A DNA stretch of 46,909 nucleotides, the filler included, from Sphacelaria rigidula (Eukaryota): assembly GCA_964200075.2 (NCBI GenBank). It is 2 parts of 2 records of this genome, joined end to end, with 100 filler letters (N's around TTAATTAATTAA, not from the genome) between each part and the next. Parts side by side here need not be neighbours in the genome. Positions count along the whole stretch, not along the records: positions 1 to 23,407 come from CAXNAA020000263.1; 1 more part is not named here. One strand, given 5' to 3'. Of this stretch, positions 1 to 46,909 are shown one piece after another; within the stretch, counting starts at the first letter, position 1; the number at the start of each line of letters is the position of its first letter. The position numbers were made by a program, and so were the translations under genes. Under the pieces are notes generated by a model that did no database searches, was not told the origin of the DNA, and worked only from the letters and a program-made list of their open reading frames with translations.

Positions 1-29
1 ATCATGAGTACACAACAGCCCCCCCCCCC
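1..29 (+). repeat. Truncated 3' end of the C-tract-flanked dispersed repeat (also at 15579 and 42870)
   Basis: ATCATGAGTACAC followed by a C-run matches the end of the repeat copies at 15671-15687 and ~42977-42993. Confidence 0.55.
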
Positions 30-407
30 AAAAAAAAAAAAACCTCCAGGATTCAAAACAGGGGCATGGGGTCTCGGAATTGTTTTTGGGGCACTCTCGG
101 ATGACATCCAAATCCCATTCAAAGCGGTGAGCGAGTCGAAAACCGTTCACCTGTAATATGCAGCAGACTCTCCGTGAGGAGGGAAGGGTGCAAACGAGCC
201 AAGGCTGGCAGCACGGGTGGATAGGAGCCCAAAATGATTCACGACCGGACCCACAAGGACGCATGCAGTTGAATTGCAAGCCATGGTATACTTCGTATTT
301 TGTGGTCGGGGATTACCGTTTGTTTTCTATTTTTGATTCCACATGTCTTATGAAACGGCAAACGTGGGATATATCCGCAATATCACTTCAAGGTGTAGTG
401 ACAACGC

Positions 408-450
408 GTACTGTACTGTACTGTTCTGTTCTGTCTGTACCTGTACTGTT
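408..450. repeat. Degenerate (TACTG)n simple repeat
   Basis: gtactgtactgtactgttctgttctgtctgtacctgtactgt. Confidence 0.7.
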
Positions 451-850
451 CTCAGGTGCAGACCCCAATCCTACTGTCACATATTTCGTAATCATGAAAG
501 CATTTTTGTTTTGAACTCACCATACTAGAAATTGTATAAACATAGCTGGTAACGGCAAACTTGAAATAAACTGGATAAAGTGGAGTCCTCATCACCAGTT
601 CCAGTTTAACTGCCAGTACAAACTGGTCCAGTTCACAGATTTTTGCTTTCCACCGCACAATTTCGATCGAAAACGAACGTGCTAAGACAGGCCCTTCGGC
701 CGTATCTTATACAAAAACTAGACTCGAAAACATGCGGTCGAATCGAATTGGTCGCTACGAGGCAGATACGTCCACGGCATTTATGTTCTCAGGTACCTTG
801 AAGGCCATTTTATAGTTCGTTGCGCGCGGCGGGCAGCGTAAAAAGCAGAA

Positions 851-2714
851 AAGCTTATCTTTTGGAGCGAAACGAGCGGCGGAAGAAACGAATGGACACG
901 TATCTCCTGTGTTGCAGACAACCGTGCCAGATGCTACCCTTTCACAGAATTGCGCAAAAGCCATATGGTTCATTCGCAGCTACCTACTCAACCCTGCGGC
1001 ATGGATCACGAACTGAGCGCAGGGATACATACACGTCGGTGATAGGAAACCGACACCACCACACTTTTGGCATGATGTGTTTCTTCTTGTTGGCGAAAAC
1101 TGGAGCATCTGATTTCGTGGCAGGGTCCAGCGACTGAGTTGCGTGTTGGGGTGGGCGGTCGGATTGCCAACGCGCTCATGGACAGTAGAGGCGGTGCAGA
1201 ACTGCTCGTGGTTCACATCTGCTTCGCATCCTCCTGTATGCAAAGAGTCAGGAAGCTGTGCTGTCTGTATATGTCGCGTTGCCCGCTTTTTCTCGACATC
1301 GCGCCTGCATGTTGTGCGAAACATACACACTATCTACTAATACACAACAGTACAGGTCGCCACTTTAGTACAGTCTGTACAGTCTGTACTGTACTATACG
1401 AAGTATATGAGGAAGAAAGTACCGCTCCGCGAATTTCGCGTAGCCTTCTCGAATCAAAGCGTGCAAATTCGCCCGGACATAAACACGTGAGAGCGAACTG
1501 AATCAGTTCCGCCGCGCGAACTCGTTGGAGTCGAAGAAGAATGGGTACGACACGGCCTTAGGCCAACGCTAGTGGCAGCCGATCAAAATTGCTGTCGAAA
1601 ACGGCCTTTTGGGCCCTTCTTCGATTTATACCCGAAAAGAAGGCTAGGCGGATGTCGACGCCTCGGAACGATTCGCTCCACTCGTTCAAACCGTTTTAAG
1701 GCAACTTCGCATTTCCCGCTGGCCGCACTTTTGTTTTTGGCCAAATGAGGCCACAGGACGATTTTCAGTAGAAAACGGTCAGGTGATCAAAATTTCCCCC
1801 TGTTTTGTCAACGCTCGACCGTTTTTTGTTGAAAATCCGTGTGTGGCCAAAAACGAAAGTGCGCCCAGCGGGAAATGCAAAATTGCGCCGGAACGGCCTC
1901 AATGAGTAGAGCAAGTCATTCCAAGGCGTCAGCATCCGCGTAAAACGACGGAGAAGGGCCCAAAATGTAGTTTTGAACATAAATTTTAAACGGCTCCCAT
2001 TAGAGTCGGTCTCAGGCCGTGTCTGGACAAATTTCCCTCGACTCGAACGAGTTCGTGCGGCGCAACTGATTCAGTTCGCTTCCATGTGTTTGGGTCCGGC
2101 CGAATTTGTACGCTTTGAATCGAGAAGGCTAAGCGGAATTCGTGAAGCGGTACGAGTGCTTGTTTGCTTACACTCAATACACAGTACTGTACAGAATGTA
2201 CAGAGTTTTGGAGCAGTGGTGCTGTAGCCTGTCCTGTCTAGATAGTGTATCTTTCGCACAGCATGCAGGCGCGATGTGGGAAAAAAGCGGGCAACGCAAC
2301 ATAAAGACAGCACAGCTTTCTGACTCTCTGCATTCAGGAGGATGCGAAGCAGATCTGAACCACGTGCAGTTTTGCACCGCCTCTACTCGTACAGTCTATG
2401 AGGGCGTTGGCAAGTTGATCGCCCACCCCAACACGCAACTCGGTCGGTGGATCCTGCCACAAAATTATATGCTCAAGTTTTTGCCAACAAAAAAGAAGAG
2501 TGATGGTGTCGTTTTCCCATCACTGCAGTGTATGTATTCCTGTGCTCAGTTCGCGTGATCTATGCCGCAGGGTCGAGTAGGTGGCTGCGAATGAAGTATT
2601 TGGATTTTGCGTAGTTCTGTGAAAGGGTGGTGTCTCGCACGGTCGTCGGCAATATGGGAGTTACGTGCCCCTTCGTCCATCCCGCCGCTCGTTTCATTCG
2701 AAAAAGCGACGAGC
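851..2714. mobile_element. Large fold-back (palindromic) non-autonomous element, ~0.93-kb arms, centre ~1797
   Basis: The arms align as reverse complements throughout, e.g. 1762 TTTTCAGTAGAAAACGGTC vs 1817 GACCGTTTTTTGTTGAAAA, and 869 GAAACGAGCGGCGG vs 2682 CCGCCGCTCGTTTC. The ORF track shows mirrored peptides (RCPLFLDIAPACCAK on +, RCPLFSHIAPACCAK on -). The arms are visibly diverged and I could not fix a TSD. Confidence 0.85.
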
Positions 2715-3574
2715 TGGGCCAGCCTAAAAACGGATTTAAGCTCTAAAAGCAGTATCTCATCGACATAGACGAGTTGGGCCATGATCCGCATATCGTGTTA
2801 ATCGTCCAATCAAGGGGAAGGTGCCCATCTGCTCAGTCATCTGGGCCATTTTTTTTTCTCTTTGAATAAATCTCATGTCTAGTAATTCCCATAACATACG
2901 GTAATGGCGCTGACACTAAAATCTATATGAAACCCCGAACAATGCATTTAGCGGATCATGGCGATACCCTAACCCTCACCCAATTCGTTATCTATCTCGA
3001 GATATGGCGCGCATATGGTTCCATACTAAGATCAATATTTCACGAGCAGAGGCACTAGACGCCCTAAGTCTGGATATCTGGTCTCAGCTTGTGAGAGCTG
3101 TGCTATGAAATTTGGTATGGAGAACAGCTAGTACATTATAAATGGAAGAAAAACAGCTTTTTACATTTTTTTCTCTTTTTTTCTTCTTCATTTTTTCGTG
3201 ATTCTAAAGGAGTTTTTTAGGAGAAATGAACATTGCTCTTGGGCCTTATTTATGTTTTTAGCTCAATTCTCAAAATTGTGATTCGAAACTTAGTATGGAG
3301 AACGACAGAGGTATGCTGAATAGAAGAAGGGTCTGCAATTATTTTTTTGGCAGAGGTTCGGGCGTTCTCGTGAAACAGTGGTCGTTACCATACTAAAAAC
3401 GCCCTAAACCAGCGAAAACAAAATCAACACCAACCTGATTCTTTTTTATTGGTGCATCATGACATCATGACCTCGCGAAGTCCCGCGCAAAGTTTTAAAA
3501 CACAAGCACCAAACGTGTGCCGATAGACGGTCTGCAGAACTCTGTTCCGAATTTCCGCCGGCCCGGTTTAGAAA

Positions 3575-3844
3575 AGGCGAATTCGCAATTTTTTATTTGA
3601 AGTTGGACAATAAAATTTGGTATGCACAATCAACAGGACATGAAAAAAAGCTGTGTGTGGGGTCCCAAAGTTTTTTTTTTTCGAGAGTTTAGGGCTATAA
3701 TCAGTTTCAAGGTTTCGATAAAATGCTGTTGAATCACACAAAAAAATCCTTTATGACCCCGCACACTGCTGTTCTTCATGCCCTGTTAATTGTCCATACC
3801 AAATTTCACTGTCTAACTCTGAGTAAAAAATTGCGAATTCGCCT
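3575..3844. repeat. ~270-bp inverted repeat (MITE-like), ~105-bp arms
   Basis: AGGCGAATTCGCAATTTTTTA...AAATTTGGTATGCACAAT pairs with ATTGTCCATACCAAATTT...TAAAAAATTGCGAATTCGCCT. Confidence 0.85.
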
Positions 3845-3919
3845 GCACACTACAAATCCGCTTGTAGGATGGCCCAGCTCGTATTGTTTTCTGTTTTCAA
3901 CCCTGCCCGTCGCGCGCAT

Positions 3920-4650
3920 CTAAATATAAAATGGACTTGAAGCCATCTAAGAACATAAGTGCCGTGTACGCATCTGATACGGCCTCGTCGCGACCAATTC
4001 GATGCGACCGCATGATTTCGAGTCGATTTGTTTTCATGAAGATACGGCCTTCGACCCTTTTCATGGGGGCAAATCTGGACTTGTACGAATCTGAGAATTT
4101 CAACTCGCCTGCCGGCGATTTTCTCCCATGGATTGATTTTCCGAACCCCAGCCCGTTGGGCAGTGTTTCTGAGCAAGCGGTGTGACAAAACCGGATCAAC
4201 TGTTCGAGTCCCTGGACGTTAAGGTTTGGTATGTCACCTCTTTGCTCAAATCGAGACACTCTCGAATATGTGTGTGCGAGGGACAGACTTGCGCCGCAAA
4301 TCTGTTTTCTGTGCACGCATACTTGAGAGTGTCTCGATTTGAGAATAAACGTGACATAACAGAAGTCAGCGTGGACAGAAACGGAGAATTCATATGAATT
4401 TCTCGCAGCTAGCCGGGATGCGTTGCCCAACGGACTGGAGTCCGAAAAATCAGCCCACGGGAGAATATCATCTGCAGACGGACCGGAATCCTTAGATTTG
4501 TACAACTCCAGTTTTTTCCCCATAAAACCCAGTCTTTTCTTTACACAAAATGACATGATTTTTGCTGCTCGTGGTGTTGTCTTCACTTCAGGGCAGTCAG
4601 ACGCTATTCCAGGCCACATCCCGGAGATTTTCAAGTTCAATACATTGTGC
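3920..4650. repeat. ~730-bp diverged fold-back, centre ~4293
   Basis: CTCAAATCGAGACACTCTC (4246) pairs with GAGAGTGTCTCGATTTGAG (4325). Mirrored peptides LPWIDFPNPSPLG (+) and LPWADFSDSSPLG (-). Outer limits are approximate. Confidence 0.8.
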
Positions 4651-5789
4651 CAAATTTGACAGATGACGTATACCAGTATATGACCAACATTGGTCAAGTC
4701 GGATTCTGGCGAGGGGTGCGTGGTAGCGTAGACTACGAGAGAATAGTCGTCCGGGGGGGTGCTCTCTACAGTGATTCCATGGGTGGTATCCACCGCTTTG
4801 GCCTCTGCCGTGAGAATGGCAACATTTCTGGATGAGATGAAAAGTTTCTTCGGGATTTTTGAAGTACGTAAATAATGATAAAAAGTCGTTATCCGGAGAT
4901 TTCATCTACGCATCCCCTCCCCCGTCAAATCAATCGTCACACGGGTGGTATTTACCGTTTGGGTGCGTTAACAAAAAAGATGCACCTAAGCACATGAGCA
5001 CGTCGATAGAACGTGCAAATTATAAGCATTGGACAAATTTGTGGGGTAAAATCGAGAAGACTCATTCGCGGAAGTCAGATTCGCAGGAAACCCATGATGG
5101 TTTCACTAATTTGTTGAAAATGATTTTGCGCACCCAGGGTCGTTCTCTGCAGGCGCGTGGTATCGCTTTCTGTTATAGCCTGAGAATAGGCAGGCGGCGA
5201 ATCATCTTTCAAGTACGAGATTGTACCGTGGTACTCTATGGTGTAATACAGCGCTGTACTCTGTATAGAATCATCATAGTTCAGGATAGTGCCGAGCGGT
5301 AGTACGTACTGCAGATCGGTGTGCGAGAAGAGTACAGTACCGTCCGTTGCGGTGATCCATACGGCACTGCAGTGCAGTGTGTAGGGCACGGCATCGACAC
5401 TTTTCATCTGCTTGTCAAACGCCGTAACGTGTGCTACGCAGCTGCCCCAGCACCTGGCACAGGTAGGCTCGGTCCGTGCTGTCACGAAACGGTCTGCTGC
5501 TGCGGTTTGAAAGGTATGAGCGCCTGTTGCCTTGTTATCGTACGTCACTGTACGCACGCCACCTTCCTGCAAATTGGGGAGACTCTAGCTTTCCCCTGAT
5601 CTGTAGCGTACATTGGAGGATGTTCGTGCGGAAATAGAAAATCTCGATCTGAGCTGCCTCGATCTCTGGGTCATTTTGGGGTCGATAAGAAGTAAATCCT
5701 GATCTGAGCTCCCCCGATCTTCGTACAGATGAAGATTTCATCACGATTTGTGTCGCCGTTAAAACTAGTCTTATCCCCGCCACCCCGCC

Positions 5790-6330
5790 CCGTTTCTCCT
5801 CACCCGGGGATAAAATGGCTCTATCCCCTCCCTAGACACGAGGGGGTGGATGTGCTCTACCGTTTTCGCTTTTTACATGGGCATTTGACACACGAATGGC
5901 GATGCCCCGAAACACGCGGGGGGCATCGCCAGAACGTATCTGCCTCATTATATTCCCATGTGAGACCCCTCCTGCTCCCATCCTCTTTCCCGGGGATGAA
6001 ATCAACACATTTCGAACCCAAACCCTCCCTGGACAATCTCAACGGAAATGGGGGTCTTGACCGACGTTTGAGCCATGTGCGGCCGGACAGCAACATATCT
6101 TAACGCGTGACCGATACCAATATGAAGCGAACAATCTAATGATACGTTTTCCTCAACCCTTTGGCGCTGAGAGGTCATCTGTTGACCTGGCATCAGTTGT
6201 ACTAAAAAGAAGTGTATGCATGATCCCGATGGAATGCCCTCGCGGTCTTGGGGTTAACCTGTTGATGTACTGCCCCTGCCCCTTCCCCGCTTCTCCTCCC
6301 GGAGGATAAAATCATCTTACCCCCTCTACG
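5790..6330 (+). repeat. Degenerate repeat with recurring CCCGG(G/A)GAT(A/G)AAAT motif; related copy at ~8140-8260
   Basis: Motif at ~5802, ~5988 and ~6298. 5892 ACGAATGGCGATGCCCCGAAACACGCG resembles 8146 ACGAATGCGATGCCCCTGAACACGCG. Perfect 12-bp stem 5897-5908/5920-5931. Confidence 0.5.
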
Positions 6331-6469
6331 AACAAGCTCAGCGGGGAAGGAGGACGTTATCAGGCATGTGAGCCATTTAACAGCTAGTCTGAACACAAGA
6401 TTGGTACCAATAGAGAGCATACAAGCTACCCTATCGCATACGAGCTGGTTTGTGCTCATCACACAAAAA

Positions 6470-7175
6470 ACATTCATCGGCAAAACCTCACGCCACTTCA
6501 AGTAGTTAGACGCTGAAATTTTGCACACATGCTCTATTGGTCATAACGCAACTCTTCAAGGTCGAGATTTTGTTTTTTTTCTCCACTTGTTGACTTTTTC
6601 CACCGTTTTCGGGAGTCCCAGGTTCTTGGGGGGAAGCTTTGATCCATTCTAACCCCGTAAAGCTGTAAAAATACAAAAATAGAAAATCCTTGTTCATCCG
6701 AAGTTGCCAAATGACCCCCACCATAGGTGTGCAAAATCAAGGTCTAAATTTTTTAAACCGCGTGAGGTATTTCGCGTTTATGCGATGAACTGTGCCGTAT
6801 CACGATGAAATCGCAAACTACTTGATTTTTGTATGAAAATGACGTCTTTGAGCTTCCTTTGTCGTGATCATGAAAATACAAGCATCAGGTAATCGATTTT
6901 TGCCACGAAATTTTGTGGGGCCCCTCCTTGAGTTATGCGGCGACAACTTGCTCACGACAAAATAAAGAAAACGCAGAGCCGGTTTTCCGAGATCCCAGAA
7001 TGGAGACTACTTCGAAAAAACGACATGAATCCCGTCGGACCCCCGAAGAGCGGTGAAAACAGCATGAAGTCAAGACACCATGTCCATCAAAATTTGCGTA
7101 ATGATCCAGATCACATTTGTGCAAAGTTTCAGGGTCTTACTCCTGATAACTGCGTGAAGGTTTGTGCGAGAATGT
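6470..7175. repeat. ~700-bp diverged fold-back, centre ~6795
   Basis: TAGACGCTGAAATTTTGCACACATG (6507) pairs with CATTTGTGCAAAGTTTCAGGGTCTTA (7114). GTCATAACGCAA pairs with TTGCGTAATGAT. AAAATCAAGGT pairs with ACTTGATTTTT. Confidence 0.7.
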
Positions 7176-8052
7176 AAGCTTGAAGCGTGCAACTTCTAAC
7201 TACTTGGTTTTAGTATTTCAACGCATTTTTTGGTGAATTTCACGTCAAGGCAAGAAACAATTTATGATATTTTCGAGTTTCTCGATCAACTTTTGTACAT
7301 GTGTTCCTTGGACTATTCCGGGACGCAGCATATTGTCTGTTATTCTTTTCAGGCATTGTGTACCAGCTTTCGGGATCTGTGTATTGGGACCCCCGGAAGC
7401 TGGTAGAGGACGTAGAATCTTGAAATCGTGTCAAGAATACAATCTGTCCATGTGAAGCATCAATACCTACGGAACTGCCAAGTTTGAGGGTGATCTGAGC
7501 TTTTCTACTCGAGATGAAAGAGGAGCCGTTACGAGGCTCCCTGGGTCTTTCGTGCGTATGATGAGTGGAATTTAGAGGACGCCAAGACTGCACATTACCG
7601 TAAAATCACGGTTTCGGGTATTCCTCGACCCCGTTGCAACCGTTTTCAAATATTTTTTCCCTGTTCGATTCCCGAGCTGTTGGTAGTTACCACGACTCGA
7701 GCATGTGGAAGTTCGGTGAAAATTGGACTCGTAGCTCGTGTTTTCAATTTCAGAACAGTTTGAAGGGCGCTGATTGGTCAAAGTACTTCGTCGCCCTTAG
7801 CGCTACCAGTGTGGCCCTGAACACATATTTGGTGATGTCACGCTCTTCGGCTGTTTATAGTGGTATGATATTATGTATGCGACTATTGTGTAGGTATTGC
7901 GAAAGACATTTGCCGATGACACAATTTTGGGTGATGAGCGTGAACCAGCTCGTAATACTTTTCGTTTTTTTCAAGGGATTACAGACACCCCGGGGGCCAT
8001 ATTGTCCCATCCCCTCCTCACGTATGTGCTGCGTTCATGATCTACTTCAAAA

Positions 8053-8118
8053 TTGATTTGATGGGTTGATTGATTCATTGTCGTGCTTGAACTGACATCC
8101 CAGCGATCCAGCTGTGGT
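8053..8118 (-). mobile_element. 5'-truncated SINE/LINE 3' end with (CAAT)n tail
   Basis: The reverse complement reads CCACAGCTGGATCGCTGGGATGTCAGTTCAAGCACGACAATGAATCAATCAA, homologous to 30091-30142 and 41148-41203. Confidence 0.7.
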
Positions 8119-9802
8119 CACGTGATGTGGCTAGGGCCAGTTGAAACGAATGCGATGCCCCTGAACACGCGAGTGGTCACTCGAGCGTATGCATCTTACT
8201 CGCTGATTCGAGGCCATCCTTCCCCCTCTCCCCGACGATGAGATGAGCATACAAGCTGATTCACGGTCATCACCCAGATGTGTCAGTCTTACTTTTCGTG
8301 CAAGTATTTGTAACAAGAAATGAAGCTCCTCTCATCCCCTCGCGCACTGCTGCAACGCCCAACCCCAGCTCTAGACGCGTGGACTTATTGATTGTGGTCT
8401 ACATGAGATGTTCCCGAAGTTTCAGCGCATAGTAGCGACGACAGGGCGCGCACGATCGTGCCTCCTGATCCAGGCATCTCTACAGTCGATACCGGAATGG
8501 CTTTTCTACAGATTGTCGTCCTCCAGAGGCGCCTGCAGAACTGATCTCTGTTTGTTTGTGAGCACTGTAACCTCCCAGGTGGTCATGATGCGGAAGTGAG
8601 TCCACTACCATATCCACATATGCATTCACTCACGGTGCACAGAATCTCGGCGGCTAGATGGCCGTTTGAGAGCATACAGACGGTATCGCTCAAAATCGGG
8701 GTTTGCTTTTGTTTAAATCGCTTGTGGAAGGAAAGGGGCTGTGCTTCGGTACACACACTGGCTGTGGTGTGCCCGACTGGTGCACCAGGTTTCACTTTGG
8801 TGCCTTGGGCGGCGGTCGAGAACTTCAAAGTCAAAAATGACGTGTAAATGTCGAAAATGGCACCGGTCAACCGTCGAAAGATACACCAGCTGCAGTTACG
8901 CCGCATAATCCTCGTACCAAGCCATACTGGCGTAACCGCTGCGCCCCTGCGGCAGCACAGGAGGGATGGGAACAAGTGCACAACCGTACTTGCCAGCGCT
9001 GTGGGTCTGGCCCCGCCACATCGCCCGGCCAAACGATATGCTGCCATGAATCATATGTCGGCATTAACAGGGCATCTAGTGTTGTGTTCCCAGTGCACGC
9101 CGTATTGGACTGCAGGCGACAGAAAACTGTGCACGATTGCACTGCAGAGCACGGTGCAGCAGCTTTGTACAGTAGTCACGCATGAGGCAAAGGGGTGCAG
9201 CACATCACACACTTTCATACGGTAATTTATGTGAAGTTTTCAGCTTCGAAGGCGGCGCAATCGGCTGTACAAAGCATGCATGCACAAAAGTGTGTCGTGT
9301 TACTTGCTCGTTAAAGCCAATGACCTAATTATTTTTCACGTGGACTGAATACATCATGCACTAGCCGGTACGCGTTCTGTTGGTCTCGTACCCTGAGCGT
9401 GGTCGCCACCTATCGGCGTTTCATTGTGCACGAGATGCATTAATGAAAAGCACCACTATTCAGATCACCACACGCGGAAAATCAACACTTTTTCAGCCAG
9501 AAATTTACACCGACGATGCCGCCCTGAGCGAAGCTTGCCACTGATGCCACGCGGTGGACCGGTACTCCATTGTGTCGGGCCCGCCGCTCGTGTGAACTGT
9601 GTCTACTTCACGGCTGATATCAGTCGGATGCTTGTGAAATGCTTCTTCTATGCGCACATTCCGATATTGGATTTTTTTTTTTTCCCGCGCACGACTGGTA
9701 TGTCATCAACAAATAACACGGGATTTTACGGATTGAGGACGGATTTTCTTCAGGCTGAATCTCGTGACCCTTGAGGCCGCTCCTCATGACAAACCAAAAG
9801 TT

Positions 9803-10130
9803 GATCCTGTGATGATGCTTCGTCGGTCCTTGTCCGTCGTTTAATGCCCTGAAAGAGAGCTAGGCGGAGTTTGGCACATTGGAAGGACTTTTCCACTCGT
9901 TGAGACGTTTTCTAGAACACCTTCGCGTTTCCCGTTAGTCGCAGTTGTTTCGTGGCCGAGCAAGCATTTTTATCCAAGAATTGTCGAGCACGACTGAATC
10001 TAGAAAAAGCTGCCATTGCTCTCTGGACTTGACCGTCTCTGGACAGAAACGCTTGTTTTGGTCGAAAGCAAGAACTGCGGCTACCAATTCCAACGACCAC
10101 AAGGAACGGACGAAGCGGAGGAAACGGATC
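9803..10130. repeat. Diverged inverted repeat with a ~90-bp insertion in the left arm
   Basis: 9803-9841 pairs with 10092-10130. 9936-9978 (TAGTCGCAGTTG...TATCCAAGA) pairs with 10038-10083. Confidence 0.7.
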
Positions 10131-10650
10131 ATATTCCATGCCTTCAGGCCCAGTATGTGGTGGTAGCATTACGTAGCAGCTTCCCTAGGGCGAGAACACC
10201 CACATACGGAATGTCCACGAAATCTTGCGGTATGGCGCAGATACGAATCCAGTGCACACAGGTTGTGCACATTAATGTAATGGACGGCTGGAAAAGGCTG
10301 CGCTCCTGTCGTTTTGCTCGTAGCCATTACAGTCACATTAAGCTCTTCTCACCCCTACGGTTCGTCATTTCCTTGTGGCTGTTGAAACATGAAGTTTTCC
10401 AAAATGGAAATTCGGCGCTTTGCTGTTTCTTTTTTATCGGAAGGGAGGCTGGACAAAATGATGCCTCCTCGGAATGATTTGTTTTCTTCTGCCGCAGGAT
10501 GGCGCTGCCCTTGACCCATCTTCCTGTCTGCCGTTTGACTTTTGGGCGACTACGATAACTGTTGACTCAAACCCTGAATGCCAAGAGGTGTCTTACATCC
10601 TCTGTTATTTTGTTTTGACATATTTCAAGGCTTTCCACGGCAGGGGAAGG

Positions 10651-10868
10651 CATCACATGACCATTCCTGAACCAGGCACACGTCTCACACGACCATGTTT
10701 CAACCGGGCACAGGTCTTTCACGACCATGACTAACCCGGGCACAAGTATGGCATGACTATTTGTGAAGCGGGCACAGGCCTCTCACGACCACGTCCAACC
10801 CCGGCGCACGCCTCACATGACCATGTTTGAATCGGGCACACGATCACATGTCCATCGTCGAAGCGGGC
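10651..10868. repeat. Minisatellite, ~7 copies of a 31-32-bp unit
   Basis: Consensus approximately GGGCACAGGYCTYWCACGACCATGTTTSAACC, repeated head to tail. Confidence 0.8.
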
Positions 10869-11030
10869 GGCAAAAGCGAAAATCTCACATTGCAACGTTT
10901 TAATCGGTTCATTACAAAACATCAAAATAGGGAAATGACACGCGCATTATCTCGGACGCGTGAAAAGCTGCGCGTTACGCGTACCATGCGACGGGGTTGT
11001 TTGTTGCCGTGTATGTGACAAAAGCGTGTA

Positions 11031-11627
11031 CTTCCTCTGAGCCGTAAGTCTGTGCAGTTATGGACGTTTGATTGTTTGGCTACTTCAACGCTGATGATCA
11101 TCCTATGGTTGGGTTCGTAAGAGAGATAACGCGCAGACGAAGCTGACTTGAAAACAGAAGGAGGAAAAAAAAGTTGTTTTCAATACTAGTCTTAGATCAA
11201 AATATACCCCACTCTGGCCTTTTTTGGTCCACTTATACCTCAAACGTTGACCGAGTTTGGACGTTTTTACGTCGAGCACTAGCGATCACATGCTGAAAAA
11301 TTGTCAGATGGGGCGTGCATATGTTAACGTCACGGAGGTATCCAAATCAGTGGTGGTTTTGCGATTTTCACATTTTTTTCACGGTTTTTCGCGGTTTCTG
11401 GGTCTGCTGTGCTTTACTTGGGGAAAAAAGTGAAAAATGCCCAAATTTTGACCGGCTCACGTTTTCTCGGTCGCGAGACTGCACGGGTCAAGCACCCATG
11501 TTGCACGAAGAGTATTGTTTGTAGCTAAAAAAACGCCAACGAATGCAGCCAAAAAATCGAAAATCAAATCGGACATCTTTAAGGGCTCATATAAACATAA
11601 CTGCACAGAGTTATGGCACAGAGGGAG
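11031..11627. mobile_element. Stowaway-like (Tc1/mariner) MITE, 597 bp
   Basis: TA|CTTCCTCTGAGCCGTAAGTCTGTGCAGTTATG ... CATAACTGCACAGAGTTATGGCACAGAGGGAG|TA gives ~32-bp TIRs with the CTCCCTC terminus and TA TSD typical of Stowaway elements. Confidence 0.85.
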
Positions 11628-12773
11628 TATATATACATACATCGATTTAGTACAAATGCTTCGAAAAATGGCATAAAATGACGTGGTCATCTGTGAAATG
11701 TGCCGGCCATGATTAAACAGCCTGTGCGCCAGAGAAATCACGTTCGCTGCGTACTTGCTTCGTGTACGAATGTGACGGCAAACATTCTGTGCCTTCGAAC
11801 TCTCGAAGAGTTTGCACCCAGCCTTATTTGGTGGCTGTCGATGAGTGCGTTCTATTATGGCTACGTAGTTAGGTTCCTTCCTTCCGACGAATGGCGGACG
11901 TTCACTATGTTGTTTGTGTCGGAACTGTGCAGAAGTAACGCCTACTCGAGCTGTCTACACATGAATCGAATCCCAACAGGAAGTAATCGTGCAAAGAGGA
12001 TCGTAGCTTTTCTTTCAGATCCTGGATCATGGATTCTAGTTCCCTGCCGTTTTGGCTCGATCGGTAGACTATTCATGGTCAACGCGCCCTGAACACAGAT
12101 TGGAGCCCTTGTCCGATGAAACAATTTGTGCTGTCTACTGTTGTCATCCCATTTCATCCTGCCAACTTACTGTCTGACAAGATGCTGATGATGACCATGT
12201 GTACAAAAGTCATCGATTTCTCCAATTTGCCGATTTGAAATCGACCATTGTACCTTCGCTGGATGTTGTCGGATCGACGAACTAGATATGTCATACTGTT
12301 CCCACGAGTAAGGGCTTTAACCCTTATTCGGGGTGCATTAGCTGTACAGTCCGTCATCCAGGCCAACTCCAGGCCAACTCCAGTAACTAGAGAATGGTCC
12401 AGGACTGCTTCATTTTCTGGTGTCTCCACTCCGAGAGATAGCCGTGAGTTACACACTGCCTCATGGATGTCTCACCCGTTACACACTACGTAGTGTGATA
12501 ATCCCCTTTGCGCGGTGTTGAGGTTCTCCCACCCTGCGAAATATGATGTGGCTCGACCACCATCATGGTTGCCGCAAGAACAAACGGAAGCACAAAAAAC
12601 AACCTGACCTATTTGCGTAGCTTACGCAGTGAGTGATAAGTTTTACACTTTCGATTCCAACCGACGCCAACCCGACTGGATGAGGGGCGAAGTTTGCACA
12701 TAAAATGAGTAGAATCACGAGACGCACACAAAAACGAGGAAATAAATCATTTCTGATTGTCATGATGAAGTCG

Positions 12774-12900
12774 TCACTCCCACCGGATTTGTACAACATC
12801 CGCCGTTTGTTCCGCGATGCGCTGGGACCCCTGCAAACACATGATGGCATAAATGAACCGCAGGGACGAGCCGAACACAGGAAACCTCAACGATGCTAAG
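12774..12900 (-). pseudogene. Possible degraded SWIM zinc-finger fragment (MULE/FAR1-type transposase)
   Basis: The minus strand translates VSC-x9-CHHVFAG and, after a 1-nt frameshift, SQRIAEQTADVVQIRW. This resembles the CxC-x9-CxH...RW layout of MULE SWIM domains, but the first Cys is absent and the frame is closed upstream. Confidence 0.25.
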
Positions 12901-13780
12901 TATTGCTGCGGTGTCGGACCATGGTAATTGGGGGAAAGCTCGTACTGTCTACGTGATTTTCGTGGCACATGTTCTTCGAACTTTCTTGTTCGGGAAAAGT
13001 GCTGTGATTTTGTTTGTTAACGACGTGGTAGGCCTGTGAGATGGGTACCATCGGTGTGAAGGAAAGCCTCACACCGCCGTACCTTTCGCCTTCGCTTTGA
13101 ATGTTGACATTTTTGGACTGGAGCATGATTCCGCAGCAATCAAATTTCACTGTTTACTGCAACATCCATAAGTTGGGAGCGGCTGAGAGTTTTCAGACGG
13201 TGGAAAATGAAGAAAAAAATCATGGTTTCGTTTCAGGCTTTCCAACAAAACTAGGTCGGCGAGCTGGCTGTGAAAGCTTGTTCGTTCTATTTGTCGCGAA
13301 AACGGGCACCTTGTTGTGAAATGTTCGAGCCATTGACCACCCGCCCGGCACGTGTTCGTGTCATTCGAGACTTACACCGCCACATAGATGTATCCAGTGT
13401 CTCATCAGTATCATCCACGCCGTGATGGGCAAATGTGCATCGCATACGAGCTGGGCCAGCCATCAGTGGGTAGTTTTCTCGCTCAGGCGACGCACGGCAT
13501 AATATTAGGAGTTGGACGCTGAAATTCCGACAGCAGCTTCTTATCATTTACATGCGAAACATCCCGAAAGCAGCATAGAAAAGAAGGAAAAACAAAAATA
13601 TATATTGGGATTTGAAATTTCAGCTAAAACAGGATAATGTCGTGAATCCAGGAAAAAACGAGAGTCTGCAGCTGCTCCCGGCAGGTAACATTTCCTTGGG
13701 TGCAAAAGGTCTTCGTGAAATTTCAGTCCAAGACTAGTCGAATTCGGCCGTGCGTGCAACGTTTCGCGTGACGTAGCCCC

Positions 13781-13860
13781 GCCCCTATAATTCAAGTGAT
13801 AAAGGAGACTCCAATCATCGAGATCGTGAGTTCGAATCTCAACATTTTCTCTTTTTTTTC
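13781..13860 (+). repeat. Degenerate tRNA-like (Pol III A/B box) head, probably a SINE relic
   Basis: A-box-like TATAATTCAAGTGAT, B-box GTTCGAATC (13830-13838), then a T-run. No intact cloverleaf. Confidence 0.4.
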
Positions 13861-15578
13861 TCGTCCGTCGTTACGGTTATATAATATGCAGTACGTTTTG
13901 TTTCAGTTTTTCAATTCATTGAGCAATGGCGCCGTGTGTCACCAGGTTTGTCTGCACTTCATGGTGGTATACTTACATCGGGTCCATTCGGGAAACTGGG
14001 AAACCCGTAGTGTGAACAACGTTTTGCCGCTCTCAAGCTGGCCCAGCTGGTAGCGTGTCGGCGAATCCAGCGTTTGTGGGCTCAGAGCGTGGTGCGAGCG
14101 CGGAAATACGGTGTAAAAGTAGGGCAATGAAACACGAATATGCTCCCACCACATCTTGGACGGGTCAATACTCTCCAGTGGTGGTACACTCGAGTCTATA
14201 TTCCCGGTATTCAAAATCATTATGTTCGAGTTTTCACTCGTTAGGCGTGACCCTTGCCATTTTCTCAAATTTTCACCCCTGCCGTTTGACCTCCGTGCGG
14301 ACATGACGGCCGACGGCCATCTCGTAACGTTCGGCCTGGGGCGAACCCCACCTCCAGAAGTGGCGTGTGCGTCGACTTCTCATGTTTGACTGAGCTCGCC
14401 CGATCGTGGGAGGTGTTATTAGCAAAGTGCACGTCGCCGCCCACCTTCAGCACTCAGTACACGGGTTGTCGACTTGACGTGCCTTTTCAAAGCGCGTGTC
14501 GTGCTCATCTCCAGCATATGCCCAGACTAGCGACCACGCGGTGGATATGCACTACCGCTTTTGTGGTTGTCATAAGATCGCCAGGTATCATGTGCCTCTT
14601 CAAAAAGCGACTGTCGAGTTTTATTCGTATGATATACCCGACCATGCATGATTTCGAAAAGTCATTCGCACAGTATACTCCTTTTGGGGGTGCACCAACA
14701 CATGTAACCCGAGTAAATGATTGGATGCCAGACAGGCACTATATATATATATATGTATATATCGACCATGTTTCAAGCCCTAAAGGAGCAATACATGGCC
14801 GGCAGAATACGTCGCGCGTACGTGAGTGCAACAGAGGTTGGGCGTAAACGAGCGCAGTGTATGTATTGCGCGTGTACTATACACATGTGTCGATAGGTAC
14901 AACGCACGTCGACGGCAAATTCGAGTCGTTTGTTGGACACAACACATCGAGACGTATATGAGAGTTGGTATGGGGTGCGTTATCAGGCTCGCCGTCGCTA
15001 TTCGACAACATTTTGCCAGATGCACAATATTTCCCACGTGTTTTCCCGACGTCCTTCGTATATGTATTGTACTATTCCTACATAATATCGATGGCCAGCG
15101 GTTTGCGCCATGGTAGAATGATATAATGATACCCTTTGCATACTCGTAGTTCGTGCTCGCCATACATTGTCGCATCAATATATCATGTTTTCTCTTGGCT
15201 CGATATACTCCATAGATCAACCAGTCCATGTATCGGCCCCTGGCGGGTGAAGTACATATTGGAATATTGCTCGGAGGGCAACCTCAGGTCCAATACATGC
15301 CAACACGAACCCCAACGTACTGCGCGGTCTCGATAATCCCAACCAGGGCATACGTCAAGACCCAAATATGCGCCGTTTACGTTGTAAAGAATTGACATGT
15401 GTCGAAACCTCTCTGTCATTGGCGCGGGAGCACCTGAAGCTGGCAGGATTTCAGGCACAGTCTCAGTCACACCGAACAAAGGCAAGAGCAAGAGTGGTCG
15501 GTGCGATGGTAGGCTTGTAGTACGCATGTCTTCAAGTGGTGGTGTGTGCGCTATTTCTACCATGCTTCTCGTAATTCT

Positions 15579-15697
15579 CCCCCTCCCTCGAGTCCGGCGA
15601 AAACCCGGCGTGCTCCGTCCCGGCTTTGTAGGGATGCGAGGTCAGTGGTGTCATGACTATGGCATGCATGATCATGAGTACACCCCCTCCCTCGAGT
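15579..15697 (+). repeat. Dispersed repeat flanked by C-rich direct repeats
   Basis: Core GTCCGGCGAAAACCCGGCGTGCTCCGT...GACTATGGCATGCATGATCATGAGTACAC is nearly identical to 42897-42988. CCCCCTCCCTCGAGT occurs on both sides (15579-15593, 15683-15697). Confidence 0.8.
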
Positions 15698-17754
15698 TTC
15701 CACCATCAATAGCGAGTGTTTGTGTTACGTTTACCCTGATTGCACCCGTCTTGTGATCACGTCTGAATTCCTTTGCAACCAGTTGGTATGCGACAATTAA
15801 ACAACACGAGGAACCCATATGTTATTTCCATAATAAATCAAATGCCATGGCATGTACGAAATATGACCATGAACAAAACGCCTAGGTGACGAGAACCTAA
15901 GCCTGTCGACCCACTGAGGAAGGTGCTTCCCCTCCATTCACCCCGCGGTCTCGTGTTTGGGGACGGCTTTGGTTTTCTCCTAGAGTGATGTTTTACCCAA
16001 CGACCTGTGACGTGAGATGGTGTAACTCTAACGTGCCACCAGGTGTTGATCTTCTCGTTTGCCGAAAGCACTGTTACTCTGGGGTGTATGTGTCCAATGT
16101 GCCGGTGCTGAATCTACTCGATTTTGTGTGCTCCTGACTAGTGCTATTTTGCTCCAGCACCCCGGTTCCAGTCCATACGAAACGATCCATGTTCACCACG
16201 ACCACATACAGTAGGTTATCCCAGTTGCAAAGTTTTTGGTTTGAGTGGTCGTCACACACACGGGGGCGGTGCATATGGTGTATCCCTCTCCATACGTCGA
16301 GCCATACTCATTCGGGTAATCGGCATCAACTCTCGATGCATAGTACGGAGGACTGTCGAGTAAATGGCGCGGTTAATCATGGCGTCTTCGAAAGTCGTGT
16401 TTTTGTTTAACGTGGATGATGTGACCATGCGTTCGTTACGGACTGTCTAAAGAAATTCATCGAGATTGTCATGTACCGATGTTGAGGCGACCTGATTTTT
16501 TTTTATCTCCAACTGACACGAGATCATGTCTTGAAACCTGGGCTTCACTCACGCCATACCGCGACTTGGCAAAATCTTCACGATATGTGCTTCTCTTGCA
16601 ACGAGTTAACTTGAATACTTGTACTTCTCTACGTTTCGAAGTATCTATATTACGCAATCATCTCGTCTCTCCTCCTGTTTGCATTTAGGCTAAGAGTGCT
16701 TCGGAAGTCCAGCTTTCAGCAAGGTACTGGCGTTTGCTTCTCGCATGAAGGGGCGGAAGTGTTGGTGTTTGCTGCATTTGTTCTCACAGCCAGTTTCCAT
16801 CAGTTGCCTTCCATTCGTTATGGGGTCTTTCTGAGCTATCGCATTTGAGATGAGTCAATATTGAGCACACAATACATTGGATTTCTTATATGCTGTGTCG
16901 GTTTCTCGATTCCTTCATAAAAGGGTCGCAGTCGGTTGTTTTTCTCCGTTTTTGTAGTATAGTTGTCTCTACTTGTTCTTTGTCCGTACTTGTGTGTTGC
17001 ATGCATGTCAACGGGCTGTGCGGAAAATGGCCGTTTGGAATCATCTGTCGCCGAGATAACTGACTGCCTTTTTGAGGCCTGGGGTCCTCGGGCGGTTGTG
17101 TCTATACGCACCACAATCGCGGCAGCATCCACTAATGCAGAATGTTTCATAACGGTACTCATGGCAAGAAGGTTAGAATCCTGAGTCATGAAACTTCACA
17201 CACGCAAGTGGTCGAGGTTGAGTATAGGGGTTTTTGATATTCACATACATGTAGAAAATTTGTCAAGCTTTATGCATAACACGACTGGCGGCAACAAGGG
17301 GCGAGGTTCGAATTTCTTGACGAGGCTCGATATCATCCAAACATTCATCACTTGTTGAAAGCACGTAGTATTTTCTCTTTACCACAGAAACTACCAGCAG
17401 TATTTTATGTTTAGCAAATTGAATGTTTGACAGAGCAAAGGCCTAACTAGTCTCGTCACATAGTGGAGGCCCAAGCAAGATATGAACAGCCCATGCTCAC
17501 CATTTTCCTTGAAAAAAACTGTACGTCGCTTCTGACACTTTTGGCGATGTTCGACCCCGTGTTTGCATCCGTTTGATATCACCAGGCAGCGCCAAGAGGG
17601 ACAACCGGCCCCTCTTGTTCGGCCATCTGACAGAGGAACTTCTAGCAGCAGCCGAAATTGCGTGCGCCGAAATCGCTTGTTATGCTGACGCGGTGGCGAT
17701 GCTAGCTTAGCAGCGCCCCCCCGAGGGCTGCTTGACATTATACATACATATATC

Positions 17755-20592
17755 ATGGCGTGCGTCAACGTCGAGGAGCTTCCGGCGAAGAAGGCAGGGA
17801 TCGTTCATGGGGTGAACAATGAGTGCGGCAACGAGGACTGCTCCAAACGACCATCTGTTGGTGTACCAGGGAGTCGGTCAACAGAGTTCTGTGCCGACCA
17901 CGCCTGGTCGGGGATGATGAATGAAGTGAGCAACACATGCGTCATCGGTGGCTGCTCCAAACGACCATCGTTTGGTGTAGCAGGAAGCCGTAAGGCTGAG
18001 TTCTGTGCCGGCCACGCCGAGCCGTCGATGGTCGATGTTTGGAGTAAGAAGTGTGGCAACGAGGGCTGCTCTGAACAACCATCGTATGGTGTACCGGGGA
18101 GCCGGAAAGCGGAGTTCTGTGTCGACCACGCCGGACCTGGTTTGGTTGATATGAGGAGCAAAAAGTGTAGCAACGAGGGCTGCTCTAGACAACCATCGTT
18201 TGGTGTAGCGGGAAGTCATAAGGCTGAGTTCTGTGCCGGCCACGCCGAGCCGGCGATGGTCGATGTTTGGAGTAAGAAGTGTAGCAACAAGGGCTGCTCT
18301 AGACAGCCATCGTATGGTGTAGCAGGAAGTCGTAAGGCTGAGTTCTGTGCCGGCCACGCCGAGCCGGCGATGGTCGATGTTTGGAGTAAGAAGTGTAGCA
18401 ACGAGGGCTGCTCTAGACAGCCATCGTATGGTGTAGCGGGGAGCCGGAAGGCGGAGTTCTGTGCCGACCACGCCGGACCTGGTTTGGTTGATGTGAGGAG
18501 CAAAAAGTGTAGCAACGAGGGCTGCTCTAGACAGCCATCGTATGGTGTAGCGGGGAGCCGCAAGGCGGAGTTCTGTGCCGGCCACGCCAGGCCTGGTATG
18601 GTCAATATGATCAATGTAGGGAACAGACAGTGTGGCAACGAGGGCTGCTCTAAACAACCATCGTATGGTGTAGCGGGGAGCCGGAAGGCGGAGTGCTGTG
18701 CCGACCACGCCGGACCTGGTTTGGTTGATGTGAGAAGCAAAAAGTGTAGCAACGAGGGCTGCTCCAAACAACCATCGTATGGCGTAGCGGGAAGCCCCAA
18801 GGCGGAGTGCTGTGCTGACCACGCCGGGCCTGGAATGATCGATGTGAGGAACAAAAAGTGTGGCAACGAGGGCTGCTTTAAACGCCCATCGTATGGTGTA
18901 GCGAGAAGCCGGAGAGCAGAGTTCTGTGCTGACCACGCCAGGGCGGGGATGGTCAATTTGTGGAGTAAGAAGTGTGGCAACGAGGGCTGCTTTAAACAGC
19001 CATCGTATGGTGCAGCAGGAGACCGGAAGGCGAAGTTCTGTGCCCACCACGCCGTGTCTGGGATGGTCAATGTAAGGAGCAGGAGATGTGGCAACGAGGG
19101 TTGCTCGAAGAAACCATCGTATGGTGTAGCGGGAAGTCGGTCGGCGAGATTCTGTTGTAACCACGCGAGTGTGGGGATGGTTGATGTGAGGAGCAAAAAG
19201 TGCGGTCACGAGGGCTGCCCCAAACAACCATCGTTCGGTGCAACAGGAAGCCGGAAGGCGGAGTTCTGTGCCGACCACGCCGGGCCTGGTATGGTCGATG
19301 TGAGGAGCAAAAAGTGTGGCCACGAGGGCTGCCCCAAACAACCATCGTTCGGTGTAACAGGAAGCCGGAAGGCGGAGTTCTGTGCCGACCACGCCGGGCC
19401 TGGTATGGTCGATGTAAGGAGCAAAAAGTGTGGTCACGAGGGCTGCCCCAAACGCCCATTGTATGGTGAAGCGGGAAGCCGGAACGCAGAGTCCTGTGCC
19501 GACCACGCCAGGGTGGGGATGGTTCATTTGTGGAGCAAGAAGTGTGGCAACGAGGGCTGCTCCAAACAGCCATCGTATGGTGTAGCGGGAGGCCGGAAGG
19601 CGGAGTTCTGTGCCCACCACGCCGGGTCTGGGATGGTAAATGTTAGGAGCAAGAAGTGTGGCAACGAGGGTTGCTCCAAACAGCGATCGTATGGTGTAGC
19701 GGGAAGCCGGAACAAGGAGTTTTGTGTCGACCACGCCGGTCCTGGAATGATTGATTCAGGGAGCAGAAAGTGTGGCCACGAGGGCTGCTCCAAACGCCAA
19801 TCGTATGGTGAAACGGGGAGCCGGAAGGCGGAGTTCTGTGCCGATCACGCCGGGGCGGGGATGATCGATGCAACGAAGGAGAAGTGTGGCAACGGGGGTT
19901 GCTCCAAACGACCATCGTACGGTGTAGCGGCAGGCCGGAAGGTGGAGTCATGCGACAAGCACGACGAGGCGAGGATGTTCGATAAGTGCGACAACAAGGG
20001 CTACGCGAATCGGTGTGTGTACAGCATTGATGACGTTGAACAGTGGAACGCATGCCAATATGATGCAAATCACACAATGGCCTCCACCTCTAGAGCAACC
20101 AAGCGTGGGCAACAGGGAGGCATTTTCGATCAAGTTTCCACCCAGGACAGACAACCCAATCATTCCACTAGTCACGATGGCGGTGTCGGTGATATCGGGT
20201 TCACCCCTCTTCTACTCGTCGCTTCTGAACTTGTTGTTGGCGCGCCCTCGCAACCCGCCGAGGGTGCCAAAGGAGGACAGGAGGCGAGGCCGCACACAAG
20301 GGTGAAATTGGAGGAGTCTGCCTCCCTTCAGCACCCCAGGCAGAGCTTGCGAATGAGGGTCGGCGTGGTGGCGTACTCTGATGATGGTGAGAACCGCAGG
20401 ATTGGCAGTAACTCCAGCGACAGTTGTGATGGGAGAATGAAGAAACGAATTTGCAAGATACCGTCGATGGTTCGTGAACACATCCCGACAGGAGACACTG
20501 CGATGGATGCTTCTTCAGTGGTACTCGATGGAATAGGGGAAGACGTGAAAATGGAGCTGGCAGTTTTGGCTCCGTTTCACCCCCTCGTGTAA
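17755..20592 (+). CDS. EsV-1-7 domain (cysteine-rich zinc-finger-like repeat) protein, 945 aa
   Basis: Uninterrupted ATG-TAA ORF with 19 complete plus 1 degenerate 38-aa repeats C-x4-C-x16-C-x2-H-x12 (e.g. CGNEGCSKQPSYGVAGSRKAEFCADHAGPGMVDVRSKK). This is the motif of the Ectocarpus virus protein EsV-1-7 and the brown algal IMM family. The low-complexity C-terminal tail carries VKLE/VKME motifs and a basic MKKRICK patch. An upstream exon cannot be excluded. Confidence 0.93.
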   Translation: MACVNVEELPAKKAGIVHGVNNECGNEDCSKRPSVGVPGSRSTEFCADHAWSGMMNEVSNTCVIGGCSKRPSFGVAGSRKAEFCAGHAEPSMVDVWSKKCGNEGCSEQPSYGVPGSRKAEFCVDHAGPGLVDMRSKKCSNEGCSRQPSFGVAGSHKAEFCAGHAEPAMVDVWSKKCSNKGCSRQPSYGVAGSRKAEFCAGHAEPAMVDVWSKKCSNEGCSRQPSYGVAGSRKAEFCADHAGPGLVDVRSKKCSNEGCSRQPSYGVAGSRKAEFCAGHARPGMVNMINVGNRQCGNEGCSKQPSYGVAGSRKAECCADHAGPGLVDVRSKKCSNEGCSKQPSYGVAGSPKAECCADHAGPGMIDVRNKKCGNEGCFKRPSYGVARSRRAEFCADHARAGMVNLWSKKCGNEGCFKQPSYGAAGDRKAKFCAHHAVSGMVNVRSRRCGNEGCSKKPSYGVAGSRSARFCCNHASVGMVDVRSKKCGHEGCPKQPSFGATGSRKAEFCADHAGPGMVDVRSKKCGHEGCPKQPSFGVTGSRKAEFCADHAGPGMVDVRSKKCGHEGCPKRPLYGEAGSRNAESCADHARVGMVHLWSKKCGNEGCSKQPSYGVAGGRKAEFCAHHAGSGMVNVRSKKCGNEGCSKQRSYGVAGSRNKEFCVDHAGPGMIDSGSRKCGHEGCSKRQSYGETGSRKAEFCADHAGAGMIDATKEKCGNGGCSKRPSYGVAAGRKVESCDKHDEARMFDKCDNKGYANRCVYSIDDVEQWNACQYDANHTMASTSRATKRGQQGGIFDQVSTQDRQPNHSTSHDGGVGDIGFTPLLLVASELVVGAPSQPAEGAKGGQEARPHTRVKLEESASLQHPRQSLRMRVGVVAYSDDGENRRIGSNSSDSCDGRMKKRICKIPSMVREHIPTGDTAMDASSVVLDGIGEDVKMELAVLAPFHPLV

Positions 20593-20944
20593 GTGTCAAG
20601 ATGAACGCGAGTTGGCCTTATGATGACGTGCTCGCTGCACGCTGATCTGAGCCCAGCGCCAGTTTACTCTGGAGCGTTTGGTAGAATATTCACATGGCCT
20701 GGTCGTGGTGTCGTGGATGAGAGCGACAGGCACTTATGATCGACATCTGGCGTGAGTGGCAGTAAGATAAAATATTACAAGTAGTTCGACACCGGGTCAG
20801 ACATAGCTTGAACATTGTTTCCTCGACTGGAACGGGCTCTGCCATCCGTTCAAGATCTCTCGTTGCAACTGCCCCGTCCCCCGCTGTCTCTACTCCCTTG
20901 TTGGGGCAACAGTAGTAGCCGATCGTTCTTCATGGGTTTGACTA

Positions 20945-23036
20945 CAATATATTCTCAAAATATAATAGTCGATCATATTGGAATTTTGCGATATAGTGCC
21001 GGCGTAATATATATTTGTACCCTTGGAGTGCTCACGTATTACGCGCCCAATATCTATTGGTACTGTGGGGTCGAACACACATTGTCCCATCAATATATAT
21101 CGGGGCAGCGTGGGCGACAGCATATTGCACGACCAATATATATTAGGGTCGCATTGATGAGAACATATTGACCGGTCAATACGTATTGGATATTATAAGT
21201 ATGGTGTGCGCTTTGAGAAAGATCCAAACGTGATGGATGCCAGAGCCCGTGCAGATTGGGAAAGCTTGAAAGGGAGCCGCAGTAGTTCGCATGCATTACT
21301 ACGGAGAGTTGTAGACTGCGTCTGATATGTATCACACCCTGGACTAAACAATATGTTTCCAATATATATTAGTCGATCATATTGGAATTTTGCGATATAT
21401 TGTCTGTGTAACCTATATTGGTACCCTTAGACTGCACATGTATTGCGCGCCCAATATATATTGATGTCATGGGACTGCATACATATTGCCCGCCCAATAG
21501 ATATTGGTACTATTGGGTTGAACACATGATGTCCCATCAATATATATTGGGGCAGAGTGGGCGACAACATATTGCACGACCAATATATATTAAGGTCGCA
21601 TTGATGAGAACATATTGACCGGTCAATTTATATTGGGTCTGCGTGGGTGACAATGTATTGGCCGGTCAATATATGTAGTAGATATTATAAGTATCGTGTA
21701 CGCTCTAGGAGAGATCAAGACGCAATGGATGCCGGAGCCCGTGCAGATTGGGAAAAGCTTTAAAGGGAGCCGCAGAAGTTCGCGTGCATTACTGCGGAAA
21801 GTTGTCGAATGCGTTCGATATGTATATATATATATTATATATACTGGTTCGAAAATATGGTGACAGAATAGGCGATCCGGTATACATGACTCCTGATACC
21901 TATCTGGTCACCGGTGCGGGGCCGCCCATCCCCTTTCCAGCATGTAATATAAATATCTTGGCTGAACATCACGACGACAGAAAACGCGGGTCGATATGCG
22001 CCTTTTGGTACCCCTGTGGTCACCGGGGCTGTGTTGCTTATACCCTGGACAACATAGTATGTTCCAATATGATACCAATACTTTTTATTGGAGCCAGCGC
22101 AAACATTGTCCTTTCAATATATATTGTGCGTGCCGGCCGTGTATGTATTGAAGTGTCAATATATATTGAGTCGAGGCGATGCGTAGCATATTGTTATCGT
22201 AATATATATTTAACGCAAACCATGCAGAAGTATTGCTTTTCCAATATATATTGCGCAAGCTGATCGGATAGCAATTGTGCAGCCAATATATACTGAACAC
22301 GCTTGCGGAGGAATACATGAAGCATTTTTGGCATATAAAATACGTCTTTGAATGGCACCCGCGAACAAAGAAATGCCCCCACAATACTTACTCCAATACA
22401 CTTCCCAATATATATGTTGAAGATCAATATATTTTGCTACATCAACATGTTTGTGACCAACGGTTCCCTCGTGTATTGTCCGCTCAATATATATTGGCGC
22501 TTCGGGTGTCGAGTATATTGAATCGTCAATATATACTGACCTCGGGTGGCAGCAAATATATTGCCCGATAAATATATATTGGTGCCTTCTCGCACCAACA
22601 TATTACTCGGCCAATATATTGAGGTGGTGCGTGTCGTGACATATTGTTCGGTCGATATATATTGCATGTCGCGAGCCTTGATATATTGATGGCACAAAAT
22701 ATATTGACCCTCTCTCGTGTCATCATATTGCTCGCCCATTATATGTTGACCACCCGATGCCTCGATACATTGAGCGGGCAATACATAATACATATTGTAT
22801 CGTCTAGGGTGTGATATAAATATGGTGACAGAAGAGGCGACCCGATATTAATGCCTCCTGATACCTATCTGGCCACCATTGCGGGGCCGCACATCCCCTT
22901 CTCAGTATGTAATGAATATATCTTGGCCAAACATCACGATGACAGAAAACGCGGGTCGGTATGCGCGCTTCAGTACCCCTGTGGTCACCGGGGCTGTGTT
23001 GCTTATACCCTGGACAATATAATATGTTCCAATATA
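20945..23036. repeat. Composite non-coding repeat-spacer array (42-43-bp period, ~25 units) with block duplications
   Basis: CAATATATATTG-type boxes start at 21005, 21048, 21091, 21134, 21177; 21409, 21452, 21495, 21538, 21581, 21624, 21667; 22115, 22157, 22200, 22242, 22284; 22485, 22527, 22570, 22612, 22653, 22695, 22737, 22779. Each is preceded by ATATTG-like + N6 and followed by a variable spacer. Block 20967-21330 is duplicated at 21370-21825, and block 21853-22070 at 22818-23035. Confidence 0.9.
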
Positions 23037-23047
23037 ACAGCTTGGAT

Positions 23048-23373
23048 TCGTTATTGAGGTTCGACATTTTAATGAGTTTCAACTCGAAAACAATGCTTTC
23101 CCTGACCTAAAGTCATGACCAATGAATTTCACATGAACGACCTCATGCCCTCCGACCTCCTAGGAACTGTTTCGGGGGTTGCCCGTCTTCCGTGCCCCGA
23201 AAACGTATGTTCGAAAGCACCAATATCGGGGCGAAAAAGGGGACGTTTTCAGTCCGAAAAGAAGGTCGGCGGGCATGTGGTCGTCCCTGTGAAATTCATT
23301 GGTCATGACTTCAGGTCAGGGAAAGCACTGTTTTCGAGATGAAACTCATTAAAATGTTGAACCTCAAAAACGA
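23048..23373. mobile_element. MITE-like element with ~113-bp highly similar TIRs
   Basis: TCGTTATTGAGGTTCGACATTTTAATGAGTTTCAACTCGAAAACAATGCTTTCCCTGACCT... pairs with ...AGGTCAGGGAAAGCACTGTTTTCGAGATGAAACTCATTAAAATGTTGAACCTCAAAAACGA. Confidence 0.88.
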
Positions 23374-23407
23374 TCGGGTCTTATATGGTAGCAATACTTA
23401 ACAGCAA

Positions 23408-23507
23408 NNNNNNNNNNNNNNNNNNNNNNNNNNNNNNNNNNNNNNNNNNNNTTAATTAATTAANNNNNNNNNNNNNNNNNNNNNNNNNNNNNNNNNNNNN
23501 NNNNNNN
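23408..23507. other. Artificial scaffolding gap: N44-TTAATTAATTAA-N44
   Basis: Exactly 100 bp with a central six-frame stop linker. This is an assembly construct, so the true distance is unknown. Confidence 0.95.
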
Positions 23508-23522
23508 TAAGATTTGATATTT

Positions 23523-23761
23523 TGGATGGGACATGTGTAACGTAACGTGATGTAACGTGTGATGCTTTGCATGAACCCTAACATTGCGTTTTACTTTCCA
23601 AGTGTGACGAAAACTCTGCTTGTTTTCGTGAATATGTCACGTGTCACGTGTAACGTAAAAAATTCACAAAAATAGCCTTTTTTTCACATCTGGAAAACAC
23701 CAAGAGACACTGCTTCAAGGTCTACATGTTACATCACGTGACGTTGCATTTGTCCCGTCCA
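23523..23761. repeat. Inverted repeat rich in GTCACGT/GTAACGT motifs (transposon-end-like)
   Basis: TGGATGGGACATGTGTAACGTAACGTGATGTAAC pairs with GTTACATCACGTGACGTTGCATTTGTCCCGTCCA. There is an internal hairpin at ~23622-23672, and TGTCACG motifs continue to ~23830. Confidence 0.75.
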
Positions 23762-24267
23762 AAAACTAGCGTTAAATGGCCCAAACTTTCGTTTTTTTTC
23801 GTTTTTTCAGATGTGTCACGTGTGTCACGTATCCCTTCCTGGAAAATACCTCTTTGATTACGTGCCGAACTGTGACTGCCACCGGCATACACCAGCTGTT
23901 GGGAGAACGTGGGGTTGCGTCGCGTGCCGAATGCGCCGCCGGATGGCGTGGTGGTGGTGAGGTGCGCGTAAAGACCTCGTCGCGCAATAAAAAATGCGCC
24001 TCGCCAGTTTTCACCACTTTTACGAGCGCCGAACGGTCTTGCAGGGCGAGAGACTATGCTCTCATGAACTCGCCCCGGTCGGAGAGAGAGGCTGAACGGA
24101 GCCTCAACGCGTGCCACCCTTGAATTTTTTTCCGCCCCGCTTCTGGCTGGCTGGCGTGTTTGGCCACGGCACCGCGCGGCGGCGATACGGAGGCGTTGGC
24201 AGAATGCTGCGCTTTCGTGCGCCCTTGTAATATTGATATTAAATGCTATCTATATTATATTTATATC

Positions 24268-24284
24268 ATATATATATATATATA
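24268..24284. repeat. (AT)n microsatellite
   Basis: Direct reading. Similar tracts at ~14740-14762, ~21823-21843 and 30282-30301. Confidence 0.9.
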
Positions 24285-24870
24285 CAAGGTTCCCCTTCGG
24301 GACGTTGGTACGGGCCTCCCGGGGATTACGCAAGTCGAAATATATGGTAATGAGAGGCTGTTCTATCTCAATCTACAGTAGTAGTGATCGTGGCTATACA
24401 AAGCATCCCGCTTGTTATCAGATGTCGTTCGGAAATATGGGAATTCGGACGGAGGCCGGCGGCGGAACCGCCGGCGTAGGGAATGTGTGATATTCCCGAG
24501 GTGCCAGAGTGCGAAGTAGCTCTCGTGCCAGAAAGACACGACCGCGGGGGGCACATCCCGAAAAATTGGAATGCATGGAACATTCTTGGTATGTTCTTTG
24601 TACATCACTGCGACTTCCACATCACCGGGCCTTTTTTGAAAACAGGGTGATTGTTATGTGCGGCAAAACAGCTGCCGTGCTTCTGTGCCTTATTCAACTC
24701 GCCAACGGCCCGTTACACGGCCTTGTGCTAGCTGCCGACTGAGGCCAAGGCAATGTTCTCTCGTGGTCACGTGACATCGGCGGCCTAATCAGCCGGTGTG
24801 TTCCTGCTCCCAAATGAACGAGAACGCGACAAAGAGAAACACGGGGGGAAAATAACCCGCCAAAAGTAAT

Positions 24871-24972
24871 CCTGTTTGAAGTTTTCCATCATCTTCAACA
24901 GGCTTTTCTTGTGGTTCGGGTTCCTGTTTGAAGTTTTCCGTGATATTGAAGAGACTCTTGTGGTTCGGGATC
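24871..24972. repeat. Two-copy ~51-bp tandem duplication
   Basis: CCTGTTTGAAGTTTTCC...TCTTGTGGTTCGGG occurs twice (24871 and 24923). Confidence 0.8.
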
Positions 24973-25413
24973 GACACCCCGGGAAAAAGGGCCAGTGTGA
25001 GCGACTCTTGGTGGCCAGAACACGCGCCACAGGTATCAGATGACACCCAAACCTGGACGGTAATGCACCGCCGAGCCTGCTCAGTGCGCTGCAAAAGAAA
25101 GCGCCGGAAAAAATGCCTCGCCGCCAGAGAAAACTCGGCAAAAGTGGTGAAAAATGTGAAATGATATATGTACATGTGTATATTTCTTGCTCCGGAAGGT
25201 CCAGGAATATTCAATACATGCTGCTTGTACCCTCTTTCTTCCTGTCTTCGGATACCGAGGAAACCGTGAAGTGATTCCGCCAGTGCACGCACTGTTGTGT
25301 ACCGTCTGTGACTCTAGGGCTCAATATTATGCTCAAAGTTTTTTTCTGTACAACCAATCTCTGAACCCCATCACGCGCACTTGCTTCTTCATGGGCTCTT
25401 TTGCCGTGCACAG

Positions 25414-25547
25414 GTGGCGAGGATGTACTTCCCCCCTCGCCGTCGAAGGAAATCGGGTCTTCAGCAGTGAAGGACAGATCTACACCCAAGGGAGCGGTAG
25501 ATAGAGCTCTGGGGGATGGATCACGGTGGGGTCGGCCTAGGGCTTGA
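25414..25547 (+). CDS. Candidate terminal exon of an unidentified gene
   Basis: Pyrimidine tract plus CACAG acceptor, open frame GEDVLPPSPSKEIGSSAVKDRSTPKGAVDRALGDGSRWGRPRA*, followed by GT-rich UTR-like sequence. No partner exon or homology recognised. Confidence 0.22.
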
Positions 25548-25658
25548 ATATCGGAGAAGATAGCGACTTGAGGAGTCGAGCGGCGAAAGATGGAGCTCTA
25601 CGAAGTAGGTTTAGAATACTGTAAGCTCTGAAAAAATGTTTTCATGTATTCTGCTCGA

Positions 25659-25682
25659 TGTGTGTGTGTGTGTGTATGTGTG
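25659..25682. repeat. (TG)n microsatellite
   Basis: Direct reading. Confidence 0.9.
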
Positions 25683-26579
25683 CAGTGAGTTTACTCAAAC
25701 AGTACGTGAAGAGGGGGGAGGAAAAAATTATCGTTGTTGCAGGCGTCTCTCGGCCTGTTGTGTAGTGGATTAGCTGTGAGGTGCGGGTCCTCCGCATGGT
25801 TCAGACATTTTCGTTTTGTTGTATTTTGCTGTGCCTCGAGCCCAGACAGGATGCGAGGGTGTAACATTATTGGAGACGTTGCAGCGACCGGTTCTCAGAG
25901 GACATGTTCAATCGCTGTCCCCTGTCCGACTTGTAAGGGTATGAGCGAAAAATTGGACAATGCGGTACACCGTATTGGCCTTACTAGCGATTCTATTCGT
26001 GGTTCATGGCACGTTCGTCTCAGTCAACGTGCACTGAAATGATGACTCGGTATAACAGTTTACGCACGAAGCGTTTGTGATAACTAGACTACGCGCTGCT
26101 CTTTTGAACCGATGCTTTTGCACCAACTTCATGGCTTGGTCGACGGTGTTGGGGCTCTTGGTCTCCTCCCCCCCATCCTTTATTGGGAATCCATGTTTTG
26201 TCGCGGAAGGCGGAAGAGGGGGAGGGGAAGAGTACCCAAATTTATCAAAGTAGGAGCGGGTTTGGTGATTGAAGAACGTGAGCGGAGATTTGAGAAGATT
26301 ATAAGTGATGTCTTCCTCTACTCTGCAGACTGAAATGGGGGACCTCGCTCACCGGCGCTAAATAGCTTTGTGATGTGTCATTTCTAGGTCTACACATTTT
26401 TTTACTGTTCGATCATGAAGTTGCAGCAGCAATGGCTTGAACCTAACACACGGGGAGTAAAGGAGGCGGAACGCGCGCGCTGGGGAGGGCAGTTGAGTTC
26501 ATCACAGTTTTTCTTGCTGTTGTTCACGAACAGTGGATACACGTTTTCCCTCTCACCAGCAAGACATTTTTATTTTTGT

Positions 26580-26967
26580 TTCTCGAGATACATATTGCCG
26601 GTTCTGCTCAAGGCATAGCCGATGGCTGCAACCCCATGAGCGCCAGTGGGCCACAGATGCAACCTAGACGAACCAACAGGAATCTGTGGAAAATGACTGG
26701 TTCGATTTCACAAAGGGTATGGCTCAGGGTCGCCAACCACGGGATGAACAGTATGTTTTCACGGGGGGCAGTGGTGGCAAACGGATGCGGGTTGCTCAGC
26801 TGTATCGTCCGGGTTGCCGGCGTTGCAGGTCAGGCACATATATTGTTCCGAAAGGAGGTCTGGCGCCCGAGGGGTTAAGGGAAATGGTGTGTATGTTCCC
26901 CGGAATGGGCGACGACACTTGTCCTTACTCATCATGGGGTCTGCTTGGAGCATATCACCGACAGTAA
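26580..26967 (+). pseudogene. Possible highly degraded non-LTR (LINE) reverse transcriptase fragment
   Basis: NDWFDFTKGMAQG resembles the W-F-x-V-x-x-G-L-R-Q-G region of LINE RT. MVCMFPGMGDDTCPYSSWGL lies where a YADD motif would be expected. In-frame stop upstream. Weak, by-eye similarity only. Confidence 0.3.
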
Positions 26968-27748
26968 GGGAAAGTGCGATGTAGGTTGGGCCATCGGTGG
27001 CTTGCTTGTTTTCAGGGATGTATCATGAGAGGTTAGGAATATTCTCCCAACTGTGCGGCAATGTGGCATCAATGTCTCGGGGGGGGGGGGAAGGGGGTCG
27101 CCGTTTTTCCTTCTTACATCGCTCGAATATTCTGAGAGAAGGCATATACGAGGTTTTAACAAGAGCAATGTAGACGTTTGTGTGATGCTGCGTTGAGTTA
27201 AAAGCGTGTGGTTTCTTTTTTTTTCATGTATACAAATTTGTATTTCTTAGTTGAGTGAAGGAAAGCTGTCGAGAGGCCACAATTTTTAGTTATATTTCCC
27301 ACTTATTTAGTGTTACAGTGTTGTAACTTTTCTCATACCTGTTGAGTGTGCACGTGCACGGTTCGCTGTGTACTCGAGTTGTGCCAGCAGTTTGGTAAAA
27401 CTTTATGTCCATTTGTGTTGAGTGCCCGTCATGTACGTTGGCAGCTCACAAGCGCAGTGGGATGGATGCGTTGTGGGTCCGTGAGGAGCACGAGACGTGT
27501 TTTTTCAAAACCCGAGGGCGTTTGTCTGTGTCTTATATTTCGTTTGTTGTGTATTTGTGGAAGCAGTCTTCATTGCAAAATATGGCGGACGGTTCTGCTC
27601 AGAGCACACGTGGAGAAGTGCCATCTATTTTGTCGACAGGCGGATTCAGTGTTGTGGTGCCGAAGGGGCAAACGGGTGTTGTGTTCGTGTAGTAAACGAA
27701 GTATGTATGCCACCCCCCCCCCCCCCCCCACGCCCCTCAAAGTGGCTA

Positions 27749-27758
27749 NNNNNNNNNN
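27749..27758. other. Assembly gap (10 N) within poly-C/poly-G tracts
   Basis: N run flanked by homopolymers; the flanking sequence is unreliable. Confidence 0.95.
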
Positions 27759-29040
27759 GGGGGGTTTGGTGTGTGGGGGCGGAGGGGGCAGCGGGTGGTT
27801 GGTTTGGGGGGGAAACGAGGGAGGTGTGCCCCCCCCCCCCCCCCTTGTGACGATTCATTCAGTCGAGCGCGTTATGCATAAATGTTCAGGTGAGAAGGAC
27901 AGACGGAGATGGAATCGAGGATGCCTTCATCTAGAGGTCGGGGTAGCTTTCCCAACAGTATCAGCGTAATCGTTTGCAGTTGGCGTTTGTATGTGCCCCC
28001 TGGTAGCTGGCTTGGAGTACGACGAGAGTGTTTCGTGATTGCACGAAGATAACGGCAAGCATCGTCGTATCTTGATGTCACGAGTTGTCTAAAGCGCGGG
28101 TACATTCAACGTTACGCTTCACCGCTGGATCATGGCAATTCTTGCTCATCTGTACTGATCAGTCACCACCACTGCGCAAATACTCGATTATCCGGGGGCT
28201 GGGATCAATTATCTCGCATAGAAGGGAGGAGGAGGGGCATACACTCATACGCGAAAAGTGGACCATAGTCGTCGTAAATACAGGCCACGACTGAAAAAAA
28301 GTGAAAAGAGAGTTGATCGTGCACAAACGATTTGTAGTGCCATGTGGTCGTGGACGTCCTGTTTATGTTTACTACACAGTCTTCTGTTCTCGTTGACAGC
28401 TTGCTACTGTGGCTTCAAGTTTGTTCTTGGGGGGTGCCCTGCCAGTGTACGGATTAAAAAGTTGTGTTGGACAGGAAAATGGGGTGGCACAATGTGCGTG
28501 CCGTCTGCAATTTCGTCTTCCCCCCGCGTTCCGTCCCGCGGTGATACCGTCTCGACCCCCTCATTCCCGGGAGGCCGAGATGGCGAAGAATCAAGTGAGA
28601 TGAAAACTGGGGTGGCCAAACTACGGGAAAGGTCGTCGCTTGATGAATCCCATCATGGAATGATCGATAGAGGGTAACGTGGGCTGGCTCTCCAAGGGTT
28701 GGAAATCTTTGCTCCTCGAAAAAATGGGACCAAAATTATCATCAGTATGGGAGGTGGTCGACTCTTTTCGTGCCAGATGGGACCCGACTGTGCGGATAGA
28801 CGGGGCAGGCTATTAGGGTATGTTGACATGCTGAGCTGAGTGTACGCGTACATTGTACGGGTGTTGAAACTTGAGATGGAATAGTCATCTTAACGTGGTC
28901 ATGTGCTTACTGCGTATCTGTGACGCGGCTCTAGGTGTTCAGTGAGTGGGGCGTGTATTGCTTATATTATGTTATTAATGTGCGAGACGTGAGACAAGAC
29001 TTTTGAGGGGATGCAACACGAAATAATTTGTGCATGTGTG

Positions 29041-29417
29041 CAAGGGCAGGTCGAGTATAGTATGTACTTTTGAAATACTCGGGTAAAATACCCAAGTATT
29101 CACTTTACACATATTTCCAGTAGATTGTGTACGGCCTCAAATACTCCGCTCGAATTTTGGGTAGATTGAGTACGGCCTCATACCCTCCACTCAAATTTTG
29201 GGTAGGTTGAGTACGGCTTCATACCCCCCACAAATTTTGAATAAGTACTCCCAGTAATGCTCGAGTATAGAGTATCACTTGGGTATAACCTCAATACTCT
29301 ATTCAATTTTGGGTAGATCGAGTGCGGCCTCGATAACTATATTCATATCTTGGGTACTAAAGGTATGACTTTTCAAAAATACCGAGTTTTGAGTATACTC
29401 TACTCGATCTGCCCTTG
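29041..29417. mobile_element. hAT-like MITE, family B, with internal ~40-bp tandem repeats
   Basis: TIRs CAAGGGCAGGTCGAGTATAGTAT / ATACTCTACTCGATCTGCCCTTG. 8-bp flanks CATGTGTG / TATGTGCG. Internal GTAGATTGAGTACGGCCTCA...AATTTTGG units x3-4. Confidence 0.85.
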
Positions 29418-29975
29418 TATGTGCGTGTTTCGAAGTCTAAACGTATGCGTCTACTACAACAGCGACGGGCCTACAGCTACACCTATGCCTCTTCGCCCTG
29501 AATATCTCATATTTAAGGATGAAGGTTAGGATCGAGACTCCATCGCGGGGAGCTTTCCCAGTGGTTTAACGGCATACATATGTATCCAAAGCTGACGGGT
29601 GTCCGTAAATATGCCGTAGATTGTAGCCGAAAGCCAGAGGTCGGCCTCGCCCGAAAAACGCGCGGGCGGTGTTGAATGTTGCCTCATGTCACCAGCCGCT
29701 ATTTCAACACGTTGTGACCGTAGTGATGCGTCAACACCAACACCTCAAGCAAGCAGCGGCATGGTACATTTTGCACCCTGCCGCTTTCCCGCCCGACGCC
29801 ACGAATGAAAGCAGAGAGTGACAGCCCACATAGCATGTCACTTTGCAGAACACCCTCGGGAGCTTCATCCTCGGTCATTTGGCGATTCATACTTCCATCA
29901 CACCACTTGCGCTATCCTACCGTATTTATATCCTGTCTTATTCCAGAGTTTTGGTCCTTATCCTGGTGACCGGAG

Positions 29976-30041
29976 TCACATAGCTGCCAAGCTCGCTATT
30001 TTCGCCTTGTGCGCTGACAACTGGCAGTCTTCCTCGGGGAA
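29976..30041 (-). CDS. Plastid-targeted unknown protein, exon 4 (terminal)
   Basis: Acceptor TCTTTTCGTTTTGTTTCGTGCAG, phase 0, FPEEDCQLSAHKAKIASLAAM-TGA. In phase with exon 3. Confidence 0.78.
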   Translation of the reverse strand, partial: FPEEDCQLSAHKAKIASLAAM

Positions 30042-30086
30042 CTGCACGAAACAAAACGAAAAGACATCACGGGAGAACGAGAGACT

Positions 30087-30146
30087 TGAGACCACGGCTG
30101 GACACCTGGGGGGTCAGTTAAAGTGCGACAATCAATCAATCACTCG
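30087..30146 (+). mobile_element. 5'-truncated SINE/LINE 3' end with (CAAT)n tail and ~20-bp TSD
   Basis: TGAGACCACGGCTGGACACCTGGGGGGTCAGTTAAAGTGCGACAATCAATCAATCA flanked by TCACGGGAGAACGAGAGACT (30067-30086) and TCACGGGAGAAACGAGAGACT (30147-30167). Confidence 0.85.
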
Positions 30147-30434
30147 TCACGGGAGAAACGAGAGACTCGTATAAGAAAAACTGCGCAGTCGACTGGTGAA
30201 GCAAAAATACCCCCGAAGACACAAGACAAGGCAAAATGATTGACGGGGAGGAACGACGCGATAACCGGAAGTGACAGGGGAATATATATATATATATATA
30301 TGTATGTGAACAACGTGAATTCTCCGTGGAGCAAAAGTGGCACAGCAGTGCAAGGATATCTGCACACACGAGCAAACGAAAAACAAGGTGGACAAAAAAA
30401 ACAAAACAAAAGAAACAAAAAAGTATCGTCTCAC

Positions 30435-30538
30435 CAGAAAAAGTTTTTGCTCGTCGTTGACGGCCCGCTCCCCGTTGACATCGATGATCGCATCCACCAA
30501 CTTGTTCAGGATATAAAGTTCCCCGGGGTATGGTACGA
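30435..30538 (-). CDS. Plastid-targeted unknown protein, exon 3
   Basis: Acceptor CTTTTCTTTTTGCTCAG, donor GTGAGA. 104 nt, phase 1->0: (V)VPYPGELYILNKLVDAIIDVNGERAVNDEQKLFL. Confidence 0.82.
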
Positions 30539-30859
30539 CTGAGCAAAAAGAAAAGGGTTGGACATGAACGTCATGAACAAGGGCAAGTTCTTGTGGGGTT
30601 ACTACAGTTGTGGTTCGTTCGGCAGAGCGATCGGTGAGACTGCCTGCCGATTCCGTTCCTATTTCCAAAAACGGTTCTGCAATGGTGCACGGATTAAGGG
30701 ACTGCTGCTTCGATGTCGGATATTACAGTGGGAGGTAACGTGTACTGGACGGTACGACGGGTTGATTGCTCCTTCGCGCCCATCATTTCCGAGAGGAGGA
30801 GGGGAAAAAGGGGTTAGACGTACAATGAAAGGAATATAGACTTTGAGTTGATATAACCG

Positions 30860-31112
30860 CACGTAGGACAACTCATGAGCTACTTGAAGATAATTGCTAG
30901 ATGTGTACGGATCCGGACCATGAGCTAGCTCTTTTGGCCCATGCTCCCATACTTGGCCTCCTAACGCACTGGACACCGGGCACGCGGAGTGGCGCACACG
31001 TTGTGCTTCGCCTTCTCTGACCCCGCGGCCACGTACTTTGTGTTTCAGGACCAACGGGTCTGAAAGTCCTCTTGAGTACTCATTTCAGGTAGCTCGTGAG
31101 CTGTCCAATGTG
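30860..31112. mobile_element. Tc1/mariner-type MITE (same family as 46463-46719)
   Basis: TIRs CACGTAGGACAACTCATGAGCTACTTGAA / TTCAGGTAGCTCGTGAGCTGTCCAATGTG. Internal GATCCGGA..ATGAGCTAGCTC shared with the second copy. The TA flanks are decayed (CG/TG). Confidence 0.75.
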
Positions 31113-31114
31113 TG

Positions 31115-31412
31115 CAAGGGTCGGACGAATCAATGATTCGTCTGGAAATTACTTGATTTTAGCGTCATTGATTCGTACCGTACGAATCAATCCTTGGGCT
31201 TTGTTTCCAGCGTTGCGGCCCAGGTACGCGTAGCCCAGGGACGCGCAGCCCAGGCACGTGGAATGACGCAAACATCGCGTGGAGACCTTCCTGACAAGCG
31301 GTCAATATTCTTCTGTTCGTTGGCGGTCAATTTTTTTCTCCTTGTTGAGAAGTCAGGCATGAAAAATCGTGTATTTGGTGATTCGGACCGGCGATGATTC
31401 GTCCGAGCAGTG
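31115..31412 (+). mobile_element. hAT-like MITE, family A
   Basis: TIRs CAAGGGTCGGACGAATCA / TGATTCGTCCGAGCAGTG. Perfect 8-bp TSD AATGTGTG (31107-31114, 31413-31420). Confidence 0.9.
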
Positions 31413-32010
31413 AATGTGTGAAGCAGTCAGAGGCTTCCGGGACAGCAACGTGCGACTGCCCGACAAATTCGCGACATGCTGAGTAGGAAGATCGCGGCAG
31501 CTCATGCTAAGTGAACGGTGATGGACTCACCGGAGGTACGGATCGTAGTACAACCGATGATGACCTTTCCCACGTGCGATCTTTCGAAAAGCAAAAAGGC
31601 CCTGCCTTAGCCGAGATATGCACTGATGACAAAAAATCTACGGAGTGATGTGTCTGCCAAGGGTAAAAATTGTGAGCGGCGTGTCCGTGGCTGTCGCAGT
31701 TGTCGGGAGGATTTGACGTGAAAGATTTCGGATTACTCACGGGTGTTTGTTTTACGCCGCCATGTTCACTATAGAACGCGGCCGACGGGAAGCAAGCTAC
31801 GGGGCAATCATCCACGACAAACAAGGCAAACCGCCACAAACGAGCAATGAACGGCCGGTCCTGTGGCAGGATATTAGCAACAATCGCCAAGAACTGTCAC
31901 GAGCGTCGATGAAATGTGATGAAATATGATAAATCTTGAAAAAAAGAGCAATAGGAGAGAAAAAATGTATCATACCTTCGATGAATAATATGGACACAAC
32001 TACCGCTCAC

Positions 32011-32185
32011 CCTCTTTGGGGTCAATTCGGTCCACCCGGAAGAAGGGTTGGGGGTCCGTGCCCCAGTAAAGATCCAATACCCCTTGCCACTCGGTGGCCG
32101 ACGCATCATCTCCGATCAGGACTCGAATGCCTTGAGGAGTATCTCGTACCTGGAAAGGCACATCGTTGTCCGCCGCTCTTCCTTG
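32011..32185 (-). CDS. Plastid-targeted unknown protein, exon 2
   Basis: Acceptor AATTCCACAG, donor GTGAGC. 175 nt, phase 0->1: QGRAADNDVPFQVRDTPQGIRVLIGDDASATEWQGVLDLYWGTDPQPFFRVDRIDPKE. Confidence 0.82.
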
Positions 32186-32403
32186 CTGTGGAATTACATT
32201 TTGGTGCGCAAAGAAAGCAATGTGGCCCAAGGAATGGAACGGAAGCCACCAGCATGATTAGTCAAACTTGTAGATCAGTGTAAGATGCTTCGCTGATGAT
32301 GATCTCTTGCCTGTAGCAAACAACTCCGACTTTTATAGGGATGTCTCTTCTCTGAAATGATGGTGCCAGTAAACTCCAAGATTTCTCTCGTGTTAGAAGA
32401 TAT

Positions 32404-32609
32404 CAAGGGAAGGTCGAGTAGAGTATACTCAATTGAGGGGTATTTTGAAAGTCGTACTTAAAGTACACCAATTAGGGGCAGAGTTTTAGGGATCGCTTTT
32501 CCAGTTATATTTTGGGTACGAATCCCAACACTCCACCCTAGTTTCAGTACCCCAAGTACGTCTTTCAAAATACCCCGCAATTAAGTATACTCTACTCGAC
32601 CTACCCTTG
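32404..32609. mobile_element. hAT-like MITE, family B (short copy, ~56-bp TIRs)
   Basis: CAAGGGAAGGTCGAGTAGAGTATACTCAATTG... / ...CAATTAAGTATACTCTACTCGACCTACCCTTG. TSD GAAGATAT / GAAGATTT. Confidence 0.9.
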
Positions 32610-32808
32610 GAAGATTTTCATCATAAGACGTTTCGCAAGCAATGATGAAGGGGCGTGTACGCAGTGGAGTGGGCTATCATCGTTTTCGAGAAAATTGAAG
32701 GATTATCCAATGGGAGGGGAGGGTGTTCGGACTGACCGGCGGTAGGCCGAGCGCCGAGTGATGCAGCTATACGCATTACGATGGTGGTGGATGATTGTGG
32801 AAAAGTGG

Positions 32809-33025
32809 CATGGGTGGGACGAATCATCGCTGGTTCGAATAACCAACCCTACGATTTCCGAGGCCTGGTTGCTTGAAAGAGGAAAAAAAGTTGACCGCGG
32901 GTCGAAAACGCCGTTAATCAGAGGTGGAATGCTGAAAACAAAATCCAACGGTTGATTCGTACGGTATAAATCAATTACGCTATAAACGAAAGAGAAAACA
33001 CGAACGAATGTTCGTCTGAACGTTG
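32809..33025 (-). mobile_element. hAT-like MITE, family A (diverged, inverted)
   Basis: CATGGGTGGGACGAATCATCGCTGG...TGATTCGTACGGTA...TTCGTCTGAACGTTG. Flanks AAAAGTGG / GGAAGTTG. Confidence 0.7.
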
Positions 33026-34708
33026 GGAAGTTGACACCAACAGATGCAACAAGGGATGTGAATGATCCACGAACATCACATACTACAAGGAGCACCGTAC
33101 TGTTCGAATAAAAATGAAAATTGACATAGGGAACAGAAGACAAACCGAGCACGTAGAGGTCGATCGTGGAGACGGAAGATGGGCTTTTGCCTTTGCCCCA
33201 GTCTCACCTTTCGATTCAGTTGCGACCATACAGACTGGGAAAACAAACCAACAAGCAAAAAATACGTCCAAGGATACACCACCATCATGTGTTACAAGGC
33301 AAAAGTTCAAATGCGAGGGTGTGTTCAGTGGGGTATTTACAATAAAACATTTCGATGATTAAAAAAAAAAACTAGTTTATCCACATATTAGATAAAGTAT
33401 TGCGACCGTACCTAACCTCACCCAAGAAATTGGGAGAATTTGGAAATGGGGCCACCGTGGGACAAAATTTGGCAGAGTATATACCCGGGTGTTTTACCGT
33501 ACTCCAACACACCCTTGAAAGTCCGCGGCATGCCGTACAGAGGAACATGTGTTGTTAGCACCTGCAAAAGTCGGAGCAACGCAGACTGTCGCAAACCAGC
33601 AAGCATGGCAGCTGAAGGAGTAAACAACTCCTTCTTACCAAAAGAGAAGAAAAACAATCCGTGAAAATCAAAGGAGATACGTACTGTACGTCGGAGACCA
33701 ACACCAATTCTATAGGGTTTAGTTAGCGTGTACGAGAACACACTTGACAACGCACCACGTAGCTGCCAAATGCTCGATGTAGCAACGCAAGATGTACCAA
33801 CACAACCATATCTGTCTCTGATTAGGACAAGTTCATCGCTGCGTATTCACGCGCGATGCTCGAATGTGACAACTTGTGCTTATCTTGCTCAGTTGGCTGT
33901 GAAGAGGGGGAACGTCCCTGACGCAGGAAAAAAATACGACTACACCCGCACGCGCCGCCTTCAGCAAGTACACCCCCCACCAAATATGCCACGCCGTTCG
34001 GCTGTTAAACAACGGCAGTGTGTGTTTATCACATACATAGAGTACTTGTAGCGCGATAGCGACTACAGTACTGTATTGTTGAACATTTATTGTCCTGGGA
34101 CGGTCATATCGCTCGCTGGCTGCGGCTTATTCGTGGCAACAATGTTTTCCATGGAGGCGTTCTTCTCACCATCAAAAACTACCATTCCGAACTCCCGGCG
34201 AAAAAGGACACAAGAAACGACCAACCAGGATATGGGCGTCTCAAGACTTGGCAGATGTTGGTCTTCTGAGTGGTTGAAAGCGTGCCATAATCGGTGGTAC
34301 AATATGACGATGCGACGGGCGACTCGACAGACACATGGCGAGCAGGGTCACCTTCAGCAAATCGAGCGAGCTGAGACCAGGACGGCACAAACGCGATACC
34401 AACAAGAACCCGTACGTGACAGGAAGCGCGCAGCTATCGCCAGACATGGGTCACGCCTTGAGGCGACGCTATCTAGTTATCCCGGCTTCAAATGCAGATC
34501 AGATCAGAGCAAAATGGACAGCTCAACCAAACTTCACGATTTGAGCTTGCAGGGGCCGACGGAGGGGTAAACGGCCCTTATATTTATGACCATGATAATG
34601 GACGATACCACGCGGATCGTTCGCCCATCGGCTGTTTTTTTTTGGGGTCACCGAGATACTGCGTGTGCGTATTGCAATGTTTCACCTGCACCACCTTGTC
34701 TGGCTTAC

Positions 34709-35158
34709 CCCAAGGAGGAAAAAAAGCAGGAAAACCTTGAACCCGCCGGTTTTGAGTTCCCTGAATCTCATGTCAATAACTCCCGTCCCTGGTCCCGTAG
34801 CTGTTGGGTACGTGACGCCACCTGGCGGTGTCGATGACATACTGCATGTCATCCCAGCCGAGGATCCTGCGCCCCGCTTGTTGAACTGCCCTACTCGCCG
34901 TGGACTGTTGTTGCCGCTACTGCGGGTTCCATGGCGTTGCCCGAAGGACAGATGCAAGCTAGATTTCCGTCGCAACGGTGATGCAGTAGTATGCAGGAGC
35001 ATATGTTGGGCTCCCCTCCGGGATTGCCTGAGCTGCGCAGTGTGTGTCGAAGATGATACGACCGCTGTCCTGACATGCTGTTGTGGGACTTGAAACACGA
35101 ATGCCTCTGCTACCGAAATCGCTAGGAGGCATGAGACCTTCAGCAGAAGAGACACCAT
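34709..35158 (-). CDS. Nucleus-encoded plastid-targeted protein of unknown function, exon 1 (264 aa over 4 exons)
   Basis: ATG at 35158. Signal peptide MVSLLLKVSCLLAISVAEA|FVF (ASAFAP-type cleavage with +1 Phe), S/R/T-rich acid-free transit peptide, then IDMRFRELKTGGFKVFLLFFLLG and donor GTAAGC (phase 0). Exons 450+175+104+66 = 795 nt splice into one open frame. Confidence 0.88.
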
Positions 35159-36852
35159 GATCACTTTTCGTACAGCGATCTTTCAATCTGCCCTTATACT
35201 TGAGAGTCCACCAATCTGTGCATTACCTGAAACCCTTGCTGCTGCTGGTACTAGTACCACCGATGACCGATGATGCCGGTCTGACTCTGGTGCCGGCACT
35301 GACTCTATTCTGGACAGCTGAAGGTTTGGGGGGGCATGGCGCTCCAACGAACATTCACGAACCTTCTTGCAATTTTCGTTTTAAATTTTTCCACATTCGT
35401 TCATATTTTGACCCTGCTCATTCAGACTCTACCGGCTCACCCAGGTGTAGCAGCGTGGAGCATACACACGTGGAGGGGGGGTATATCATAGAGGTCGGCG
35501 GCTTTTGGTCGTTTAGATAGAAGACGAAACCCACGGCCTTCGTGCTGTGTTAGAGTCAAAGGTGAGCTGCTATAGCCGTCGTCGTGGTCGTTTACCGGAA
35601 GGTGCATGTTGGGGAGGAGGGCGGTCGACTAGCGGAAGTTTCCAAAGTTCAGGGTGTGCTATGTGTGTGATCACCAAGAGAAGTATGGCTCGATTTGGTT
35701 GTGCGTGTCCTGTAAACAGCACTTATTTTATTGAGGTTGAAATAAAGCAAGTCAGGCATGAAGGCCAGATCATCGGGTAGGTTCGTTCTGCGTTGCATGT
35801 AGCTCGTTCATGTGTGATTTATGCACTCGCGGTAGGTTGTTTCGGTCAAGTTTTTACGTGGATTAACAAATGTGATACAACAGAGGGTACCATCAATCTA
35901 AACAAAATCGCTTCTCATCTACATTTACTACTGTTGTACCAGCCGTGGAGAAGTTGTGCCTTGACAGCACGGGTACGAAATCGAAGGTCTTCAAAAATGA
36001 GACGAAAGAATATGCCTTCCCTCCCCGCGCCGGTTCCACCTCCAAAGCATTGTCGACCTCCTCCAAGTCGCAGTTGGGGCGCAGAAACACCTGCCTATCG
36101 TGTATGGGTAATACACCGAGAGACTCACTGAGCTCCAACATGCAGTCTTCGTCTCTGTAGGTGTCTCGCGCCGCCATTTTGACCCAAGGTAGTGTCGCCC
36201 ATTCCTGATTCCAACATGCAGCAAACAAAATGCCAGGAACCCAAATTCCGTCGTTGTTGCCTCTGATTCAACATTCGTTCATTGTGTTATCCTTGCTGTT
36301 TTTGCTTGCCAACCCGTTGCCACTCTCCTCACCCCTTTCCCCCCGCCCCGCCCCCCTCTTTTACCCCTACTCCCTCCAAATTCATTTGCCCTTCCCTAGT
36401 TTTGACATTCTTTATTCCCACTGCCTACTGCTGGTCGACTGTAGTATTCGTCGCGCTATCCAACAGGCTCCCACCTCAAACGCCGCTGCAGTTGTGCTTA
36501 ACGCAAATACAAAGGCGTGGGTCTCCTTGAGCTTTCGGAGAGACAAAAATGTACTGAGCGCTGTCCTCTCATCTCTCGTGAATGTACTGCGTTCCCTCGT
36601 GCATACAGTAAGTAGTACACTTTACACTACTCTTGACCAACGTGTACATGCACAACAGCATATCTGACTTGGACGCCTTTTCTGCTTTTTTTTCGAACAC
36701 TCGATTCGTTTGGGTCTTCAACCAGGGTGGACCAACTAGCCCGCTGGGTTTTTGACCAGCCTGTTGGGCCGGGACTGTGAAGAGAGACGGCGCAGGCGAC
36801 GGCGGCGGCTCTCTGGTGAACGTGATGCTCTGCCGGTGACCGCAACAGAGGT

Positions 36853-37035
36853 ATGAAGGACTACTTCGACATGTATCGCATCAAACCCCGTCTACTGCAG
36901 CGTTCCTATACTGACTGCTGCACGGCGGTGTCCTGTAGTCTGCACACAAAAGAGCTGAGCGCATATTGCTGTCATCATGTGCTATGTGAAAACTTGTATA
37001 CAGTAAAGGACTTGAAAAAATTCCAGCCTGACTGA
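36853..37035 (+). promoter_or_regulatory. Candidate upstream ORF (60 aa) in the 5' leader of the CBM20-TPS gene
   Basis: ATG..TGA ORF MKDYFDMYRIKPRLLQRSYTD... ends 28 nt before a perfect AG|GTAAGT donor (37064). A matching acceptor CTTGCAG (37975) lies 6 nt before the main ATG. Confidence 0.35.
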
Positions 37036-37981
37036 TTATAAAGAAAGCGGAATTGAGTAGTAGGTAAGTTGGCACTCATCAGGTGTCGCCCGCAAATCCA
37101 TTGCGATCGAAACATTTACTCCACCACTGTCTGCGCAGACTTTGTGTGTTGCAGCTGTCTCTACTGTTGCTGGTACAGTTCGCTGGCTCCGCCTGCTACT
37201 CAAGTCTCCTCCGAGACGCCAAGCTCGGTATTGATCCCATCCCACCTTTCCCCGAACGTTAACTGTACTCCACTGTTGTGCCGTGTCATGCCCTACTGTT
37301 GTGAATGTTTTTTGCCGCGTTTTCCGCAGAGAGCCAGTCGGCAGGACGGGTGTAGGAGTGTAGCATATACCCCACCGTGGTTGGCCAAGCGGTGGAGATC
37401 TTTTGAAAGGGCCGCTATAAGAAGAGGACCGCGACGAAGCGGAGAGTTAACCGAGAGAGGCAAGGGCTTCGACCTAGTCATCCGGTGGGAACAAAGCGAA
37501 GGAACAACTGAGGTTCAATACAGCCTCAGAAAAGTGTTTCCGCAGGGGAGGTCCTTCTGGTCGACTCAGTGAAGGCGTGATTGGCTGTGCTGGTGTGGGA
37601 CAAAGCGGAGAGAGACACTGAGGAAAAGTTCGTGACGGAAGCCCGGACCGAGAAACACCAAAGGCTTTGCTGTAACCCACTGCTCGACACACATCAGTTC
37701 GAACCGCCGACCTCGTCGCAAGGGTACGGCTCGAGAAGAGCGTGGGCTTCATCACAAGCAACGCGATTGCTCGGCGAGACTCGTTGAACATTAGGAAGGA
37801 GGCGTTTTGCTTTGCTTCCGGGCTTTCAAGCGGTGCAGACGCGACGGCGCGCGGGGCGTGTCATCATCTAATCCGCCCTGCTAGGACGGCTGTCACGACC
37901 GTGGGACACAGCATTTAAATCGACCACACATACTCACACACACCTGCAGAGTTTCATATACTATACATCTTGCAGGAAAAT

Positions 37982-38247
37982 ATGGCAGCAAGTACACCCT
38001 TCTACGAATTGTCTTTCACTGTGGAGGCCAACACGGGGCACGGAGAAGTCATTTACGTTTGCGGGTCCTGTCCGTCGTTGGGGTCGAAAGACCCCTCCAG
38101 GGCGCTGAGGTTGGTCACAGACCCTTCCAGCTACCCACTGTGGAGCTCAGAGCCGATTCCCGTGCCTTTGGGGCAACGGGTCACCTATCGATATTGCATC
38201 GTGGCCGGTGGAAAATTGAAGCGATGGGAAGAAATTTCCGCTGACAG
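37982..38247 (+). CDS. TPS: CBM20 carbohydrate-binding domain, first coding exon of a probable trehalose-6-phosphate synthase/phosphatase
   Basis: LSFTVEANTGHGEVIYVCGSCPSLGSKDPSRALRLVTDPSSYPLWS...VTYRYCIV...RWE fits the CBM20 pattern (F-x-V...GE...G...LG...YPxW...YrY...WE). Donor AG|GTGGGT, phase 2. Confidence 0.85.
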
Positions 38248-39000
38248 GTGGGTCGAGAGCAGTTGGAATAGGGTGGTAATCCTCTTGTGGAGGAGGAGGG
38301 CGGGGGTTGCGTTGTGTGGCCATGCGTAGGTGCTCTGGATATCGTGAAACTGATAACGGGGTACGATTCGAGAGAACTATGGTCGTGATACCGATGGCTG
38401 TGCCGTCGCGATGCAGGAGGAAATTTTAGGCCTATGCATCGGAGTATGTGCTGTTGGACTCGGCCGGGTACGACACATGTTCTGTCGTAAATTTTGAAAA
38501 ATCGACTTGCACTACAACTTGGCGCTGCCAGTGCTTATTCATGTATCATGTTCGTGAGAGACAGTCCAGCATGGGGGTACTGTCGTGTACCCACGGAGCG
38601 CAACCAAGTTTTATGTCGGCAGTTTGTCACAGCGGGCGTACAAGTGGAGATAATTGAGGAGTGAGATATAGGATACACACAAGACACGTTAAGGCCCAAA
38701 GGAAAAATGATGAGTCTAGGTTTACGACTAAGTCACGGACGACGGTTTTGTGGTAACACGCGCCTTGCCTGCGCCCAGCCCATCAGGGGTAAGACCGGTG
38801 TGAACGCAAATGGCAAACGGTGGTCACCTGGGTAATAATAGTTGTCTTCACACATACTGAACATAGTTGTGGTACACTGTATTTGATGACGAGTAGGGGG
38901 CGGAACAACTGCACGTCTCTCCCAAGGCGTTTACGTGTGCAGGTTGACGCGACTTGTTCACCACGTTCTATGGTTGACACCTGTTCATATTTGTTCGAGA

Positions 39001-39410
39001 CTAACACCTTAGTCCCAACTCTAACAAGCGCAAAGCATGCCGAAAACCCTCAGGCATAGGGGTGGGGGGGGGGGGGGGGGGGGGGGAGGGGGGGCCCCCC
39101 GAGAAAAGAGGGGGGGGGGGAGGAACAAAGGGGGGCGAGGGGGCGCAATGGGGGGGCGNNNNNNNNNNACCCAGGGTGCATGCGTGCGGGCGTGTGGGCG
39201 GGGGCGGTCGGGGTGGGGGGTGGGGGGGGGGGGGCGTACTGGGGTAGCCCCAGACTAAAGTATGCGTTGGCGGAGAACAAATCGGCGCCAATTGGCGCTA
39301 ATTGGCGACGGCGCTGATCCGGAACAAAAATGCGTCCTGCCCACTCACTCTTGCGGGCTCATGGGATGATGAGACCACGAAGATCCGGTTAGATTGTCCG
39401 CACTGAAGAT
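39001..39410 (+). repeat. Dispersed repeat related to 40908-41125, interrupted by G-tracts and an assembly gap (N at 39159-39168)
   Basis: GCATGCCGAAAACCCTCAGGCATAGGGG vs GCATGCCGAGAACCCTCGGGCAAGGGGG; AAGTATGCGTTG...AAATCGGCGCC vs AAGTGTGCGTTG...AAATTGGCGCC; TGTCCGCACTGAA vs TGTCTGCACTGAA. Confidence 0.65.
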
Positions 39411-39889
39411 AAACATTGGTTCAACCATGAATTTTGGCGGACTCGCAAACTCTTGTTGCATAATTTCCGAAATTTCCCGGTGTTTCATGTGTTGAATATT
39501 TCATCACCGCATGGGCTCGTCATCAAATCAGGAAGCGGAGGGGGGGGACGGGGGGGGGGGCGTCCTTCCCAAATTCCCCGAATAAAGCGTCAACATTACT
39601 TCGTCGTGTCGAACTGTTGAGGCTACTGCTGCCCTTCTCACCCAACCCCAACGCAAGTCAAATCGAACACTGTTAGGTCAGTGAGATGTGTACAAAAGTT
39701 CGCTGAATAGGCGAAGGGGGCGTGGTGCAAGGCGCCGATTTCAATCAAGACGCGCGTTCAGCAATGCGAATATGTCGAATAGGTTGAACTAGAAATCAAC
39801 CCTATATCAACCAGGGTCTACAGTAAACATCATATTTTTCAACCATGTCGGGGGCCAACCAATCCTGAAAATGACGCCTTTTTTTCCCG

Positions 39890-40280
39890 GTAGTTAGATT
39901 CGGCGCGACGCTTGCCTTCGGTGAAAACCAGACGGATTGGGCCCACGTCGAACAAATTCTGTACTCTGGATATTCTGGCGCACTCTTTCGATCTTTCGTA
40001 CGCCCAGCTTGATTTTCGACAGGGCTGCAGCCTGTTCATGTAAGACCAACAGCTCTCATGCTTCCATGTGTTCCTCACAGCTGGAAACGGAACTTCGTGT
40101 TGTATGAAAGTTTGTTGAAAAATTGTTTGTCCGGCCAGAAGCCAATCCAATGTGGGAGTACGGGAGACTTGAGAAGTGAGCTTGAGCTCTCCGAGTTTGA
40201 TGAGAGTGCAGCGAGTTGGCGCAATCCGCCACTATTTTTCCTTGTTTTGGGCCAAAGTCGGCGCTGAATCCCCGTAACTG
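39890..40280. repeat. Old diverged fold-back (~390 bp)
   Basis: GATTCGGCGCGAC...CGGATTGGGCCCAC pairs with GTTGGCGCAATCCG...GTCGGCGCTGAATC. CGTACGCCCA pairs with TGGGAGTACG. Confidence 0.6.
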
Positions 40281-40907
40281 GCTCCAGTCGAACAGTTTCC
40301 CTCATGTCTTTACGAAGCGGGCTTCGACTCTATCGGTTCCTGTGAAGATTTCTTGTAGAAGTATGACACCTGTGGTGGTTCGGCGCCGATTCCATTCCGA
40401 AAGGAGGCGTGGTGTCGTGTGTCACCCCGGGAGTACTGGCTGTGTACATGACGAGAGGGGTTCCGCAGTCAAGTGCACTTTCCGAATAGCAATCATTTCG
40501 TTTTCCACCCTCGTGAATGATATCCTTGGAGTTATGACTGACGAATGAATGGCTCACAAAAACTCATCAGGCTCGCAAAAATACTAAACGGAATCATGAT
40601 CATGTTCGCACGTGTACGAGGATTTGCTTGTCCGAGCGATGGCTGAATAGGGCGTACGAAAAGGAGTTGTAGGTCGGAATCTTAGGCGAATGCATGGTGA
40701 ATTTTTAATCTTTCCGAGGTGGCAAATTCCGCCTAATCCACATTTTCTGGTGAAAGTCGGCCCCGAATCGCCAATTTTTAGGCATCTTCCAAGAAAGATT
40801 TCTGCCCGTTTAGCACGAAGAAGCAAGCGACCTCTGACTACCTTGAACAGATGAGGTTGGTTCACCGCTTGGTAGGCGCGGAACTCTCGGAAATTCATGA
40901 CTTGGAA

Positions 40908-41125
40908 TAACCCTAACCCTAACCCCCACCCTCACCCTCACCCCAACGGAGGCATGCCGAGAACCCTCGGGCAAGGGGGGTGTCACGTGTTCCCAACGGG
41001 AAGTGTGCGTTGCGAGACCTCAAATTGGCGCCGCAGGCGCAGATTTCGATGAAAATGCGTTGTGCGTATGCTAGGAGAACATATCCGCTATTACAGATGC
41101 GGATTTCTGTGTCTGCACTGAAACC
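40908..41125 (+). repeat. Dispersed repeat headed by telomere-like (CCCTAA)/(CCCTCA) units
   Basis: TAACCCTAACCCTAACCCCCACCCTCACCCTCACCCC, followed by a body homologous to 39001-39410. Confidence 0.65.
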
Positions 41126-41147
41126 AAGTCGGGAATTCCCATGCCTT

Positions 41148-41203
41148 CGGCTGGACCCCCGGGGAGTCAGTTGAAGTGCGACAATCAACCAATCAATGAA
41201 TCA
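41148..41203 (+). mobile_element. 5'-truncated SINE/LINE 3' end with (CAAT)n tail
   Basis: CGGCTGGACCCCCGGGGAGTCAGTTGAAGTGCGACAATCAACCAATCAATGAATCA matches 30095-30142. Confidence 0.8.
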
Positions 41204-42010
41204 AAACCAAACAATCTGCGAAGTGGTGAGCTCTACTGAGGCCGATATCCAAGAATTCGGATAAGTCTAGTTGATGAAAAGAAGTTGTAGGGATGCTTTT
41301 ATAGACGATGTATTTTTTTGTTGGAATCTGTTCTCATGGAGTTTTCGTCTTTGACGCCAGTGTGGCATTCATGGATATTTCGAGGCTCCGCTCGTAGCTG
41401 CGTAGTCGTCGTTTACATGTGTAGGTGCGGATCTGGAGGACGTGATGCCGATACAGGACGGCAAACACGATTCGTCGGGCATATTGATCTTGCAGTATCT
41501 TTCTCCCACTCTGAGTCGTTGTCATCCGCCTGGGTTTTTCAATGGCGCATTCGCTTTTGTTTTCGGAGGCGTTTTCGCTGAAATTGCAAATAGGGCAAAA
41601 TCTCACATCGATAATAAGTCGTTCGCAACAGTGTTCGGATGCAGAGGGAACAAATGTGAGGACCACCAGGCGATGCGTTTAAGATTGTGGCGACGACCTT
41701 AGCTACAAACATACAAGGCTCTCTGTGTGAGCCCTGATGTGTGTGGTATCGGTTGTATCGGTCATGGTCGTCGTGCGTCGCTGTATCTGTGCAGATGTTG
41801 GTATCCGTTTGTGACCTGCATCCACTGCGAAGAAGCACCAATCGGGGAAATGATTCATGTGTGTGTCGTCTATATACTACAGCACGAACTGCTCATTGTG
41901 GACAGAGGAAACGTTGCGCAAAATATCATCGTTTTTTTTTCTTTCGTGTCGTTAGGCCGTGTTCAATACAGCGCAAAGTGGGAAAAGAAACAAGCGTCCA
42001 AAAGCAGCAT

Positions 42011-42330
42011 TACTATTATTATTTTTATTATTTGTCGCACTTCGAACCCCTCCCCTTCCTCGCGATAAGTCTGTGGTCTCAAGGAATCAACCGATCTCTC
42101 CCTGGTACACGCCTTGCATTTTGGTCTCGCGGATTGGATCATGACTATCAGCACTCCCGCACCGCGTCAACTCACGTCAAACAAACTCAGTCGACTACTT
42201 TGTTTACTCACGTTCTCATGCTTTCCACGGTGAAAATCAATGTGAAGAAAAAATCTAACGCCTCTGGAATTGAACCCTCGTTATCTCCACCCTAATGGCG
42301 ACAGTCGGACCATTACACCACCGGGGCGCG
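42011..42330 (-). mobile_element. Full-length tRNA-derived SINE (~320 bp) with (AAT)n tail
   Basis: Minus strand: GCCCCGGTGGTGTAATGGT (A box) ... GGTTCAATTCC (B box), body, TTGAGACCAC...AAGTGCGACAA, then (AAT)n-like tail. Flanks GCAGCAT (42004-42010) / GCGGCAT (42331-42337). Confidence 0.85.
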
Positions 42331-42869
42331 GCGGCATGTTGACTAGTCACCGCAGCCATAGACCCGCCCGGCGATCAATCAACATGCTGCCGTTGGACAC
42401 CTTCCTTTTCCTGCTTCCTTTCTGGGTCTGGATAAGACATGGCCTTGACCCTCTGACTGAAAGCCAAGGGTGATCTTGTTCCGAGTTTTTCGTTCCCTGG
42501 AGGATAGTGTTTGTAGGGGTAGATTGAACACTAGATGTGCATGAGCGCTTAGCAGGGAGTGATTTGAAGTATTATTTTGGTGAGACCAGGCATGCCGCAG
42601 CGTTTTGCAGTGGTTCAGAGAAGATGGTGTACATTACTGTTTGTTTGCGTTGCTATGATCTCCTGTTGCGTGGGTATTGACGTGTTCGTACATGCACATG
42701 GCCGCACGCAACGCTGACGCGATCTATGCCATTGGTTTGCTGCACTGAGACGACAATTCGTTGCTGATCGTGACTTATGCACGGATAACTCACGATGTTA
42801 CACACATGCGTGGCCACGACCTTTTTCGCGGAGGCGGTGTGTCCCCGCATCACAATATGTTCCGAACTC

Positions 42870-42995
42870 CGCCCCCTCTCCCCCTCCCCGAGCCTGGTCC
42901 GGCAAAAACCCGGCGTGCTCCGTACCGGCTTTGTAGAGATGCGAGTTCAATGGTCGTATGACTATGGCATGCAAGATCATGAGTACACCCCCCGC
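42870..42995 (+). repeat. Second copy of the C-tract-flanked dispersed repeat
   Basis: GTCCGGCAAAAACCCGGCGTGCTCCGTACCGGCTTTGTAGAGATGCGAG...GACTATGGCATGCAAGATCATGAGTACACCCCCC. Confidence 0.8.
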
Positions 42996-43080
42996 TCTCA
43001 CAGCCCGTCCGTTTAGCGTTCGGCTGAGAACCCGGGAAGTAAGATAGTTGACCGTTCGAACGCAAACGGATGGGTCGGTT

Positions 43081-43357
43081 CAAGGGTATTACGAGTTATT
43101 CCCGGTTCGAATACCAAATCTACGATTTCTCAGACCTGGTTGCTCGGAAGAAATGAATTAAGTTGACCTAACGCAAGAAAATAAGAAAAAAAAACAGGTC
43201 CTCTTACTTGTACGCAATTCTTGCTCTGTTGTGCGTACGTACCAGGGGTGCGATGCCAAAGAAGAGCCCAAGGATTCGATTCGTGCGTGACGAATCAAAC
43301 ACCCCATAATGAAAACAACAGTATTTCTCAGACGAATCATTATTCGTTGGATCCTTC
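43081..43357 (-). mobile_element. hAT-like MITE, family A (diverged, inverted)
   Basis: CAAGGGTATTACGAG...CCAAATCTACGATTT...GACGAATCATTATTCGTTGGATCCTT. Colinear with 32809-33025. Confidence 0.65.
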
Positions 43358-43474
43358 GAGCGCTGATGTCCACCTTATTCATTCATCAAGCGAAATACTG
43401 GCGATTCAACACGTGGAACATACTATAAAACATGTCCTATTTGCATGCTATTCGTGGCCTATTGGTTTACGCAG

Positions 43475-43538
43475 GAGCCTGGAGCCTGTGACAGAACCGG
43501 CATCAGCCCCGGTGATGATGGAAGACGTCATCGATAAG
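43475..43538 (+). CDS. TPS: CBM20-TPS coding exon 2
   Basis: Acceptor TTTACGCAG, donor GTATGG. 64 nt, phase 2->0: (R)SLEPVTEPASAPVMMEDVIDK, which completes the CBM20 C-terminal strand. Confidence 0.72.
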
Positions 43539-43792
43539 GTATGGAGGCGTTTTTCATTCCCACGTAGTGGAGAACCAATTAAAGTCGACACATATGCGCA
43601 CGTAAATAAAAACAGACACAGACACGATCTGCCACGTTCCGCACCAGTTCACCCACCTCGTGAAAGTGATTGCATGGAGGAATACTAAGGTCAATGTTCC
43701 GGGGTTGATGCAATATTTGCACCGTTTGTTATTACCTCTATACCGTGTATCTACTCCTATCCATGTGTACAAGGGAACGGAAACGAAGACTA

Positions 43793-44085
43793 CAAGGGTG
43801 GGACGGATAATTATTCGTATGTCTGAAAGTTATCTGCTTTCAGAGTACTTCATTCGTACCGTACGAAATATTTGATACGATGCCGTACGAATCAATCGAT
43901 CCTTGAGCTTTGTTTTCAGCGTTGCACCCCGGGTACGCGCACCTTGCAGGCGCGTGGAATCAGCGCACAATTCGCGTGTATACGTTTCTGACCGGCGGTC
44001 AACCTTTTAGTCTCGTTTCGTGCAATCAAACCTCAAAAATCGTAGATTTGATGATGGAAACCAGCGATGATTCTCGCGACCCTTG
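43793..44085 (+). mobile_element. hAT-like MITE, family A
   Basis: CAAGGGTGGGACG ... GATGATTCTCGCGACCCTTG. TSD GAAGACTA / GAGGACTA. Body homologous to 31115-31412. Confidence 0.85.
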
Positions 44086-44911
44086 GAGGACTAGAAATTC
44101 TGCATACCGACGTACCAGCGAGACACGGAGATCGCGGTAGGATGGAAGTCAGGCGACCGAACATGAGTCGGAGACGGAAAGGACTTCAGCGAACGTAGTG
44201 CCGTGGGGTGTCCTCTATATAGTGCGGTTACTTGCCAAGCAATCTTATCGGCAATATCGCGGCAACCGGCCCTATATTAAATTGTCTTGCATATTATACT
44301 TTGTAAGTACGTGCCAAGCGATTTCACAGGCGCGATACCGGTACTGCGCCCTGTATAGGGCGCCTCATTGTAGCCATCGAGTTGCCTCCACTTGTCCTCG
44401 CCCCCTTGCGGTGAGTTTACATTACTTCTGTGCGCCCGTCGAGCGGCAAAATTGGTGTCATCACTTGAATTTCGTGATTCAATTGACAACCACTAAATCC
44501 GCGAGTTTTTTTGTTCTTGTTTCGGTGTCGAATCGAAAACTGACATGGAGCAGTGTCGAAGTTTACCGGTTTTTGCCGGGTGCTCGATTATCCTCTCTTT
44601 TTTTTCGTCATGGATAGTGTCCACCACCGAGCGACCACATGTTCATTTTTTCATTTATTTTCTCATGTAGCATTAGTTTGGACTGCGCATCGCCGCCAGA
44701 AAATGGAACATTGCTCTCGGGAGCGATCCGGAAATTGTTTTACAAATCGCCTCGCCGTACCTTGCACCGTATCCACGGCGCTGGCAAACGGCTTGTGTTT
44801 TCGGAAAACTTATGTGTATTACCCCCCCCCCCCTCTGTTACTCACGATGGACACCAGTACTCATTCCGGTGTGTACTTCTTGCGTCTCGTATTTATAATG
44901 TCATTATCCAG

Positions 44912-45036
44912 TACAAGGGCTCGGGGATGGATAATTTGCTGGGATTTTTCCGAGGAGCGTCGCGAGTGCCAGAAGGGGATATGCGGAGATCGATCAAGTT
45001 CACAGCCGCTTCGCGAACTAGTCTGCAGTTCTTGCG
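44912..45036 (+). CDS. TPS: CBM20-TPS coding exon 3 (linker)
   Basis: Acceptor CATTATCCAG, donor GTACGT. 125 nt, phase 0->2: YKGSGMDNLLGFFRGASRVPEGDMRRSIKFTAASRTSLQFL(R). Confidence 0.72.
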
Positions 45037-45075
45037 GTACGTGGTGACCTACACTCGGGGGTCGATCCCAAAGTG

Positions 45076-45331
45076 CGAGGGTCCGACGAATCAATGATTC
45101 GTCTGGAAATTACTTGATATTAGTGTACTTGATTCGTACGTACCGTACGAATCAGTCCTCAGACTTTGTTTCCAGCGTTGCAATTCAGGTACGCGTAGCC
45201 CAGGCACGTGGAATGGCGCAAAAATTGCGTGGAGACTTTTTTTTGCACCAGTGGACACCTTTTTTTCTCTCCTTCGAGCAATCAATTCTAAACAATCGTG
45301 GTTTTATCGACGGTGTTTCGTCCGAACCTTG
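45076..45331 (+). mobile_element. hAT-like MITE, family A
   Basis: CGAGGGTCCGACGAATCAATGATTCGTCTGGAAATTACTTGAT... is nearly identical to the start of the 31115 copy. Ends TTCGTCCGAACCTTG. TSD unclear. Confidence 0.85.
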
Positions 45332-45848
45332 CATGAAAGTGTCCGGGCGTGTGGTCTTTGTGGGACAAAGATTGTCCAGCTACTAGTACCGGGGACTGCA
45401 TTTTCAAGGATAGGTCTGACAGGGTATACCCGATTTTGTAGTATTTTGAAAAGTGGAGATCCGACCCATGCTTCGCACGGCACAGCAGTCAGCCCAGTCC
45501 CGTTGTTCCCCTCTCTGGAGCCCAAACAAGTCAATGTGACTGACTCAGGCAGGTGGTGTGCGACGTACAAAATACCAACATGTCGGATATACCCTGACCA
45601 ACCTGCCCTTGTACATTTCCAGTCTTCGACCCTGAAGGTCTCTTATGACTTCGGTATTTGTTGGAACAAATGGAAGCTATTTGAAAGAGGCTGTCGTGAT
45701 GACAGCGATGTTGCCTACAGAAATGGGCGTTTGTTTGCTGTCGGTCGGCTGTTTGTATTTTCCCGGCTTCCCTCAATTTTCAAGTTGGCGTTCACGTTTT
45801 TTTGTATTGGTGTGTGTGTCGCGGCCGAATTTGATGGTTGGCGTACAG

Positions 45849-45942
45849 GGCAAAGACGAAGGCGAAGCAGCAAGCATCGATCATCACAAAGAGAGACGGC
45901 ATGGTGGTGGTGAGTTTCTTCTTGCCCGTCATCGTCAGCAAG
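45849..45942 (+). CDS. TPS: CBM20-TPS coding exon 4, start of the GT20 domain; gene continues beyond the window
   Basis: Acceptor CGTACAG, donor AAG|GTGAGC. 94 nt, phase 2->0: AKTKAKQQASIITKRDGMVVVSFFLPVIVSK. VVVSFFLPV matches the first strand motif (hhhS/AxxLPv) of trehalose-6-phosphate synthases. Confidence 0.78.
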
Positions 45943-46462
45943 GTGAGCAATGGAGAAGAATCGTCTTCTCCGCGGTTTAGGGGAACTGTTCTCTCGACCT
46001 GGCAATGGCAACTGCATTTCTATTCCTCTTCTCAACCCCTTTACAACTGTTGGTGGGAAAATGACATTTTTTTTTTTACAATTGAGGTTTCTTGGACAAT
46101 ATGTGGTTATTTTTCTGCAAATGTTGATGATGCTGTCCACCAAAACAGTGCACCACTCTAAGTGCAAGTATATTAATCTGACGGATTCGTGCACCGAACT
46201 CGAAGTGAAGATTTCCCGGTGACGGAAGCTCGCGTACCGGAGTTTGTACCGTTTTATGCGGGTCCCAGAAGGGTTAAACCGTTCAGTTTCGATATCTGGG
46301 GAGAGGGATTTTCGGTGTGTGTCCAATGTAGACGCGTTTGCGTGGCTCAAGATTGTGCTGGCGATATGTATCCTAGTGCTGTGACCCTCACACGGCCAGG
46401 GTGTCTCTATCCATTGAATCGGAATGATCCACACCCTGGGCAATACAGGGTCAATAATTGTA

Positions 46463-46719
46463 CACGTCGGAAAGCTCATGATCTACCGGGAGATTACTTC
46501 TTACTAGAGTTCTGATCCGGATGATGAGCTAGCTCATTTGGCCACTATTTCGGTTTTGGCTCCCGACAGCGATGGAGGCCGAGCACGCGGTGTAGCGGGA
46601 AGGCAACGCTCTGGATTCTCGGACACTTCAGTCACGTGTTTTGTGTTCTTGTGCAGAAGATCCGAGAGCCCACTTCGATTAGTTATTTTGAGGTATTAGC
46701 TCATGAGCTGTCCGACAAG
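46463..46719. mobile_element. Tc1/mariner-type MITE with TA TSD
   Basis: TA|CACGTCGGAAAGCTCATGA ... TCATGAGCTGTCCGACAAG|TA. Homologous to 30860-31112. Confidence 0.8.
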
Positions 46720-46732
46720 TATTTAGTTGCAC

Positions 46733-46833
46733 TGGACAAAAAATGTACTGCGTAAATCATGGGCATATCGCAGCAATTGTCGGCCGACAACAGTGCGCGG
46801 TAGGCCTATACTTTACGCAGTACTGTTGAACCA
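46733..46833. repeat. ~100-bp palindrome
   Basis: GTACTGCGTAAA (46745-46756) pairs with TTTACGCAGTAC (46812-46823). Perfect central palindrome TTGTCGGCCGACAA (46777-46790). Confidence 0.8.
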
Positions 46834-46836
46834 TAT

Positions 46837-46909
46837 CACGGTTAGGACAAATATTGATTCGTCACGAAATTACTTGGTTTTAGTATAATAAGTTGACTCG
46901 TGATGAATG
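46837..46909 (+). mobile_element. hAT-like MITE, family A, left end (cut by the window edge)
   Basis: CACGGTTAGGACAAATATTGATTCGTCACGAAATTACTTGGTTTTAG resembles the left end of the 31115 and 45076 copies. Confidence 0.65.

Follow-up and report, generated by a model that had tools for sequence, protein, structure and literature searches.

A nineteen-repeat EsV-1-7 protein gene of Sphacelaria rigidula and the possible nature of its repeat array

The gene described here belongs to the known EsV-1-7 family, to which it adds a new and very large member; its product (P0001) carries 19 tandem repeats of the form C-x4-C-x16-C-x2-H, every ligand residue being intact, and the array is under purifying selection. 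The array is viewed, with about equal belief and doubt, as a DNA-binding surface that is multivalent and enzymatically inactive, composed of zinc modules and followed by a regulatory C-terminal motif. The family is among the largest brown-algal gene expansions and includes a developmental regulator; 19 intact modules make an extreme, clean and convenient object for the study of metal and nucleic-acid binding, and taken singly the gene is an ordinary member of the family.

Results and Discussion

Gene and transcript

The window (the whole stretch of DNA that was analysed, 46,909 nt, filler included) contains the following parts of the gene:
15345..15481, plus strand: upstream untranslated exon, from an X5 contig; 5′ end not defined
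15482..17585, plus strand: 5′-UTR intron, GC..AG, 2104 nt, from one spliced X5 contig
17586..21145, plus strand: large second exon with the entire ORF, from contigs of X1, X3 and X5
17682..17705, plus strand: short upstream ORF in the 5′ UTR, 7 codons and stop, by reading of the sequence
17755..20592, plus strand: ORF P0001, 945 aa, stop codon counted in, frame uninterrupted

Position 17755 is the first in-frame ATG past the stop codon at 17686–17688, since the stop-to-stop frame begins at 17689. Contigs of X1, X3 and X5 lie on the gene and are absent from its flanks, and these RNA-like contigs come from two studies; X8 gives even, DNA-like coverage everywhere. Depth at 15810–17333: zero in X1, X3 and X5; about 33–42 in X8. 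One X5 contig (record 17, 434 nt) joins 15345–15479 to 17584–17855, skipping 2104 nt; the joint slides by ≤5 nt and, when moved by +2, shows the donor AG/GCAAGA, and the intron boundaries read GCAAGA...CACCAG/G (slash, boundary). The X1 and X3 contigs also break at 17584, like the X5 joint. Contigs of the second exon: 17584–17851 (X1, X3) at the 5′ side; 19901–20999 (X1), 19901–21145 (X3) and 20465–21143 (X5) at the 3′ side, from which the exon may, tentatively, end near 21143–21145. Within the array the contigs are short (138–259 nt); joints found there (skips of 325, 579, 931 and 1120 nt, 20–24-letter sides) were discounted, being probably artefacts of assembly across the repeats. By the coverage pattern and the one spliced contig, the kinds of the runs X1, X3 and X5 being guessed, the gene, which is intact, is probably transcribed.

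No Pfam family was found in 9 of the 10 other ORFs of the window, and no viral gene was recognised adjoining the 19-repeat gene within it. Under the preferred reading the gene would lie in the nuclear genome of a brown-alga-like host and be maintained by selection.

Architecture of the array

17824..19998, plus strand: 19-repeat EsV-1-7 array, from Cys1 of the first repeat through position 38 of the last
18610..18630, plus strand: linker after repeat 7, longer by 3 residues (41-aa unit)

Nineteen repeats had been read in the earlier note, and the same number was returned by the regular expression for C-x4-C-x16-C-x2-H (19/19, one frame, residues 24–748), with 23 residues only ahead of the first repeat and no additional copy when the window was read in all six frames. 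Successive repeats are spaced by 38 aa in 17 intervals and by 41 aa in one (after repeat 7); TRF: 17822–19948, period 114 nt, 18.6 copies, 80% matches; Pfam PF19114: 19 stretches, E 2.9e-267, 862.5 bits vs gathering cut-off 25. The earlier assignment to the EsV-1-7 family thus agrees with Pfam and, as far as the accessible text of the sources goes, with the literature. None of the 76 ligand residues has been lost, although the repeats diverge by about 20% in DNA. The protein had been called basic, which holds for the whole chain (pI 8.88) and for the array (9.05) and fails for the acidic tail (pI 5.97).

Pfam stretches reach a maximum of 15 among the ten repeat-richest (picked by regular expression) of the other 311 proteins, and P0001 is the longest EsV-1-7 repeat protein among those compared. 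The commonest period among the relatives, 38 aa, equals its own, and the named relatives are all brown-algal. In the accessible part of the source, orthologues of IMM are defined by a unique N-terminal domain before five repeats (10.1101/2024.02.19.579948). P0001, with 23 leading residues and 19 repeats, falls outside this definition; since only 23 residues precede repeat 1, the IMM-defining domain is absent, as judged by this criterion.

Variation among the repeats, duplication and selection

Columns C1, C6, G13, C23 and H26 alone are invariant and 33 of the 38 vary, so that the picture of a nearly constant scaffold dotted with a few variable sites does not apply. The residue variants noted earlier are all present (nine triplets after Cys2, Y/F at position 12, the pairs before His, the linkers). 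The pre-His pair of repeat 19, DK, is to be added to that list, as are the variable columns 28, 29, 36 and 37. The claim that variation recurs at fixed positions did not survive counting: non-synonymous changes on the repeat tree, over 34 non-ligand columns, have a mean of 4.0 and an index of dispersion of 1.14 (p 0.27), and cannot be told apart from a single uniform rate. Variability is highest in columns 34, 35 and 28, followed by 25, 29, 36 and 37, tied at six changes each; compared site by site across the repeats, no column rises above the neutral rate (lowest p 0.18, column 34), such per-column counts within one array having little statistical power.

The tree carries 77.5 synonymous vs 136.5 non-synonymous changes; array-wide dN/dS 0.49; departure from neutrality: chi-square 25.8, p 3.8e-7. 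The array is under purifying selection. The rate of change is close to neutral in columns 28, 29, 34 and 35, most others being constrained. Variability within the protein follows that across the family (rho 0.54). Column 34 is V, I or L in 96% of the family; given this conservation, its variation here is mostly conservative V/M/L (15 of the 19 repeats), together with divergent end repeats.

DNA identity reaches 96% in R13/R14, R4/R5 and R6/R8; bootstrap: R13+R14 100, R2+R4+R5 98, R11+R16 95. Recent duplications, some of a single repeat and some of a short block, have enlarged the array, and the repeats that share variants are recent duplicates of one another.

These data bear on the main proposal of the earlier note, a programmable code in which each repeat would read one nucleic-acid unit through a few specificity residues, in the manner of TALE, PPR or C2H2 arrays, and could be rewritten by shuffling. 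Modular growth by repeat duplication, the four near-neutral columns among constrained ones and the correlation with family-wide variability all speak for it; they are set against a single replacement rate, the lack of any column over the neutral expectation or of a hypervariable set, a column 34 that is conserved in the family and changes here mostly conservatively, shared variants that track recent duplicates, and a predicted module that is not a helical solenoid (see below). A per-repeat recognition code is unsupported and, as an explanation of the array, highly unlikely; its internal variation alone shows no sign of a code, and the differences between repeats look like ordinary duplication and drift.

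At the other extreme, the array might be a runaway repeat expansion without maintained function, the gene being young and drifting within a family that expands rapidly. The closest relative among 1.84 billion representatives is 48% identical and no close orthologue was found; the tail is unconserved except in its last residues; and, in the accessible text of the sources, the family (2018 proteins over 31 brown algal genomes) appears young-like and peripheral in co-expression networks. Drift of this kind is scarcely credible, however, in view of the departure from neutrality, the 76 intact ligand residues at the repeat divergence given above, an unbroken frame of 945 codons and transcript-like coverage that includes a spliced 5′ UTR.

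Predicted fold of the repeats

A confident model of four repeats (pLDDT 88.2; pTM 0.50, a low value of the kind expected when modules are loosely oriented to one another) gave for each repeat two 3-residue strands and one 3-residue helix, the same throughout. The repeat is thus predicted as a small beta/zinc-knuckle unit and not as a helical solenoid. Foldseek search of the model: nothing at E 0.001 or better, best row E 2.9, rows at E 4–6 including PHD and LIM. VIA-align against 48,161 chains: 3 chains with Z ≥2, best 2.5, second look best 2.3; the best rows are RING domains (Z 2.0–2.5) and the zinc-binding domain of nsp13. On these scores, which are at noise level, the model matches no solved fold, and none that binds DNA. 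In sequence searches of solved structures the four-repeat profile gave 0 matches and the single-repeat profile plastocyanin only (E 0.6); the idea of metal buffering or of a copper site, from the plastocyanin-like C-x2-H-x4-M, was dropped for want of support.

In the preferred reading of a multivalent DNA-binding surface, each 38-residue repeat would form a small independent module around one metal ion, most likely zinc, held by Cys1, Cys6, Cys23 and His26, and the 19 modules would be strung along short basic linkers. The earlier note knew of no ligand demonstrated for the EsV-1-7 domain; the literature, as far as its text is accessible, agrees, and for no member of the family does it give direct evidence that metal or DNA is bound.

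The same modules could instead form a protein–protein scaffold that recruits partners in the manner of LIM, RING or B-box domains, with no nucleic-acid contact. Such structural neighbours as the model has are all protein-binding zinc domains (RING, PHD, LIM), although at noise-level scores; the short linear motif conserved in the tail is of a type to which partners or modifiers typically bind; and the Ectocarpus members have, in the accessible text, no other Pfam domain. Such a scaffold leaves unexplained both the recurrent nuclease fusion described below and the conserved basic positions of the repeat (the commonest residue is K or R at family positions 8, 18, 19, 27, 37 and 38), and it is considered unlikely.

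Nuclease fusions in relatives and DNA as ligand

A like array stands ahead of a C-terminal nuclease-like domain in 139 of 311 relatives, none of the 139 bearing the name of a brown alga; a repeat-profile scan of viral contigs gave 5 loci only, encoding two distinct proteins. The fused domain has invariant PD...ExDExxH residues. The closest structural match of its model (pLDDT 87.3, pTM 0.79) is I-Bth0305I (3r3p_A; Z 9.5, rmsd 3.3, 95 residues aligned), followed by 3hrl (Z 8.7), BpuSI (Z 8.1) and Vsr (Z 8.0), and the domain is accordingly predicted to have a Vsr/EDxHD-type nuclease fold. With the viral C-terminal domain as query, Pfam returned no family at E up to 1 and phmmer against PDB only ribosomal protein L6 (E 0.11).

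Fusion of the array to such a domain favours DNA as the ligand, as do the basic pI of the array, the K or R positions of the family and the ligand spacing shared with the Zn1 site of the DNA-binding SBP domain. The nucleic-acid reader of the earlier note is thereby supported indirectly, and DNA binding by the 19-repeat array is, by analogy, plausible. P0001 has no nuclease domain: it is not among the 139 phmmer matches and its tail has no Pfam family. The argument from fusion is therefore borrowed from mostly metagenomic relatives of 27–40% identity. P0001 would then be a regulator or a chromatin-associated protein located in the nucleus, and not a nuclease, its affinity arising from many weak basic modules.

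An array preceding a nuclease is also an architecture in need of a targeting part, a point in favour of the programmable code. Along this line a bolder version may be framed: the EsV-1-7 repeat would be a DNA-reading module with a separable preference per repeat, giant viruses would aim Vsr-type nucleases with arrays of it, and nuclease-less arrays, the 19-repeat one included, would have been retained in brown algae as sequence-specific regulators. We see only a slim chance of this; if true, the targets of brown-algal arrays would change upon duplication or loss of repeats.

RNA is often the ligand of Cys3His fingers in other families, and the Cys3His ligand set of the repeat, in a basic array, would suit an RNA-binding protein acting post-transcriptionally. 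The classic RNA-binding CCCH fingers have, however, a spacing other than C-x4-C-x16-C-x2-H, and the common fusion partner is a DNA endonuclease fold; RNA as the ligand is distinctly unlikely. It is to DNA that the nuclease fusions direct attention.

C-terminal tail

19999..20589, plus strand: acidic C-terminal tail of 197 aa (pI 5.97), not of any known family
20302..20313, plus strand: VKLE, aa 850–853, psi-K-x-E
20440..20448, plus strand: KKR basic patch, aa 896–898
20542..20589, plus strand: C-terminal motif DVKMELAVLAPFHPLV, conserved in nuclease-less relatives

Up to E 10 the tail matched nothing in Pfam, and blastp against 185 relatives gave no similarity below E 1.6; conservation is confined to the last residues. 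The psi-K-x-E motifs and the basic patch noted earlier are in place: VKLE (aa 850), VKME (aa 931) and KKR (aa 896). Two psi-K-x-E motifs occur in the tail vs 0.21 expected (p 0.016). The pattern [VIL]K[AVTLMI]E[VCLIA] is found in the last 25 aa of 21/173 nuclease-less family proteins and 0/139 nuclease-bearing ones; the C-terminus of P0182 reads NVKLEVAPSHSSPPLV. The conserved psi-K-x-E of the nuclease-less branch is a candidate site of modification or partner binding. In P0001 it may be a regulatory or partner-binding site; VKLE and VKME agree with the SUMO consensus, and SUMO attachment is one possibility.

Comparison with known systems

Giant-virus and metagenomic array nucleases: their arrays are homologous to that of P0001, with 27–40% identity and equal period. 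The nuclease domain is present in them; P0001 has none, and its tail, unrelated to theirs, closes with the psi-K-x-E motif.

Plant SBP domain (PF03110): the ligand spacing of the Zn1 site, CX4CX16CX2H in the accessible text of the source, is identical to that of the EsV-1-7 repeat. SBP profile positions 1–33 align with the repeat in register, weakly (14.5 bits vs cut-off 27). Of 69 family members, 8 match SBP at E up to 1, likewise in register, the lowest E being 0.028. The Zn2 site C-x2-C-x3-H-x11-C is absent from P0001, which has no C-x2-C anywhere. SBP has one Zn1/Zn2 pair, whereas in EsV-1-7 the unit stands in tandem; the likeness consists of spacing and weak hits, from which homology does not follow.

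WRKY19 zinc finger (PF24906, 24-position profile): matches in 16 of 69 short family members, best E 3.9e-7; P0156 passes the cut-off (30.2 vs 27 bits). P0001 gave no match at E up to 0.01 as the whole protein, nor at E up to 10 as a four-repeat piece. Among the literature matches listed, none ties EsV-1-7 to SBP or WRKY19; a search for the CX4CX16CX2H spacing found SBP and not EsV-1-7.

TALE, PPR and C2H2 arrays: these, like P0001, consist of tandem 30–40-residue modules, the number of which is altered by duplication. Unlike in them, no two or three hypervariable positions stand out in P0001 as carriers of specificity; TALE and PPR form helical solenoids, whereas the repeats of P0001 have no helical repeat fold in the model. 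The C2H2 pattern C-x2-4-C-x12-H-x3-5-H has no match in P0001.

EsV-1-7 family (PF19114 / IPR043822; Ectocarpus IMM, EsV-1 gene 7): the members, as far as the accessible text on those of Ectocarpus goes, have no Pfam domain besides, and likewise the 19-repeat protein. The number of repeats differs, 19 in P0001 vs five in IMM by the same sources; the motif C-x4-C-x16-C-x2-H is common to all.

Open reading frame and repeat array

P0001, a protein of 945 residues, is coded by the longest open frame in the 46.9-kb window by far:

17755-20592, + strand: open reading frame of P0001, one long open frame
17822-19948: tandem array (Tandem Repeats Finder: period 114 nt, 18.6 copies, 80% matches; one array reported)

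Regular-expression search gave 19 copies of C-x4-C-x16-C-x2-H, the first at residue 24, spaced by 38 residues, with a single 41-residue unit following repeat 7; no further copy was found elsewhere in the window when six frames were scanned. The only Pfam family matched by P0001 was PF19114 (EsV-1-7 cysteine-rich motif), with 19 matches (E 2.9e-267). The earlier note had described this ligand pattern as invariant in 19 repeats (19 of 19 by regex) and had listed residue variants, all of which were found; the regex, Pfam and variant checks agree with it, and its factual part is therefore correct. Its description of the protein as basic holds for the whole chain (pI 8.88) and the array (9.05), and fails for the 197-residue tail, which is acidic (5.97).

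Family background

Among 1.84 billion representatives the family numbers 6288 at E ≤0.001 and 970 at E ≤1e-30; the closest relative of P0001 is only 48% identical; named relatives are from Ectocarpus, Scytosiphon, Sphacelaria, Ascophyllum, Laminaria, Pylaiella, Discosporangium and Choristocarpus. Within 312 collected family proteins, which are the best matches to a P0001-based query and no census of the family, the strict motif occurs 19 times in P0001 and 11 times in the runner-up; the ten richest candidates hold at most 15 Pfam stretches, against 19. P0001 is a new, exceptionally long member of the known EsV-1-7 family. In the excerpt cited, this family (2018 proteins, 31 genomes, IMM included) is presented as a possible new zinc finger class (10.1101/2024.02.19.579948); passages of a second source give the Ectocarpus members as lacking any other Pfam domain, tending to stage-specific expression and lying peripherally in the co-expression network (10.64898/2026.04.27.720984). 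What the IMM protein does is given as unknown in the passages cited (PMC7457493; PMC12993054).

Duplication history and variation between repeats

DNA identity of repeats (R1-R19): 96% for R13/R14, R4/R5 and R6/R8; 93-96% for R3/R6/R8; 89% for R11/R16; 86% for R10/R15. Clade support on the repeat tree: R13+R14, 100; R2+R4+R5, 98; R11+R16, 95. Divergence is greatest in repeats 1 and 19, at the two ends of the array. Arrays that grow through duplication of inner units usually look this way, and much of the variation common to several repeats is common ancestry.

Synonymous and non-synonymous changes were counted by parsimony for each codon column on a maximum-likelihood tree built from the DNA of the 19 repeats. 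Totals were 77.5 synonymous and 136.5 non-synonymous changes, dN/dS 0.49; departure from neutrality, chi-square 25.8, p 3.8e-7; pairwise Nei-Gojobori values agree (pN/pS 0.46, dN/dS 0.36). The gene is intact and under purifying selection.

The earlier note had proposed that variation recurs at fixed positions, as in a code of the TALE, PPR or zinc-finger kind. This was not borne out: only C1, C6, G13, C23 and H26 are invariant (Cys1 = position 1), 33 of the 38 columns vary, and a single rate fits the 34 non-ligand columns (mean 4.0 replacements, dispersion index 1.14, p 0.27). No column of the 38 exceeds the replacements predicted from the synonymous rate, the highest ratios being 1.43 at column 34 (p 0.18, the lowest), 1.21 at 28, 1.13 at 35 and 0.96 at 29. 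The positions that had been named (7-9, 12, 24-25, 34-35) do not form the most variable group; columns 28, 29, 36 and 37 vary equally or more. The counts do not hint at a few hypervariable positions set in a constant scaffold, although 19 short and related sequences limit the power of the test. A coded reader of nucleic acid gains nothing from this pattern, and we consider it improbable.

A family profile was built on 222 distinct in-register repeats from relatives. Conserved: G5, P10, F/Y12, G/N13, G16, F/Y22, K/A27, G30, M31 (96%), V/I32, N/D33, V34; variable: 2-4, 7, 9, 11, 14, 15, 17, 21, 24, 25, 28, 29, 35, 36. Per-column variability in P0001 correlates with that in the family (rho 0.54; 0.37 with ligand columns removed), so the softer positions of P0001 are those at which the domain is generally unconstrained.

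Gene structure, expression and surroundings

Sampled words of the gene region were present at 71-85% in eight public sequencing runs from two studies; contigs of four of the eight (X1, X3, X5, X8) were mapped on 12000-23400. Depth in X8 was DNA-like (all 30 bins covered, ~23-42 in unique parts); X1, X3 and X5 showed zero depth at 14286-15047 and 15810-17333 and coverage from 17584 to ~21145. A single contig of X5 connects 15345-15479 with 17584-17855, and contigs of X1 and X3 break at 17584.

15482-17585: putative GC-AG intron, AG/GCAAGA ... CACCAG/G (X5 joint slid by 2 nt, 5 allowed)

The simplest reading, with run kinds judged from the coverage pattern, is a two-exon transcript with the entire ORF in exon 2; the gene is probably transcribed. 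The contigs that cover the array are short; for a 3' end near 21145 there is no more than a weak hint. A spliced 5' UTR favours a nuclear gene of the host over a dormant viral insert; no viral genes were recognised near it in the window. The only other Pfam match in the window is a CBM_20 starch-binding domain (37919-38329, + strand, E 4.9e-15), encoded in an open stretch that is probably one exon of a nearby host gene.

An upstream ORF of 7 codons (17682-17705, + strand) lies in the 5' UTR, 50 nt ahead of the main ATG. An element of ~96-104 nt (15592-15687) stands between two exact 15-nt direct repeats CCCCCTCCCTCGAGT (15579-15697); its summed contig depth is 1.4e6 in X8 and ~1e5 in X1, X3 and X5, contigs end loosely at 15591/15592 and 15687/15688, and the flanks are many and varied. 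The element resembles a small mobile or dispersed repeat of very high copy number; Rfam gave no match in the entire window, this element included. Summed X8 depth at 20763-23400 is 8,600-45,000 against ~30-40 in unique flanks, which marks the DNA downstream of the gene as repetitive genomic sequence. The window contains 108 N letters in total, e.g. near 23452-23463 and ~27.7 kb; an assembly gap lies inside a proline/glycine-rich open stretch (27346-27969).

C-terminal tail

The tail matched no Pfam family and, by blastp, showed no similarity to relatives. A psi-K-x-E motif occurs in the last 25 residues of 28 of 186 family proteins (two control stretches, 4 and 2; 500 shuffles, mean 4.9, maximum 11). 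The form [VIL]K[AVTLMI]E[VCLIA] is C-terminal in 21 of the 173 proteins that lack the nuclease domain and in none of the 139 that carry it; outside the C-terminus of the nuclease-less set it occurs in just 11 proteins over 74,597 residues. C-terminal ends: NVKLEVAPSHSSPPLV (P0182, a Sphacelaria relative) and DVKMELAVLAPFHPLV (P0001). The SUMO-type motif noticed earlier in the tail is therefore conserved at the C-terminus in the algal-type branch, and is a candidate SUMO site.

Predicted structure of the repeat

The structure of four repeats (window 18730-19215) was predicted from an alignment that also included three other four-repeat P0001 pieces and 65 short relatives; pLDDT 88.2, pTM 0.50, values that fit well-defined modules with a variable orientation to one another. 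Each modelled repeat has a strand Y12-G13-V14, a bridge at F22, a three-residue helix at positions 24-26 that ends on the His ligand, and a strand M31-V32-D33. No solved fold was clearly like the model (Foldseek, best E 2.9; VIA-align against 48,161 chains, best Z 2.5 for a RING domain, 2.3 on a second look); scores this weak demonstrate neither a new fold nor kinship of the predicted module with RING.

Nuclease fusions and proposed mechanism

Five viral loci represent two distinct proteins, with five Pfam-matched EsV-1-7 repeats (strict motif in four) followed by a 174-residue C-terminal domain. This domain was found by phmmer in 139 of 311 other family proteins, 131 of them with E-x-D-[EG]-x-x-H; no brown-alga names are among the 139, and P0001 is absent from the matches. 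R66, P67, D68, E81, D83, E84 and H87 are invariant in a 42-sequence alignment. Domain model: pLDDT 87.3, pTM 0.79; Foldseek, nearly all restriction-endonuclease-fold nucleases, best E 1.6e-3; VIA-align, I-Bth0305I (3r3p_A) Z 9.5, rmsd 3.3, 95/97 residues, then 3hrl Z 8.7, BpuSI 8.1 and Vsr (1vsr) 8.0. I-Bth0305I is described, in the excerpt cited, as a homing endonuclease whose catalytic domain is Vsr-like and whose DNA-binding parts are separate (PMC3239194).

In the viral array nucleases (L001 2842-4074, L004 2629-3864) an extra C-x2-C...C-x2-C segment and a basic stretch precede the first EsV-1-7 repeat, and a degenerate finger (CKTPMCD...) closes the array ahead of the nuclease domain.

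The array ahead of the nuclease-type domain is most simply read as its DNA-targeting part. The fusion in distant relatives supports DNA binding and says nothing on a code; a protein scaffold instead of a nucleic-acid binder, or an RNA-binding array, is considered less likely. In the most likely mechanism, to which we give about even confidence, zinc-stabilised modules in a chain would form the P0001 array, which would act as a multivalent DNA binder with no catalytic domain.

Comparison with known metal-binding domains

18118-18144: example of plastocyanin-like segment, repeat positions 23-31

The plastocyanin copper-binding loop YCAPHAGAGMV (C-x2-H-x4-M) resembles F-C-A-D-H-A-G-P-G-M-V of P0001 (E 0.6, not significant), probably by coincidence together with the core methionine (Met31, 96% conserved family-wide). 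The WRKY19 zinc finger model is matched by 16 of 69 family members, one above its cut-off. SBP matches at E up to 1 were given by 8 of the 69; the P0001 piece matched weakly (E 0.046). SBP is a DNA-binding domain with a second zinc site, whereas P0001 is without that site and scores far under threshold, which makes this a resemblance and not membership. In this resemblance the first 33 positions align in register, and the ligand spacing of the EsV-1-7 repeat is exactly that of SBP Zn1, given in the excerpt cited as CX4CX16CX2H (10.1101/2021.08.22.457055).

What the first reader, a model, noticed from the sequence alone, without database searches (positions are those of the whole stretch)
20945..23036. 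Eukaryotic repeat-spacer array: two conserved boxes, two variable spacers, strict 42-43-bp period
Seen: ~25 units in four runs (5+7+5+8). Each unit is [~ACATATTG]-N6-[CAATATATATTG, a perfect palindrome]-N15-16. The boxes and spacer lengths are conserved while both intervening segments are GC-rich and mostly different, e.g. GCGCTTCGGGTGTCG, ACCTCGGGTGGCAGC, GTGCCTTCTCGCACC, CATGTCGCGAGCCTT, ACCCTCTCTCGTGTC. Runs 1-2 have an exact 43-bp period and runs 3-4 average 42 bp. An ordinary minisatellite would be expected to decay evenly along the unit. Established: alternating conserved/variable units are the architecture of CRISPR and dual-spacer TIGR arrays, and also of iteron or transposase-binding subterminal arrays. 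Inference: either (a) phased binding sites, since ATATTG-N6-CAATAT is a dyad and 42 bp is about four helical turns, or (b) a transcript processed into ~42-nt units, with ATATTG-N6-CAATAT folding as a stem-loop. Caveat: some spacers in runs 1-2 resemble each other (GGGCAGAGTGGGCGA / GGTCTGCGTGGGTGA), which suggests origin by old tandem duplication. No Cas or Tas gene is present.
Basis: partly seen in the sequence, partly recalled or inferred. Interest (0 to 1): 0.82.

Follow-up and report, generated by a model that had tools for sequence, protein, structure and literature searches.

The report
Phased repeat array inside abundant transposon
The 42-43-base repeat array is real, but it belongs to a very abundant mobile-element-like repeat whose "spacers" recur in the same order in many other copies, so it is most likely a row of protein-binding sites in a transposon and not a guide-RNA array.

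Summary
There are 25 units in four runs (5+7+5+8) with periods of 41-43 bp. Two AT-rich boxes are conserved (1.3-1.5 bits per position). The two GC-rich spacers are near random (0.2-0.4 bits). In three DNA runs, 7,233-8,949 contig pieces lie on the stretch, and summed depth rises 100- to 2,000-fold where the repeat begins. Twelve listed pieces span 3-4 units at about 88-93% identity, so other genomic copies carry the same spacers in the same order. Two paralogous copies in the window differ by whole units, and their boxes (87/100 identical) and spacers (82/92) have decayed equally. The box/spacer contrast is therefore inherited from an ancestral element and is not maintained at this locus. The layout fits one copy (21333-22813, bounded by a 27/32 inverted repeat) nested in an older copy, which a foldback MITE also interrupts 370 bp from an artificial contig joint. 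Best reading: phased protein-binding arrays of a non-autonomous DNA transposon, working like CACTA subterminal repeats and resembling tandem-repeat-containing MITEs. The superfamily is undetermined. Binding and mobility are inferred, not shown. Interest is low to moderate.

The parts
20940..21332 (+). Older ('outer') copy, left part. It holds run 1 (5 units, box 2 at 21005, 21048, 21091, 21134, 21177) and the non-array segment A (about 21191-21332).
   Evidence: In a gapped alignment to 21344-21828, boxes are 87/100 identical, spacers 82/92 and A 122/145. Summed depth in the DNA runs jumps within 20882-20975.
21333..22813 (+). Putative nested ('inner') copy of the same family, 1,481 bp. Order: terminal inverted repeat, run 2, A', (AT)n, B, run 3, X, run 4, terminal inverted repeat.
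   Evidence: The inverted repeat 21325-21356 / 22790-22821 matches at 27/32, score 22 against a maximum of 20 in 2,828 random window pairs from the region. It lies exactly at the two points where the outer copy's A and B' are separated. Three contigs of run X4 start to match at 21333, each with a different upstream sequence (table 7).
21395..21681 (+). Run 2: 7 units, exact 43-bp period (box 2 at 21409 to 21667).
21682..21852 (+). Segment A' and an (AT)n microsatellite (21818-21843).
   Evidence: (D10, D11)
21853..22070 (+). Segment B, 218 bp. Its last 30 nt or so resemble the left terminal repeat (TAT-ACCCTGGAC...GTTCCAATAT).
   Evidence: 88% identical to B' at 22818-23035. Terminal motif hits at 22039 and 23004.
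22101..22300 (+). Run 3: 5 units, periods 42/43/42/42.
22301..22470 (+). Segment X, non-array but still repeated in the genome; it holds two degenerate boxes (22406, 22425).
   Evidence: summed depth 3,688-7,898 in X1 against about 20-44 in the flank
22471..22791 (+). Run 4: 8 units, periods 42/43/42/41/42/42/42.
22818..23035 (+). Segment B' of the outer copy.
   Evidence: In other copies B is preceded by (AT)n-ACTGGTCAGA, as in the inner copy (table 7, place 22818).
23036..23385 (.). Foldback MITE-like insertion (arms 23048-23161 and 23260-23373, 91% complementary). It is itself the most abundant part of the stretch.
   Evidence: I1; depth up to 85,301 / 387,152 / 220,804. After it the outer copy resumes: ATATGGTAGCAATACTT against ATATGATACCAATACTT after B, 15/17, reached by 0.3% of random windows.
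23408..23507 (.). Artificial joint: N44, TTAATTAATTAA, N44. The array lies 370 bp from the end of its contig.
17689..20592 (+). Neighbouring single-copy ORF with 19 EsV-1-7 cysteine-rich repeats. It is not part of the repeat family.
   Evidence: Pfam PF19114, E 4.8e-267, 19 stretches. Single-copy-like depth in 20600-20881.

Best explanation
The array is the internal or subterminal repeat region of a very abundant, dispersed, non-coding repeat family, most likely a non-autonomous terminal-inverted-repeat DNA transposon. The window holds one copy (21333-22813) inserted at the AT-rich A/B junction of an older copy of the same family. A foldback MITE also interrupts that older copy. Each 42-43-bp unit carries three ATATTG half-sites: ATATTG, N6, CAATAT (a dyad), then a second ATATTG abutting it to form the 12-bp palindrome. 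I infer that these are cis-acting binding sites for the transposase, or an accessory DNA-binding protein, of an autonomous partner. At about four helical turns apart they would lie on one face of the helix for cooperative assembly at the element ends. The spacers only need the right length. The boxes, being the only sequence shared between units, also serve as points of unequal exchange that add or remove whole units. Shown: high copy number, shared spacer order between copies, even decay of boxes and spacers in present copies, whole-unit differences, and an inverted repeat at the breakpoints. Inferred: protein binding, selection on boxes and spacing in the ancestral active element, mobility and superfamily.
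For: (1) High copy. In the three runs X1, X3 and X7 (X7 guessed DNA; X1 and X3 of no recorded kind), 7,233 / 8,949 / 8,295 contig pieces lie on 20600-23400 at 88% identity or more. Summed word depth is 18.6-43.9 / 75.7-183.3 / 24.4-57.9 in the flank 20600-20881, against 2,933-31,644 / 16,942-178,278 / 6,738-85,316 in 20976-23043. The tool warns that this is not a copy number. Identity classes in X1 are 739 / 2,017 / 3,514 / 963 (99+, 95-99, 90-95, under 90), the spread of a diverged dispersed family. More than 1,900 loose-end rows exist, of which 24 are shown. (2) Same spacers elsewhere. Twelve of the 32 listed pieces lie inside runs, are 138-196 nt long, span 3-4 units and differ at only 11-19 letters (table 8). 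Units with unrelated spacers would differ at roughly 65 of 150 letters, given spacer identity of 0.29-0.36. Up to 92 / 89 / 83 distinct contigs cover single places. (3) Even decay. Between the two paralogous copies, boxes are 87/100 identical, spacers 82/92 and segment A 122/145. Of the 12 listed single-letter differences from the family majority that fall inside units, 8 are in boxes. In 6 of these the family keeps the box consensus and the window has lost it. A frequent AT insertion in other copies, carried by a minority of the contigs at that place, also restores the box at 22612. Only 40 of 196 rows were shown. (4) The copies differ by whole units (43 nt and 45 nt), with the alignment gap edges inside boxes. 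(5) Nested layout. The 27/32 inverted repeat lies exactly at the two breakpoints, score 22 against a null maximum of 20 in 2,828 pairs. X4 contigs break at 21333. The outer copy resumes after the MITE. (6) Spacer length varies only between 41 and 43 bp, although spacer sequence is at random-level identity. That argues for a past constraint on spacing (inference). (7) Known precedents exist for the anatomy: CACTA subterminal repeats bound by TNPA (PMC2613891, passages) and tandem-repeat-containing MITEs with ordered repeat variants and a conserved 12-nt palindrome (PMC3879986, abstract and passages).
Against: No full-length second copy, empty site or autonomous partner could be inspected, because no genome is held. 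The contigs behind one search are short and only the best-supported rows are printed. The target-site duplication is not diagnostic: TA/TA or AT/AT in an AT-rich context, and no 3-bp or clean 8-bp duplication. All four runs have the same orientation, so the arrays next to the two putative ends are not mirror images as in a textbook TIR element. The outer copy lacks the tip (CACACCCTG) of the terminal repeat. B and B' each end in a terminal-repeat-like stretch followed by run-3-type sequence. This can also be read as a head-to-tail repeat of about 965 bp. No transposase domain is present in 61 of 67 ORFs of at least 120 aa. Protein binding was not tested at all.
Confidence: 0.6

Rival explanations
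1. Non-mobile complex satellite. The family is a higher-order tandem repeat (run+A units of about 400-490 bp; B, run 3, X, run 4 units of about 965 bp) amplified by unequal crossing-over. The 43-bp units are an older layer of the same process.
For: run1+A / run2+A' and B / B' are direct repeats lying head-to-tail. After B' and the MITE, run-3-type sequence starts again. The locus lies at the end of an unplaced contig. 'Goes back' and 'skips' joints show copies with other unit numbers (table 5).
Against: Thousands of distinct contig pieces, spread over 88-100% identity and with many different loose ends, fit dispersed diverged copies better than homogenised arrays. This model needs two separate rearrangements (loss of B between A and run 2, and an odd run 4/B' junction). 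Those happen to be bounded by a 27/32 inverted repeat, which a single insertion explains. X4 contigs break at 21333 with differing flanks.
Confidence: 0.2
2. Same repeat family, but the boxes have no protein partner. They stay alike because short gene-conversion or unequal-exchange tracts start in the palindromes and homogenise them, while the spacers escape (molecular drive without selection).
For: Whole-unit gains and losses have their edges in boxes. A palindrome as a hotspot for changes in array length was proposed for DTC84 (PMC3879986). No constraint on boxes is visible in the present copies.
Against: It does not explain why spacer length is held to 41-43 bp while spacer sequence is randomised. 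It also does not explain why box 1, which is not palindromic on its own, is kept at a fixed 6-nt distance.
Confidence: 0.13
3. Guide-RNA array. The runs are transcribed and cut into units of about 42 nt, whose variable segments target other nucleic acids (CRISPR/TIGR-like).
For: The conserved-box / variable-spacer architecture is present. Local hairpins such as AUAUAUUGAAUCGUCAAUAUAU can form. One 1,245-nt contig of a run guessed to be RNA runs from the neighbouring gene's 3' end into run 1 without a difference.
Against: The spacers and their order are shared by many genomic copies, so they are not locus-specific acquisitions. For the 22 N15 spacers there are 2 matches with at most 2 mismatches elsewhere in the window, against 1-7 for shuffled spacers. 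There is no effector-like domain and no Rfam family. The strongly negative fold z-scores (-8.0, -3.4) come mainly from long-range pairing between palindromic boxes of different units, not from one stem-loop per unit. Boxes decay as fast as spacers at this locus.
Confidence: 0.02
4. Host cis-regulatory or chromatin platform. The arrays, spread by the transposon, are bound by a host multi-repeat DNA-binding protein, for example of the EsV-1-7 type, and act in silencing or gene regulation.
For: A 19-repeat EsV-1-7 ORF ends about 350 bp upstream. An Ectocarpus Tc1/mariner transposase carries an N-terminal EsV-1-7 domain, thought to be a zinc-finger class (PMC12477816, passage). Earlier unchecked notes of this scan link EsV-1-7 repeats to nuclease fusions.
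Against: With a family this abundant, adjacency to one gene is expected by chance. The gene is single-copy and lies outside the repeat. No binding data exist.
Confidence: 0.04

Closest known systems
Subterminal repeat regions of CACTA (En/Spm) transposons, bound by TNPA-type proteins
   Same: Many copies of a short conserved motif, direct and inverted, are separated by non-conserved sequence over hundreds of bp next to the ends. The two ends are asymmetric. The motifs can pair into stem-loops and have AT-rich and GC-rich portions. They are cis-determinants of transposition (PMC2613891, passages: 4 repeats in 159 bp and 24 in 732 bp in Tgmt*). The putative terminus here starts with CAC.
   Different: The terminus is CACACCC, not CACTA/CACTG. 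No 3-bp target-site duplication is seen. Spacing here is strictly periodic (41-43 bp). All runs share one orientation. A third internal run is present. No tnpA/tnpD-like gene is at hand.
Tandem-repeat-containing MITEs (DTC84 of Donax trunculus, pearl elements of oysters)
   Same: A high-copy non-autonomous element carries an ordered array of repeat variants whose positions are fixed while copy number varies. Each repeat holds a conserved 12-nt palindrome in a low-variability segment. A microsatellite lies beside the array. Flanks hold short inverted repeats (PMC3879986, abstract and passages).
   Different: Their core repeats are longer than the units here and differ only by diagnostic changes, with up to 5 per element. 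Here units are 42-43 bp and the spacers are fully different, with 20 units in three runs in one copy. The putative TSD there is AA. There is no sequence similarity.
Subterminal transposase-binding motifs of TA-targeting pogo-like elements and their MITEs (Lemi1/Emigrant)
   Same: Proteins of the autonomous element bind both the TIRs and repeated subterminal motifs of a MITE (PMC1636448; title and start of abstract seen in a search listing only). A TA flank is possible here. Tc1/mariner MITEs are the most numerous DNA transposons in Ectocarpus (PMC12477816).
   Different: The TA duplication here is ambiguous. The element is far larger than typical MITEs, and its arrays are far longer and periodic.
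CRISPR and TIGR repeat-spacer arrays
   Same: Conserved repeats alternate with variable segments of fixed length.
   Different: The spacers are not unique to the locus; they are copied with the whole element many times over. There is no effector gene and no evidence of processing. The host is a eukaryote. Boxes decay at the neutral rate at this locus.
Iterons of plasmid and viral replication origins
   Same: Phased direct repeats at an integral number of helical turns bind an initiator cooperatively (recalled, not checked in a call).
   Different: Iterons are few, nearly identical over the whole repeat, sit next to a rep gene and occur once per replicon. This array is part of a dispersed genomic family. 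Three scans of viral contigs found no related array.

Membership tests
Non-autonomous TIR DNA transposon (class II) | Many dispersed copies in the genome | tested here: met
   7,233-8,949 contig pieces per DNA run, summed depth 100- to 2,000-fold above the unique flank, and many different loose ends. Dispersal as against clustering is inferred from the variety of contigs and flanks, not mapped.
Non-autonomous TIR DNA transposon (class II) | Terminal inverted repeats at sharp family boundaries | tested here: inconclusive
   There is a 27/32 inverted repeat at 21325-21356 / 22790-22821, above all 2,828 random pairs. Three X4 contigs break at 21333. Only one candidate element was seen, and the outer copy lacks the tip.
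Non-autonomous TIR DNA transposon (class II) | Target-site duplication of a length typical for the superfamily | tested here: inconclusive
   TA/TA or AT/AT are possible. 3 bp gives TAT against ATA. 8 bp gives 6/8. All lie in an AT-rich microsatellite context.
Non-autonomous TIR DNA transposon (class II) | Autonomous partner encoding a transposase with the same ends | not testable with these tools
   No genome is held. No transposase domain was found in 61 of 67 ORFs of the window.
CACTA / En-Spm superfamily | CACTA/CACTG termini and a 3-bp target-site duplication | tested here: not met
   The terminus reads CACACCCTGGAC. The 3-bp flanks are TAT and ATA.
CACTA / En-Spm superfamily | Reiterated direct and inverted subterminal motifs | tested here: met
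   compared with PMC2613891
CRISPR/TIGR-type guide array | Spacers specific to the locus and acquired independently | tested here: not met
   Other genomic copies carry the same spacers in the same order (table 8: 12 pieces spanning 3-4 units with 11-19 differences). Runs 1 and 2 share spacers.
CRISPR/TIGR-type guide array | Linked effector or processing genes (Cas, Tas) | tested here: not met
   Pfam on 61 of 67 ORFs of at least 120 aa found only EsV_1_7_cys and CBM_20. The six ORFs left out overlap the EsV-1-7 repeat in other frames. The contig ends 370 bp to the right, so genes beyond it are unseen.
CRISPR/TIGR-type guide array | Transcription and processing into unit-length RNAs | not testable with these tools
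   Only contigs were available, and no run is on record as RNA.
CRISPR/TIGR-type guide array | Spacer matches to targets | tested here: not met
   Within the window only: 2 hits against 1-7 for shuffles. Genome-wide and viral targets could not be searched.
Plain minisatellite / satellite | Units derived from one another and decaying evenly along the unit | tested here: not met
   Among units, boxes have 1.3-1.5 bits and spacers 0.2-0.4 bits. Between paralogous copies, however, decay is even.

The most novel reading that the evidence does not exclude
The phased ATATTG arrays are landing pads for EsV-1-7 cysteine-rich repeat proteins. A transposase or a host protein built of such repeats would read the periodic boxes, which would make the transposon family and the expanded brown-algal EsV-1-7 gene family a matched DNA-array / repeat-protein pair. 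Such a pair could serve transposition or, like KRAB zinc fingers in animals, transposon control. The 19-repeat EsV-1-7 gene ending 350 bp upstream would then be more than a chance neighbour.
Probability: 0.04. Interest if true: 0.75.

Novelty: new member of a known kind. Interest (0 to 1): 0.22.

Why it matters
It removes a tempting false lead, a eukaryotic CRISPR/TIGR-like array, and shows why. A conserved-box / variable-spacer layout can be inherited wholesale from an ancestral mobile element and copied many times over. For brown-algal genomics it flags an abundant, apparently undescribed repeat family that breaks assemblies. Its regular arrays (three half-sites per 42-43 bp, 20 units per copy) would be a convenient substrate for finding the cognate DNA-binding protein. 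If the partner turned out to be an EsV-1-7 repeat protein, that would give this enigmatic domain family a function. That link is only a low-probability possibility.

Tried and rejected
- Whole genome: none is held. Copy counts, ends, empty sites and the autonomous partner could therefore not be examined.
- Sequencing runs: no RNA holder listed. Nine rows hold 28-40% of the sampled words.
- Run X4 is only guessed to be RNA. Its flank-to-array depth ratio (114 against 2.9-364) differs by orders of magnitude from the DNA runs, and one error-free 1,245-nt contig reaches from the gene's 3' end to 21145. This is a weak hint of read-through and is not counted as evidence of expression.
- Viral contigs: ATATTG-N6-CAATATATATTG gave 6 loci with a single box each and no array. 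A two-unit pattern and a 23-nt stretch of B gave 0 loci.
- Metagenome contigs: two adjacent boxes at the right spacing gave 2 loci. Both are unrelated satellites, one with a 21-bp period and one a near-perfect 42-bp tandem.
- Earlier findings of this scan: nothing by place, by two sequence look-ups or by words. One search failed on a word limit and was corrected.
- Rfam: one sub-threshold chance hit outside the array.
- Coding repeat: ORFs cross runs 3-4, where the 42-bp period is a multiple of 3 and the stop-free AT boxes keep frames open. They have no Pfam hit, runs 1-2 have a 43-bp period, and decay is even. Rejected.
- LTR/TRIM reading (B and B' as LTRs around runs 3-4): other copies have A-(AT)n before B, and B' is followed again by run-3-type sequence. 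Rejected.
- Helitron reading: the 3' end lacks CTRR. Rejected on sequence alone.
- Literature: the box sequence occurs in 0 papers. [quoted passage not shown] The TE library itself may not be among them, and the window's species may differ.
Full report
**1.

The region was read directly. The 12-bp palindrome CAATATATATTG, with up to one mismatch, occurs 20 times in the 46.9-kb window against 0.10 expected. None of 100 shuffles reaches 20, and 19 of the 20 lie in 20945-23036.

Anchoring on this box gives 25 units in four runs of 5, 7, 5 and 8. Periods are exactly 43 bp in runs 1-2 (10 intervals). They are 42/43/42/42 in run 3 and 42/43/42/41/42/42/42 in run 4. Box 2 has at most 2 mismatches in 22 of 25 units.

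| Segment | Information (bits/position) | Mean pairwise identity | GC |
|---|---|---|---|
| Box 1 (ACATATTG) | 1.34 | 0.74 | 0.26 |
| Box 2 (CAATATATATTG) | 1.47 | 0.81 | 0.18 |
| N6 spacer | 0.37 | 0.36 | 0.65 |
| N15 spacer | 0.19 | 0.29 | 0.57 |

Box 1 equals the right half of box 2. Each unit thus carries three ATATTG half-sites, arranged forward, 6 nt, reverse, then forward directly abutting. N6 is partly conserved, with C and G at its two middle positions in 72% and 68% of units. In some units the whole ATATTG-ACCGGT-CAATAT is a perfect 18-bp palindrome.

**2. The runs are parts of a larger repeat**

- Run 1 plus a 140-bp segment A (20940-21332) is paralogous to run 2 plus A' (21344-21828).
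- A 218-bp segment B (21853-22070) recurs as B' (22818-23035) at 88% identity.
- The array does not recur elsewhere in the window.
- At 23408-23507 the window holds N44, TTAATTAATTAA, N44. This is an artificial joint between contigs, so the array lies 370 bp from the end of its contig. Reading that linker as a six-frame stop spacer is from recall.
- The left neighbour is a single large ORF with 19 EsV-1-7 cysteine-rich repeats. This fits a brown-algal or related origin.
- Pfam scans of 61 of the 67 ORFs of at least 120 aa found only that domain and one CBM_20. The six ORFs not scanned overlap the EsV-1-7 repeat in other frames.

**3. The stretch belongs to a very abundant family that shares the spacers**

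No genome is held for this window. I therefore laid public-run contigs on 20600-23400.

| Run | Contig pieces at ≥88% identity | Summed depth, flank 20600-20881 | Summed depth, 20976-23043 |
|---|---|---|---|
| X1 | 7,233 | 18.6-43.9 | 2,933-31,644 |
| X3 | 8,949 | 75.7-183.3 | 16,942-178,278 |
| X7 | 8,295 | 24.4-57.9 | 6,738-85,316 |

Depth is higher still over the foldback element at 23044-23137. The tool warns that summed depth is not a copy number, so I take it only as "hundreds to thousands of matching pieces". The rise begins inside 20882-20975, where similarity to run 2 begins.

Twelve of the 32 listed pieces lie inside runs. They are 138-196 nt long, span three to four units and differ at only 11-19 letters. 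With unrelated spacers about 65 differences per 150 nt would be expected. Other genomic copies therefore carry the same spacers in the same order.

**4. Boxes are not protected at this locus**

A gapped alignment of the two paralogous copies gives 87/100 identical box positions, 82/92 spacer positions and 122/145 positions in segment A. The two copies differ by whole units (43 nt and 45 nt), with the gap edges inside boxes.

Twelve of the listed single-letter differences between the window and the family majority fall inside units. Eight of them are in boxes. In six of these the family keeps the box consensus and the window has lost it. An AT insertion, carried by a minority of the contigs at that place, also restores the box at 22612. 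Only 40 of 196 rows were printed.

The contrast between conserved boxes and free spacers was therefore already present in the ancestral element and has been inherited. Present copies decay evenly. The constant spacer length (41-43 bp) despite randomised spacer sequence argues that spacing mattered in that ancestor. This last point is inference.

**5. The layout fits nested insertions**

- A 32-nt inverted repeat lies exactly at the two points where the outer copy's A and B' are torn apart (21325-21356 and 22790-22821). It matches at 27/32 and its core is CACACCCTGGAC....
- It scores 22, against a maximum of 20 in 2,828 random window pairs from this palindrome-rich region.
- In the inner copy A' is joined to B through an (AT)n tract. 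Contigs from other copies show the same A-(AT)n-B junction (tables 5 and 7).
- Three contigs of run X4 begin to match at 21333, each with a different upstream sequence.
- After B' there is a 350-bp foldback MITE-like insertion with arms 91% complementary. Behind it the outer copy resumes with ATATGGTAGCAATACTT. That matches what follows B at 15/17, a level reached by 0.3% of random windows.

The simplest account is one 1,481-bp copy (21333-22813) inserted into an older copy of the same family, which is also hit by a MITE.

The weak points are these:
- The flanks (TA/TA or AT/AT) are not diagnostic in this AT-rich context.
- The outer copy lacks the tip of the terminal repeat.
- All four runs point the same way.
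- B and B' each end in a terminal-repeat-like stretch. A head-to-tail (satellite-like) reading therefore remains possible.

**6. The guide-RNA idea**

- The 22 N15 spacers have 2 matches with at most 2 mismatches elsewhere in the window, against 1-7 for shuffled spacers.
- Rfam finds nothing.
- The RNA folds are far more stable than shuffles (z -8.0 and -3.4). The predicted pairs are mostly long-range pairings between the self-complementary boxes of different units, not one hairpin per unit.
- Three scans of viral contigs and one of metagenome contigs found no related array.

**7. Mechanism proposed**

The boxes are cis-acting binding sites for the transposase or an accessory DNA-binding protein of an autonomous partner element. 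The dyads suit dimers. A spacing of about four helical turns puts all sites on one face for cooperative assembly at the element ends. The spacers are free in sequence but not in length. The boxes double as homology for unequal exchange, which changes unit number.

- Shown: abundance, shared spacer order, even decay, whole-unit changes, and the inverted repeat at the breakpoints.
- Inferred: binding, past selection, mobility and superfamily.

**8. Comparison with known systems**

It works most like the subterminal repeat regions of CACTA elements. Those carry reiterated direct and inverted motifs over hundreds of bp, are asymmetric between ends, and are bound by TNPA as cis-determinants of transposition (PMC2613891, passages). 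Membership fails on the terminus (CACACCC, not CACTA) and on the 3-bp duplication.

In anatomy it is very close to tandem-repeat-containing MITEs such as DTC84. Those have ordered repeat variants at fixed positions, a conserved 12-nt palindrome per repeat, a microsatellite at one side and variable repeat number (PMC3879986, abstract and passages).

In Ectocarpus, Tc1/mariner MITEs (about 12,000 copies) and EnSpm (6,366 copies) are abundant, and 94 'Unknown' families exist (PMC12477816, passages). Neither the box nor the terminal motif occurs in the five supplementary texts held for that paper, and the box occurs in no paper searched. I therefore file the array as a new member of a known kind.

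**9. Most novel reading left open**

The same paper notes a Tc1/mariner transposase with an N-terminal EsV-1-7 domain, thought to be a zinc-finger class. Earlier unchecked notes of this scan link EsV-1-7 repeats to nuclease fusions. A 19-repeat EsV-1-7 gene sits next to this array. A matched pair of repeat protein and DNA array is not excluded. With so abundant a family, however, adjacency is expected by chance, and I give this about 4%.

Noticed in passing
window 23036-23385: Foldback MITE-like element (114-nt arms, 91% complementary, 98-nt loop) inserted at an ATAT/TA site in the outer repeat copy. Its arms have the highest summed depth of the whole stretch in all three DNA runs (up to 85,301 / 387,152 / 220,804).
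   Followed up: partly
window 23408-23507 (also N10 at 27749-27758 and 39159-39168): N44, TTAATTAATTAA, N44 is an artificial six-frame-stop linker. The window therefore joins at least two unrelated contigs, and what lies right of 23407 is not the array's true neighbourhood.
   Followed up: yes
window 17689-20592 (+): A 967-codon open frame with 19 EsV-1-7 cysteine-rich repeats (114-bp DNA period, 18.6 copies by TRF). A contig of a run guessed to be RNA runs from its 3' end into run 1 of the array without a difference. The transposon copy may therefore lie in the gene's 3' untranslated region.
   Followed up: partly
window 40908-40947: Short interstitial telomere-like repeat, (TAACCC) x6.7 with variants.
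   Followed up: no
window 10653-10868 and 29120-29239: Two other small tandem arrays: a 32/64-bp period x6.8 at 68-73% matches, and a 41-bp period x3 at 85%. They are unrelated in sequence to the array studied.
   Followed up: no
window 37919-38329 (+): An ORF fragment with a CBM_20 starch-binding domain (E 4.9e-15). This is the only other Pfam hit in the window.
   Followed up: no
window 22113-22128: Many contigs (20-42 per DNA run) match only up to, or only from, the box at 22115-22126, and then continue with two other conserved sequences. The box is thus shared with at least one further repeat context in the genome.
   Followed up: no
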